Part shown: one piece after another, positions 1 through 64,000 of the stretch
Layout of the letters: every line of letters begins with the position of its first letter
Numbering within the stretch: position 1 is the first letter of the stretch
Assembly: GCF_011386835.1 (NCBI RefSeq)
Contig: NC_088791.1
Span: 88,598,001 to 88,662,000 of the forward strand
Source of the DNA: Chrysemys picta bellii
Taxonomy: Eukaryota
Reading direction: 5' to 3'
DNA: 64,000 bases
Translations under genes and position numbers: made by a program
Notes under the pieces: model-generated
Told to the model about the DNA's origin: nothing
The model's database searches: none
The model's input: the letters and a program-made list of their open reading frames with translations, nothing else

Positions 1-3000
1 TTAGGCCACACCTCAGTGCTTCTGAGGAAAATCCCACCCTAAAATCCTTAAGTGATGTTATCAAACCAATATGGAGTGAAAAATCTATTTACAAACTGAG
101 GTTACTATTTCCATCACCTTTCTTTTTTTAAATTTATATAGTTTACAACATCTATTAGGATTTTCTAGAACTTCATCCTGAAAACATTTGTGTTTAATTT
201 TCATATAAATAATACCATTTACTTCATAAAGCTTTTTGTTTAGTGCCTTGTTTTGAAAGAGAATTTAAAGATATATCATAAATGTGTCTGAGGAAGGCAT
301 TATGTGGTGATACCACCCAAAATTGTAAGAAATGCTGAGAAACATAACTTCTGCCTCTTAAATTAAGGGCTGAGAAAGCTTCTGTGAAAGTTTTCTGCTG
401 ATGCAAGGAAAACCGGAACAACAAGATTAAAAATTAGAAAATGCACAAAGAAAATGTGATGCTAACAAATTATATGACAAATATATTTTATTTTAAAAAA
501 CAAATTTATGGGACACCCATCTCCACCTCTGGTTATATTTACTTCTATGTTTATACTGTAAACTCTTAGGAATTATATAAATAATCCATCACTATTTTGA
601 TGATCTGTAAATATTAAATACATTTTTTAATGAAATCACTATTTTCAAAGATGAAAGACAAGTGCAATTTAACAAAGAAAACCAACACGAAAACCAAGCA
701 AGCAAGCAAACAAACGTCCCTGGGCTCTTTATATAACCAATACTATATAATAATAAGGCAATAAATCCCCTCCCCAACTCTTTCTACTCCACTTTTTTTT
801 AAATTACTCTTCTAGGTCACATTGTTGCAACTGGAAAAGAACAAATGGGGGAGGGGGAATCAACAACAACAACAACAAAAAAGCAGAGATAAAGAAAAGT
901 AAAAGTGCTGTATATTTCATGACTGATTTTAAGAAAATCATTATCTGTGATTTATGGTGATCAGCAGCCAAATGCTACTCTGGGAGTGGGCCCAGTTTGC
1001 CACCCCCCTCACCTGTGGGGTGGGTTTTACCTTGTGTGACTGCCTTGCTGTGCCAAACTAGTTGGTTCATGCCCTGGGCCCATCATTGCTCCAGCAGGGC
1101 AGTGTGGTGGCTGGACTGATCACCCTGATCTGGAGCTCGGTCTGACACTCCTTAGCTTGGTTCTTGCTTCTAGTACAGAGTCCCCTTCTATTCCCCTATG
1201 GTTGTGATCTCTCCCTCATCTCCTCTGGGATATTTAAAAAAAATAAACAATACAGAAAATTTGAAGCGTTAGTTATTGGTCATTGGGGGTAACATACAGA
1301 GTATGGGGGTATGTTGGTGTTTTGGGGCTGGGCAGCACACATAGTATATACAGACTGCAATGTCCCCAATGAGGGGTGGGTAACCGGTGGGCGGGATCAG
1401 GAAACAGTTGATAAGCGGTGAGGGTCTAACACCCATACGGGAAGTGGAGACAGTCATGGGTATAAGTAAGCGGGCTGGGTAATGGGGATGGGGTGACCCT
1501 CACATGGCGGGATTCAGCTAGGTTTGGTGTGTTTAGGGCTCAGGGGATAGGGTCCAGCTAAACATTCTTGCAGCCTGACTATGCACAATATAGCAACTGA
1601 CATTTTTGGAAGTGAAAATGGAAACCTTCAATCACTGGCAATAGGTGGTATGTCTAGTGTTGATGCTGCTGGTAACTTTATCCCTCTGATATGTGGTCTA
1701 ATATAATGAGAAATCTATTGAGGAGTGTCCCCCTCTAAATATAATATTCACTCAGGGTCCTTTCCTACAGCAGTTTAATGGGTTGAAGCCCTGCTTCAGC
1801 CTTATAAACTTTAGATAGTGGTTTGCACATTTATAGCTATATTAGGGCAAACCCCTAACTGGAGCACAGGGGGAGGAGTCTTTGTCCATGACAATGCAGC
1901 CTTTTACATTCTAATGTACAATACAAGCTAGGGGAAGACAATAATCTGCTACTAGAAGGCAAATGACTATTCCCACACCTGTCTGAACTCCATACTTCCC
2001 AAGGAAAGCCAAGACAATGCGGGTATGAATAGATCATCTAGTGAAAGGTGCTTGAAAAAACCCTGTGAAAACTGTACACTAAGCAGACACAGGTATGAGA
2101 TGCGGGAAGGGGTTTGTATGTGAGGCTGTGCAGAACTCTGGTTTTTAGTTTACGTCCTCTGATGTAATGTCTCCAGAGAGACTTCTCCTTGCTTACAGAG
2201 CTAAAGTGACTTGCTCTCCAGTAAGGAGCCACCTCTATATTAGCATCTCTGTCATGCTGGAAATATGGTAGCTCCTGATATCCTCTGTCTCTCTGTGCTC
2301 ATGAGACACTAAGCCATGTCTCCAAAGCATGATAAGGTGCAGCCTTCAGCTTTGCAGGCCTGTAGTCTTGTCTGTTAAATGGGAGAATCTAAAGTAGAAT
2401 CCCCTGAGCCAGATGGCCTAACTGGGTCCTCAAGACAAAGCATTAGTGAAGGTGGGAGTTTAACCCCTTCTCCCCCCCTTCCCTGCCAGTGTCTGGATTA
2501 TTAGATTATGCTTTAAAAGGTTTTTAAATGTGTCCATTTCTGTCCTTGCATACCAGTCCTGTTCAAGCACATTGGTCAGTGCCAGTGCACAATTCTTCCA
2601 GGGAGATGGGTGTTTCATGTACCCACAGACTGGTTCCACTGTGAGAGCACCAGTCACTCACTGCATGAACTGAACACTCTTTACAGTGGGGAAAATGGCT
2701 CAAGTTTGGAATTTCTTCCATATCACTCCTGGTGTGCTCTCAAACGGGGAGCTGAGCAGAACCACCCCGGGAAGGAATCCTGCTTGCCCTAAATGGTCCA
2801 TACTTGTGACGTGCACATTGTATTCTGACCAGAGGCTTGTCTGACGTCCCTGACAGGAACTGGAATATACTTAACTCCTCTTGGTGGAAAGATTTAAGTG
2901 CAGGACACCAGGGCTTAGTCTATCTCATTTTTTACCCTGTGGAAGTGAGAGATTCCTCTTCCTAGCATGGGACACAGCAGCCTTTACAGGGAGGGGAAGG

Positions 3001-3719
3001 AATTAGGCATTATCCTATAGGAAACACCCTGCCAATACACTTGATGTGGTGCTAGCTGGGGTTTGAGGTCCCTTCTCATCTCAACACCTGACAGAGAGAG
3101 GGATGCTAGTGGGTGAATGGAGGTGCACAGAGAGCTTTCTAGTGTGATTGGCTCCCTGTGCAGTGGGGGGCCCAAAAACTGGCAAAGGATCACTGGAGTG
3201 GGAGTGACTGTGGTGATGTGTTTCCCCATGGAAACCTTGAATGTAATTTGAATAATAAAGGTGCTGCCTGGTTAAAACTCATACACATGTCCTTGTTTTC
3301 TTCCCTGTGGGAAGCACACCAAATGAATGAATTGGGGAGAGGGGGGAACCAAAACCAACCAACAAACAAAACCAACACCTCCCCAAGATGGAAACAAAGG
3401 AAAAAGAAAAGTAAAACAGTGCTGTATTTAATGACTGACTGTGAGAAAACCTTCATCACTTGTGATTTGCAGAGATCAGCAAACCAAAGACAACCTGCTA
3501 CTATGTAGTCCTTTAATTACCGTGTGTACCTGGGCAAATATACATAGATTGCATAATTTTCCATAGATTTGGGTATTTTTCCCTGTACGTTGGTATAAGT
3601 AAGTAAAACCCAAGCTCCTACTAAATCACACACATACACCCTTTGTGCCCACTTTATAAGTTAAAAGAAATGCTACCGATCTTTCCACACACTCCCGCAA
3701 CTCCTTTTGTGAAACAGAT

Positions 3720-3792
3720 TAATAGATTTCATAGACTCATAGGACAGGAAGGTACCTCGAGCGGTCATCTACTCCAGTCCCCTGCACTCAGG
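3720..3792 (-). mobile_element. Short CR1/SINE 3' tail fragment
   Basis: TCATAGACTCATAGGACAGGAAGGTACCTCGAGCGGTCATCTACTCCAGTCCCCTGCACTC resembles the reverse complement of the CR1 3' end at 19816-19896. Confidence 0.7.
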
Positions 3793-3971
3793 AGAGGAGT
3801 CGGGTTTTCTGAGTGCCCTTTCTGTAACCATTCATATAAGTAGTCACACCGTGGCAGCGACATCATTCACATTAGGTGAGGAAACAGAATAAAGAACGAA
3901 CATACGTGCCCAGCCTCGTCACTTTTGATTAGATCTGAATGTAGCAGTTTTTAAACCCTCCTCTGTTCAAG

Positions 3972-4055
3972 CTTTGGAAAATGGCGACAGATGTCGGGGA
4001 GGCGGAGAGGGAGGCATCTGTCAGGGAACCCGATTGGTCATATTTTGCCGCAGAT
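3972..4055 (+). promoter_or_regulatory. H4-upstream module: YY1-like AAAATGGCG plus inverted CCAAT (GATTGGTC) and TTTGCCGCAGA block
   Basis: The same blocks recur at ~8435-8518 (-), ~35956-36042 (+) and ~45765-45845 (-), each 0.5-0.8 kb upstream of an H4 copy. Confidence 0.6.
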
Positions 4056-4465
4056 TCCTACTTGAAATGGGGGAGCGGGGGGGGGGGGGGGGGAGAGCGT
4101 TACAAAGCCACAAGATAGCAGCAACCCCCACGGGAAGCCGCGTTATCGAATGATTTTATCAGAAGGGAAAATATTCAAAAGAAAAGCAGAAAAGATATTG
4201 TAAAGAGGGTCCTAATTTAACCTGCAGCACGCTGAGAGGCCCAGCAGTGTCAGGAAACGTGGGCTTCTAGAGCAATTATAATGATTAGTGCTAACCCTTA
4301 GCTCTGAGTCTTCTAATCCTAAAGCTGTTTTTCATGCACTGGTCTCCTTTAGTAAACAGGCTAAAAAGAATGATGCTAGAATGCTTTGCCTGCCTAGTGC
4401 TGTCCCATCCCAACCGCCGCATGCATAGACAGCGAAGAGCGTGGGAGGAAGGAAGGTGCAAATAA

Positions 4466-4882
<417 letters not shown>

Positions 4883-4923
4883 CCTGTGCCAGTAATTGTC
4901 TCAGAAAACATCTATAACCCAAA

Positions 4924-4964
4924 GGCTCTTTTCAGAGCCACCCACACTTTCATGAAAAGAGCTG
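4924..4964 (+). terminator. Histone 3' stem-loop plus HDE (U7 site)
   Basis: GGCTCTTTTCAGAGCC 4924-4939, then ACCCA, then AAAGAGCTG 4956-4964. Confidence 0.97.
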
Positions 4965-5600
4965 TTGTGCTTGCATGTTCCTTTTTCGGTAGAGAAACCT
5001 GCTAGAGCGATATTCGTGCAAGAAATATATAATCGTGTGGATTATATATTTAATCAAACCAATAAATCTGTTATTCTCGGTGAAAGTGAAGTTTTGTAGA
5101 ACTGCACTACTTTTCTCTGTAAATAAAATGTAAGCTAGTCCTTTCACTTTCTACCTGCGAAAGTAATTAAATCACATACACCTAGACCAGATGTCCTGAT
5201 TTTTATAGAGAGGAGCAAATTTATATATATATATATATAAGTAAATAAAAAAAATGGAACTATTATCTCCTCCCCCCCTCCCAAATAAATCTCCTGTCCC
5301 GATTTTTCATACTTGCTGTCTGGTCACCCACTAAACACCACACCAGCACCAAACCTCAGTGAAAGTAAGGGACTTTTCAATCTGGCCAGTAACGTAGGAA
5401 GCTATGTTAGCTTGTAGGAGCTCTAATGAGGAGGAACTAACCCCACCCACGAACTGCAGGGAAAGGGGGTTTCCTGATAAGAATATAAGACTATTCGTGC
5501 ATTAAGCTTACCCCCGAATATCCTAGACCAACAGCAGGCTGTTTTATCTTCAACGATAACTAATAGTATGTACCTTTCCAAGCCAGTTAAAAGAGAGAGA

Positions 5601-5641
5601 CAGCTCTTTTCCGTGTAAACGTGGTGGCTCTTAAAAGAGCC
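5601..5641 (-). terminator. Histone 3' stem-loop plus HDE of minus-strand H3
   Basis: Reverse complement gives GGCTCTTTTAAGAGCC (5626-5641) and AAAAGAGCTG (5601-5610). Confidence 0.97.
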
Positions 5642-5672
5642 TTTGGGTTTTTAGGGGGTTGCAAGAGGGGTT

Positions 5673-6985
<1,313 letters not shown>

Positions 6986-7016
6986 AACCCCTCTTGCAAC
7001 CCCCTAAAAATCCAAA

Positions 7017-7057
7017 GGCTCTTTTAAGAGCCACCACGTTCACACGGAAAAGAGCTG
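7017..7057 (+). terminator. Histone 3' stem-loop plus HDE
   Basis: GGCTCTTTTAAGAGCC 7017-7032; AAAAGAGCTG 7048-7057. Confidence 0.97.
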
Positions 7058-7525
7058 TATCTATGCTTTAATGTTTTAAGAGGCTTACAAAGATGCTATC
7101 CCTGAGGAAGATAAAACAGCTCGTTGTTAATCTAGGATTTTCGTGGTTTTTTTTTAAAAGCTTAATGTGTGTGGGGGGTGGTTCCTTATCTTTAGAGCTC
7201 CCGTAAAATAACATACATCGCTTCCCGCGTTACTGGCCAGATAGTAAATCCCTTGCGTTCAAAAGGCTCATGTAGGTGCGCACTCATTTTAAGCCGTGTG
7301 TGTGGCTTTCACTGAGTCTTGGTGTTTGTGTATGCCCAGTTAGAAAGTAAGGAACTAACATGTTTTATCGAGAGAGAAGCGTTGTACAGAAAACCCAATA
7401 ATTTAAGCAGTTTCTCTAAAATTTAATTTCGTACCCTAGAGCTAAGTAGCTCCATTAAATAAAAACAGAAGCACTGATATCGCTCTAGCAGGTTTCTCTA
7501 CCGAAAAAGGAACATGCAAGCACAA

Positions 7526-7566
7526 CAGCTCTTTTCATGAAAGTGTGGGTGGCTCTGAAAAGAGCC
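7526..7566 (-). terminator. Histone 3' stem-loop plus HDE of minus-strand H4
   Basis: Reverse complement GGCTCTTTTCAGAGCC at 7551-7566; HDE at 7526-7535. Confidence 0.97.
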
Positions 7567-7607
7567 TTTGGGTTATAGATGTTTTCTGAGACAATTACTG
7601 GCACAGG

Positions 7608-8024
<417 letters not shown>

Positions 8025-10708
8025 TTATTTGCACCTTCCTTCCTCCCACGCTCTTCGCTGTCTATGCATGCGGCGGTTGGGATGGGACAGCACTAGGCAG
8101 GCAAAGCATTCTAGCATCATTCTTTTTAGCCTGTTTACTAAAGGAGACCAGTGCATGAAAAACAGCTTTAGGATTAGAAGACTCAGAGCTAAGGGTTAGC
8201 ACTAATCATTATAATTGCTCTAGAAGCCCACGTTTCCTGACACTGCTGGGCCTCTCAGCGTGCTGCAGGTTAAATTAGGACCCTCTTTACAATATCTTTT
8301 CTGCTTTTCTTTTGAATATTTTCCCTTCTGATAAAATCATTCGATAACGCGGCTTCCCGTGGGGGTTGCTGCTATCTTGTGGCTTTGTAACGCTCTCCCC
8401 CCCCCCCCCCCCGCTCCCCCATTTCAAGTAGGAATCTGCGGCAAAATATGACCAATCGGGTTCCCTGACAGATGCCTCCCTCTCCGCCTCCCCGACATCT
8501 GTCGCCATTTTCCAAAGCTTGAACAGAGGAGGGTTTAAAAACTGCTACATTCAGATCTAATCAAAAGTGACGAGGCTGGGCACGTATGTTCGTTCTTTAT
8601 TCTGTTTCCTCACCTAATGTGAATGATGTCGCTGCCACGGTGTGACTACTTATATGAATGGTTACAGAAAGGGCACGCAAAAAATCAGTCTTTTCTCCTA
8701 TTTCACAAAGGGAAAGCTGGGAGTCGGGTGGCTGGAAGAGACCCTTATCCTTGCTTTAATGTATAAAGTCGAAACAAAGGTTTCATGTTTGTGATTGTGA
8801 AAGGACTAGATTTTGAATTACTCGGTCGAATGTATGGGGGGAAACCACACATATACTGTGTGTATATATCTTATATTTGTTCAACTAATTGGAAAGCTAG
8901 CCCATATATATATATTGCCCAGGCCCCAAGACAAAACAGTGCAAGTTCTACACAATAATGGGTTACCTTAGCTTTGTTGATCTCTGCAAATCATAGTTGG
9001 TAATGATTAAATGTTTAATCAGTCATATAATATAGCACCTTTTCCTCCCAGTTACGCACACACTGCTGTGTAGTCTCTAATATTTTATATAAGCTATCCA
9101 ACACTTCCAGCTTCCAGGTAAAATCAATAAATATAGGAGTGAACTTGAAGGCCTCTGGCTTTTCTCCCTTATTGACTCTGCTTGGAGTAAGTTTTGTTTC
9201 TGGTTGGTTCATATTTGGCAGGTGTTTTGTTGGGGGTTTTTTGGTGCTGTGAAAAACACCAAAAACTGTGACCCTACTTACCGATTGTTTGGTCTTGTAA
9301 TTATACATGAAATACAGTAGCAGTTTTCCCATCCTCATCTTTTGTTTCTATTTTCATGGATGTTTCAATTTGTTCTTTCAGAGCTGCAGAGATTACAATA
9401 TGAAATTAAACTGCACAGGAGAAATTGAGATGCATGTAGCTACACCTGATGGTTGTGTTGTTTGTGTATTGTTTCCTGTTTGCCTTTTAAAATATAATAT
9501 AGAAGATTAACTTTTATTTTATTTTATTTTATATATTAAATTACTTATTTATAAAATATCAATATTAATATTACAACCTTATTCTGATAACAGAATAATG
9601 ATTTTTAAGAACAAGGTCTTTTCTCACAACTATCAGGATTTGCTAAAATAAACAAATACAATTCAACCAGCCATAAAATGAAAATAAAATAGAAATTTAA
9701 ACGACTAACTATAAATGCCTTTCCTTTCCATTTTCTCAAGTCATTCTCTTGGCCAGGCAAATTGAATGTATACATATATTTTTTCTCTCAAAACTGTACA
9801 TTAATAATTATTAATTCATTAATGTAATGCCTAAAAACTTAAGTAATGTAGAGTTAAGGTTGCCAAGCATTACCTTCTGCTTTTCCAGAATTTGGAGTGT
9901 GGACAACCTGAAACCTCTGAAAATCAGAAAATGATAAATTAAAGTTTATATTGCTCCCCTAATGCATCCCTAAAGCTTGAATTAGCCACTGGAAATGGTT
10001 CAATAATGATGATGCCTTAAAAAGTAAACACGAAAAATGAATACGAGAATATGCTCGTGTTTATGTTTGGTCTTCTTATCCTGGGGATTGTTAGCAGTCT
10101 GGTGGCATACATAACTGTGATCTCCAGGACTTAGTGGGGGTTAGGTGAAGATAATGGTCATAGGAATTTTTAGGGCAAGAAAGAAGGGGAGGTAACATTT
10201 TACAGGGTTGGGATGGCCCGTTTGGAGTAGGCTTTGAGTATTGGTCACATGTAGGTAACTCCTGTTGGCTATGCCTGAACTAAATCAAAGTTTTACCTCA
10301 GGCCTTGGCTACACTTGCGAGTTACAGCGCTGTAAAGGCTCCCCCAGTGCTGTAACTCATTCCCTGTCCACACTGGCAAGGCATTTGCAGCGCTGTATTT
10401 CCGTGGTTGCAGCGTTGCATGTACTCCACCTCCTCGAGAGGAATAGCGAGTATTGCGCTGCCGCTGCAGTGCTGCAGCACCAGTGTGGCCGCCCAATGCG
10501 CTGTGAATGGCCTCCAGAATTATTCGGCAGTATCCCACAATGCCTGTTCTAGCCACTCTGGTCATCGGTTCAAACTCTACTGCCCTGGCCTCAGGTAACT
10601 AACCATGTGACCCACCCTTTACATTCCCCAGGAATTTTAAAAATCCCCTTCCTATTTGCTCAGCCCGGTGTGGCGTGGAGTGCTATCAGCGAATCTTTCC
10701 AGGTGACC

Positions 10709-12455
10709 ATGCCTCCACGCGCCAAGCGAGCCCCAGCATGGAGCAATGGCGAGTTGCTGGACCTCATCACTGTTTGGGGGGAGGAAGCTGTACCGTCCCA
10801 GCTGCGCTCCAGCCGTAGGAATTACGATACCTTCGGGAAGGTATCAAAGGACATGATGGAAAGGGGCCATGACCGGGATGCCCTGCAGTGCAGGATTAAA
10901 GTGAAGGAGCTGCGGAGTGCCTACCGCAAAGCCCGTGACACAAACGGCCGCTCGGGTGCTCCCCCCACGACCTACCGATTCTACAAAGAGCTGGATGCGA
11001 TACTTGGGGTTAACCCCACCTCCACTCCAAGCACCACCATGGACACTTCATATCCGGTGTGTGGGGGGGAGGAGGAAGTGGAGGAGGAGGAAAACGGGAG
11101 GGTGGTGGGCCGGATGGAGATACCCTGGAATCCCTGGAGCCATGCAGCCAGGAGCTCTTCTCGAGCCAGGAGGAATGTAGCCAGTCACAGCGGCCAGTAC
11201 TTGGTGGAGGACAAACAGAAGAGCAGGTTCCCGGTAAGCGTTTTTTATTTTCGGGAAGGAATTTTTTCGGTGCGGGCTCTTTGGGAGAGGAGGGTTAGGC
11301 ATGCATGCCTAGATGCGGAATAGTGCATTGATGTGGTTTATCACATCGCAGTAATTGGCCTCGGTAATCTCCTCGAATGTCTCATGCAGAACGTGTGCAA
11401 TGCGCTTGCGCAGGTTTATTGGGAGAGCCACCGTGGTCCTTGTCCCAGCCAGGCTAACGTGTCCGCGTCACTGTGCCACGAGGGGTGGGGGACCGTTGCT
11501 GCACACAGGCAAGCTGCATATGGGCCAGTGCGGAAGCCGCATTGCAGTAGAAGACCCTCCCTTGCTTCCCAGGTCACCCTCAGCAGCAGAATATTGTCCA
11601 GGATGAACTCCTGTGGAAAATGTTGAGACAGTGTTCAGTGTAGATGCCCCCTGAAGCTGTTGGCTCTCCCTAAGGCACAGAAACCCAGAGGACAGTGCAG
11701 CCCTGAAACAATCAGTCCCCCTTACTCACCATTTTGAGGCTCCTGTGGGATATGTGTGCTCTGTTTCGGACGGGAAAATTATGCTATTGTGTAGACCCTG
11801 TATGTTTTCTACTCCTTAAGTGTGGGGGGAATCATTACTCTGTCTGGTATAAACAATGCTGCCTCTGTTAAATGTTGCATTTTGCCTATACAGCTGCATC
11901 AACCTTGAGACCTCAGCCGTCCCTCTTATCGTCTGCTCAGAGACTGCAAATCCTCAGGAAGAGACCGCGAAAAAGCAAAGAAGACATGCTGCAAGAAGTG
12001 ATGCGGCAATCTATTAAAGAGAATGAGAAAGCACAGAACTGGAGGGAGAGAGAAAGCAGGATCCGCCAGGAAAACACAGCGCACCGGCGGCAAAGCACCG
12101 CGCACCGGCAGCAAAGCACTGATAGGCACATAAGCATCCTGGAGCGCCAAGCAGATGCTAACCAGGAGCTGGTAGCCATGCAGAAAGAGGAGCAGTACCG
12201 CAAACGCCACCCCCCCCCCAGCCCTTGTCCCAAAACTCTTTCCGTTGTGCCCCACTGTCACCTCCAACCCACTTTCCCCAACTTCCATGTTCTTCATGCC
12301 ACCCGCTGCCTCCAACACCAGTATCTTCACCACCCAGTCCTGAAAACCACGACCCTTACCCTCTGCACTCAACCACCATTACCATGCAGTATAGCTATCC
12401 TGAAGTGCAGCACTCACTGCACAGCACACCAGACAGGACATATGCGAATCTGTGA
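10709..12455 (+). pseudogene. Harbinger Myb/SANT-like (trihelix) gene, two predicted exons (10709-11233, 11894-12455), frameshifted
   Basis: MPPRAKRAPAWSNGELLDLITVWGEE...QCRIKVKELR...FYKELDAILG. GTAAG donor at 11234 and TACAG acceptor ending 11893 are in compatible phase. Frameshifts near 11100 and at the poly-C ~12210. Confidence 0.8.
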
Positions 12456-12659
12456 TTGTACTGTTCCCCACTCCAACCCCTTTTTTCTTTTCAATAAATG
12501 GATTCTTTGGCGTTGAAAACATTCTTTATTATTGCATAAAGTAAAAGACTCCTTAGCCCAGGAAATAAACAGGCACTGCAAGTCTGCTTGTCTGCTTAGC
12601 AGACACTGATTCCTAAAGATTGGAACTACTGCACTTCACTCCCGTGCAGGGCACCAGAT

Positions 12660-13900
12660 ATCACTGCTGGTTTTCAGCCTCAAATTGCTCCCTCAAGGCA
12701 TCCCTAATCCTTGCAGCCCAGCACTGGGCCCTGTAATATCCCTGCTCTCTGGCTGTGCAAATTCAGCCTCCAGGTGTTGAACCTCGGAGGTCCATGCCTG
12801 AGTGAAGCTTTCACCCTTCCCTTCACAAATATTATGGAGGGCACAGCACGCGGATATAACCGCGGGAATGCTGTTTTCGGCCAAGTCCAGCTTCCCATAC
12901 AGAGATCGCCAGCGGGCCTTTAAACGGCCAAAGGCACACTCCACAGTCGTTCAGCAACGGCTCAGCCTGTAGTTGAACCGTTCCTTGCTGCTGTCAAGGC
13001 TCCCTGTGTAGGGTTTCATGAGCCATGGCATTAACGGGTAAGCAGGATCTCCAAGGATCAAAATGGGCATTTCAACTTCCCCTACTGTGATCTTCCGCTC
13101 TGGGAAAAAAGTCCTGGCCTCCGTCTTCCTGAACAGCCAAGTGTTCCGAAAGATGCGTGCATCATGCACCTTTCCGGGCCAGCCTGTGTTAATGTCAATG
13201 AAACGCCCACGGTGATCCACAAGCACCTGGAGAACCATAGAGAAATACCCCTTCCGATTAACGTACTCAGATCCTAGGTGGGGTGGTGTCAGAATAGGAA
13301 TGTGCGTCCCATCTATCGCCCCTCCACAGTTAGGGAACCCCATTTTTGCAAAGCCATCCACTATTTCCTGCACGTTACACAGAGTCACGGTTCTTCTGAG
13401 TAGGATGCGATTAATGGCCTTGCAAACTTGCATCGACACGATTCCGGCAGCCGACTTTCCCACTCCAAATTGGTTTGCGACCGACCGGTAGCTGTCTGGA
13501 GTTGCCAGCTTCCAGATTGTAATAGCCACCGGCTTCTCCACTGGCAGGGCAGCTCTCAATCTCGTGTCCTTGCGCCGCGCTCCTCACACAGTCCCATGAA
13601 AGTGGCTTTTCTCATCTGAAAGTTCTGCAGCCACTGCTTGTCATCCCAGACTTCCATGATGATGTGATCCCACCACTCGGTGCTTGTTTCCCGAGCCCAA
13701 AAGTGGCGTTCCATGGTGCTGAGCATGTCCGTGAATGCCACAAGCAATTTTGTGTCATACGCGTTACGTGGCTCGATAGCATCGTCGGACTCCTCGCCCT
13801 CACTCTCACTGTCACTTTGGAACTTAAGGAATAGTTCAACAGCCAAACGTGACGTGCTGGCGAGACTCGTCAGCATACGCCTCAGCAGTTTGGTGTCCAT
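12660..13900 (-). pseudogene. Harbinger DDE transposase (HARBI1-like), disrupted
   Basis: AIDGTH, GDPAY and ECAFGRLK motifs in successive ORFs; frameshift/deletion near 13575; stop at 12951-12953. The 3' boundary is approximate. Confidence 0.93.
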
Positions 13901-14929
13901 TTTCCGCAGACAGATCACGCTACACAGAAACCGTTGAAAGATGGCACCGAAGGTGGACGGAAAGAAAGGGATTTCTGGGATGCAAAGCGATGCATCACGG
14001 GGCATTGGGACAGGACCCAGAATCCCCCGCACCCACGCCCCCTTCCTACAACCCATGGCGCCAGAATGGGAAAAGGTGCTCTGTGGGATAGCTGCCCATA
14101 ATGCACCGCTCCCAATAGCACTGCAATTGCCGCAAATGTGGTCACGACAGTGCGCTGGGCAGCTGTCAGTGTGGACAGACTGCAGCGCTTTCCCTACTCA
14201 GCTGCACTAAGTCAGGTTTAACTCACAGCACTGTACATCTGCAAGTGTAGCCAAGGCCTCAGTGAACAGAAGTTGTTAGACTTTGTCATATAGTGCTCAT
14301 TTTGCTCTGTTCCCACCGTGTTCTGAAGCATATATGAGAGTAGAGTGCTAGTATGTTTGTTATTAGCATTTTGGGACATCAATCAAAGAGTACACAATAA
14401 AGATTGTGTTGTGTACCTTGACTTTTTAACTTCGGCTTTCAGAGGTTTAAGTTTACCAAACTTCCACAATGTGGAAGGGCACTAGGCAGTGCTGGGCAAC
14501 CTGCATTAACAAAGTTTTTGGATAGTAAATTTCCTTGTTTTATTAAAACATAATTTCTCAGCATCCTCATACTTTACAGACTCTCCCTCCACTTCTTCCC
14601 GTTTCTTGGCAATAGTTACCCCAGCCAGAGACGGCACTGGTTGCACATTAATCCCTTCATTGTCTATGCATCATCTCAAGGACTTTTCACATGTCCAGCA
14701 CAGCTCAGCCTTTCCTCCCCAGCATGCCTCCCTACATAGGAATAGGCTGAGCTGTTCAGAAGGAGATAGAGGAACAATGAAGGGGCTGACATGAAGTCAG
14801 TAGCAGCAATTTTTGAAGTGGGACAGAAATTGGGGGGGCATGTCTGTAGTATTTTGGAAAGGGCAGAGTTGAACCTCCCTGTGTCACCCACTTCACACCT
14901 CCGACTCTCTAGACTCTCTTTGTGCACAC

Positions 14930-16847
14930 AATTGACTGTATTGCTCTGACTTCCCCTTCCCTCTAAGAGCAGCAGTATGGGGGGGCTGTAGGATTAACCC
15001 GGAGCCTCTTACTGCTGGAGACGGCATGGAGCAGGAGGGGAGTTTTGTGTTATTCCTGTGTTCGGAGACCAGTGGTGGGAGGGGGAGCCAGAAACCCCTC
15101 CCAGCTTGGTGAGGCAGCCACAGGCAGGACATCTAGATAGCCTTATAGGTAGTGCTGGGGATGAGCTGATGATCATGGTACATGTGGGTACCAATGATGT
15201 AAAGAAATGTAGGAGAAAAGTCCCAGAATTTTGTCTGCTAGGTAAGAGATTAAAGTCCAGGATGTACATGGTAGCATTCTCTGAAATGCTTCTAGTTCCA
15301 CATGCAGGGCCAGTAAGACAGGCAGAACTGCAGGATGAGGCAGTGTGGATGAGGCAATGGTGTAGGGATGAGGGACGTAGGTTTATTAGAAACTGGGGAA
15401 CCTTATGGGGAAGGAGTGGCCTATACAAGAGGAATGGCTTCCCCTTAACCAAAAGGCACCAGACAGCTGGCACAAACAGTTAAAAAGAAGTGCTGGAGAA
15501 CACCAACAGGTGCAGAGGAGCACACGGTTTGAGTGGAGATGTGCCTTAGGGATGAATTTATTAAAGGGGAATACTGTATCCTAGTACAGAGGATAGGAAA
15601 GAAGTTGGTAAAGTACAGGTAGGCGGCAGTGAGGGACAGTCAAATGTAATAGAGGCCCGTTTAAATATAACACATGAAGGCAAGCAACTGAATACTGACA
15701 AAATGTACAAATGCTAGAAGTCTTAATACCATGGGTGAACTAGAGTACCTGGCATTGAATGAGAATATTAATATCATAGGCATCACTGAAACCTAGTGGA
15801 TAAAGGATAATCAATGGGACATAGCAATACCAGGATATAAAATAGATAGGAATGACAACAGAGTAGGTTGCGCTGGTGGGGGAGTGGAATTATATGTTAA
15901 AGAAAGAGACGAGTCAAATAAGGTAAAAATCTTAAGTGATACAAACTGTACTATAGTATCTCTATGGATAGAAATTCCATGCTTGAATAAAAAGAGTAAA
16001 GCAGTAGGAATATACCACTGGCCAACTGTCCTGGATGGTCACAGTGATTGTAAAATGCAAAGGGAGGCTAGAGAGAGGTTACAAAAGCAGAACACACAAT
16101 AATAATGAGTGAGTTCAACTATACTCATATTGACGGGGTAAATGTAACCTCAGACCATGATGCAGAGATAACATTTCTAGACACTATAAGTGACTGCATC
16201 TTGCAGCAGCTAGTTCTGGAACCCACTTGGGGAAAGGCAATTTTTGATGTAGTCCCAAGAGCAGAGGATGTGGTTCAAGAGGTAACGATAGCTGAACTGC
16301 TCAGTAACAGTGACCATAATGTAGTTACATTTAACATCCTTGTAGTGGGGATAATACCAAAAAACCTCAGCCACAGAAACATTTAACTTTAAAAAAGGAA
16401 ACTACACAAAAATGAGGACACTTGTTAGACATAAATTAAATGGAGCAGTCACAAGTGTTAAATGCCTGAAAGCAGCATCGGGACTATTTAAATATACCAT
16501 AACAGAGGCTCAGACTAAATGTGTACCCCAAGTCAGAAAAGACAAGAGGATCAAAAGAATGCCACGGTAGCTAAACAACAGAGCAATGGAGGCCATTAGA
16601 GGCAAAAAGGCATCCTTTAAAATTTGGAAGTCAAATCCGAGTGTGGATAATAGAAAAAAAGTTGCACAAACTCTGGTAGGTTAAGTGTGAAAGTATAATA
16701 AGATAGACCAGGAAAGAATTTGAGAAGCAACTTGCTAAAGATGCAAAAAATTAACAATGAGAACTTTTTTAAGTACATCAGAAGCAGGAAGCCTGCCAAA
16801 CAGGCACTGGGGCCACTAGATGACAAAGGTGTAAAAGGAGCACAGAG
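14930..16847 (+). mobile_element. CR1 LINE 5' portion (ORF1 SGNH-esterase remnant, ORF2 AP-endonuclease remnant)
   Basis: VHVGTND...FSEML.VP...FIRNWGT in ORF 15058-15483; IIGITET, GGGVELY, NSDHN pieces downstream; many stops. Boundaries approximate. Confidence 0.85.
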
Positions 16848-17010
16848 GGTATGTCTACACAGAAATTAAACACCCACTGCTGGCCCATTCAGCTTATTCA
16901 GGCTCACGGGGGTCAGTCTATGTGGGGCTGTTTAATTGCAGTGTAGACATTTGGCTCAGGCTTGAACCTGGACTCTGGGATTCTCCCCTCTTGCTGGGTC
17001 TCTCTCGTCT
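16848..17010. mobile_element. Non-autonomous MITE fragment (GGGTATGTCTACAC-type end)
   Basis: Starts GGGTATGTCTACAC with an internal complement GTGTAGACAT at ~16941; resembles Harbinger-type MITE termini. Confidence 0.45.
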
Positions 17011-18309
17011 CTCTAATATCCTAGGACTAACATGGCTACAACAACATTGCATGCAACAATGGAAGATATTGAATTTTGCCATTTGAAATGGAAATGCCAT
17101 AACATGAAGCAAAAGGAAGAAAAACTTAACAGCAACATCTATTTCCCGAGTAAATTCAAGAAATAAAACATCATCCCCAGAGGTTTCATCATCTGTAACC
17201 CTCTGACCACTACGTAAAAGCTCCAAATATGCTGAACAGCTCGGCAGAAGGACTTCAGAAAAACAGAGGCCTTGTCTACACTGCCACTTTGCAGCGCTGC
17301 AACTTTCTTGCTCAGGGGTGTGAAAAAACACATCCCATTTACTGCACCTCACAGAATTAAACAAGAAATCATCACAGGCTCCCACGCACTGGAGAAAAAA
17401 ACAATCTGGGAACCAACCTGGAAATCATGCAAAAATCCCAAAGCAACTATAAAAAGAAAAACAAAAATACCTGAAAACCAACACCAAAATGAAAAGTGGA
17501 ACCAACTACAACAACTCCACAACCCACAGAACACCATCTCCTGGAGAAACCATGGCACCAGGACCCACCACATGGACATTATGTGACACTCCAACATCAT
17601 CAATTTATCAAGACTATCCCTAACTGGAGCTGAATTATCTGTACTCTCCAAGGAACTGGACTTCTGCCCCACAACAGAAACTGTCACCATACTAATGTGG
17701 AGAACTAAAAGAATTCTTCTGCCAACTCCACCTCAAAGAATACTTTCACTACAATGATGACACCACCCACAATAATCACATTTCCACCAATAGTCATAAG
17801 AAAAAAGAATAATCTGACTGGACAGTGGACACCCCACGGTTGATAAATCCACACTATTGATCACTAATTGCTCAGAAAAAAAAAAAAGACTGTGAAATCA
17901 CATACACCACAATCTCTACACCATTGACAGGACAGCTATACAGTCCCTGAAATCCAATCAGCAGATAGTGATTAAACCAGCAGACAAAGGGGGTGCCATC
18001 ATAGTCTTCAACCATGATGACTATGTTAACCAGGTCAACTGACAACTCTCTGAACTACCACCTATTATAAAGAGCTCAAAGAAGACTACACCACACAGTT
18101 TACCCAGGAAATAAAAGATATCATCAAATACTTTCCCAAACAACTCCAAGAGACACTCTACAACCTCATCCCCCACAAACCCAACTCAGCAATCTTCTAC
18201 ATCAGTGGCTCTCAACCTTTTCAGACCACTATACCCCGTTCAGGAGTCCGACTTAACTTGTGTACCCCCAAGTTTCACTTCACTTAAAAACTATTTGCTT
18301 ACAAAATTC

Positions 18310-19896
18310 AATCAATTGCATGCATACAAAATGGGAAATGATGTCCTAGGAAGGAGTACTGTGGAAAGGGATTTGGGGGTCATAGTGGAGCTTAAGCTAA
18401 TATGAGTCATGGGTGTAACACTGTTGCAAAAAAAGCGAACATCATTCAGATGTATTAGCAGGAGTGTTGTAAGCAAGACATGAGAAATAATTCTTCCACT
18501 CTACTCCGCGCTGATTAGGCCTCAACTGGAGTATTGTGTCCAGTTCTGAGCGGTCCAGAAAAGATCAACAAAAATGATTAAAGGTTTAGAAAACATGACC
18601 TATGATGGAAGATTGAAAAAACTGAGTTTGTTTAATCTGGAAAAAAGAAGACTGAGAGGGGACATGATAACAGTTTTCAAGTACATAAAAGGTTGTTACA
18701 AGGAGGAGGGAGAAGAATTGTTCTTCTTAACCTCTGAGGCTAGGACAAGAAGCAATGAGCTTAAATTGCAGCAAGGAAGGTTTAGGTTAGACATTAGGAA
18801 AAACTTCTTAACTGTCAGGGTGGTTAAGCACTGGGATAAATTGCCTATGGAGGTTGTGGAATCTCTATTGTTGGAGATTTTTAAGAGCAGGTTAGACAAA
18901 CACCTGTCAGGAATGGTCTAGATCAGGGGTTTCAAACACGCGGCCCGCGGAGCTATTTCCTTTGGCCTGCCAAGCAGGCCATGCGCCCCTCCAGCCTACC
19001 TCCAGGGTCATTTGAGTTTGAGACCCCAGGGGGACCACATGAGGACTAGTTCATTGGCCTGAGGGCTGCATCACTAACACCCCTCCCTTCGTTGCCCCCG
19101 GCCCTGCCACCACTCCACCCCTTCCATGAGGCCCCGGCCCTGCTCTGCCTCTTCCCACCCCTTCCCTGCCCCCATTCCAACCCCTTCCCTGAAGTCCCCA
19201 TCCCAACTCCGCCCCCTCCCTGCTCCCAGGGTGAGGGGTGTGGCAGGGGGTCGGGGTGCAGCAGGGGGCTCAGGGCAGGGAGTTGGGGTGCAGGGTGCAG
19301 GGTGCAGCAGGGAGTGCGGGGTGTGGCAGAGGGTTGGGGTTCAGGCAGGGGGCTCAAGGCAGGCAGTTGGGGGGCGGGGTGCAGGAGGGCTTCGGGCTCC
19401 GGGGTGGCAGCAGTGCACACCAGGGCCATGGCAGGCTGCCTGCCTGCCCTTGCCCCGCGCTGCTCCACGAAGCAGCTGGAACTATGTCCCTGTGGCCCCT
19501 GGGGGAGGGGGGACGCAGGGCTCCGCACACTGCATGCCGCTCCTCCAGGTACCTCCCCCGAAGTTCCCATTGGCTGCGGTTCCCCATTCCCGGCCAATGG
19601 GAGCTGCGGGGGGGCGGTGCCTGGAAACCAGGGCAACACATGGAGTCCTCTGCTCTCCCACCCCTCCCCCCAGCCGCAGGGACGTGATGCCAGCCACTTC
19701 AGGGAGCGGTGCGGAGCTAGGGGGGGCAATCCCACGGGTGTAGTTTGCCCACCCCTGGCCTGTAGGTAGGCCGGGGGGATGCACGGGGCACGTGTTTGAG
19801 ACCCCTGGTCTAGATAATACTTCGCCCTGCCATGAGTGCATGGGACTGTACCAGATGCCTCTCGAGGTCCCTTCCAGTCCTGTGATTCTATGATTC
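18310..19896 (+). mobile_element. CR1 LINE 3' fragment, interrupted by MITE 2
   Basis: ORF2 C-terminus (MIKGLENMTY...FNLEKRRLRGDMITVFKYIKG...FRLDIRKNFLTVRVVKHW) and (ATTCTATG)n tail ending ~19896. Confidence 0.92.
18924..19807. mobile_element. hAT-type MITE 2 (GC-rich)
   Basis: TIR CAGGGGTTTCAAAC / GTTTGAGACCCCTG; 8-bp TSD GTCTAGAT at 18916-18923 and 19808-19815. Confidence 0.92.
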
Positions 19897-20250
19897 CAAA
19901 ATCAGACATAAAAATACGAAAGTTTCACAGCACACTATTACTGAAAAATTGCTGATTTTCTCATTTTTACCATATAATTATAAAATAAATCAATTGGAAT
20001 ATAAATACTGTACTTAAATTTCAGTGTATAGTGTATAGAGCAGTATAAACAAGTCATTGTTTGTATGAAAATTGTATGAAACTAGGCAAATATCTAGATG
20101 AGTTGATGTACTTACTGGAAGACCTCTGCGTACCCCCAGGGGTACATGTATCCCTGGTTGAGAACCATTCTTCTACATGTTTCCCAAGATACACAAACAA
20201 AGGAACCCAGGCAGACCCATCATGTCTGGCCATGGCACTCATACTGAAGG

Positions 20251-20876
20251 CTCATTCACCTACACATCTACTAATGTTATATATGCCATCATGTGCCAGA
20301 AATGCCCCTCTGCCATGTACATTGGCCAAACCAGACAGTCCCTCCGCAAACGAATAAATGGACACAAATCGGACATCAGGAATGGTAACATACAAAAGCC
20401 AGTAAGTGAACATTTCAATCTCCCTGGTCATTCTATTACAGATTTAAAAGTCACTATCATTGAACAAAAAAACTTCAGAAACAGACTTCAAAGAGAAACA
20501 GCAGAACTAAAATTCATTTGCAAATTCAACACCATTAATCTGGGCTTGAATAGGGACTGGGAGTGGCTGGCTCATTACAGAAGCAGCTTTTCCTCTCCTG
20601 GAATTGACACCTCCTCATCTATTATTGGGAGTGGACTACATCCACTCTGATTGAATTGGCCCTGTCAACACTGGTTCTCCAATTGCGAAGTAACTCCCTT
20701 CTCTCCATGTGTCAGTATATAATGCCTGCATCTGTAACTTTCACTCTATGCATCTGAAGAAGTGAGGTTTTTACCCACGAAAGCTTATGCCCAAATAAAT
20801 CTGTTAGTCTTTAAGGTGCCACCAGACTCCTTGTTGTTTTTGTAGATACAGACTAAGACGGCTACCCTCTGATACT
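20251..20876 (+). mobile_element. Young PLE 3' fragment (GIY-YIG endonuclease plus pLTR)
   Basis: VIYAIMCQKCPSAMYIGQT...SEHFNLPGH; near-identical to 24460-25085; probable TSD TGAAGG (20245-20250, 20877-20882). Confidence 0.9.
20748..20790 (+). ncRNA. Minimal type I hammerhead-like motif in PLE pLTR
   Basis: GCAT-CTGAAGA-A-GTGAGG..CCCAC-GAAA-GCTT-ATGC; PLE terminal repeats are known to carry minimal hammerheads. Activity untested. Confidence 0.6.
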
Positions 20877-21030
20877 TGAAGGAATATTGGGACTCATAGA
20901 AACCATCCTCAAAGCACTCACCCCACAAAAGGTTACCTTCATCCAGGACACAACCAACTTCTTCCAGAAACTCTGCAACATTAACAACCTACCTCAGAAC
21001 ACTATTCTTGCCACCATGGATGTCACCTCT

Positions 21031-21236
21031 ATAAATTATAAATAAATTAATGGAGATATCCCATCTCCTAGAACTGGAAGGGACCTTGAAAGGTCATCGA
21101 GTCCAGCCCCCTGCCTTCACTAGCAGGACCAAGTACTGATTTTGCCCCAGATCCCCAAGTGGCCCCCTCAAGGATTGAACTCACAACCCTGGGTTTAGCA
21201 GGCCAATGCTCAAACCACTGAGCTATCCCTCCCCCC
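21031..21236 (-). mobile_element. tRNA-derived Pol III SINE with CR1-like tail (tortoise Pol III/SINE type)
   Basis: Minus strand starts GGGGGAGGGATAGCTCAGTGGTTTGAGCATTGG...GAGTTCAATCC (A and B boxes), then a CR1-like tail and AT-rich end; splits the old PLE at MDVTS|YSNIPH. Confidence 0.9.
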
Positions 21237-22607
21237 TCTGTTTACAGCAACATCCCTCACAAGGACCCCATGATTGACTGTCATAAATATCTACAACATA
21301 ATGGATAACGCTCAGGTATCCACCCCAAACACATCTCCAAACTCACTCATTTCATCCTTACCCATAACAGTTTTACATTCAACACTTTGTCCAAATCATG
21401 GGAACAACCATGGGTTTTAGGATGGTTCCCCAATATGCAAACCTTCTCTAATGCACCACAAAACCAATGATATATTTGAGATATATCAATGTTATTTTCA
21501 TCCTCCAGACAGATGCCTTAACTTTCTCATAAATTTCCACCACAACTTCAACAACTGTTCTCTCTCTATTTTAACTCTCTGTAGAACACTCCCACACTAG
21601 CATCAACTTCATGGACACCACAATTAGCTTCAACAATGGAATCCTACAAATAAACTATATACAAGAAACTCATGGATCACCACACTTACCATCACAGATT
21701 GATTAACCACACCAAACACACCAAGACATATGTTATCTACAGCCAGGCACTCAGATACCACAGAATATGCTCTGAGGAGAAAGTCCAGGATATATATCTT
21801 AACACCCATAAAACTGCCTTCACCAAACAAGGACCCTCTACTAGAGAAGTAGATTGCATCATGGAATGGGCCATCTGAATACCCCCAAGAGAAATTGCCT
21901 CAATATGGAAATAAAATCCCCTTCGACTGCACACCCCTGGTTGTCATTTACCACCCCACACTGGAACCCATATGGGGCATCATTAAACAGTTACAAACCA
22001 TACTCAATGGGGACCACATCCTGAAAGAAATTTTTCCTGAACCCCCTCTTCTGGCCTTCAAACAACCCCTAACATCTCCATGGTCATCATCAGAAACAAG
22101 CTCTCCATAGACCAGGACATAGCAACGCAAAGTAGCACCAGACTCTGCCAGAACAACAGATGCAAAACCTGCAAACATATCTCCACTGTTACAATGATCA
22201 ACACACCCCCCCCCCCCCCCCACACACATCTTTCCAGATCCTTGGGTCCTATGCATGCCTATCCACAACATGTAGTGTACCTTATCCTATGCACTAAATG
22301 CCCGAATAAGAACTGTGTGGGTGAAATCAAACTATCACTATGCTCTTGAATGAGCTCACACAGAAAAATGGTAAAAGACAAAAATACCATATTACCTGTG
22401 GGTGAACACTTTTCACAAAAACAACAAGGAATCTGGTGGCACCTTAAAGACTAACAGATTTATTTGGGCATAAGCTTTCGTGAGTTAAAACCTCACTTCT
22501 TCGGATGCATAGAGTGAAAGTTACAGATGCAGGCATTATATACTGACACATGGAGAGCAGGGAGTTACTTCACAAGTGGAGAACCAGTGTTGACAGGGCC
22601 AATTCAA

Positions 22608-23360
22608 TCAGGGTGGATGTAGTCCACTCCCAATAATAGATGAGGAGGTGTCAATTCCAGGAGAGGAAAAGCTGCTTCTGTAGTGAGCCAGCCACTCCCA
22701 GTCCCTATTCAAGCCCAGATTAATGGTGTTGAATTTGCAAATGAATTTTAGTTCTGCTGTTTCTCTTTGAAGTCTGTTTCTGAAGTTTTTTTGTTCAATG
22801 ATAGTGACTTTTAAATCTGTAATAGAATGACCAGGGAGATTGAAGTGTTCACTTACTGGCTTGTGTATGTTACCATTCCTGATGTCTGATTTGTGTCCAT
22901 TTATTCTTTTGCGGAGGGACTGTCCGGTTTGGCCAATGTACATGGCAGAGGGGCATTGCTGGCACATGATGGCATATATGACATTAGTGGATGTGCAGGT
23001 GAATGAGCCCCTGATGGTGTGGCTGATGTGGTTGGGTCCTCTGATGCTGTTGCCAGAGTGGATATGGGGACAGAGTAGGCAGCGAGGTTTGCTACAGGGA
23101 TAGGTTCCTGGGTTGGTATTTCTGTGGTGTGGTGTGTAGTTGCTGGTGAGTATTTGCTTCAGGTTGGGGGGTTGTCTGTAAGCGAGGACTGGCCTGCCTC
23201 CCAAGGTCTGTGAGAGTGAGGGATCATTTTCCAGGATAGGTTGTAGATCGTGGATAATGCGCTGGAGAGGTTTTAGCTGGGGGCTGTATGTGATGGCCAG
23301 TGGTGTTCTGGTGGTGTTTCCACTCCATACGGCTAAATTTAGTGCCTTGCATGGTGTCAA
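22608..23360 (-). CDS. PLE GIY-YIG endonuclease domain ORF (chimeric N-terminus)
   Basis: C..PRC.LCPHI linker, VIYAIMC..C...YIGQT, SEHF; part of the inverted copy. Confidence 0.75.
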   Translation of the reverse strand: MTPCKALNLAVWSGNTTRTPLAITYSPQLKPLQRIIHDLQPILENDPSLSQTLGGRPVLAYRQPPNLKQILTSNYTPHHRNTNPGTYPCSKPRCLLCPHIHSGNSIRGPNHISHTIRGSFTCTSTNVIYAIMCQQCPSAMYIGQTGQSLRKRINGHKSDIRNGNIHKPVSEHFNLPGHSITDLKVTIIEQKNFRNRLQRETAELKFICKFNTINLGLNRDWEWLAHYRSSFSSPGIDTSSSIIGSGLHPP

Positions 23361-23611
23361 GTATCAGGGGGTAGCCGTGTTAGTCTGTATCTACAAAAAC
23401 AACAAGGAGTCTGGTGGCACCTTAAAGACTAACAGATTTATTTGGGCATAAGCTTTTGTGAGTTAAAACCTCACTTCTTCGGATGCATAGAGTGATACAG
23501 TATCCCTGATGAGGCCACAGCAAGCCTGGTGGCTGAGCTTTGTGACTTTGTCCTCACCCACAACCACTTCAGATTTGGGACAACTTATACCTTCAAGTCA
23601 GTGGCACTGCT

Positions 23612-24818
23612 ATGGGTACCCGCATGGCCCCACAGTATGCCAACATTTTTATGGCTGACTTAGAACAACGCTTCCTCAGCTCTCGTCCCCTAGTGCCCCT
23701 CCTCTACTTGCGCTACATTGATGACATCTTCATCATATGGACCCACGGAAAGGAGGCCCTTGAAGAATTCCACCTGGACTTCAACAATTTCCACCCCACC
23801 ATCAACCTCAGCCTGGACCAGTCCACACAAGAGATCCACTTCCTGGACACTACGGTACAAATAAGTGATGGTCACATAAACACCACCCTATACCGGAAAC
23901 CTACTGACCGCTATACGTACCTACATGCCTCCAGCTTCCATCCAAGACACATCACACGATCCATTGTCTACAGCCAAGCCCTAAGATACAACCGAATTTG
24001 CTCCAACCCCTCAGACAGAGACAAACACCTACAAGATCTTTATCAAGCATTCGTAAAACTACAATACCCACCTGGGGAAGTGAGGAAACAGATTGACAGA
24101 GCAAGACAGGTACCCAGAAATCACCTACTACAGGACAGGCCCAACAAGGACAATAACAGAACACCACTGGCCATCACATACAGCCCCCAGCTAAAACCTC
24201 TCCAGCGCATTATCCACGATCTACAACCTATCCTGGAAAATGATCCCTCACTCTCACAGACCTTGGGAGGCAGGCAGTCCTCGCTTACAGACAACCCCCC
24301 AACCTGAAGCAAATACTCACCAGCAACTACACACCACACCACAGAAACACCAACCCAGGAACCTATCCCTTGTAGCAAACCTCGCTGCCTACTCTGTCCC
24401 CATATCCACTCTGGCAACAGCATCAGAGGACCCAACCACATCAGCCACACCATCAGGGGCTCATTCACCTCGCACATCCACTAATGTCATATATGCCATC
24501 ATGTGCCAGCAATGCCCCTCTGCCATGTACATTGGCCAAACCGGACAGTCCCTCCGCAAAAGAATAAATGGACACAAATCAGACATCAGGAATGGTAACA
24601 TACACAAGCCAGTAAGTGAACACTTCAATCTCCCTGGTCATTCTATTACAGATTTAAAAGTCACTATCATTGAACAAAAAAACTTCAGAAACAGACTTCA
24701 AAGAGAAACAGCAGAACTAAAATTCATTTGCAAATTCAACACCATTAATCTGGGCTTGAATAGGGGACTGGGAGTGGCTGGCTCACTACAGAAGCAGCTT
24801 TTCCTCTCCTGGAATTGA
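23612..24818 (+). pseudogene. PLE RT C-terminal half plus GIY-YIG, frameshifted
   Basis: MGTRMAPQYANIFM, RYIDDIFIIW, FLDT, LYRKPT; endonuclease lies in a shifted frame (24240-24818). Confidence 0.9.
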
Positions 24819-24960
24819 CACCTCCTCATCTATTATTGGGAGTGGACTACATCCACCCTGATTGAATTGGCCCTGTCAACACTGGTTCTCCACTTGTGAA
24901 GTAACTCCCTGCTCTCCATGTGTCAGTATATAATGCCTGCATCTGTAACTTTCACTCTAT

Positions 24961-25001
24961 GCATCCGAAGAAGTGAGGTTTTAACTCACGAAAGCTTATG
25001 C
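24961..25001 (+). ncRNA. Hammerhead-like motif (CCGAAGA core variant); antisense copies at 22468-22510, 23446-23488, 26476-26517
   Basis: GCAT-CCGAAGA-A-GTGAG gttttaa CTCAC-GAAA-GCTT-ATGC. The 23446 copy has GAAA changed to AAAA; the 26476 copy keeps CTGAAGA. Confidence 0.55.
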
Positions 25002-25437
25002 CCAAATAAATCTGTTAGTCTTTAAGGTGCCACCAGACTCCTTGTTGTTTTTGTAGATACAGACTAACACGGCTACCCCCTGATACTTTTCACAAAGAGA
25101 TCACTCTATATCTGACCTCTCAGTCCCCATCCTCAAAAGAAATCTGCACAACACTTTCAAAAGATGAGCCTGGGAGCCTACATTCATAATTTTTCTAGAT
25201 ACTTTTCAATTTTTCAATCATGGATTGAATAGAGACACTGGATTTATGGCTTATTATAATAATCTATAACCCACTACTCCTCTCTGCTCATCTTCCCCCC
25301 CCCCCCTCGTTCCCCCCCCCCCCCCATGACTGGAAAGGCGTTAACTGGCCACTTCACCTTGAATGGTCCCTTGAAATATCTGTTAACTGCTTATGCTAAA
25401 CAATCTGTTCTATCTTGTATTTAGCTGTGACATTTCC

Positions 25438-25480
25438 CAGACCTGAAGAAGATCACTGTGGCTCGAAAGCTTGTCTCTCT
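25438..25480 (+). ncRNA. Hammerhead-like motif of the older PLE family
   Basis: AGAC-CTGAAGA-AGAT...CTC-GAAA-GCTTGTC-TCT; stem II is degenerate. Confidence 0.45.
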
Positions 25481-26194
25481 CACCAGCAGTAGTTGATCCA
25501 ATAAAATATATTATTAATAAGAGTTGTCATGTAAGGCGGTGCTGGCCCCTCAGAGCTCAGAAGCTGTGCCAGCCACACCACAGATCTAAAGGGCAAAGAT
25601 TGGGAAAGGGGCAGTGCTCCTACCCTGAACTCTTGCAACCCCCTCACCTTCTGCAACACTCCTCTCCCACTTTTATCTACCTGGTCTCCGATCCATGTAC
25701 TTCCCCACCACTGCTCCAATTTATTCCCTCTTTTATTCCCTTTGTTCCACATTTCTCTGACCTCCTCCACATGCTTGTTGCTCTGAGCCCCTACACTCCC
25801 GCCCTCAAACTCAGCCACCAATTCCACCCTCCTTGACACTCCATGCCCCTGGTAAACCTGGAGGGGCTATGGGAAGAGGAAGGGTGGTGGACCTCTGAGA
25901 AGTGCATGTAACAGCTGAAGGCAGGAGAGTGTAGACTCAGGCATGGTCTACACTTGAAATATAGGTCAATGTAGGTACAACTCCCAGGGCTGTGAAAAAT
26001 CCAAACTGCTCAGTGTTCTAGCTATACTGACTTAACCCCTGGTCTAGATGTAGCTAGGTTGTAGAAGAATGCTTCCGTCATAAGTTCCTGAACTTAAGGT
26101 GGTGGCTTGGGGGGCGGCGGGGGCGAAAGAGGGAGAGGACAAGGGGAGGAAGGGTTAAAGATCTTCCTAGATAGGTGAGTCTGGGTTCATTATT

Positions 26195-26649
26195 ATGAGG
26201 TGTTGCTATTACCTACTACACAAATGGAAATTGAAAGACAGACCAATATGTGAATGTGAAGAAGACATCCAAACCATGGAACTGCTAATGAACCACTGCC
26301 CTCTAAGATCCTTCTTCAGAGGAACAACCTTGATTCATTCCATCTCTGTAGAAGCCATAGAGTGGATGACAAACTTGGATGTTGAAAGTATCAGAGGGGT
26401 AGCCGTGTTAGTCTGAATCTGTAAAAAGCAACAGAGGATCCTGTGGCACCTTTGAGACTAACAGAAGTATTGGGAGCATAAGCTTTCGTGGGTAAGAACC
26501 TCACTTCTTCAGATGCAAGAGGTTCTTACCCACGAAAGCTTCTGCTCCCAATACTTCTGTTAGTCTCAAAGGTGCCACAGGACCCTCTGTTGCTTTTTGG
26601 ATGTTGAACTTTCATGTTGCTTTTCAAATTGCCATATGAAAGAAGAAGA
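26195..26649 (+). mobile_element. 3' fragment of an Ingi/Vingi-like (I-group) LINE, split by a mini-PLE
   Basis: RC.YLLHKW.LKD.P.CEC....QTM..LMNHCPL..F.G...IH....AIEW..LDV (CCHC-type C-terminus) and a GAAAGAAGAAGA tail at ~26638-26649. Clade assignment is from memory of the family, not a search. Confidence 0.55.
26387..26596. mobile_element. Palindromic mini-PLE (pLTR-only) insertion
   Basis: 80-bp arms 26423-26502 and 26519-26598 (2 mismatches seen), 16-nt loop; 12-bp TSD TTGGATGTTGAA (26375-26386, 26597-26608). Confidence 0.88.
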
Positions 26650-28215
26650 TTCCTAGTGATTATTGCCAGCTTCAAGAAGATAAAGTCAAGGTTACAAGGT
26701 GGGGCTTGTGTGGCCCTTAACTCTGAATAGACTGGTTTTCAGATGTTTAATTTGTGTTACATTTATGTTACATTGTGTTAAATCTTTATTTACTGGTTTT
26801 CAGAGGTTTAAGTGTCAGTGCATTTGACATTCTAGAAGGGTATAAAACACTGCTGGTCAATCTTAGTTTGTATTAACAATGTTTTGGGGTAGTAAATTTC
26901 CTTGTGTCTTTTGGGGAATTGGTGATAGTGAGGGTGCATGACTGAGGGGCACCTGTGATGGAGGAGGGGAATGAGGTTGTGCTTGGGAATACTTCACTGC
27001 CATTCATCTATCAGTTTTGGCCTCCATTTGGTCCCTCATTCCCCTTACAGAGTTGGAGAGAGAAAGGAGAGGAGGGATGGTGGTAGCCAATAATAAGGAG
27101 AGGAGACCCAGACTTCTTTCTGCACTTTGGGGCACTTTTATAATGAGCTATTTTGGGGGGGGGAGGGGGGGAGATGGGCTGTATCTCAGAAAGCCCTGGG
27201 CCAAGTGATTTTGAATTTGTGACACAAACACTACCGGGATTTCCGTTGCACACCTGGGCACGACTTTCCATTCCTCAGCTACCAGGTTGCACCTTCTTCT
27301 GTTCCCTCAATGTCCCTAGTAAGCTTCAAGGGGCCATGAGTAGGAGGGAAGGTGGTGTTGGTGGTGGGGTGAGAAATGCATGTACTAACTGGAGGCAGGA
27401 TGTGGGAGTAGGCTGGAGGTCCAAAATCCCTACCTTAAAATCTGGGTGTAATGCTTGGGGAAGGGGCTCTATAACCATTCTGCATCATAGAACATTCAGA
27501 GGTATGTGAAGAAGTCCATTTATCTCAATGGGATTTTTCTCTGAGGAATGGGAGCACCTCATGATTATGAATGAAGCCTGAAGCAGTAGCTTTGAGATAT
27601 GTGAGCTGTTCTATCCATCTCAGTGGTTCCTCTCTGCACTGGAAGTTAAAACCACTAGAAAATGTTAGCAGCTCTTTTTTTTTTTTTAAATGAGGAAGAG
27701 CACCCTTCGAAGTAACCCCTAATTTACCCCATTATCTCTATCCCTGGTTGTCATGAGGCACAGTGATTTTCAAAACAACCTAAGCATGCAAGTGGAATTT
27801 AGAACACTTGGAATTTTGGTTCTTCTTCGAGTGCTTGCTCATATCCATTCCATTAGGTGTGTGCGCGCCGCGTGCACGATCGTCGGAAGATTTTCTACCC
27901 TAGCAACACCGGCGGGTCGGCTGTGGAGCCCCCTAGAGTGGCGCCTTCATGGCGCTGAATATATACCCCAGCCGACCCGGCGCCCCCTCAGTTCCTTCTT
28001 ACCGCCCCTGACGGTCGTTGGAACTGTGGAGCGCTGCTTAGCTGTTCTCCACTCTCCCTAGCTTAGTTAGTCATTCGCAGTTATAGTTATAGTTGTAGTT
28101 CTAGTGTTTATAGTTAAATAGTTAAATAGTTTAAAGTTGTTTTGGTTGTTATTGTAGTTCAGGGGATTAGGGGGGTCGTCTCCCCCCTTTCTCCCCCGAC
28201 CGCGGGGCCGGGCTC

Positions 28216-30740
28216 ATGCCCAACGCTCCCGGCTTCAAGCAGTGCGCCTCCTGCGCTAAGCCTATGCCCACGAGCGACCCGCACGACTCCTGTCTGAAGT
28301 GCCTGGGAGAGTCCCATCAAACAGATAAGTGCAAGATCTGTAAGGCCTTCAGACCAAGGACCAAGAAGGAGCGGGACTTTCGGCTCCGGCAACTCCTGAT
28401 GGAGGCGGCACTTAGTCCGGACGCTCCATCTACAAGTCAGGCCCCGGCACCTAGCGCCTCGGTGCGCAGTGCCCCGGCGGCACCGGCTATGACGACCACG
28501 CGAGTGGCGTCGGACAAGCCTCCCCGGCACCGAACCTCGTCGGCACCGCAAGTACAGCAAGTGCCTCGGCGCCGGTCATTATCCCTGGGGCATAAAAAAG
28601 CCCATAAGACGGGGACCTCCGTGCCGAAGACGCCGGCTCCCCCAGTAACCGGGGGTAGAGCCGCGTCCACCGGTGGAGCACCGGAAACAGGTGCCTCCAG
28701 CACCGTCGACTCCGGCGCCGAGGCCGTTGAGTCCGGTGCAGATAGCGTCTCCACCGAGGCCGGCGGTGATACAGTGCCTCCCGTCGACTCCAGAGACCTT
28801 CGCGGCGGCGAGAGACTTAATAGCTCTCACGGAGCCGGCACCGCCCCAACCACCGGCACCGACGGCACCGTTGACTCGCCCGGTCCAGTCGAGGGGGAAA
28901 CCTGCCTTGATGCGCCCTCCATCGCAAGGGCTGGAACCTCGGCACCGATCCAGGTCCCGAAGCAGGTCCCCACGCCGCTCGCAGTCCCGGCACCGAATAT
29001 CGCCTCGGCACCGGTTGTACTCGCGGCCAAGATCTTCTTCGCGGCACCGCTCTACGTCTCGGCACCGCTATGATCGTCGGCACCGATCAACGTCGAGACG
29101 TAGTTCTCGGCACCGCTACGGTCGACGCTTGACGTCGAGAGGCCGCTCCCGGCACCGGGCATACTCCAGGTCCTCGTCGAGGTCCAGATCCGACTCCCGG
29201 CACCGACGAGGTCATCGGCACCGGTCGCGGTCCCGGCACCGATCGCCGGCACCGCGTAGAGATAGATCATCTCCGGACCGGCACCGTGCGGCACCGCAGC
29301 CCACAGGAATCGCCTCGACGCTCTCGGCACCGCCGTGGCCATCGAGATCGGTGTCCCGCTCCTCGGAGGACCTCTCGAGATCGGCATACCCCCCTCAGGG
29401 GCAAGCCGAGGAACAGGACTTGGGACATTGGCAGGACACGACAGAGGACCATTCTCATGGCCCATCTCACTGGTCGTTTTGGACCCCGTGGGCGTACCAT
29501 CAGGCGCAAGGGGCTCCAATTGCTTCGACCTCTCGCTCCGGTCACTCCGTCAGAAGGGCCCCGGAGTCCACCATTTCTCGGCCTCCGCCAGGGGGCATGG
29601 AGGCTTCTGTGTCCGCACCACCTGACGCCCTGGACCCAGGCGCAGGTGATGCTCCAGCCCAGGAACAGGGAGAACAGGACCAGCCCTTGGATCCTGTTCC
29701 ACCGGAGGCATCTTCCTCTTCTTCTCCGGATGAGGCAGTGGCGGGCACATCGTGCACAGGCCCACCTCCAATAGATCTTCGGGCTCACCAGGATCTTCTG
29801 CGCAGGATGGCCCGTAACATGGACCTGCAGGCGGAGGAGATAGTGGAGGTGCACGACCCGATCGTGAATATCCTCGGAGCGGATGCCCCATCGAGGGTGG
29901 CGTTACCCCTGATCCGCACGATACAGGCCAATGCTTCTACGATATGGCAGACTCCTGCCTCTATCCCGCCCACAGCGAGAGGGGTGGAAAGGAAATACTT
30001 TGTCCCGTCTAAAGACTACGGGTACTTGTATACCCACCCCCAACCGTGTTCACTGGTGGTGGCATCAGTGAACGCAAGGGAGCGCCACGGTCAGCAGGCC
30101 GCAGCGCCCAAATCAAAGGAGGCTAAGCGCCTCGATTTATTCGGCCGTAAAGTTTACTCAGCCGGAGGGCTGCAACTCAGAGCGGCTAACCAGCAGGCGC
30201 TCTTGAGCCGCTATAGCTTTAACTCCTGGAACTCTATGGGGAAGTTTAAGGAGTTGGTTCCCCAAGAGTCCAGAGAGGAGTTTGGAGCCCTGGTAGAGGA
30301 GGGTAAGAAGGTGGCTCGGACCTCCTTACAGGCCTCCTTAGACATAGCGGACTCTGCTGCGAGAACCCTGGCCTCAGGTATCGCTATGCGGAGGATCTCC
30401 TGGCTCCAGGTTTCGGGTCTGCCTCAGGAACTGCAGCAAACCCTGCAGGATCTACCCTTCGAAGGTCAAGGGTTGTTTTCTGAAAAGACGGACTCTCGCC
30501 TGCAGAGCCTCAAGGACTCCAGGACGATCATGCGTTCCTTGGGGATGCATGTTGTGGGCCCTCAGCGCAGGCCATTTAGACCGCAGCCTCAGCGCTTCTA
30601 CCCCCCCCCCCCCGCCTCGTCAGAGACAGGACTCAGCCCGGAGGCGAGGGCGAGGTGGTAGAAGAAGGTGGACCGGCCCTCAACCTGGTCAGAACCAGGG
30701 GCCACCTAGACCACCTTCAGGCCCCAGGCAGAACTTTTGA
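28216..30740 (+). CDS. DIRS ORF1 (Gag-like: Cys/His zinc finger, RS-rich region, LAP2alpha-like C-terminal domain); two homopolymer frameshifts
   Basis: C..C.......DPH..CLKCLG..H....C..C at the N-terminus; continues in frame 28673-30661 after the G-run 28651-28655 and in frame 30549-30740 after the 13-C run 30601-30613. Confidence 0.85.
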
Positions 30741-32712
30741 AGGTGCGGTCGAGGACGGCGCCCCAGTCATCCCCCAGGATCCAGCCCCCTCCTTTCGGGA
30801 TCGCCTCTCCCACTTCCACCGTGTTTGGTGCCTTATAACTTCGGACCGTTGGGTCCTTCGCACGGTGGAGAGGGGATACGCTATCCAGTTTTCTTCAATC
30901 CCCCCCTCCCACCCCCCTTCCCCGTCCCTCTTCAGGGACCCTTCTCACGAGCAACTTCTTATACAGGAAGTTTCTACGCTCCTCGCTATGGGGGCCATAG
31001 AGGAGGTTCCAGTGGAGTTAAGGGGCAGGGGATTCTATTCCCGTTACTTCCTCATTCCCAAGTCCAAAGGAGGTCTGCGACCCATCTTGGACTTGCGCGG
31101 ACTCAACAAATTCGTAGTAAAGTTGAAGTTCCGCATGGTCTCTCTGGGGGCCATTATCCCTTCCCTCGATCCTGGAGACTGGTTCGCCGCCCTCGACATG
31201 AAAGACGCATACTTTCACATTGCTATTTACCCGCCTCACAGACGCTTCCTGCGATTCGTGGTAAACAGGGTGCACTACCAATTTGCAGTCCTTCCCTTCG
31301 GCCTATCCTCGGCCCCACGGGTGTTCACGAAATGTATGGCTGTCGTGGCAGCGTACCTTCGTCGGCAAGGGATACAGGTGTTCCCGTACCTAGACGACTG
31401 GCTGGTGCGCGGTCGCACCAAAGAACAAGTTCGAGATCACGTCCACATAATAGTGCACACATTCAACAAGTTGGGTATCCTACTCAACAAGGACAAATCC
31501 ACTCTAGAACCTACCCAGAGAATAGAATTCATCGGCGCGGTTCTAGACTCCAGACGCGCACAAGCCATCCTGCCAGACAATCGCTTTTGCACCATCACGA
31601 GCCTCATTCAAGGACTCAAGGCCTTCCCAACTACCACGGTGAGGTCGTGCCTTACCCTGCTGGGTCACATGGCTTTCTGCACGTACGTAACCAGGCATGC
31701 CAGACTTCGGCTTCGCCCACTCCAGACCTGGGTGTCATCAATATACCGCCCACATCGGGACAGCCTGAACATGGTGGTCACAGTCCCGAACTCGGTCCTG
31801 ACCTCCCTCACATGGTGGCTAGATCACAATGTGGTTTGCGAAGGGATGCCGTTTCACGCCCCACAACCCTCTCTGCATCTGGTCACAGACGCTTCATCTC
31901 TGGGTTGGGGCGCCCATCTCAACGAGCACCATACCCAGGGCGTGTGGACTGCACCCCAGCTAGCCCTGCACATCAATGTTCGGGAACTGATGGCGGTGCG
32001 CCTGGCGTGCCAGGCATTTCTCAATCTCCTACGTGGCCGCTGTGTGTTAGTTCTCATCGACAACACCACGGCCATGTTTTACATCAACAAGCAAGGAGGA
32101 GCACGTTCGTCAATTCTATGCCAAGAGGCCATTCGCCTGTGGGACTTCTGCATCGCCCACTCAATCCTTCTCACGGCATCGTTCCTCCCTGGAGTCCAGA
32201 ACACTTTAGCGGACCGACTCAGCAGGTCCTTTCAAACACACGAGTGGTCTATCCGTCCGGACATCATACATTCCGTTTTCCAGAAGTGGGGGTTTCCCCA
32301 GATAGACCTGTTTGCATCTCGAGACAACAGGAAGTGCCACGTGTTCTGCTCCCTGCAAGGTCGAGCTCCGGGCTCCCTCTCGGATGCGTTTCTCCTTCCC
32401 TGGAAAGACCACCTGTTTTATGCCTTCCCTCCGTTTCCTCTGGTCCACAAGGTACTGCTCAAATTGCGCAGAGACCAGGCACAGGTGATTCTGATCGCCC
32501 CAGCGTGGCCGAGACAACATTGGTACACCACACTGTTGGAACTCTCGGTTCAGACACCGATCCCGCTTCCATTATGTCCAGATCTCATCTCTCAGGACCA
32601 CGGCCGGCTGCGTCACCCCGACCTGCAATCGCTCCACCTCACGGCGTGGTTGCTCCATGGTTCACCCAGGCAGAGCAACAATGCTCGCACTCGGTCCAAC
32701 AGATTCTGCTGA
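30655..32712 (+). CDS. DIRS ORF2: RT - RNase H - DNA adenine methyltransferase-like domain, uninterrupted
   Basis: YSRYFLIPK, LDMKDAYFHI, LPFGLSSAP, YLDD, TDAS..GWGA, HINVRELMA, DNTTA, DRLSR, IDLFAS, YAFPPF. The true start is uncertain. Confidence 0.95.
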   Translation: MVEEGGPALNLVRTRGHLDHLQAPGRTFEGAVEDGAPVIPQDPAPSFRDRLSHFHRVWCLITSDRWVLRTVERGYAIQFSSIPPSHPPSPSLFRDPSHEQLLIQEVSTLLAMGAIEEVPVELRGRGFYSRYFLIPKSKGGLRPILDLRGLNKFVVKLKFRMVSLGAIIPSLDPGDWFAALDMKDAYFHIAIYPPHRRFLRFVVNRVHYQFAVLPFGLSSAPRVFTKCMAVVAAYLRRQGIQVFPYLDDWLVRGRTKEQVRDHVHIIVHTFNKLGILLNKDKSTLEPTQRIEFIGAVLDSRRAQAILPDNRFCTITSLIQGLKAFPTTTVRSCLTLLGHMAFCTYVTRHARLRLRPLQTWVSSIYRPHRDSLNMVVTVPNSVLTSLTWWLDHNVVCEGMPFHAPQPSLHLVTDASSLGWGAHLNEHHTQGVWTAPQLALHINVRELMAVRLACQAFLNLLRGRCVLVLIDNTTAMFYINKQGGARSSILCQEAIRLWDFCIAHSILLTASFLPGVQNTLADRLSRSFQTHEWSIRPDIIHSVFQKWGFPQIDLFASRDNRKCHVFCSLQGRAPGSLSDAFLLPWKDHLFYAFPPFPLVHKVLLKLRRDQAQVILIAPAWPRQHWYTTLLELSVQTPIPLPLCPDLISQDHGRLRHPDLQSLHLTAWLLHGSPRQSNNARTRSNRFC

Positions 32713-33713
32713 GCAGTAGGAAGCCTTCAACACGGACCACATACTTGGCCAAGTGGAAGCGGTTCTCCTGTTGGTGCGAACAACGAGCCACGTCCCCGTT
32801 ACAGGCACCTATTCCTCTCATATTGGAATATCTCCTCTCCCTAAAACAGCAAGGGTTGGCGATATCTTCAATTAGAGTTCACCTGGCCGCTATATCAGCC
32901 TTTCACCCAGGAGAACTCGCGTCCTCGGTATTCTCTAACCCGATGGTCGTTAGATTCCTCAAGGGCTTAGACCGGATGTACCCACAACAACGTCAGCCCG
33001 TTCCGACGTGGGACCTCAACCTGGTTCTCTCCAAGCTCACAGGTCCTCCATTCGAGCCACTGGCCACCTGTTCACTTTTGTACCTATCCTGGAAGACAGC
33101 CTTCCTCGTAGCCATCACCTCAGCAAGGCGCGTTTCTGAACTCAGGGCGCTTACATCCGAGCCCCCTTACACAGTTTTCCATAAGGATAAAGTGCAGCTT
33201 CGTCCACATCCTGCCTTTCTCCCTAAGGTGGTTTCCCCTTTTCATATCAACCAGGATATATTTCTCCCGGTCTTTCATCCTAAACCACATGCCACTCGCC
33301 AGGATCAACGTTTGCATTCTCTGGACGTACGCAGGGCCCTGGCCTTCTATATTGACCGCACAAGGCACTTTAGAAAGACGACGCAACTCTTCGTTGCAGT
33401 GGCCGACCGAATGAAAGGCTCACCGGTCTCCTCACAACGCCTATCCTCCTGGATTACGTCTTGCATCCGGACTTGCTATGACCTGGCAGGTGTCTCAGCA
33501 CCGCACCTCACCGCTCACTCCACGAGGGCCCAAGCTTCCTCGACGGCTTTCCTGGCGCAAGTTCCGATCCAGGACATTTGTAGAGCTGCGGTTTGGTCAT
33601 CAGTCCACACGTTTACAGAGCACTATGCACTAGTGCAGCAGTCCAGGGACGATGCTGCCTTCGGATCAGCGGTTTTGCACACAGCAATGTCTCACTCCGA
33701 CCCCACCACCTAA
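30825..33713 (+). CDS. DIRS ORF3: tyrosine recombinase (long N-terminal overlap with ORF2), uninterrupted
   Basis: ITSARRVSEL (R), AHSTR (H-x-x-R), WSS, FTEHY (Y) in the C-terminal ~350 aa. Confidence 0.93.
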   Translation: MVPYNFGPLGPSHGGEGIRYPVFFNPPLPPPFPVPLQGPFSRATSYTGSFYAPRYGGHRGGSSGVKGQGILFPLLPHSQVQRRSATHLGLARTQQIRSKVEVPHGLSGGHYPFPRSWRLVRRPRHERRILSHCYLPASQTLPAIRGKQGALPICSPSLRPILGPTGVHEMYGCRGSVPSSARDTGVPVPRRLAGARSHQRTSSRSRPHNSAHIQQVGYPTQQGQIHSRTYPENRIHRRGSRLQTRTSHPARQSLLHHHEPHSRTQGLPNYHGEVVPYPAGSHGFLHVRNQACQTSASPTPDLGVINIPPTSGQPEHGGHSPELGPDLPHMVARSQCGLRRDAVSRPTTLSASGHRRFISGLGRPSQRAPYPGRVDCTPASPAHQCSGTDGGAPGVPGISQSPTWPLCVSSHRQHHGHVLHQQARRSTFVNSMPRGHSPVGLLHRPLNPSHGIVPPWSPEHFSGPTQQVLSNTRVVYPSGHHTFRFPEVGVSPDRPVCISRQQEVPRVLLPARSSSGLPLGCVSPSLERPPVLCLPSVSSGPQGTAQIAQRPGTGDSDRPSVAETTLVHHTVGTLGSDTDPASIMSRSHLSGPRPAASPRPAIAPPHGVVAPWFTQAEQQCSHSVQQILLSSRKPSTRTTYLAKWKRFSCWCEQRATSPLQAPIPLILEYLLSLKQQGLAISSIRVHLAAISAFHPGELASSVFSNPMVVRFLKGLDRMYPQQRQPVPTWDLNLVLSKLTGPPFEPLATCSLLYLSWKTAFLVAITSARRVSELRALTSEPPYTVFHKDKVQLRPHPAFLPKVVSPFHINQDIFLPVFHPKPHATRQDQRLHSLDVRRALAFYIDRTRHFRKTTQLFVAVADRMKGSPVSSQRLSSWITSCIRTCYDLAGVSAPHLTAHSTRAQASSTAFLAQVPIQDICRAAVWSSVHTFTEHYALVQQSRDDAAFGSAVLHTAMSHSDPTT

Positions 33714-34246
33714 GTTGGGCTTGGGAGTCACCTAATGGAATGGATATGAGCAAGCACTCGAAGAAGAAAAGACGGTTACTCACCGTTGTAACTGTTGTTC
33801 TTCGAGATGTGTTGCTCATATCCATTCCAAACCCGCCCCCCGTCCCCACTGTCGGAGTAGCCGGCAAGAAGGAACTGAGGGGGCGCCGGGTCGGCTGAGG
33901 TATATATTCAGCGCCATGAAGGCGCCACTCTAGGGGGCTCCACAGCCGACCCGCCGGTGTTGCTAGGGTAGAAAATCTTCCGACGATCGTGCACGTGGCG
34001 CGCACACACCTAATGGAATGGATATGAGCAACACATCTCGAAGAACAACAGTTACAACGGTGAGTAACCGTCTTTTCTTAAATAAAATAAAAGGTTTGCA
34101 GAACTGATGAATGGGGAAGACAACCTTTCTCTACCTTTCTGGAGAGGTGGCTTTAACACTAGGGCTTCAGATCACCAAGATGACAATTCTGCTAATTATG
34201 CAAAAGACATTGCTGATTATCCTGTGGAAGCTGCATACCCTGAATA

Positions 34247-34383
34247 AAAATAATGAGGAGTCCCTGTGGCACCTTAGAGACTAACAAATTTATTTGGGCA
34301 TAAGCTTTCATAAATTTGTTAGTCTCTAAGGTGCCACAAGGACTCCTCATTGTTTTTGCTGATACAGACTAATACGGCTACCA
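34247..34383. mobile_element. Second palindromic mini-PLE insertion
   Basis: 47-bp arms 34247-34293 and 34310-34356 around a loop containing GCATAAGCTTTC; ends in the pLTR terminus GACTAATACGGCTACCA; 7-bp TSD CTGAATA (34240-34246, 34384-34390). Confidence 0.82.
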
Positions 34384-36683
34384 CTGAATAGTTCCCAGTT
34401 AGTTGGGGGGCAATTTGTCAGTTAGTCCAGGGCACATGTACTTGTATTGGAAGGCAATATGTCAGTGGTTGCAGGGGCTCATAATCAAGGTGTGAAATGT
34501 GCTCAAGATCATGTGAGTGATTTGAATTGTTGGGTCTCTTGAACTGTGTAGGAGCTATATATTGAACAGGTATGTCCATTCTGTACCCTCCCAACTGCTG
34601 AATTAATTAATAGAAAATACTAACACTCAGTAATGAACCAAGCATGAGTGGATCATAGTGACTGTTTCCTGGGTATTGGGGGCATGCAAAGTGTATATAA
34701 ACTTTAGGACTTTTCAGGTGTAGGAAGGAAGGAACTTTCAATGGCACAGAATTATTAATAGGTACCCATAATCATGATTCTCTGAGACACTGCATACCCC
34801 TTGTTTCCCTAAGGCATGAAACCATATCTTAACTACACAGACTCTGACTAGCAGCAGTTGAATTATACACTCAGAAGACACAGGAAGGCAGAGCATGCAC
34901 TGAAGCTTAAAGTAAAGTGGGGTTTCTGGAACACTACAATGATGGAAATTCAGAAATTAGGGCATCAGGGAGGTTTCCCTTTAATGTTTTACCCAGCAAT
35001 TGTGAAAGCAAGGGTGAGGTGTTTAACAGACTATGGATTGATGTGGTGTTTGGATTCTCATTGCAAAATATACACAGCTGGATAGACAAGAAATGTCACT
35101 GGATATTGTGAAGTCTGTCAGCACCAGGCAAGCAAACCTAATCAGAGATAATTTCACACCAATCTTGCTAGGTCCAGTGATATAAGAGATGAATGAAACT
35201 GAGCTTTGAAATACTGTAGGTGTTTCTGATGTTGGTTTGATTCATGCAAAGACTTTCTTTTTATCATCTTGAATGTAATATTATGAATTGATATGCTTTT
35301 GGGTGAGAGAAATTATGGAACAATGATAATGCAAAGAGAGAAATACAGTACTGCAAGCAAACACCTTTATTTGACTCAAAACAACTGATCAGCTGCAATA
35401 AAACAAAAATCCATATATAAAACATTATTTAGGGACAATTAACTGGAAATGCGTGTCCTGTGGCTTTCCATTCTTTTTTTCCTGGTAACTGGCAGGGTGG
35501 AATTGAAACAGAATTGAGACAAAAACAAACAAAAAACGTAGAATCATCTGATTTTGATATGATAGGACATACATGATGTTGCTCTTCAAAGTCACGGTCA
35601 GCATTCTGACTGATAATTTCATGCTGTTTTTTTCCGGATTTTAATGTAATCAACGGATCGTCTCACCCTTTCCCACATCAGCTGCAGCAGGGATAGTTGT
35701 TTAGCTTGTATATGGAGGCCAGGCAGGGGGCGGGAGGAAAGGAGAGGAGAAACAAAGCCCTTGTTTTTTTAGCAGGCAGTCACTCTGCAGCCACTTAAAA
35801 TCAGCACTGAAAATGTATTGTTAATACAGAAAAAATACCAGGCATTCAGAATCTGACTATTTTTGAGCGGATGAAAACAATATAGCCTTCTGGAACACGT
35901 GAATGCTCCTGCTCTTTTAAATACATGTGTATTACATTAATTCTCCATGTTGCAGCTTTAGAAAATGGCGGCGAACGCTGGCGAGAAAACAGGGGTAGAA
36001 TATTATGTGGCAGAAGCTGATTGGTCGGAATTTGCTGCAGACTCAAAAGAGCTGAATAAGGCTGCTACAATTATGTAAATCAGATCACCAGCAATATTCG
36101 CTTCAGGAGAAATGCTGCCTTCGCGCTGTACCCTGTATTGGTCCATTTAAACTATGTGGAAACGTCAGCAGGGTCAACAAAATGTTTTAGAGAGAAGGGG
36201 CGAGAAAGTGTTCGCTTTCAATTGGTCGGCTTGTAAACAGCTTCATCAGTCCACCAGAAAACGAGAGACGAGGGAGAAACAACAATAATACAAACTGTTT
36301 GAAATCAGTTCTTGTGTTAATGTAGCTACCGAGACATCCAGTATTGTCGGGAATGGGTTTCCATTGCAGTTATAATTATAATAATCATAGGTTTCAATAT
36401 CCTAAATTGGACATTATTTTCTCTGAAACTATTCTAGAAATGTGAACTGCGAGTTTATTGCACGTTGGGGGAGTCTAAACTGACCCAGAGACAACGGAAT
36501 GTTGGAGGGTGGGGGAGAAGCAAAGGGAACAGTGCCAATAACCTGCCTGTTTACTTTAGTTTTTAATGAGGTCTGAATTCCAGGAATATAAAGAGAGGCA
36601 TTGCAGGCCTATACGCATTAAGAGTTTTTCTGTGTATTTTGATAGTTATAATTTGTACAAAACTGACTTTGTATTTTGATTCA

Positions 36684-36926
36684 CAGTTTGGTCGTGGTGG
36701 GGTAGTTCGGGAGTAGGGAAAGGAGCTGCTAAATGCCTCAGAAAGGTGCTGAGAGCAGCTACGCGAATGATCTATGAAGAGACCCCTGCGGTGCTCAAGG
36801 TTTTCATTCAGGATGCAGTCAGTCGCCTATATTCAGTATGCCAAGCAAAAAAACGGTGACGGCCGTGCACGTGGTCTATGGCTGCCTTAAAGCGCCAGGG
36901 ACACACACTATGGATTTGAAGGTTAA
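36684..36926 (+). pseudogene. H4: Histone H4 pseudogene
   Basis: GGTCGTGGT...AAGGAGCTGCTAAATGCCTCAGAAAGGTGCTGAGAG, ATCTATGAAGAGACC...GTGCTCAAGGTTTTC, GTGGTCTATG...AAGCGCCAGGG...TATGGATTTGAAGGTTAA; internal deletion; Site II/TATA relic at 36560-36598; stem-loop relic ~36955-36968. Confidence 0.9.
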
Positions 36927-37234
36927 AATCATTTTGGTAACAACATTTACAAACACAAAGGCTTTTTTGTGTTGTAGGGCCTATATATATATATAGTTTA
37001 GTTATAGTTATACATAAATGCTCAGATATAAAATCTAGTTCTATTTAAGAATTATGGAAAGGCTATCCAGAGAGATTAATTTTAACCAAAAGTTGTATAT
37101 CTGAATTTAAAAGTCAAAATGTTTTAAAGAAAATGGGTAAAAATTCTAATCTTACCAATACCACAAATTTAAACTGTCTGTAGTTACATTTTTATTTTGC
37201 ATTATAGTTAAGTTAGGCATGTTTTAACATTTAA

Positions 37235-37673
37235 AGTTTAGAAAATATGCCAGGGAGTGAGTGAGAGATTCAAGAAGCTCAATCTATTTAGTTTAACAAA
37301 GAGGAAGTTAAGGGGTGGCTTGATTATGGTCTATAAGTACCTACCTGGGAAAAATATTTAATAATGGACTCTTCAGTCTATCAGAGAAGGGTGTAACACA
37401 ATCCAATGACTGGAAGTTGAAGCTAGATAAATTCAGTCTGGAAATAAGGGTTACATTTTAAACCATGAGTGTAATTAATCATTAGAACAATTTAGCAAGA
37501 GTAATGGTGGATTCTCCATCAGTGACAAATTTAAAATCAAGATTGTATTTCCCCCCCGCCCAAACATATGTTCTAGGGATTATTTTGGGGAAGTTCAATG
37601 GCCTGTGTTCTACAGGAAGTGAATTAGATTACCACAATGTTCCCTTCAGGTCTTAGAACCTATGAATCTATGA
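37235..37673 (+). mobile_element. Old CR1 3' fragment
   Basis: LNLFSLTKRKLRG...YKYL...WKLKLDKFSLEIR; ends in (A/C)CTATGAATCTATGA. Confidence 0.85.
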
Positions 37674-38410
37674 AATAACACAGATTTCTTATTGTAAATA
37701 AAATGTATAAATATAAAAAGGCCTGTTCAGTAGTCAGTACATTTTCTCTTACTGACAAACCAGATGAAAACGTCATTTTAATCCAAAGAATGAGCAAGCA
37801 ACTAATCATTATGAAAATAAATGATCAATTTGAATAGTGGCTGTAAAACATTCCAGTCACTTATTTCTGCTTAGTACTGAAGGGATTCATTATTCAGTGC
37901 TGGTTAATCTGACCATTGGAATCAATATAAAGAAATAAATGGAAAATCAACTATAAAAATGATCCTCCCGGTTAAAGACAAAGGGAACCTGTCGACTGTT
38001 AAAAGTCTTTCTGAAAGAAAAGGAACCTTTTTTGTATATAGCGTTTAGCTCACTGGAAACAAGTATTATTGTTACTGAATGATCTAATCTGAAAACTGTA
38101 ATGTAAATTGTGCTGGATAAAATCAGGTTTTTGTCTATAAGTATTCCATTTATTATTTGGGGGAAAAAAGAAAATATGTTGAATAAATTTAATTAAAAAC
38201 AGATGAGTGGCTTTGAAAATATGTTAAGTACATTTAATCCGTTAGTAAGAGAAGATTCACCAAGTGATGGTGAACTCAGTGAAGAACTGAGTGTGAAAAT
38301 CAGAGATGTATGTAGATTTACAGATCTCAAAAGGGGTACCGGCAGTACTTCTGTCGGTGGGGGAAAAGAGTCTGACCATGTGACCCAAATCCGGAATTCT
38401 AGACCCTCCA

Positions 38411-38495
38411 TTTCAAAGCGCGGGCTTTTCAAACTGCCCAATCAGAATTAAGAGTTCAAACTCAACGCTGTCTCAGATCAGCCCAATACCTTTGA
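38411..38495 (+). promoter_or_regulatory. Orphan CDE/CHR-like plus CCAAT module ~1 kb upstream of H1
   Basis: TTTCAAA-G-CGCG-GGCTT-TTCAAA-CTGC-CCAAT (38419-38442), followed by further TTCAAA, CCAAT and TTTGAA. Confidence 0.55.
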
Positions 38496-39292
38496 AATCA
38501 CCAAGAAATCTTAAGAACCATCCACTATTAACAAGGTCGAGGAAAAACAAACAAACCAACACAAAAAATAACGAACCAATCCTCCCCCTCCCCACCAATC
38601 AAACCGAAAAAAACGAAGTGCTCCTTAAATTATGTCGAAAGAGAGAGAAATTAAATTTCCAATCAAGGCTTTAAATAGAATTCATATAAGTGTTGTTTCT
38701 CATGAATTCTGAATTAAGTCACTGAGGCTAATTAGGTTGTAACGTCGTTTCAACCCTGGCATTTCATGTCAGCTCGGGCTCGTGCTAATCAGGTTACGGT
38801 TACCTTTTATTATTTAAAAGTGCAGCTCCGGTGTTGTCACGAAATCATAATTTAAATGATAAAAACGACAATAATAAATAATTCTTTAAGTTTCGAAGTA
38901 TACGCATTGTTCAACCGACCTCCAGTTTATTCTGTGGGAGGGTGTGCTACCTCTTTCTGTTTGAAATAGGTTTATAATGAACTCATTGATACAAATCACT
39001 CGCTTTCTTTCCTAATTAGAAGAAGACCGTCAAAGGAATAGCATTACATTATTTCTCTGATCTTTTTGACAAAGGGACATTTTTAATTTACAAAGAAAAA
39101 CAAAATGTTCTCTCTCTCGAGGTCCATCCAGCTTCAGTACTCAGAATTTATAATCTTTTCTTTAATGCAATTTCATTATTTTCTGAAGGAAACACTAATG
39201 GATGAAAATACCCTGTTTCAAATTCATTTGGCTGAGAAAAGGGATAATTTGGTGGCAAATATTGTGCAAAAAAATACACTTTATTGACTCCG

Positions 39293-39389
39293 AAGAAACA
39301 CAAAATGAGAGAGGAGAGACGAGCCCTTTCAGGTTTGCAGCTGGGCGGGCTCTTTAACGCACCAATCAGAGAGTGACCCCTCCCTATAA
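39293..39389 (+). promoter_or_regulatory. H1 promoter: AC box, GC box, CCAAT, TATA
   Basis: AAGAAACACAA 39293-39303, GGGCGGG 39343-39349, GCACCAATCA ~39359-39368, TATAAA 39384-39389: the classic vertebrate H1 order. Confidence 0.92.
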
Positions 39390-39456
39390 ATAACAGGCAT
39401 CAGACTAGTTCACTTCAGTTTATGTTTTTTTCCGATTTTGTTACGTGTCTGTGATC

Positions 39457-40113
39457 ATGTCTGAAACTGCGCCTGTAGTTGCAGCAGCAGCTGCCCCTGC
39501 TCCAGCCTCTAAGGCTCCAGCTAAAAAGGCAAAGAAGGCAGCCGGGGGTTCGAAACTCCGGAAGCCCTCGGGCCCCAGCGTAACCGAGCTGATCACTAAG
39601 GCAGTATCAGCCTCTAAGGAGCGCAAAGGGCTCTCTTTGGCTGCTCTTAAGAAAGTTTTGGCAGCTGGCGGGTACGATGTAGAAAAGAACAATAGCCGTA
39701 TTAAGCTGGGGCTGAAGAGTCTGGTGAGCAAAGGCATTTTGGTGCAGACTAAAGGTACTGGTGCCTCTGGTTCCTTCAAACTCAACAAGAAGCCTGGCGA
39801 AATCAAGGAAAAGGCACCCAAGAAAAAGCCAGCGGCAAAGCCTAAGAAACCAGCTGCCAAGAAACCCGCCAGCACCGCTAAGAAGCCTAAGAAAGCTGCG
39901 GCGGTGAAAAAGAGCCCGAAGAAAGCCAAGAAACCAGCGGCTTCCGCGGCTAAGAAAGCGGCCAAGAGCCCGAAAAAGGCCAAGCCCGCCAAGCCCAAAA
40001 AGGCAGCTAAGAGCCCGGCTAAGGCCAAGGCGGTGAAGCCCAAGGCTGCCAAGCCTAAACCAACCAAACCTAAAGCAGGAAAGGCTAAGAAGGCAGCGCC
40101 CAAGAAGAAGTGA
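39457..40113 (+). CDS. H1: Linker histone H1 (218 aa)
   Basis: MSETAP...[12 protein letters not shown]...GLSLAALKK...[13 protein letters not shown] plus K/A/P-rich tail. ATG is at 39457; the track's start is an upstream GTG. Confidence 0.98.
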
Positions 40114-40158
40114 AGCTGTTTGAAGAGAAAAATCGAATCTCGTGCAAACAAACCCAAC

Positions 40159-40198
40159 GGCTCTTTTAAGAGCCACCCACCCCTTCTCCAAGGAGCTG
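40159..40198 (+). terminator. Histone stem-loop plus HDE (H1)
   Basis: GGCTCTTTTAAGAGCC 40159-40174; AAGGAGCTG 40190-40198. Confidence 0.96.
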
Positions 40199-40523
40199 AA
40201 ACACCTAGTGTACCTATGCATCAAAGGTTGCTTTGGTAGAGGGCCTGGTTTTTTTACCTTTACAACATTCCAAAAACTCTATATAGTGTAAGAAACCACT
40301 GTAATACCTCCGAGCCAAAAACAATTTAGAAAAATCTAATGTTGGTTGGGTGAGGTTTTTTTTTTTTTTTTAATCCATGCTAACACGGATTCTAGCCATT
40401 ATTTAGACTTTTTTGTTAGAGCTCGTCCCGCTAGCAATTTAGAACTCCCTTCTCTCGGTCTATTTTGCCTAGCTGTTGGGAGTATATCACCGGTTAAGCA
40501 GTATGAATAGTTGTTTTGCGGGG

Positions 40524-40583
40524 ATTGGGGAAAATTTGAAAAGTCCGCGCTTTTGAGCAATTGGATAATTTGAAAAAACCGCG
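40524..40583 (-). promoter_or_regulatory. Orphan tandem CDE/CHR-like plus CCAAT module between the H1 and H2A 3' ends
   Basis: Two units TTTGAA-N5-CGCG (40535-40549, 40569-40583), each preceded on + by ATTGG. Confidence 0.55.
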
Positions 40584-40987
40584 TTTTACAACGATTCGTC
40601 CATGACGCGCCTCTTTCCCTTCCACCCTTGGGTTTGTTTGAATTCAGTGAATCCACTCCATTTACCCGTACAAATTAAATATTCTGGTGTGTTTAAAATT
40701 TACAGCAATTTTTCTAAATTTAATTCTCGCTTTTTAGTTAGATTATAACTAAACCATAGTTAGATTATAGGCGGAAATGTAGTACTCATGAAAATACATA
40801 AATCAGAATAGGAACACGGTAGAAAGAACAGAAGTATTAAGTTTTTAATAAACTAAAGAGGCAGTGATTAAAGCTTTAGCCCTAATCGGTCTACAAAAAA
40901 TTTCACTTAATGAAAAGTAAACTAGAGTTTACAACACTCAGAACGTGTTTTTTTAAAAGCATGTAATAGATTCGTGTATTAGGAACT

Positions 40988-41028
40988 CAACTCTTTTTCT
41001 GTTACTGTGGGTGGCTCTGAAAAGAGCC
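40988..41028 (-). terminator. Histone stem-loop plus HDE (H2A)
   Basis: Reverse complement GGCTCTTTTCAGAGCC 41013-41028; AAAAAGAGTTG ~40988-40998. Confidence 0.95.
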
Positions 41029-41056
41029 TTTGGGTTGATCTAGTATATGGTCACTT

Positions 41057-42168
<1,112 letters not shown>

Positions 42169-42195
42169 ATTCTATCAAAGAACATAAAACCCAAA

Positions 42196-42211
42196 GGCTC
42201 TTTTAAGAGCC
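42196..42211 (+). terminator. Histone stem-loop (H2B)
   Basis: GGCTCTTTTAAGAGCC followed by ACCCA; the downstream element is atypical (AACCGAGCTC ~42227). Confidence 0.95.
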
Positions 42212-43069
42212 ACCCAAATTTTCAATAACCGAGCTCAAAACACTGCTTTGTTTTCCCTGATTGGGGTAAGTGTGATTGTTCTAAAAATGTTACCTCACAG
42301 AAAATACATGTTTTAAAAATCTAATTATATCTTAACTGTTCCTAGGAAATGTACACTAAACATTTAAATCTCAATTCTTTGCGATGTCTAAAAGCTTTAT
42401 CGTTCGATCAAAGGTTCTCGCCTCAACTCTTACATACATGCTTGGAGGCATTCGAATAAAACATGAATGTGCCAGTTTGCATGCTTAGTAGTCAAAGCAC
42501 CTTGCTAGGTTTTTACTTAGCCAATCCCTTGTTGAGATGCATACATCTTGGTTTTCCGGAAAGTAAAACACTAACAGGACAGTAACTATTACTATATATT
42601 AAAGATTTCAATTATTTCTATTAAATCCTTAATTAAAAAAATATGTCGCTTATTTTGTGGGCGTTGGGAGGAAGGGATTGTAGGTTGTCACCCTTTAGAT
42701 AACCCCAAAGTGCAATATAAAATGGTATCGAATTCCCCACCAAACTTTCGGCATATGCTGTATAATTTTTCTTCGCTGTCGCAGTCTGGTGAGGTGGGAA
42801 TGTTGTAAGGAGGATGGAGGTATTCAGAATCACATATCACAAATCTGTCGCTTTCAAGCGGTGGGTGAGGGATTTAAAGAAAAATCAGCAGGCATTAAAA
42901 TAGGATTTTATTAAATTACTATGAGGACGTAATCGAGGCTATGTGGGCTAGAGGGAGCGCGTGTTCTGTGGAATCAGATGATGGAGGGCGCGGGCGCCGG
43001 AGGCGGTATAGGCATTACCAGAGGACAGAAAGAAGGCGGGAAGGGTCAATTCTTTCCCTCCCGGCAGAG

Positions 43070-43155
43070 CGCGGGCTTTTCAAATATTTAAAATTGTCCA
43101 ATGCAGTTTGCCTTTTTCCGCCAGCCAATCAGGGGGGAGACTTTGGTTATATATT
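43070..43155 (+). promoter_or_regulatory. H3 promoter: CGCG-N5-TTCAAA, two CCAAT boxes, TATA
   Basis: CGCG-GGCTT-TTCAAA 43070-43084; CCAAT 43098-43102 and 43125-43129; TATATA ~43148. Confidence 0.8.
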
Positions 43156-43211
43156 CCGGGGTTTGCTACAGCGCGTCTTGTTTGCCTTTGTCTGAAAGCA
43201 GGTTTTCATAG

Positions 43212-43631
<420 letters not shown>

Positions 43632-43676
43632 CATTTCTAATAGAGGGCGTTCATGCAACCAACTAAAAAACCCAAA

Positions 43677-43717
43677 GGCTCTTTTAAGAGCCACCACGTT
43701 TACACTGAAAGGAGCTG
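43677..43717 (+). terminator. Histone stem-loop plus HDE (H3)
   Basis: GGCTCTTTTAAGAGCC 43677-43692; AAAGGAGCTG 43708-43717. Confidence 0.96.
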
Positions 43718-44772
43718 TATTTCTGCTTTAATATTTGAATGGATTATACAAAATAAGAGTACCAAAAAGATTGCGGTCTACGAAGAAGTAGACGCATGTT
43801 TCGTTTATTGAAAAAAGTGCCTAGTACTAAACGACTTTTTTTTATTCATGTTTAATTTGGTTTAAGTTGCACCAGAAAGACACAACACTTTTTTACATGA
43901 TATAAGGAACAATCAGTTAAAACTTGCAGGTTACTTTGGCCACTCACATTTTCAGTGGAAGAACTCTGTTGGTAAGTGTAATAATCATAAAAACAAACAC
44001 CCACAGCATTTTTTTTTTACTTTCCACATTTCAGTTAGCTAGTTCAGCCCCACAAAGCCAAGAGTTAGCACAAAATGACGGTACTAATGACTTGCTGCTT
44101 GCAGTATCTATCCCTCTTCAGACCCCCTCTTGAAATCATGATTAATTTTCAAAGCGTGAATTTTTCACTTTATCCGTTTCCCATACGCACGCTGACCCGC
44201 AATGAAGAAAATATTTTTCACCCAGAGCAAAAATTACTGTTATGTCTTAGAACCCACCTTAAAAATGTTAATACTTTTTGGTTACTGGTTTTCTACCTGA
44301 CCAGTTCTATATCTACAGAATATAATTAATGATGTGAGATTACAGTCTTTTCCAGCTTTTTATCTCTTTCGAATTTAGCACTTACAAAAAGTTGCTACAC
44401 TTTGTTTTTAAGACCATATGTGTATATTTTATAAGAAATACATCACTGGCCCTGTCCTCATGAAAAGTATATGAATTGTTAAATGTAACGGGTATTTCAT
44501 ATTCTATTAAAACCAAACAAAAACATGGCTTATTTTTTTTTATCTGAAACCATGCTGTGTGAATGAGACAAAAATAAAATCTAAATCTTTTGCCTAATAT
44601 TTTAGTTATTGGCAGCTTTTTTATTTTGGGCGATTCCCTCTAAATTTCAGTATACTCTGTGGCTTTTGCAAAATAGTATAGGTTAAAAATAGAGAATCGG
44701 CCCTTCTGGTGGATGTTTGAGTGATTCCGGAAAGAGCATTTGTGTTGCAAATATGTTATTCGTAATGTGGAT

Positions 44773-45032
44773 TTAACCACCGAATCCGTATGAAATGTCC
44801 TCCGTTCCTGCCCTGTCAGAGCACAGCCCAAATCCATGTCTATCAGTCTTTTGCTGGGCGAGTTCAGCTTCAGTGTAGGTCCAAGAAAACCATCACGGAT
44901 CTCTTCCTAGATCAGTCACGAGATACGCTTCATGCCCCCAAGGTGAGCCAGGATGTTATCCCTCAGTCTGCACTCTGCTGTGGTGCTTTGCCGGGTCTTT
45001 TCCCAAACTCTTTACCTACGACCACCAGACGT
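44773..45032 (-). pseudogene. H4: Histone H4 pseudogene
   Basis: Minus strand ACGTCTGGT...GAGGGATAACATCC...GGGGGCATGAAGCGTATCTC...CTGATCTAGGAAGAG...ACCTACACTGAA...TACGGATTCGGTGGTTAA; ATG changed to ACG, indels; degenerate stem-loop AAATGCTCTTTCCGGAATCAC at ~44721-44742. Confidence 0.9.
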
Positions 45033-46120
45033 GAAAATACAAAATAATCATGGTCGCGCTTCATGACGCTACCCCTATCCCCGAAGTCTGACCCGAGGTA
45101 AAGATGGTAATTTTTGGCGCAATTCCCTCCCGCGCTTCCATTCTGTACGCAACTGGGTTGAGATTTCCCAAGGCATGCAATAAACTCAAAAATAGATTTC
45201 AGAGAAAACAATGCCCCATTTAGGATTCGAAAATCAATATCAAGTCCAGCGTTATAATTTCAATGGAAACTCACATATCCCCTTAGTCTTGGAGATTGCG
45301 TTAAATATATGACTCATAACAAGAACGGATTTCAAGATGCATTTTCTGTTACCCCCACCATACCCCTCCCCCATTTCCGGTTGATCATCTAAGAACACAA
45401 TTTTACAAGGTGGTGACTTGAAATTCCCAGCATATTTTCGTGCTTCCTCTAGTAGAACAATTAGCTATATTCTGTAAAATACACTTTTAAAAAATGAGGC
45501 CTATTTTATTCGTGTTGCTATTTGAGATTATGACCCGCTCTAGCTTTAGCGAAGGACTTATCTTAACTGCACATACCCTGTGCTCAAATCGATTGATAAA
45601 GTGCCGTGGAAGATTTCTAGGAGTAAATATATATACACGCACAAAAGGGGGATCAATTTCTACTAGCGTAACAATCTTTGGTGACCTTTCTTCACACTAG
45701 CTGTTGCTACTTTTTTGTTTTTGTTTTAATGCACCTTTGTTTCAGGAATTAGAACTCTGCAGCAAAATCGGACCAATCAGATTTCCTGACACACCATCTT
45801 CCTTTCACTGCATTCTGTGTTTTACCGTCGCCATTTCTAAAGTTTAATCAGAGCGGACTAATCTGAAAAATAAAAATAAAATAATCCAAATCAAAAGTGC
45901 TTGCCTGGTGTTCCATTGTCTTGACAGTTTGTCCTGTCACTTCTGAATATATGAATAACGTGTTCCCACTCGCTCTTCCCCCTCCCCCCACGTCGCTGTT
46001 GAATATCTGCTGGTCTAGGAGATTTGATTGTTTTCATCTGAGTGAGAGATATTCTTGTAAATGACACATTCACAGTGGGAAAATATATTTAGAAAAAAAC
46101 ATTAGCAGGCTTTTGGGCAC

Positions 46121-46770
46121 TGTGACACTTCAGGGGTTAACCGAAATGTACAGGATGAATCACTACCACCCAGTTACAGTGTGAGAGAGCCTTGTCTGTG
46201 CTCAACAGGGGAAAATCCTCCCAACTCTGCTATCTCAATGGGGAGATGGCAGCATAAGCACTCCACTCCCTGGGCTCTGTGTATGAACCCTACTCTTTTC
46301 CTCTGCAGGCTAGCAATTAGCACATCCCACCTTGTTACACTTCAGTGCCCAATCCCTTTTCCTCCTGGCACCCACAATGTACACCGATCTGCTGTCTCTG
46401 TGTGTCCCAGCTCACCACTCTCTCTTCAGTTCAACACTCTCTTTAGTGCAAGGCACTTGGACGTGTCTATAGTAAAGCTAAATATAAGTTTATTTAATTC
46501 AGTTTAAGAAAATTATCCAAAATAGATGTAAGTAAAATGATTGGAAACACCAAGCTACAAATAAAAGAAAAAATATAAAATACAATCTAGAGCCTGCTTA
46601 TTAAATTCATGTCCAATGTAATAAGGTATTTCTCTCGTAATGGTCAATCCTTTCAGTGCTTGTCCAGTCTAGATAGTTGGGATCCACTTTTCAGTAGACA
46701 CTCCTGATGGCAGAATGCCACATGCATAATGGATAACATCTTGCACCCTTTCTCCTTCTCCTATATAGTC
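46121..46770. mobile_element. Truncated Gypsy-type LTR fragment
   Basis: Begins TGTGAC like the LTRs at 48361/53656 and has similar internal motifs (GTTTATT, TGGGAT, CTATATAGTC); abuts DIRS sequence at ~46770. Confidence 0.5.
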
Positions 46771-49321
46771 CCAGACTATGGCTACGGCCATTACAATGAG
46801 ATGTAGCTCATGGCTACACGTCTCGGGACTCCCAGCGGAGGTCCAGAATACAATACAGGAGCTTCCATTTGACAATGCGGGGCTGTTCGCTGACAAGATG
46901 GACTCAAGACTGCACAGTGTGAAGGACTCACAAGCAACCCTCAAGCCTCTGGGAATTCACACGCCAGCACCCCAGAAAAAGCCCTTCAAGCCCCATCCCC
47001 CCTCATGCTTCTATTCAGGGCCCCTTAGGCAGGACTATAATCGACGGGGGGCAGAAACAACAGGAGGGGTCCTCCACAGTCTTTCTCTGGAGTTCAGGAA
47101 CCAGATTGCGCCTTCGCCCCCTCCAGGCTTGGTTGGCGAAGGTATACAGACCCAGCTAGGGCCCTCTGGACAGATTGGTTACCCTCCTGCCCCCGATTCT
47201 TGAGTCCCTCAGCTGGTGGCTACAACCTCAGATGGTCTGTGTGCGGGAGTGCCCTTTGCCAAACCTCAGCCCTCACTGTTGCTGGTCATGGACACATCAG
47301 AGATGGGCTGGGGAGCGCACCCGGGCAGTATCAGAACTCAAGGCCTGTGGTCACAACCAGAACTATCGCTGCATATCAATGTCAGAAAGCTGAGAGCTGT
47401 TTGCCTGGCTTTCCAGACGTTCCAGGCCCATCTTCAGGGCAAATGTGTCTCAGTGATGACGGACAACACCACAGCGATGTTCTATATGAACAAACAGGGT
47501 GGTGCTCGCTCTTCTCCCCTGTGCTAGGAAGCTCTCCGACTGTGGGATTTCTGCATCGCACACTCCATCCAGCTGCAGGCCTCATATCTGCCGGGAGCAC
47601 AAAACGAACTAGTGGACCACCTCAGCTGCTTGTTCAACACTCACGAGTGCTCACTCAGAGCGGACATTACCCTTTCCATCCTCCAGAGGTGGGGCTATCC
47701 CCACATGGACCTGTTTGCGACGCAGAGCAACAGAAAGTGTCAGCTGTTCTGCTCCTTTCAGAACCACAGCCACGTCTCCATAGCAGACGCTTTTCACCTC
47801 CCGTGGATGGGTCACTTGCTATATGCATTCCCGCCCTTCCCTCTCATACACAAGATCCTCCTCAAGGTCCAGCTGCTCAGGGCTTTGGTGATACTCATAG
47901 CACCAGCGTGGCACCGCCAGCTCTGGTTCACCTTGTTGCTGAACCTATCAGTGGCTAGGCCAATAGCCCTTCCTATGCTCGCGGACCTCATCACGCAGGA
48001 CCACGGTCAACTACAGCACCCCAACCTGGCGTCCCTCCACCTCATGGCGTGGAAACTCCATGGCTGAACCCGCTTGAACTACAGTATTCGCTTTAACGTT
48101 TAACGCTTGAACTACAGTATTCAGACCCTGTTAGGAAAGTCCTATTGGGGAGCAGGAAGCTCTCCACTTGCACAACGTACCTGGTGAAGTGGAAGCGTTT
48201 CTCCATTTGGTCCCTACAGAAAGGTACCTCCCTGCAGAAAGCCTCTATTCTCCTTCTGCTAGACTACCTTCTGTATCTGAAGCAACAGAGGTTGGAGATA
48301 TCATCTATTAAGGTGCACCTGGCTGCCATCTTGGCCTTCCACTCAGGTGTAGCAGGTAGGTGTGACAATGCGGTTCTGGCGGAACCCAACTGAGAGTGCC
48401 AACTCAGGACAAATTGCTCAAACAGGGCAGTTACAGCCCAAGGCTGGGGTTTTTTCCACCTCTAAGGCAAACCAAACCAGCCAGACTAAGAGGACTCCAG
48501 TCTCACCCCACTGGCTAACTGCAAGTCTCACAAGCAATCTCCTTAGACACTCCAGTTTCCCAGTATTACCACCAGTACCACTCGTTATGGGGACAAATGG
48601 TTATGAAAACCAATACCCCAGTAAAAGAAAAAGGTTCTCCTGATCCCAAAGGACCAAGCCCCAGACCCAGGTCAATATACAAGTCAGATCTTACCCACAA
48701 ATCACGCTGTTGCCAATCCTTTAGAATCTAAAATCTAAAGGTTTATTCATAAAAGGAAAAAGATAGAGATGAGAGTTAGAATTGGTTAAATGGAATCAAT
48801 TACATACAGTAATGGCAAAGTTCTTGGTTCAGGCTTGCAGCAGCGATGGAATAAACTGCAGGTTCAAATCAAGTCTCTGGAATACATCCCCAGCTGGGAT
48901 GGGTCCTCAGTCCTTTGTTCAAAGCTTCAGCTTGTAGCGAAGTTCCTCCAGAGGTATGAAGCAGGATTGAAGACCAGGTGGAGATCAGGCATCAGCCTTA
49001 TATAGTCTTTCCCAGGTGTTCTTACTGTGGAAAATTACAGCAACATGGAGTCTGGAGTCACATGGGCCAGTCCCTGCATACTTTGCTGAGGTACAAGGCG
49101 TATCTGCCTTCTCTCAATGGGTCCATTGTATAGCTGATGGTCCTTAATGGGCCATCAAGCAGGCTAGGCAGAGCTAATCTCAGCTTGTCTGGGATGTCAC
49201 CCAGAAGCATAGCATAAGTTTGCCATACAGACAGTATAGAGCCAATATTCATAACTTCAACTACAACACTGATACACACATATAGACAGCATAATCATAA
49301 CCAGTAAACCATAACCTTGTC

Positions 49322-52300
49322 CTAGACACCCCATTTGACCCCCTTTATACAAGATTTGGGTGCCACTACAGGACCTTGGTTGCAACAATGATCTATATGG
49401 TCCCAGTTTATGTCAATAACGTCACACCCCCAACGCAAAATTGATGCAGGAAGGGATGACACAAACATCACTGACTGCATCCCAAGAGCTCCCCATCCTG
49501 GGTTCTGTCTCACTACAGCTAGTATTGGGTTAGAAGCCATACCAGTGTATAACAGAAACGGTTTATCAAAATCATGTTCAACCACATGATTGAACCTCTT
49601 TACAAACTCAAGGTAACACTTAGTTAGAACAATAGTGGATTGGATCTGCTCTGGCAGCATGGTTCCTGTATGTGCCATGTGATCTTGCCAAGAGCTAAAG
49701 AAAACTGCTACTTTATCCATACAAGCTCGGGCCAATGTTTGGAACCCAATTAACATCGAATAAATGCAGATATTAATGTTCTTCATAGTCCAGGAATCTT
49801 GGCATTTAGCCATGAAAGCAATATGGTAGTGTGCCTCAGTCTTCCTTTTCATATAGCACATTAGGTCTGGAATGTTCTTTCCCCTGTGAAAAGTTCCCAT
49901 ATTGTTTATATGCATTGCCTGTGAAACCCCAGTGTAACAAGGCCTTTTAACATAATGTGTGTTTTCATGTATTCCTTTTAACATGTCCAAGGGATTCTCC
50001 AAAAGATTAGGCACATTGTATATTTTTACAGTTTGTGGCAATAGCAACACATTAATTACAAAATTTAGCAATAACAACAAGTTCATTGCAAGTGTCCATC
50101 TACAGTCATGCTTGTCATGCCACCCCTTTGGCTCAATACCATTGGAGTTTGGGCATTTTAGGGTTAACCTGTGGCTTCCCTTTGCAAAATTCAGTTTTCT
50201 CTTTCCTCCTTGTCCTGCAGGATCAAACCCTGATTTCTCTTGCTTAACAGAATTCACTGGCTGATGGGGTGGGCCCTCTTCGCTAACAGCTATTAGCAAG
50301 TTCTTCCTTTCCCAGCCAGTCAAGTAATTTGCACTACCCCAGACCAGAGCCAATCCACCAGTTTTCATATTCGCAACTGCTATCATCTCCAAGGCTGGAC
50401 TCTGTCTTAAAGAGATACCACACAAATTCAAAGAGTCTGCGGGTGAGAGTTTGCTTGCTCTCCCCCGCATCCTCAAGCATTCAGCCATAAAACTGCTCTG
50501 CTCTGACACATCAGTAACCAAATCTGTCCTCAAACCCTGAAGCACAAACTGCTCATTTAAAGAATCAGAAAGGAGACATTCCTGTTCCAACACCATTGTC
50601 TCCCCAACAAGTTGGCCCCACACAGCCACTTGGTTATAGGGATGCCTCAATTCCTTAACAACTTTTACTTCCTCTGAGACCTTCTCAAAGCTACCCACAC
50701 TGGATCTTTTACAAGGAAAGTTAGTGGATCCCTTCACAACAGACAATTTTTGGCTGCTAGGAACTGAAACTTCCTTGATTAAATCACTCTCACACCCTTC
50801 AGTTGCAGGGAACTGCTTGCACCGAGTACCATGAGGATTCCTTTCTCCAGGAGCTTTTCTAAGCAGCAATTCACCCCTCACAGAAATTCTGCCCTTACCC
50901 TCTTCACCTAGGGCTTGCTCTAAAGGCACACTTTCCTGAGCAACAACAGACTCTGTCTGGGTCTTACTTACATTCAGGATCACCTTTGGCCCATCAGGCA
51001 GATTTCTATACAATCCCCTTTCAGGCGAACCCATAGACTTCCTAGATAAAAGGTTAGAAATACTTCCCTTCTCTTTGCCACACACAAGCTTAGGAATTTT
51101 TTCCTTTTTGCTACAAGTTGTTAAACTGTCCGTAGGTAACACAACCAAATTACCTTTCGGCTCTCCTTGTGCCCTGGCTAGGGTATCACCCTGATCAGAC
51201 AGAGTTGTTACACCCTTCTCCAACCACACATGAGCAACAGGCAAAATACAAGCACCAGAATTGTTTGGTCTCTGGGATTTTGCTAAGCCGCTAACTGGAT
51301 GCAACCTAGTTACGGGGCCATTCTCCCCAGCAGATGCAAACTTAGGACCATTCCCTTCCTGGGCTTTAGTTGAATCCAGAACCAACTCTGAGACAACTAA
51401 ATGACTCTCAACCATCACAGGCCGAAAGGCACCTTCTGTCTGCTCCACAGACAAAAAAGAGTTGGAGACGCATTTTCCTTTACTAGACATACTGTTTGGG
51501 ATTTCATTTCCCTTGTCCCAGCACACCGGGCTGTTCACAGACAACTGCTTGGAGACTGGGGTAGCTTCCTCCATAGGCAAGTCAATACCCCTGACAGACA
51601 CAGGCACATTTCCTTCACTGTCACTATTCTTCGCACAGGAAACAGATAAGGTATAGGGACACTCATCTTCCACCCTCCTTGCCTTCCCAAACTGCTGACT
51701 AGATAAAGCCATCAGCTCACAAGACTGCCTAGGCTCATCCAAAATCTCCTTGTTCTCCTCTCCCTTCACTTGATCTAATTCCAGATTTACTTCTGAGACA
51801 TTAGATAGACATTCAGAAACTTCATTCACAGCCAAACAGCTACTTTCCAAAGACAAAATTTTGGAGAAACCCTCCATAGGCACAACCTTAGGATCAATCC
51901 TCTCTTGTGCCTGGTTTGTATTAACTTGACTGACCATAGCTTTAATATCATTTCCAATCATAATATCCTTAGGGATTATGTCTTTTACTCCCACAACCAT
52001 GGTGCCCTCAAATCCCTTCCATTTCAGGTGGATTTTAGCCAAAGGCACCCTGACAAAATACTTAGATAAGGCTACAACAGTTACATCTTCACCTGGCAAA
52101 TAATCTTCCTTCCTGACAAGACTTGCTTTAACCAGAGTAATATCTGCTGCGGTGTCCCTCCATGCCATACACCTCACTCCATTCACTTCTGCACTGCTAA
52201 TAAACTCTGCATTATTTCCCCCATATTTAGCTTTAATGTGAGTTTTAAGGTTAAATCCTTCAGAGACAACAGAAACAGCATTTGCACACAGGGCACCAAT

Positions 52301-53539
52301 GCTGGGCTCTGTGTGGCTTGCCTGTGAGTTTACAACAATAGGGTTAGCATTGGCCGTGGCATTTGGGGTTGCTGGTTTTGGGCTGCCCTTCAGTGTCGGG
52401 CAGTCTGGTCTCATGTGGCCCAGCATACCACAGCGATAGCATGTAACCTGCTGGGGATGTGAGTTCCTACCCTCCGGGCCCCCTTGAACTCCTTTAGAAG
52501 AGTCAGGTTTATTTTTAAATCCTTCCCTCCTCTTGAACTGGGGAGAATGGTGATCAGTTTTCCCCGGGGTTTTACACCCTTCTCGAGCCCTGTTTTGGGT
52601 ATGGGCATCCGCAATCTCTGCCGCCCGTAGGACTGACTCAGGGTCCCTGTCACACACAGCTGCTCTCACATTGTCAGGCACAATGTCTAAGAACTGTTCC
52701 AAAGTTATTAAATCCAGCAGTTTTTCAAAACTCCCATGAACCTTGGCTCCCATAACCCACTTTTTAACAAAACCCATCAGCTTATGAGCACATTCTACAA
52801 AAGTACAATCCTTAGACATTTTAAACTCTCTAAACTTAACTCTGTAAGATTCAGGAGTAACCTTGAATCGCCTTAACACAGAATCCTTAAACCGCTCATA
52901 ATTTAAGGCTTCTTGTTCCCCCAAGTCATTAAATACCTCCCTGGCTTTTCCAGTCAGTCTGGTCAGCAGGACAGGCATTCGCTGACCCTCAGGGATCTGG
53001 TACAGATTGCAGAGGCGTTCAAAGGTAGACAAAAACTCCTCTATATCCTCAGTATCATTGTAAATGGGACACATCCTTTCCCAGTTTTTCTCATGGCGGG
53101 GGGGAAGTGGAGTACCAGGTGGGGATGACTTTCTCCGCTCTTCCATTACTTGGAGCTGAAGTCTGGCCGTCTCCTGTTCCATCTTGTGAGTCTCCTGTTC
53201 CATCCTGTGAGTCTCCTGTTCCGCAGCGAGCAGCTCTAGACGCCCCTTACGAGCTCTCTCTTCTAACTCTGCTATTTTGTGCTTCTCCAGCAATCGAAGA
53301 TCTGCTAGCTTCTGTTCATGCTCAAATTGCAGTTTACTTGTCACCCTTTGCATCCTAATTTTTTCTGCATCTTCTGCAGCCTCAGGTAAGGGCTGTGCTC
53401 TTGCCCCCTGATCACTGGCTATTAGCAGATTTCTCAATTCTTCCTTTGTAGCTTTCTTTCTAAAGCTTATCCTCTTTTCTGAACACAAATTTTCCAGGGC
53501 TTTTTTCCCAAGTCCCTCATATGCTCTTTGCTCAGCCAT
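49322..53539 (-). CDS. 1405-aa polyprotein: helical N-terminus, coiled coil, SCAN-like capsid, CCHC knuckle, protease-like DTAA, then a pol-derived region without RT/IN catalytic motifs
   Basis: IEEFLSTFER...LTGKA...TPESYRVKFR...LEQFL; CYRCGMLGHMRPDC; AWRDTAADITLV; no YxDD, HHCC or DDE found; RNase H-like DFDKPFLLYTG near the end; the stop lies inside the 3' LTR. Confidence 0.85.
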   Translation of the reverse strand: MAEQRAYEGLGKKALENLCSEKRISFRKKATKEELRNLLIASDQGARAQPLPEAAEDAEKIRMQRVTSKLQFEHEQKLADLRLLEKHKIAELEERARKGRLELLAAEQETHRMEQETHKMEQETARLQLQVMEERRKSSPPGTPLPPRHEKNWERMCPIYNDTEDIEEFLSTFERLCNLYQIPEGQRMPVLLTRLTGKAREVFNDLGEQEALNYERFKDSVLRRFKVTPESYRVKFREFKMSKDCTFVECAHKLMGFVKKWVMGAKVHGSFEKLLDLITLEQFLDIVPDNVRAAVCDRDPESVLRAAEIADAHTQNRAREGCKTPGKTDHHSPQFKRREGFKNKPDSSKGVQGGPEGRNSHPQQVTCYRCGMLGHMRPDCPTLKGSPKPATPNATANANPIVVNSQASHTEPSIGALCANAVSVVSEGFNLKTHIKAKYGGNNAEFISSAEVNGVRCMAWRDTAADITLVKASLVRKEDYLPGEDVTVVALSKYFVRVPLAKIHLKWKGFEGTMVVGVKDIIPKDIMIGNDIKAMVSQVNTNQAQERIDPKVVPMEGFSKILSLESSCLAVNEVSECLSNVSEVNLELDQVKGEENKEILDEPRQSCELMALSSQQFGKARRVEDECPYTLSVSCAKNSDSEGNVPVSVRGIDLPMEEATPVSKQLSVNSPVCWDKGNEIPNSMSSKGKCVSNSFLSVEQTEGAFRPVMVESHLVVSELVLDSTKAQEGNGPKFASAGENGPVTRLHPVSGLAKSQRPNNSGACILPVAHVWLEKGVTTLSDQGDTLARAQGEPKGNLVVLPTDSLTTCSKKEKIPKLVCGKEKGSISNLLSRKSMGSPERGLYRNLPDGPKVILNVSKTQTESVVAQESVPLEQALGEEGKGRISVRGELLLRKAPGERNPHGTRCKQFPATEGCESDLIKEVSVPSSQKLSVVKGSTNFPCKRSSVGSFEKVSEEVKVVKELRHPYNQVAVWGQLVGETMVLEQECLLSDSLNEQFVLQGLRTDLVTDVSEQSSFMAECLRMRGRASKLSPADSLNLCGISLRQSPALEMIAVANMKTGGLALVWGSANYLTGWERKNLLIAVSEEGPPHQPVNSVKQEKSGFDPAGQGGKRKLNFAKGSHRLTLKCPNSNGIEPKGWHDKHDCRWTLAMNLLLLLNFVINVLLLPQTVKIYNVPNLLENPLDMLKGIHENTHYVKRPCYTGVSQAMHINNMGTFHRGKNIPDLMCYMKRKTEAHYHIAFMAKCQDSWTMKNINICIYSMLIGFQTLARACMDKVAVFFSSWQDHMAHTGTMLPEQIQSTIVLTKCYLEFVKRFNHVVEHDFDKPFLLYTGMASNPILAVVRQNPGWGALGMQSVMFVSSLPASILRWGCDVIDINWDHIDHCCNQGPVVAPKSCIKGVKWGV

Positions 53540-53636
53540 TGCAGCAGCTCTTTAACCAACAAAACTCTCAATCCCAAAATTCAAATTTGGATAGCGTGGG
53601 GTTCTGACCCAAAGCTTAATTGACCTGGTTCTGTGG

Positions 53637-53654
53637 ATCCTGCCGACTACGCCA
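53637..53654 (-). promoter_or_regulatory. Primer-binding site complementary to the tRNA-Ser 3' end
   Basis: TGGCGTAGTCGGCAGGAT, 1 nt after the 5' LTR; matches the vertebrate tRNA-Ser(AGA/UGA) 3' end ATCCTGCCGACTACGCCA as recalled. Confidence 0.85.
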
Positions 53655-55934
53655 CTGTGACAATGCGGTTCTGGCGGAACCCAACTGAGAGTGCCAACTC
53701 AGGACAAATTGCTCAAATAGGGCAGTTACAGCCCAAGGCTGGGGTTTTTTCCACCTCTAAGGCAAACCAAACCAGCCAGACTAAGAGGACTCCAGTCTCA
53801 CCCCACTGGCTAACTGCAAGTCTCACAAGCAATCTCCTTAGACACTCCAGTTTCCCAGTATTACCACCAGTACCACTCGTTATGGGGACAAATGGTTATG
53901 AAAACCAATACCCCAGTAAAAGAAAAAGGTTCTCCTGATCCCAAAGGACCAAGCCCCAGACCCAGGTCAATATACAAGTCAGATCTTACCCACAAATCAC
54001 GCTGTTGCCAATCCTTTAGAATCTAAAATCTAAAGGTTTATTCATAAAAGGAAAAAGATAGAGATGAGAGTTAGAATTGGTTAAATGGAATCAATTACAT
54101 ACAGTAATGGCAAAGTTCTTGGTTCAGGCTTGCAGCAGCGATGGAATAAACTGCAGGTTCAAATCAAGTCTCTGGAATACATCCCCAGCTGGGATGGGTC
54201 CTCAGTCCTTTGTTCAAAGCTTCAGCTTGTAGCGAAGTTCCTCCAGAGGTATGAAGCAGGATTGAAGACCAGGTGGAGATCAGGCATCAGCCTTATATAG
54301 TCTTTCCCAGGTGTTCTTACTGTGGAAAATTACAGCAACATGGAGTCTGGAGTCACATGGGCCAGTCCCTGCATACTTTGCTGAGGTACAAGGCGTATCT
54401 GCCTTCTCTCAATGGGTCCATTGTATAGCTGATGGTCCTTAATGGGCCATCAAGCAGGCTAGGCAGAGCTAATCTCAGCTTGTCTGGGATGTCACCCAGA
54501 AGCATAGCATAAGTTTGCCATACAGACAGTATAGAGCCAATATTCATAACTTCAACTACAACACTGATACACACATATAGACAGCATAATCATAACCAGT
54601 AAACCATAACCTTGTCCTAGACACCCCATTTGACCCCCTTTATACAAGATTTGGGTGCCACTACAGGACCTTGGTTGCAACAATGATCTATATGGTCCCA
54701 GTTTATGTCAATAACGTCACAGTAGGTCAGTCTTTGGAAATCCCATGGTTGGTCGGTTTTTCAAGGGCTTGGACAGGCTTTATCCGCAGATGTGGCAGCC
54801 CATTCCCCAGTGGGATCTCAACCTAGTTCTCTCCAGACTTATGGGCCCCCCCTTTGAGCCTTAGCAACCTACTCTCTATCCTACCTGTCCTGGAAGGTGG
54901 CTTTTCTGGTGGCCATAGCTTTAGGGTTCAGACAGAAGAGTCTCTGAACTCAGAGTGCTGACTTCCAAGCTTCCTCCCCAAGGGTTTTTATAAATACAAG
55001 GTGCAACTATGCCCTCACCCAGCATTCCTACCCAAGGTAGTCTCACACTTTCATGTAAACTAGGACATATTTCTACCAGTATTCTTTCCTAAACCTCATG
55101 CCAGCAACAGAGAGCGAGTACTCCATTCTCTGGATGTCAGGCATGCCCTAGCCTTCTACACTGAATGCACAAAGCCGTTTTGTAAGTCACCACAACTCTT
55201 TATTGCAATCGCCGAAAGGATAAAAGGGCTTCCCATCTCATCTCAGTGCATTTCGGCGTGGATCACGTCCTGCATCAGAACATGCTACGACCTGCCTAAG
55301 ATTCCAACCCCAGCATTGATGGCGCTCTCCACAATAGCGCAGGCTTCTTCTGCCGCATTCCTCGCACAAGTCCCTATTCAGGACATATGCAAGGCAGCAA
55401 CATGGTCTTCCATCCACATCTTCATGTCGCACTATGCCATCACTCAACAGGCGAGAGACAATGCGGCCTTCGGCAGGGCAGTACTTCAGTCAGCAACTCA
55501 GTGAACTCCGATCCCTCCTCCGTTGAAACGGCTTGGGAGTCACCTATTGGAATGGACATGAGCAAGTACTTGAAGAAGAAATAACGGTTACTTACCATCT
55601 CATAATTGTTGTTCTTCAAAATAAGTTGCTCATGTCCATTCCAAATCCTGCCTGCCTCCTCTCTGTCGGAGAAGAAGGAACTGAGCAGGTGGTGGATTGG
55701 CAGGGGCCTATATACACTGCCATGAAGGTGCCACTCCAGGGATAAAACCTAGGGTAAAATCTTCTGACGATTGTGCATGCGGCACATGTGCACACACCTA
55801 TTGGAATGGACATGAGCAACACATCTTGAAGAACAACAGTAACAAGATGGTAAGTAGCTGTTTTTTTATTTATTCATATGTTTAAAATCACAGGAAAAAT
55901 TATTTATATTAGAAACAAGAGGAAGATGAAGGGA

Positions 55935-56565
55935 AGTATAGGTTTTCTGCTTAGCAGGGAAGGAGCGCTAATAACTGATGACATAAAGAAGGCTGAGATA
56001 TTTAATGTCTATTTTGCATCTGTCATCTCTAAAAAAGGTTAATGGTGACCAGACACTCAACACAATTAATATTAACAACAAGGGGGCAAGAACACAAGCC
56101 AAAATAGGGAAAGAGCAGGTTAAAGAATATTTAGATAAGGTAGATGTATTCAAGTTGGCAGGGCCTGCTGAAATTCACTTTGGGTATTTAAGGAATGAGC
56201 TGAAGCAATCTCGGAACTGTAAGCAATTAGAAAACTTATGGAGGATGGTTAAGAAGACTGGAGAAGGGCAAACAGTTCCTGTCTTTAAAAAGTGGAACAA
56301 AGAAGACTCAAGGAATTATATACTACTCAGCCTGACTTCAATTCCTGAAAAGATACTGTAACAAATTGTTAAGCAATGAATTTGTAAGTCCCAGGAGGAG
56401 TATAGGGTTATAAGGAATAGCCAGGGTGGATTTGAAAGACAGGGCTATAATTCAAAATGACCTTGACAAATTGGAGAATTGGCCTGAAATCAATAAGATG
56501 ACATTAAATAAAGATAAGTGCAATGTACTACACTTTGGAAATCAAAATCAAAATCACAGCTACAA
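55935..56565 (+). mobile_element. CR1 ORF2 fragments with internal deletion
   Basis: KAEIFNVYFASV, LDVFKLAGP..IH, VPVFKK...D..NY...SLTS.P.KIL, IQNDLDKLE.W, NKDKC.VLH.G. Confidence 0.85.
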
Positions 56566-56693
56566 TGCAGCAATGGATCAGCATTCACTTTGCATTCCTT
56601 GTCAGCACCCAGCCCAGGCCTGGGAAGCGAATGATACAACCAGCAGACCAAATTCAGCGACAAATCCTGGTCACATGCCATCTGACTGAGACA

Positions 56694-57572
56694 CAAGGCC
56701 GTCCTTAGGCATACGCAGCAACCGCAGCTGCGCAGGGCACCATGAAATTTGGGACATTACATTGTACCAAATCTCATGGTGCCCTAGGCAGCTGTGTGAT
56801 GCATACGTGGCAGCATCAGCCTTGGCGACCAGCCCTATCCCTCGGCTGCCCCCCCCCCCCCCGCAAGGGGCAGGGCCGTCTCGGGGGGGCGGACAACTCC
56901 CTCCGCCCTGCCTCTTACCCTTCCCCCTGCTCCGCCCCCGGACTGCCCCCATTCCACCTCTACCCCCAGTGACCCCGCACTCACCAGCAGCGGCGGGAAA
57001 CGGAGCAATCTGGCCCCAGCCCGCCCTACTCCACCAGCTCCCAGCCGCGACACTCTGCTTCCTGGGGCCAGTGAGTGCGGGGAAAGGATCGGCCCCCGCA
57101 CTCACCCGGCAGCGGGAAGCGGAGAGACACGGCCCCAGCCCGGTCCACTTCCCTTGCCCCGGCCCCAGCCATGTTGCTTGGGTTGGGGAAAGGACCGCCC
57201 CCGGCTCTCACTGGCGGCGGGAAGCGGAGCGCTGTGGCTGGGAGCTGGCGGAGTAGAGCGGGCTGGGGCCGGGCTGCTCCGCTTCCCGCCGCTGCCAGTG
57301 AGTGGGGGGGAGGGGATCCCTTCTCCCAAGCCCCCTCCCCCGAGCGATACGGCTAGGGCCGGGGCGAGGGAAGTGGACCGGGCTGCTCCTGGCCCTCCGC
57401 TAATACCCTGTGCCTCTCTGGGCCTGTGGGGCCCCCAAAAGTGGCTCCCCACAGTTCCTGCCTCCCAGACCCTGGGGGGGGGGAGAGAGGGGAGAGGCCT
57501 GGGGCCCCATCCAGCCCCCCCCCCCCCATGGGAGGGCTGCGTAGGGCATCCAAATGGCTAGGGACAGCCCTG
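56694..57572. mobile_element. hAT-type MITE with GC-rich internal repeats
   Basis: TIR CAAGGCCGTCCTTAG / CTAGGGACAGCCCTG; 8-bp TSD CTGAGACA (56686-56693, 57573-57580). Confidence 0.88.
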
Positions 57573-57779
57573 CTGAGACAGGACTGGCGTTTGATATGGG
57601 CGAACAGGGCAAAGGCTCCGGGTGCCGTTATAAGCAGGGCACCTCTGGAGCAGGAGTGCCCCTCCCCCCACTGCTCTGCCGCAGTCTGCAGCCATGACTG
57701 CTCCTGCCCCCTGCCTCGGAGTCACCCCTGACCAGTTGCTCCCCCTGCAAGATGGAAGAATCACTATACACAGATACGG

Positions 57780-58640
57780 CAGACTCTCACTGGAGGATGC
57801 TGCTCATGACATTCAGTAGAGCTACTGATGCCCCCTATGTAGATCAGCACTTCTGGAGCAGGGGCACAAGCACAGACTGATCCGACCGACAGCAGGTCCA
57901 GAACTTTTGCATGAAGAAAGCAACTTTGTGAGCAGCTTGTCCAGACCTTCCAGCATCAAGGGATATGCCTGAGAGTGGCCATACTGGCCCAGTAGCACAT
58001 GCTATAACCATCTGGAAGCTGGCTATCCAAACTGCTACAGGTCCATTGCCAACCAGCTCGGTGTTGGAAAGTTACCTCTGAGTAAAGTGGTGGTGGAGGT
58101 TTCTGAGGTAATCAGGCGGGTGATTTACCACAAAGTGATGGACATAAAATATATTCTTTAAGTAGCTGCCCGCTTTGAGAGTATGGGGTTTCCAGACTGC
58201 GTTGAGGCCACTTATGGGACTCGTGTGCGAATAGTTTGCCCTCCTTAAGGAGCACATGAGTGCATAAACAGCAAAGGGTGCTATTCTTTTGTTATGCAGG
58301 CGCTTGTGGACCACAGAGGTCAATTTATGAGTGACATCAGCTGCATTGAAAAGTTCATGATGCTTGGGTTTTCCACCTGGACAGGCTGAGACACCATTCC
58401 CACCAAATGGCATTGTCATAAATGGAATTACTGTTCCACTTGGGGGTCTTTTGTACCCCCTTTTGTCTTGGCTTGAGAAACTGTATCCTGATCTGAGAGG
58501 CCCTGGAAAAATAAGGTTGAATTACACTTTCAGTGGCTGTAGAATGGTGTTCGAATGTGCATTTGATAGATTAAAGTCCTGCTGATGCTTTCTACAGATC
58601 AGTTTGAATTCCAGCGTCATCAACGCTGTCCGTCATCAAC
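57780..58640 (+). pseudogene. Old Harbinger transposase remnant (second copy)
   Basis: QHFWSRGTSTD, NFCMKKAT, AITIWKLA, YRSIANQLGVGK, MGFPDC, MQALVDHRG, CRMVFECAFDRLKSC; many lesions. Confidence 0.85.
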
Positions 58641-58649
58641 ACTCTTCAG

Positions 58650-60084
58650 CTGGTACCAGCTCTCCTGATGTTCTGGTTCGGAGGCTGAAAGATAGAAGCT
58701 TTCAAACAAATTAGCACAGTGCTCTCACCGCGACAGATCCTGCTCATTTGAGTTGTCCGCGGTGTACCCATTTTCCCTCCAGGGTATTATCTATACCACC
58801 CACGGTTTTGCTAACTATCGCTTGCGCGGGAGTCAACTCGGTCTCTGCCACAATGTGTCTGGTACTTGGAGCTGCCCCATCCCCTGTGGGTGCAGGCCCA
58901 TAGTTTCAGACCACCCTCTGGACCACCACAACACAGTGTCTGGGGTCTGGCCATCCGCAGTCCGGATCCGGGGGATCTGGACCATACCAGATATCCCCGT
59001 CCCAGTCATCATATGGTCCCGCACTCCCCTGGGCTTTCACCCCAACGGTGGTGACCTGGGCTGAATAAGTCCCCCAGACCCTGTTCTCCCGGGCGGACCC
59101 CTCTGGGGCTAGATCCTTCAGGCAGGTAACTGCCTGACTCAGAGCGGCATTCTCTACTTCCGCAGTCAGAACCTGTGCCTTCCACATATCCCGTTCCTTC
59201 TCCAACTCATGAATTGTACTCCCAGGTGGAACTGCCCTTGGCATCCAGGGGTCTGTCCCTTTCTTTTGGAGCCATTCTAACAACAGCCCGGGCGGTGGCG
59301 CTGCTCCCCAAGGGGGGGGGGTGTCTTCTCGCTCAGGCTGCTTCACCTTTTCCTTCCCCTTGCCCCACAGTGGCATACTTAGCAGTGGCGTCCTTTTCTC
59401 CCTGTGGTGGGTTGCTAGCCTACCACCTTTTACACTTAGGCTCGAGCCGGATCCGCTCAAGAGACTACCGGGGGGCACCACGGGACCCCTACTCTTGGGT
59501 CAAACCCTCCACTAAGCTCCCTGCATCCTCCACCAGTAATGTTACCCGAAATTGGGCCAGCTAGTGAGCTTAGGGAGGACTAATGACCCACCAGAGTTTG
59601 GCAGAAACCAGCATGTTTATTATACTGATACCTAAGCTCAAAAGAAGGGAAGGAGTCACACTCACAGTTGCATACTCATTCTCCCAAGACAGGCACAGCA
59701 CTGGAGATGTCAGGATCCTTCAAGCTAAGTGTCCCACAGCACAGTGACGGATGGTGCGATGAAGGTAAGTCTTCCCAAGGCACGATGGAATGCAATGCGG
59801 TGAACCACTGGCCAGGCGGTCCGGGCGAAGGGCCTTCACGGGAGGTACAAGCATGTGAGTGCACTCCTGAGCACATGTCTCCTTCCCCTTTTAAGGACCT
59901 GCTCCTCATGGCCTGCGACTAGAGATGACTTGGCCACGTCTGGTTGGTCACACTCCACCTCGAGCACTGCCCATGCAGTGTCCATGCATTGGGTGTGTGA
60001 GCACTGCCTAATTAGAGTCCCAGACACCTGGGTCTACCTGGGAGCTTTTCTGATAGCATACAGATCACTGGTGCTCCTACAACA
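58650..60084 (-). mobile_element. ERV fragment: 5' LTR (~59540-60084), PBS and gag N-terminus, class III (ERVL-like)
   Basis: LTR TGT...ACA with AATAAA on the minus strand at ~59616; PBS TGGTGGAGGATGCAGGGA (59518-59535, tRNA-Ala-like); gag with coiled coil and WDGDIW motif. The far LTR end and the left boundary are approximate. Confidence 0.65.
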
Positions 60085-62041
60085 CAAGACACTGAAGGTT
60101 AATACCTCAAATGTCTCAGTGCCTGAGCACAGAACAATTTCTGAGCACAGAACAATTCTTCGATATATGGTTAGAGGGACTCTTCAGACCACAGAATCTC
60201 CCTGGACAGAGCCAGGTTAATTGCAGTGAAAGAGGCAGACAGAAAATGGTAAGTCAAAAATCAAAACCACTTTTTCCTAAAAATTGCAAGCCAGTTTGGG
60301 TTTTGGGGGAGGGTGGTTGCCATGGTGTTCTGCATAAGCCTCCTCTATCAACTCCAGCATTCCACATTTTGAAGGACATAACAGTTCTTGAAGTTCTTTG
60401 CTTCCAAGGAGCAAAGAGAGGTTTTATTCCAAGCTGCCGGTGGGAAACAAGCCATGTACGCTACCGAAGTACTCAGACTTATGATGAGGAAACTGCACAT
60501 ATATGAGTGGAGTGGGCTGGTCAGCAACTCTTACCCCGACCACAGCCCAGTCATGGTAAGAGCCATGCGGGCTGCTGTGGGGAGCCGTGGCGCGGACCCT
60601 CCACTTGGCCTGGGCAAAAGGCCAGGGGGGGCGGGGACACTCTCAGGACCCCCACCCAGGGCAGTTGGAGGTCCGCCACGGCTCCCCACAGCTGCCCGTG
60701 CGCTTCTTATCATGGCCAGGCTGCGGCTCCGAGCCCTTGCCCCTTGGCTGGAGCTGGGTCAGGATAAGAGCCGCCACGTGGGCAGGTGTAGGGAACCGGC
60801 ATGGAGTCATGGACCCTCCATCTTCACCTGCCCTGGGCTGGGTGGAGGGCCCAGGGGGCGGGGACATGGGTAGGGAGCTGCTTTTGGCCACCCCACCCCC
60901 AACCCCAGGTGCGGTGGGTGTGGGCAGTGTTCCGTGTGGTTCCACAACTGTCCAGGCTCCCCTTCCGGGCTCCACCAGCTGCTGACCTGGCCAGGGGATG
61001 GGACCTTGGGGGGAAGAGGAGAGGAAGGGTGCAGAGCCACCCTGACGAAAAGTGGATGGGCCAGGCCTATCCGCTTTCAAAAAGTGGGAGGACCTTGGCC
61101 CCTTGGTACCCTCTGTTCCAGCGCCACTGGGCGGGAGGCGCTGGGGGGGTGGGAGGAACTGATTGATGGGGTCCACTGAACAGCTGATCGGCAGTTGGCT
61201 GGTGGGTGCTGAGCACACACTATTTCTGTTCTGTGGGTACTCCATCCCCAGAGCACCCACAGAGTTGGCACCTATGGAGCCTGAAGAGCTCTGCACTGTT
61301 GTCATGAATATTGTAAATACAGGAAGCACAATCCTTCGGTATTTGTAGGGCCAGAGCAAGAACTGCAGTAACGGGGGACATGATGATTTCTTTGAGGACA
61401 GATTGCTATGAGACATAATGAAAACCATTTCAAGGTTGTTGGTGGCATTCATGTAGCAGCTGCAGATTGCTGAGTACCGCTTCTGGGCCTGAGAAATGAG
61501 CACTGATGGCTAGGATCACATCATAATGCAGATTTAGAATGACAAGTAGTGGCTATAGAACTTGCAGATGCGAAAGGCCATATTCCTGGATCAGTCTGCC
61601 GAGCTCACCACAACCCTCCAGTGCAGGAAAACCAGAATGAGAGCTGCACTTTCAGTGGAGTGCTAATGGTCATGGATGGAGGGTGAAGTTTCCCTGGGGG
61701 AGGCTAGCTTCCTGTCTCCCTCCTCTTCTGCCCAGAGCCCCAACCACACTCTACCGCTGCTCCACCACAGGCCCTGCCCCACTCTGCCCCGGGCCCCTCC
61801 CTGCTAGGTCCCCTCCTTGCTTGAACCCCCCGCCCCCCGCTGCCGCTCGCCACATCCCTCCCCTCCTCCACTCCCCACAGGGAGGGGTGAGGAGGGACAC
61901 CTGGCCTATTATAACTGCCGCCCATGCGAATGGTGAGCACACTCTGGAAGCTTGAAATGCAGGATTGCTACTGATCAGTGGGAAATCATTTTGGAGTTGC
62001 AAAATTCACAGGGGGAGTGGTTGTCACACAAGCATGTAAGG

Positions 62042-62865
62042 TAAGCTTGCCAGGTGTCCGGTTTTCGACCAGAGCACCCAGTTGAAAAGGGACCCCGGTG
62101 GCTCCGGTCGGCACTGCTGACCGGGCCATTAAAAGTCTGGTTGGCGCGGGGCTGGCAGGCTCCGCGTGACTCCCTAGAAGTGGCAACTTGTCCCTTGGCT
62201 CCTAGGAAAAGGAACTGCCACGGGGGCTCCAGGCACTGCCTCCGCCCTGCTTTGGCCAGGAACTGCGGCCAATGGGAGCTGCAGGAGCGGCACCTGTGGG
62301 CAGAGGCAGTGCGCAGAGCTGCCTGGCCACGCCTCTGCCTAAGAGCCAAGGGACATGTCACTGCTTCTGGGGAGCCACCTGAGGTAAGCACTGCCCGGAG
62401 CCTGCACTTCGCACCCCCTCCCATGCCCCAGCCCCCAGCCCTGAGCCCCCTCCTGCACCCAAACTCCCTCCCAAAGCCTGCACCCTGAACCCCCTCCTGT
62501 GCCCCAATTCCCTGCCCCAGCCCAGATTCCCCTCCCGCATATTGAACCCCTCATTTATGGCCCCACCCTAGATCCTTCACCCCCCCACCCCAGCCAGAGG
62601 CCATACCCAATCCCCTGCCTCATCCCAGAGCCCTCTCCCATACTCTGAACCCCTCTGCCCCACCCCCCAGACTGAAGCCCCCTCCTGCATCCCAAACCCC
62701 TGCTCCAGCCTGGTGAAAATAAGTGAGTGAGGGTGGGAGAGAGCAAGTGACAGACAGAGGGGGGATGGAGTGAGTGGGGGTGGAGCCTTGGAGAAGGGGT
62801 GAGGCAGTGGGTGGGGCTCATTAAAGGATGGGAAAGGGGTGGGGCAAGGGTGTTCAGCTTTGTGG
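62042..62865. mobile_element. GC-rich MITE fragment (TTGCCAGGTGTCCGGTTTT-type end)
   Basis: Internal sequence related to MITE 2 (CCAATGGGAGCTGC, CCCCAGCCC..AGCCCC tracts); right end not found. Confidence 0.55.
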
Positions 62866-62880
62866 TGGGGTGATCCTGTT

Positions 62881-63665
62881 GGGATCCGGGAAGTGAGTGG
62901 GTGGGAAGGACCTCCCCCAGCCTAAGGGGAGGATCCACAAGGTCCGGGATCTCAATTAAGTACAGGGGACAACTAAAGATATAACAGGAATGGGAGTGAG
63001 GTCACAGGGCTAAACGAAGGGAACCTGATGGGGACACCGAGCAGAGAACCCTGGACAGCACCCACTGCTCCTTGAAGGTGTCAAGGGAGCCAGCGGACGC
63101 CGCCCAGAGGAACTCTGCTCGGATGCATGAGCAGACGGAGGATCGGAAATAGACTCTACAGTCGCAGAAAACCCCATTGGCCAACCTCCTCTCCCTGGTT
63201 TTGTAGATGGCCATTTTGGCCAATGCTAGGAGGAGGTTGACAAGGAGGTCCCATGATTTGGTGGGGCCATGGATAGGTAATGCATAGGTAAGGAGGTAAG
63301 GGGAAAAGTGCAGCCAAAAACGTAACAGGATATCTAAGAGGAGCCGGAATAGGAGCTGCAACCTGGCACACTCCAGATACACGTGCGCCAGGGTCTCCCT
63401 CAGACTGCAGAAGGGGCAGGTGTCCAGGACAGGGGTGAACCATGCCAAGAACATGCCCGTGCTCACGGCTCTGTGAAGGAGCCGTCAACTAATATCCCCA
63501 GAGGGTTTTGGGACCAGGGTGGAATATAGGCTGGCCCACTAGGGTTCCTCACCCTCCAGAGGTGGTAGGAGGTCCCACCACTTCGTGTCAGGGCGGGAGG
63601 CGAGGGTGAGGACGTGAAGGGGGTGGAGCATGAGTGTGTACAGATGTCTCCTTGGCGTGGTCCGG
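62881..63665 (-). mobile_element. Tx1-clade (L1 group) LINE 3' fragment
   Basis: TPRRHLY...GDISWRL...CPFC...ETLAHVYLEC...LLALAKMAIY...AEF...F.EQW C-terminus plus 3' UTR. Confidence 0.85.
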
Positions 63666-64000
63666 ATGTACGGCACATACATTCCTATTTTGGCAGCAAC
63701 CCATCTCGCCACAGAGTACATCAATAGAAAGGGCTACTTTTTATGGTTATGCAAATGTTGGTGGATCACTAGGGACATTTCATTGACATCAGTGTGGGTT
63801 GGTCAGGAAAGATGCATGATGCTTACATCTTCAGGCAAGCAGGACAGTTCAGAAAGCTAAACGCTGAAACATTCTTTCCTGACAGGCAGATTATTGTCAC
63901 TGGTAACATTGCCCTGCCAGTAGTGATCCTGGAGGCTTCACCATACCCCTTGCTCCCCTGCCTCATGAAGCCATACACCGGCCATCTCACTAGCACCAAG

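What the first reader, a model, noticed from the sequence alone, without database searches (positions are those of the whole stretch)
48361..54721. Recently mobile LTR element whose 1405-codon ORF stays open through a catalytically erased pol
LTRs with one visible mismatch in 1066 bp, a perfect TSD and a perfect tRNA-Ser PBS show very recent transposition. Gag (SCAN-like, CCHC) looks intact and the protease motif is altered (DTAA rather than DTG). The following ~850 aa have no YxDD, HHCC or DDE. Only ghosts remain, in Gmr1 order (PR-IN-RT-RH): RISVRGELLLRK (pre-integrase-like), NLLIA...VNSVKQ (post-integrase-like) and DFDKPFLLYTG (RNase H start with the catalytic Asp lost). An ordinary dead pol would collect stops and frameshifts, so an open frame of this length suggests selection on a repurposed protein or on translation itself (e.g. 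NMD avoidance or cis-packaging). The element must borrow RT and integrase from an autonomous partner, making this a candidate parasite/helper system with a novel Gag-extension protein.
Basis: partly seen in the sequence, partly recalled or inferred. Interest (0 to 1): 0.82.

Follow-up and report, generated by a model that had tools for sequence, protein, structure and literature searches.

The report
Turtle retrotransposon with frame-only conserved dead pol
This is a very young, gag-encoding but enzyme-less Gmr1-like LTR retrotransposon of an emydid turtle. About 850 codons of dead pol have stayed in frame across turtles while their amino acids drift almost freely, so unbroken translation seems to be what selection keeps, not a new protein.

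Summary
On the minus strand lie two 1066-bp LTRs with one mismatch, a 5-bp target duplication (GTAGG), an 18-nt tRNA-Ser primer site and a 1405-codon ORF.

- **What Pfam finds:** only the SCAN-like capsid and the CCHC knuckle. The protease motif reads DTA, not DTG.
- **Helper found:** an autonomous Chrysemys picta element (1530-aa single ORF, gag-PR-IN-RT-RH) shares the LTRs, leader, gag and 3' end at about 94% DNA identity.
- **Pol relics:** between those shared ends only in-frame relics remain: pre-integrase, integrase C-terminus, RT motif C (YIDD now CMDK) and RNase H start.
- **Age:** the post-protease region has homologues in Chelonoidis, Caretta, Chelonia, Pelodiscus and Emydura.
- **Selection:** gag is constrained (omega 0.05-0.3). 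The post-protease region is not (omega 0.8-1.2), apart from a weak island at aa 832-922. It is predicted unfolded.
- **Frame:** it still shows almost no stops and only in-frame indels, while LTRs of the same copies carry 2-5 indels each.

My reading is frame-only selection in the active lineage. The most likely reason is to keep the stop codon near the 3' end and so avoid NMD, but that reason is inferred. First readers of this scan also noted other, shorter non-autonomous Gmr1-like elements elsewhere in this genome.

The parts
53656..54721 (-). 5' LTR (1066 bp, TG..CA)
   Evidence: Identical to the 3' LTR except one base. 94% identical to the LTR of the autonomous Chrysemys element L004.
48361..49426 (-). 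3' LTR. The ORF stop lies at LTR positions 103-105, TATAAA at 78 and AATAAA at 680
48356..48360 (.). Target-site duplication GTAGG (left copy). The right copy is at 54722-54726.
   Evidence: The paralogous empty site in a DIRS-like copy agrees.
53637..53654 (-). Primer binding site, 18 nt complementary to the tRNA-Ser(AGA/UGA) 3' end
   Evidence: tRNA sequence taken from PMC10359600. The same site is conserved in the Emydura and Pelodiscus relatives.
49322..53539 (-). Single ORF of 1405 codons plus stop
   Evidence: Sister copies in Chrysemys are open over 1428-1441 codons.
52355..53539 (-). Gag (aa 1-395): SAP-like N-terminus, coiled coil, SCAN-like capsid C-terminal domain (52586-52855) and CCHC knuckle (52397-52444)
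   Evidence: Pfam hits. Omega 0.05-0.29, significantly below 1. About 94% DNA identity to the helper's gag up to roughly aa 395.
51860..52222 (-). Protease-like domain (aa 440-560) with DTA in place of DTG (52148-52156)
   Evidence: Alignment A3. Only 50% aa identity to the helper protease, but omega 0.17. Sea-turtle relatives have lost the catalytic Asp.
51047..51859 (-). X1 (aa 561-831): open frame with no detectable origin, predicted unfolded
50774..51046 (-). Pre-integrase relic (aa 832-922), the only weakly constrained island
   Evidence: BLASTP and hhalign against helper aa 582-687. Omega 0.37-0.64 in four comparisons, p 0.003-0.17.
50129..50773 (-). X2 (aa 923-1137): sits where the integrase zinc finger and core should be. 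No similarity is left.
49769..50128 (-). Integrase C-terminal (SH3-like) relic (aa 1138-1257)
   Evidence: BLASTP against helper aa 956-1066, E 4e-7. Alignment A4.
49610..49765 (-). Reverse transcriptase motif-C relic (aa 1259-1310). YIDD has become CMDK (49712-49723).
   Evidence: The Pelodiscus relative has the same deletion junction, with GLDK.
49529..49573 (-). RNase H start relic with the catalytic Asp lost (helper TDAS, here TGMAS)
49427..49460 (-). Polypurine tract and conserved 3' cis block, read through by the ORF

Best explanation
This is a semi-autonomous Gmr1-like (Ty3/gypsy) LTR retrotransposon of an emydid turtle. It makes its own, selected Gag but has no working protease, integrase, RT or RNase H. 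It must therefore be copied and inserted by an autonomous Gmr1-like partner.

It shares LTRs, primer binding site, leader, gag and polypurine region with that partner, most likely through repeated recombination. The roughly 850 codons after the protease are a pol remnant that arose by one old set of in-frame deletions, before softshell and hard-shelled turtles split. A homologous region also exists in a side-necked turtle.

This remnant is not kept as a protein sequence. Active lineages keep only its reading frame.

**Most likely reason (inferred, not shown):** the helper family translates its genomic RNA as one gag-pol ORF ending just before the 3' LTR. A derivative that stops after gag would leave a 3' UTR of about 3-4 kb, exposing it to long-3'UTR nonsense-mediated decay or a similar translation-dependent loss of genomic RNA. 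Copies that stay open to the 3' LTR would keep their RNA and be packaged.

**My odds:** element identity and helper dependence about 0.95; frame-only selection about 0.8; NMD avoidance as the cause about 0.4.
For: **Shown**
- The copies are young: LTR pairs are 99.8-99.9% identical in the window copy and four Chrysemys copies.
- The helper L004/P0002 is one 1530-aa ORF ordered SCAN-CCHC-PR-IN-RT-RH. It is about 94% identical in DNA over the LTR, leader, gag to about aa 395, and the last 75 nt plus 3' LTR. It is unalignable in between.
- Non-autonomous copy L003 shares a primer-site variant with L004.
- Gag is constrained: omega 0.05-0.29.
- In the post-protease region, five young copies show 28 synonymous, 86 non-synonymous and 1 stop change. 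That gives omega about 1.2 (p 0.47 against neutral), with changes by codon position 45/41/29.
- ML omega is 0.78-0.85 against Caretta, Chelonoidis, Pelodiscus and Emydura, none significantly below 1.
- The frame holds all the same. Window and Caretta differ at 187 of 1218 nt with no indel and no stop; a neutral simulation gives P 0.003.
- Across 4113 nt of ORF, pairs of young copies show one indel each, always a multiple of 3. Their 1066-nt LTRs show 2-5 indels each.
- Relics of pre-IN, IN C-terminus, RT and RNase H are all in the gag frame.
- The same IN-to-RT deletion junction occurs in Pelodiscus.
- Emydura has a young element (LTRs 99.7%) with gag and the X region in one 937-codon frame.
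- AlphaFold gives pLDDT 37.8 for aa 561-1140 and 30.2 for aa 1100-1405.
- A young copy with one nonsense change (L009) and a frameshifted Trachemys copy (L010) show there is no host-level protection of inserted copies.

**Background for the NMD idea**
- Retroviral full-length RNA with a long 3' UTR is an NMD target, and Rous sarcoma virus needs a stability element after the gag stop (PMC2925335).
Against: - Only five close copies and four distant ones were compared. All came from protein databases or from a reader who picked a long ORF, so open copies are over-sampled. The read census was made on contigs, which drop rare variants.
- In Emydura the ORF stops about 480 nt before the 3' LTR, so reaching the LTR is not a strict rule.
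- The Pelodiscus copy keeps the X region but has lost the capsid and knuckle. That fits frame-only selection, but also a role of X itself.
- First codon positions stay G-rich, and aa 832-922 has omega about 0.4-0.6. Some protein-level selection therefore exists.
- Nothing here shows translation, NMD sensitivity or mobilisation. RNA evidence is limited to low-depth contigs in one RNA-seq run.
Confidence: 0.58

Rival explanations
1. The extension is a working, intrinsically disordered Gag tail. It would be selected for length, composition or a few short motifs rather than for sequence. For example, it could act as a stand-in for Pol so that the polyprotein co-assembles with the helper's Gag-Pol, with aa 832-922 serving as a cleavage or docking site for helper proteins.
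For: - The island at aa 832-922 has omega 0.37-0.64 and matches the helper's protease-integrase junction.
- The protease-like domain is conserved although its catalytic motif is altered or lost.
- The region is predicted fully disordered.
- First codon positions are G-rich throughout.
- X persists in Pelodiscus even without the capsid domain.
- At 1405 aa the ORF is close to the helper's 1530 aa.
Against: - Omega 0.8-1.2 is higher than I would expect even for a working disordered region (my estimate, not tested here).
- ORF length is not conserved: 1405, 937 and 867 codons in the three deep lineages.
- No motif outside the island is invariant across turtles.
Confidence: 0.22
2. There is no selection on the frame. 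The ORF is open only because all sampled copies are very young descendants of one master, and because protein databases and the first reader list only open copies.
For: - All five emydid copies have LTR pairs at least 99.8% identical.
- Expected stops among them are only about 4, against 1 seen.
- Decayed copies do exist: L010 is frameshifted and L009 has one stop.
Against: - The homologous frame is kept at 15% DNA divergence with no indel or stop (neutral P 0.003), and at 34-43% aa identity over 360-560 codons in Pelodiscus and Emydura.
- Indels are common in the LTRs of the same copies but absent or in-frame in the ORF.
- Four separate pol relics all sit in the gag frame.
Confidence: 0.05
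3. The region hides a very divergent but complete RT, integrase or another folded enzyme that profile methods missed. Or the locus is a host-domesticated gene rather than a mobile element.
For: Short relics of IN, RT and RNase H are detectable.
Against: - YIDD reads CMDK and the RNase H Asp is lost. The RT fingers and palm upstream of motif C and the integrase zinc finger and core are deleted or erased relative to the helper.
- There are no Pfam hits in this or ten related proteins.
- pLDDT is 30-38 and omega is about 1.
- Against domestication: there are multiple insertions with LTRs at different loci, a target duplication at this one, and inserted copies that decay.
Confidence: 0.02

Closest known systems
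RLG_Quinta / RLG_Cereba pair of wheat centromeres (PMC11302176); also RLG_Sabrina/WHAM as cited there, and BARE-2/BARE-1 of barley (from my own knowledge)
   Same: A non-autonomous Ty3/gypsy element keeps an intact gag plus an ORF stretch of unknown function and lacks RT and integrase. It shares the primer binding site, LTR termini and polypurine tract with an autonomous partner and recombines with it.
   Different: - These are plant chromoviruses with the normal PR-RT-RH-IN order. The present element is a vertebrate Gmr1-like element with IN before RT.
- Here the extra ORF can be traced to decayed pol.
- It is shown to evolve at omega about 1 while staying in frame, and the family looks much older (turtle-wide, against 28-35 My for Quinta).
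Non-autonomous Athila elements of Arabidopsis (PMC2410132)
   Same: Non-autonomous LTR elements that keep intact ORFs, with new lineages arising by recombination between distant families.
   Different: In Athila the retained ORFs are reported to be under purifying selection on the protein. Here only gag, and to a degree the protease-like domain, are. The long remainder keeps frame but not sequence.
ETn/MusD of mouse and MaLR/ERV-L of mammals (from my own knowledge, not checked here)
   Same: Vertebrate non-autonomous LTR elements that share LTRs and cis signals with an autonomous partner, which mobilises them.
   Different: ETn's internal region is non-coding and unrelated to its helper. Here there is a continuous 1405-codon ORF with a selected gag.
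Rous sarcoma virus RNA stability element (PMC2925335)
   Same: Both face the same problem: a gag stop far from the 3' end makes the genomic RNA look like an NMD target.
   Different: The virus solves it with an RNA element after the stop. This element would solve it by never stopping. That is inference only.

Membership tests
Intact, recently inserted LTR retrotransposon | Two near-identical LTRs with TG..CA ends, flanked by a short target-site duplication | tested here: met
   1066 bp, one mismatch, GTAGG on both sides. The paralogous empty site agrees.
Intact, recently inserted LTR retrotransposon | tRNA-complementary primer binding site next to the 5' LTR and a purine tract next to the 3' LTR | tested here: met
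   18/18 complementarity to the tRNA-Ser-AGA/TGA 3' end as printed in PMC10359600. The tRNA sequence is mammalian, not turtle. A GGGGG tract in a conserved block precedes the 3' LTR.
Gmr1-like clade of Ty3/gypsy | Integrase placed before reverse transcriptase (PR-IN-RT-RH), as described in bioRxiv 10.1101/2025.03.03.638093 | tested here: met
   The helper P0002 has Integrase_H2C2 at 672-729, rve at 751-844, RVT_1 at 1153-1312 and RT_RNaseH at 1377-1506. The window ORF carries relics in the same order.
Gmr1-like clade of Ty3/gypsy | Gag with a SCAN-like capsid C-terminal domain | tested here: met
   Pfam SCAN E 1.5e-13 at aa 229-318.
Gmr1-like clade of Ty3/gypsy | Placement in the clade by RT phylogeny | not testable with these tools
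   The element has no RT domain, and no tree of the helper's RT was built.
Autonomous/non-autonomous LTR retrotransposon pair (criteria as listed in PMC11302176) | Same primer binding site, same LTR termini and a conserved polypurine tract in both partners | tested here: met
   The termini and the PPT block match L004. The primer site is identical for the first 11 nt, and the longer variant of L004 also occurs in non-autonomous copy L003. The whole LTR is 94% identical.
Autonomous/non-autonomous LTR retrotransposon pair (criteria as listed in PMC11302176) | The non-autonomous partner lacks RT and integrase coding capacity | tested here: met
Autonomous/non-autonomous LTR retrotransposon pair (criteria as listed in PMC11302176) | Actual cross-mobilisation by the partner | not testable with these tools
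   Inferred from young copies of both in Chrysemys: LTR pairs 99.6% for L004 and 99.8-99.9% for the non-autonomous copies.
TRIM / LARD type non-coding non-autonomous LTR elements | Internal region without coding capacity | tested here: not met
   A 1405-codon ORF with a gag under purifying selection.
Host-domesticated gag gene (SCAN-ZFP, PNMA-like and similar) | A single orthologous locus without LTRs, under host-level purifying selection | tested here: not met
   Several insertions with LTRs at different loci, a target duplication at this one, and inserted copies that pick up stops and frameshifts.

The most novel reading that the evidence does not exclude
A retrotransposon lineage as old as crown turtles has kept roughly 850 codons purely as an open reading frame, with no constraint on which amino acids are encoded. 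Uninterrupted translation of the genomic RNA would then itself be a fitness trait of a vertebrate retroelement, through escape from long-3'UTR nonsense-mediated decay or a similar ribosome-dependent protection. The family would be a natural, replicated experiment on the conflict between RNA surveillance and retroelements.
Probability: 0.35. Interest if true: 0.78.

Novelty: new variant of a known kind. Interest (0 to 1): 0.6.

Why it matters
Gag-encoding non-autonomous partners of LTR retrotransposons are well described in plants but hardly at all in vertebrates. Gmr1-like elements gave rise to the SCAN domain and are reported to be abundant in turtles.

This case adds three things:
- A clear vertebrate parasite/helper pair in which gag and LTRs are refreshed from the helper.
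- Evidence that the parasite lineage is turtle-wide and therefore old.
- An unusual selection signature: the frame is kept while the sequence is free.

If the signature holds in a full census, it gives a concrete and testable handle on whether RNA surveillance shapes retroelement architecture. It also warns annotators that long, open, 'uncharacterized protein' models in turtle genomes can be unconstrained spacer ORFs.

Tried and rejected
- **Pfam:** the ORF and ten distant relatives gave no domain in the post-protease region.
- **ESM Atlas:** the feature search gave no usable hit and a low recognition score.
- **AlphaFold:** two models, each built on an alignment, came out at pLDDT 37.8 and 30.2. 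I did not run fold search, because matches to such models are meaningless.
- **Origin of X1 and X2:** I looked for it by self-BLASTP and by Smith-Waterman with shuffles. X1 was compared with the pre-integrase relic (z 1.1) and the helper's linker (z 2.3). X2 was compared with the helper's integrase (z 0.7). None is convincing, so the idea that X1 is a duplicated linker stays unproven for the emydid copy. A tandem duplication of that unit is visible only in Emydura.
not significant (E 1.3).
- **tRNA-Ser gene:** none was found in the window or in ten loci to test the primer site directly.
- **Emydura helper:** the search found none in the protein collection. Repeated gag/LTR exchange is therefore shown only for the emydid pair.
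- **Other copies in the window:** no other copy or solo LTR of this family is present.
- **Read laying:** only contigs were available. It cannot show transcript ends, strand or expression level, and two 'RNA?' runs may be DNA.
Full report
**Observation**

The element lies on the minus strand of window 48361-54721.
- Its two LTRs (48361-49426 and 53656-54721) are 1066 bp long and differ at one base (48423). They start with TG and end with CA, and are flanked by GTAGG on both sides.
- The flanks are collinear with a diverged DIRS-like copy at 31700-34076 of the same window. Summing the unaligned bases on both sides of the junction (30 nt against 25 nt) leaves exactly a 5-bp duplication.
- One base after the 5' LTR comes TGGCGTAGTCGGCAGGAT. 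This is a perfect complement of the last 18 nt of tRNA-Ser-AGA/TGA as printed in PMC10359600. That tRNA sequence is mammalian. No turtle tRNA gene was at hand.
- The ORF runs from 53539 to 49322 (1405 codons), through the polypurine tract, and stops 103-105 nt inside the 3' LTR.
- Pfam sees only a SCAN domain (aa 229-318) and a CCHC knuckle (aa 366-381).
- The other five frames are full of stops, and the ORF frame keeps a coding-like G-rich first position down to about aa 1050.

**Host and sister copies**

The nearest proteins are 'uncharacterized' gene models of Chrysemys picta bellii (1430, 1441 and 1430 aa, about 95% identical). Partial models exist in Trachemys and Terrapene, so the host is an emydid turtle.
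- The DNA of four Chrysemys copies was fetched. Their LTR pairs are 99.8-99.9% identical, while copies differ from each other by about 2% internally and 3-5% in the LTRs. Most differences therefore arose in active lineages, not after insertion.
- Four of the five copies, counting the window's, are open over 1405-1441 codons.
- One copy (L009) has a single CAG-to-TAG change at the equivalent of aa 1001 and an in-frame 11-codon deletion.
- A Trachemys copy is frameshifted. Inserted copies therefore decay, and the host does not protect them.

**The helper**

A second Chrysemys cluster (P0002, 1530 aa, locus L004) is one ORF with SCAN, CCHC, protease (DTGSD), Integrase_H2C2, rve, the integrase C-terminal domain, RVT_1 and RNase H in that order. 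This is the Gmr1-like order described in bioRxiv 10.1101/2025.03.03.638093, which also reports such elements to be abundant in turtles.
- Its LTR pair is 99.6% identical.
- Against the window element it is about 94% identical in DNA over three stretches: the LTR, the leader plus gag up to about aa 395, and the last 75 nt plus 3' LTR. It is unalignable in between.
- The LTR termini and the polypurine block match. The primer site matches for 11 nt, and L004's longer variant recurs in non-autonomous copy L003.
- Divergence in gag is dS 0.10, while the adjacent protease is saturated (50% aa identity). This sharp break indicates that the LTR-gag module was exchanged with the helper family recently, while the interior is an old private lineage.

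**What the interior is**

BLASTP against the helper finds these relics in order, all in the gag frame:
- a pre-integrase relic (aa 832-922 against helper 582-682; hhalign probability 81%);
- an integrase C-terminal relic (aa 1138-1257);
- an RT motif-C relic, with YIDD replaced by CMDK;
- by local alignment, the RNase H start, with the catalytic Asp lost.

The RT N-terminal half, most of RNase H and any recognisable integrase zinc finger or core are gone. The protease-like domain keeps about 45-50% identity to the helper's, but reads DTA. In sea-turtle relatives even the Asp is lost.

**Age**

An exhaustive phmmer search with aa 560-1405 found 26 clusters. The ten I looked up and that carry an organism name are all turtles: Chelonoidis and Caretta (71% identity), Chelonia, Pelodiscus (37%) and the side-necked Emydura (42%).
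- The Emydura locus is a young element (LTRs 99.7%) with SAP-like, SCAN and CCHC gag joined to the X region in one 937-codon frame, without a protease.
- The Pelodiscus locus (LTRs 97%) has a coiled-coil N-terminus joined to X in an 867-codon frame that ends 50 nt before the LTR.
- A Pelodiscus protein shows the same integrase-to-RT deletion junction as the emydid copies, so that deletion derivative arose once, before the two cryptodire lineages split.
- The primer site with its following 12 nt, and the polypurine block, are nearly identical in all three lineages.

**Selection**

| Region | Comparison | Result |
|---|---|---|
| Gag | Five young emydid copies | 26 synonymous, 16 non-synonymous; omega about 0.24, p 5e-6 |
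| aa 561-1346 | Five young emydid copies | 28 synonymous, 86 non-synonymous, 1 stop; omega about 1.2, p 0.47; by codon position 45/41/29 |
| X region | Window against Caretta, Chelonoidis, Pelodiscus, Emydura | ML omega 0.85, 0.78, 0.85, 0.78; none significantly below 1 |
| Gag | Window against helper and against Emydura | Omega 0.26-0.29, p below 2e-4 |
| Protease | Window against helper | Omega 0.17 |
| aa 832-922 | Window against the same four relatives | Omega 0.43, 0.47, 0.37, 0.64; p 0.03, 0.06, 0.003, 0.17 |

Only the aa 832-922 block is repeatedly lower. These last four comparisons all share the window lineage and are not independent.

**The frame is nevertheless protected**

- Window and Caretta differ at 187 of 1218 nt, spread 65/56/66 over codon positions, with no indel and no stop. 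Neutral simulation expects 5.8 stops, with P 0.003 for none.
- Pairs of young copies show 2-5 indels per 1066-nt LTR. Over 4113 nt of ORF they show one indel each, of 33, 75 or 108 nt, in the gag coiled coil.
- In a contig census of four public runs, 33 of the 40 best-supported variants fell in aa 561-1346: 6 synonymous, 27 non-synonymous, none a stop. The few 1-nt indels were rare or came in compensating pairs. This census is weak, because contigs drop rare variants.

**Structure**

AlphaFold with alignments gives pLDDT 37.8 with no secondary structure for aa 561-1140, and pLDDT 30.2 for aa 1100-1405. The Atlas feature search finds nothing.

**Reading**

The element is a semi-autonomous parasite of an autonomous Gmr1-like family, and its long tail is an unfolded, sequence-free but frame-kept remnant of pol.

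The helper translates its RNA as one ORF ending about 56 nt before the 3' LTR. A derivative stopping after gag or protease would therefore have a very long 3' UTR. Retroviral RNAs of that shape are NMD targets unless protected (PMC2925335).

Keeping the frame open to the LTR is the simplest way to avoid this, and it fits all the patterns seen, but it is inference. The main rival is a disordered Gag tail selected for bulk, composition or the aa 832-922 motif. Chance and sampling bias are unlikely given the deep comparisons.

**Comparison with known systems**

Plant pairs such as Quinta/Cereba (gag plus a domain of unknown function, with shared primer site, termini and polypurine tract, plus recombination) and the non-autonomous Athila elements are the nearest described systems. 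This one differs in four ways:
- it is vertebrate and Gmr1-like;
- its extra ORF is traceable to pol;
- it is old;
- it shows frame conservation without sequence conservation.

I class it as a new variant of a known kind.

**Limits**

- Few copies were compared, and they were sampled with a bias towards open frames.
- There is no direct evidence of translation, RNA decay or mobilisation.
- Promoter and polyA positions in the LTR are only motif guesses.

Noticed in passing
window 47101-48347 and 54739-55866: The element sits inside an older DIRS-like element. The two flanks are collinear, at 67-69% identity, with the DIRS1 copy at 31700-34076 of the same window. This gives a paralogous 'empty site'.
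   Followed up: partly
window 53417-53512 (aa 10-41): The gag N-terminus has a SAP-like motif. Pfam SAP gives a sub-threshold hit (E 0.003) in the Emydura relative P0026. It is followed by a coiled coil whose repeat number varies between copies, always in multiples of 3 nt.
   Followed up: partly
L003 and L004, just after the 5' LTR: Some copies carry a primer-site variant (TGGCGTAGTCG followed by TGCTTGGATCC), seen in both the autonomous L004 and the non-autonomous L003. It matches tRNA-Ser for only about 11 nt. Either a shorter primer match suffices or a different tRNA is used.
   Followed up: no
L001 7247-7434: One Chrysemys copy has a 185-nt inverted duplication at the junction with the 3' LTR. 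This changes the last codons of its ORF and explains the 'intron' in its gene model.
   Followed up: partly
P0043, P0044, P0045, P0028: Chelonia mydas gene models, and one unnamed database protein (P0028), fuse long open stretches of this element's X region to an olfactory receptor, a DDE transposase, zinc-finger proteins or a Maestro HEAT-repeat protein. These are almost certainly annotation chimeras.
   Followed up: no
window 49322-49426 (3' LTR positions 1-105): A TATAAA box lies at LTR position 78 and the ORF stop at 103-105. If that box is the promoter, U3 is only about 105 nt and the ORF ends at the U3/R border. The only AATAAA is at position 680.
   Followed up: no
L008 7000-7500 (Emydura): The Emydura relative carries a clear tandem duplication of a roughly 50-aa unit of the X region (the motif VLD.TETQ followed by GWDKG). 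The region can therefore grow by in-frame duplication.
   Followed up: partly
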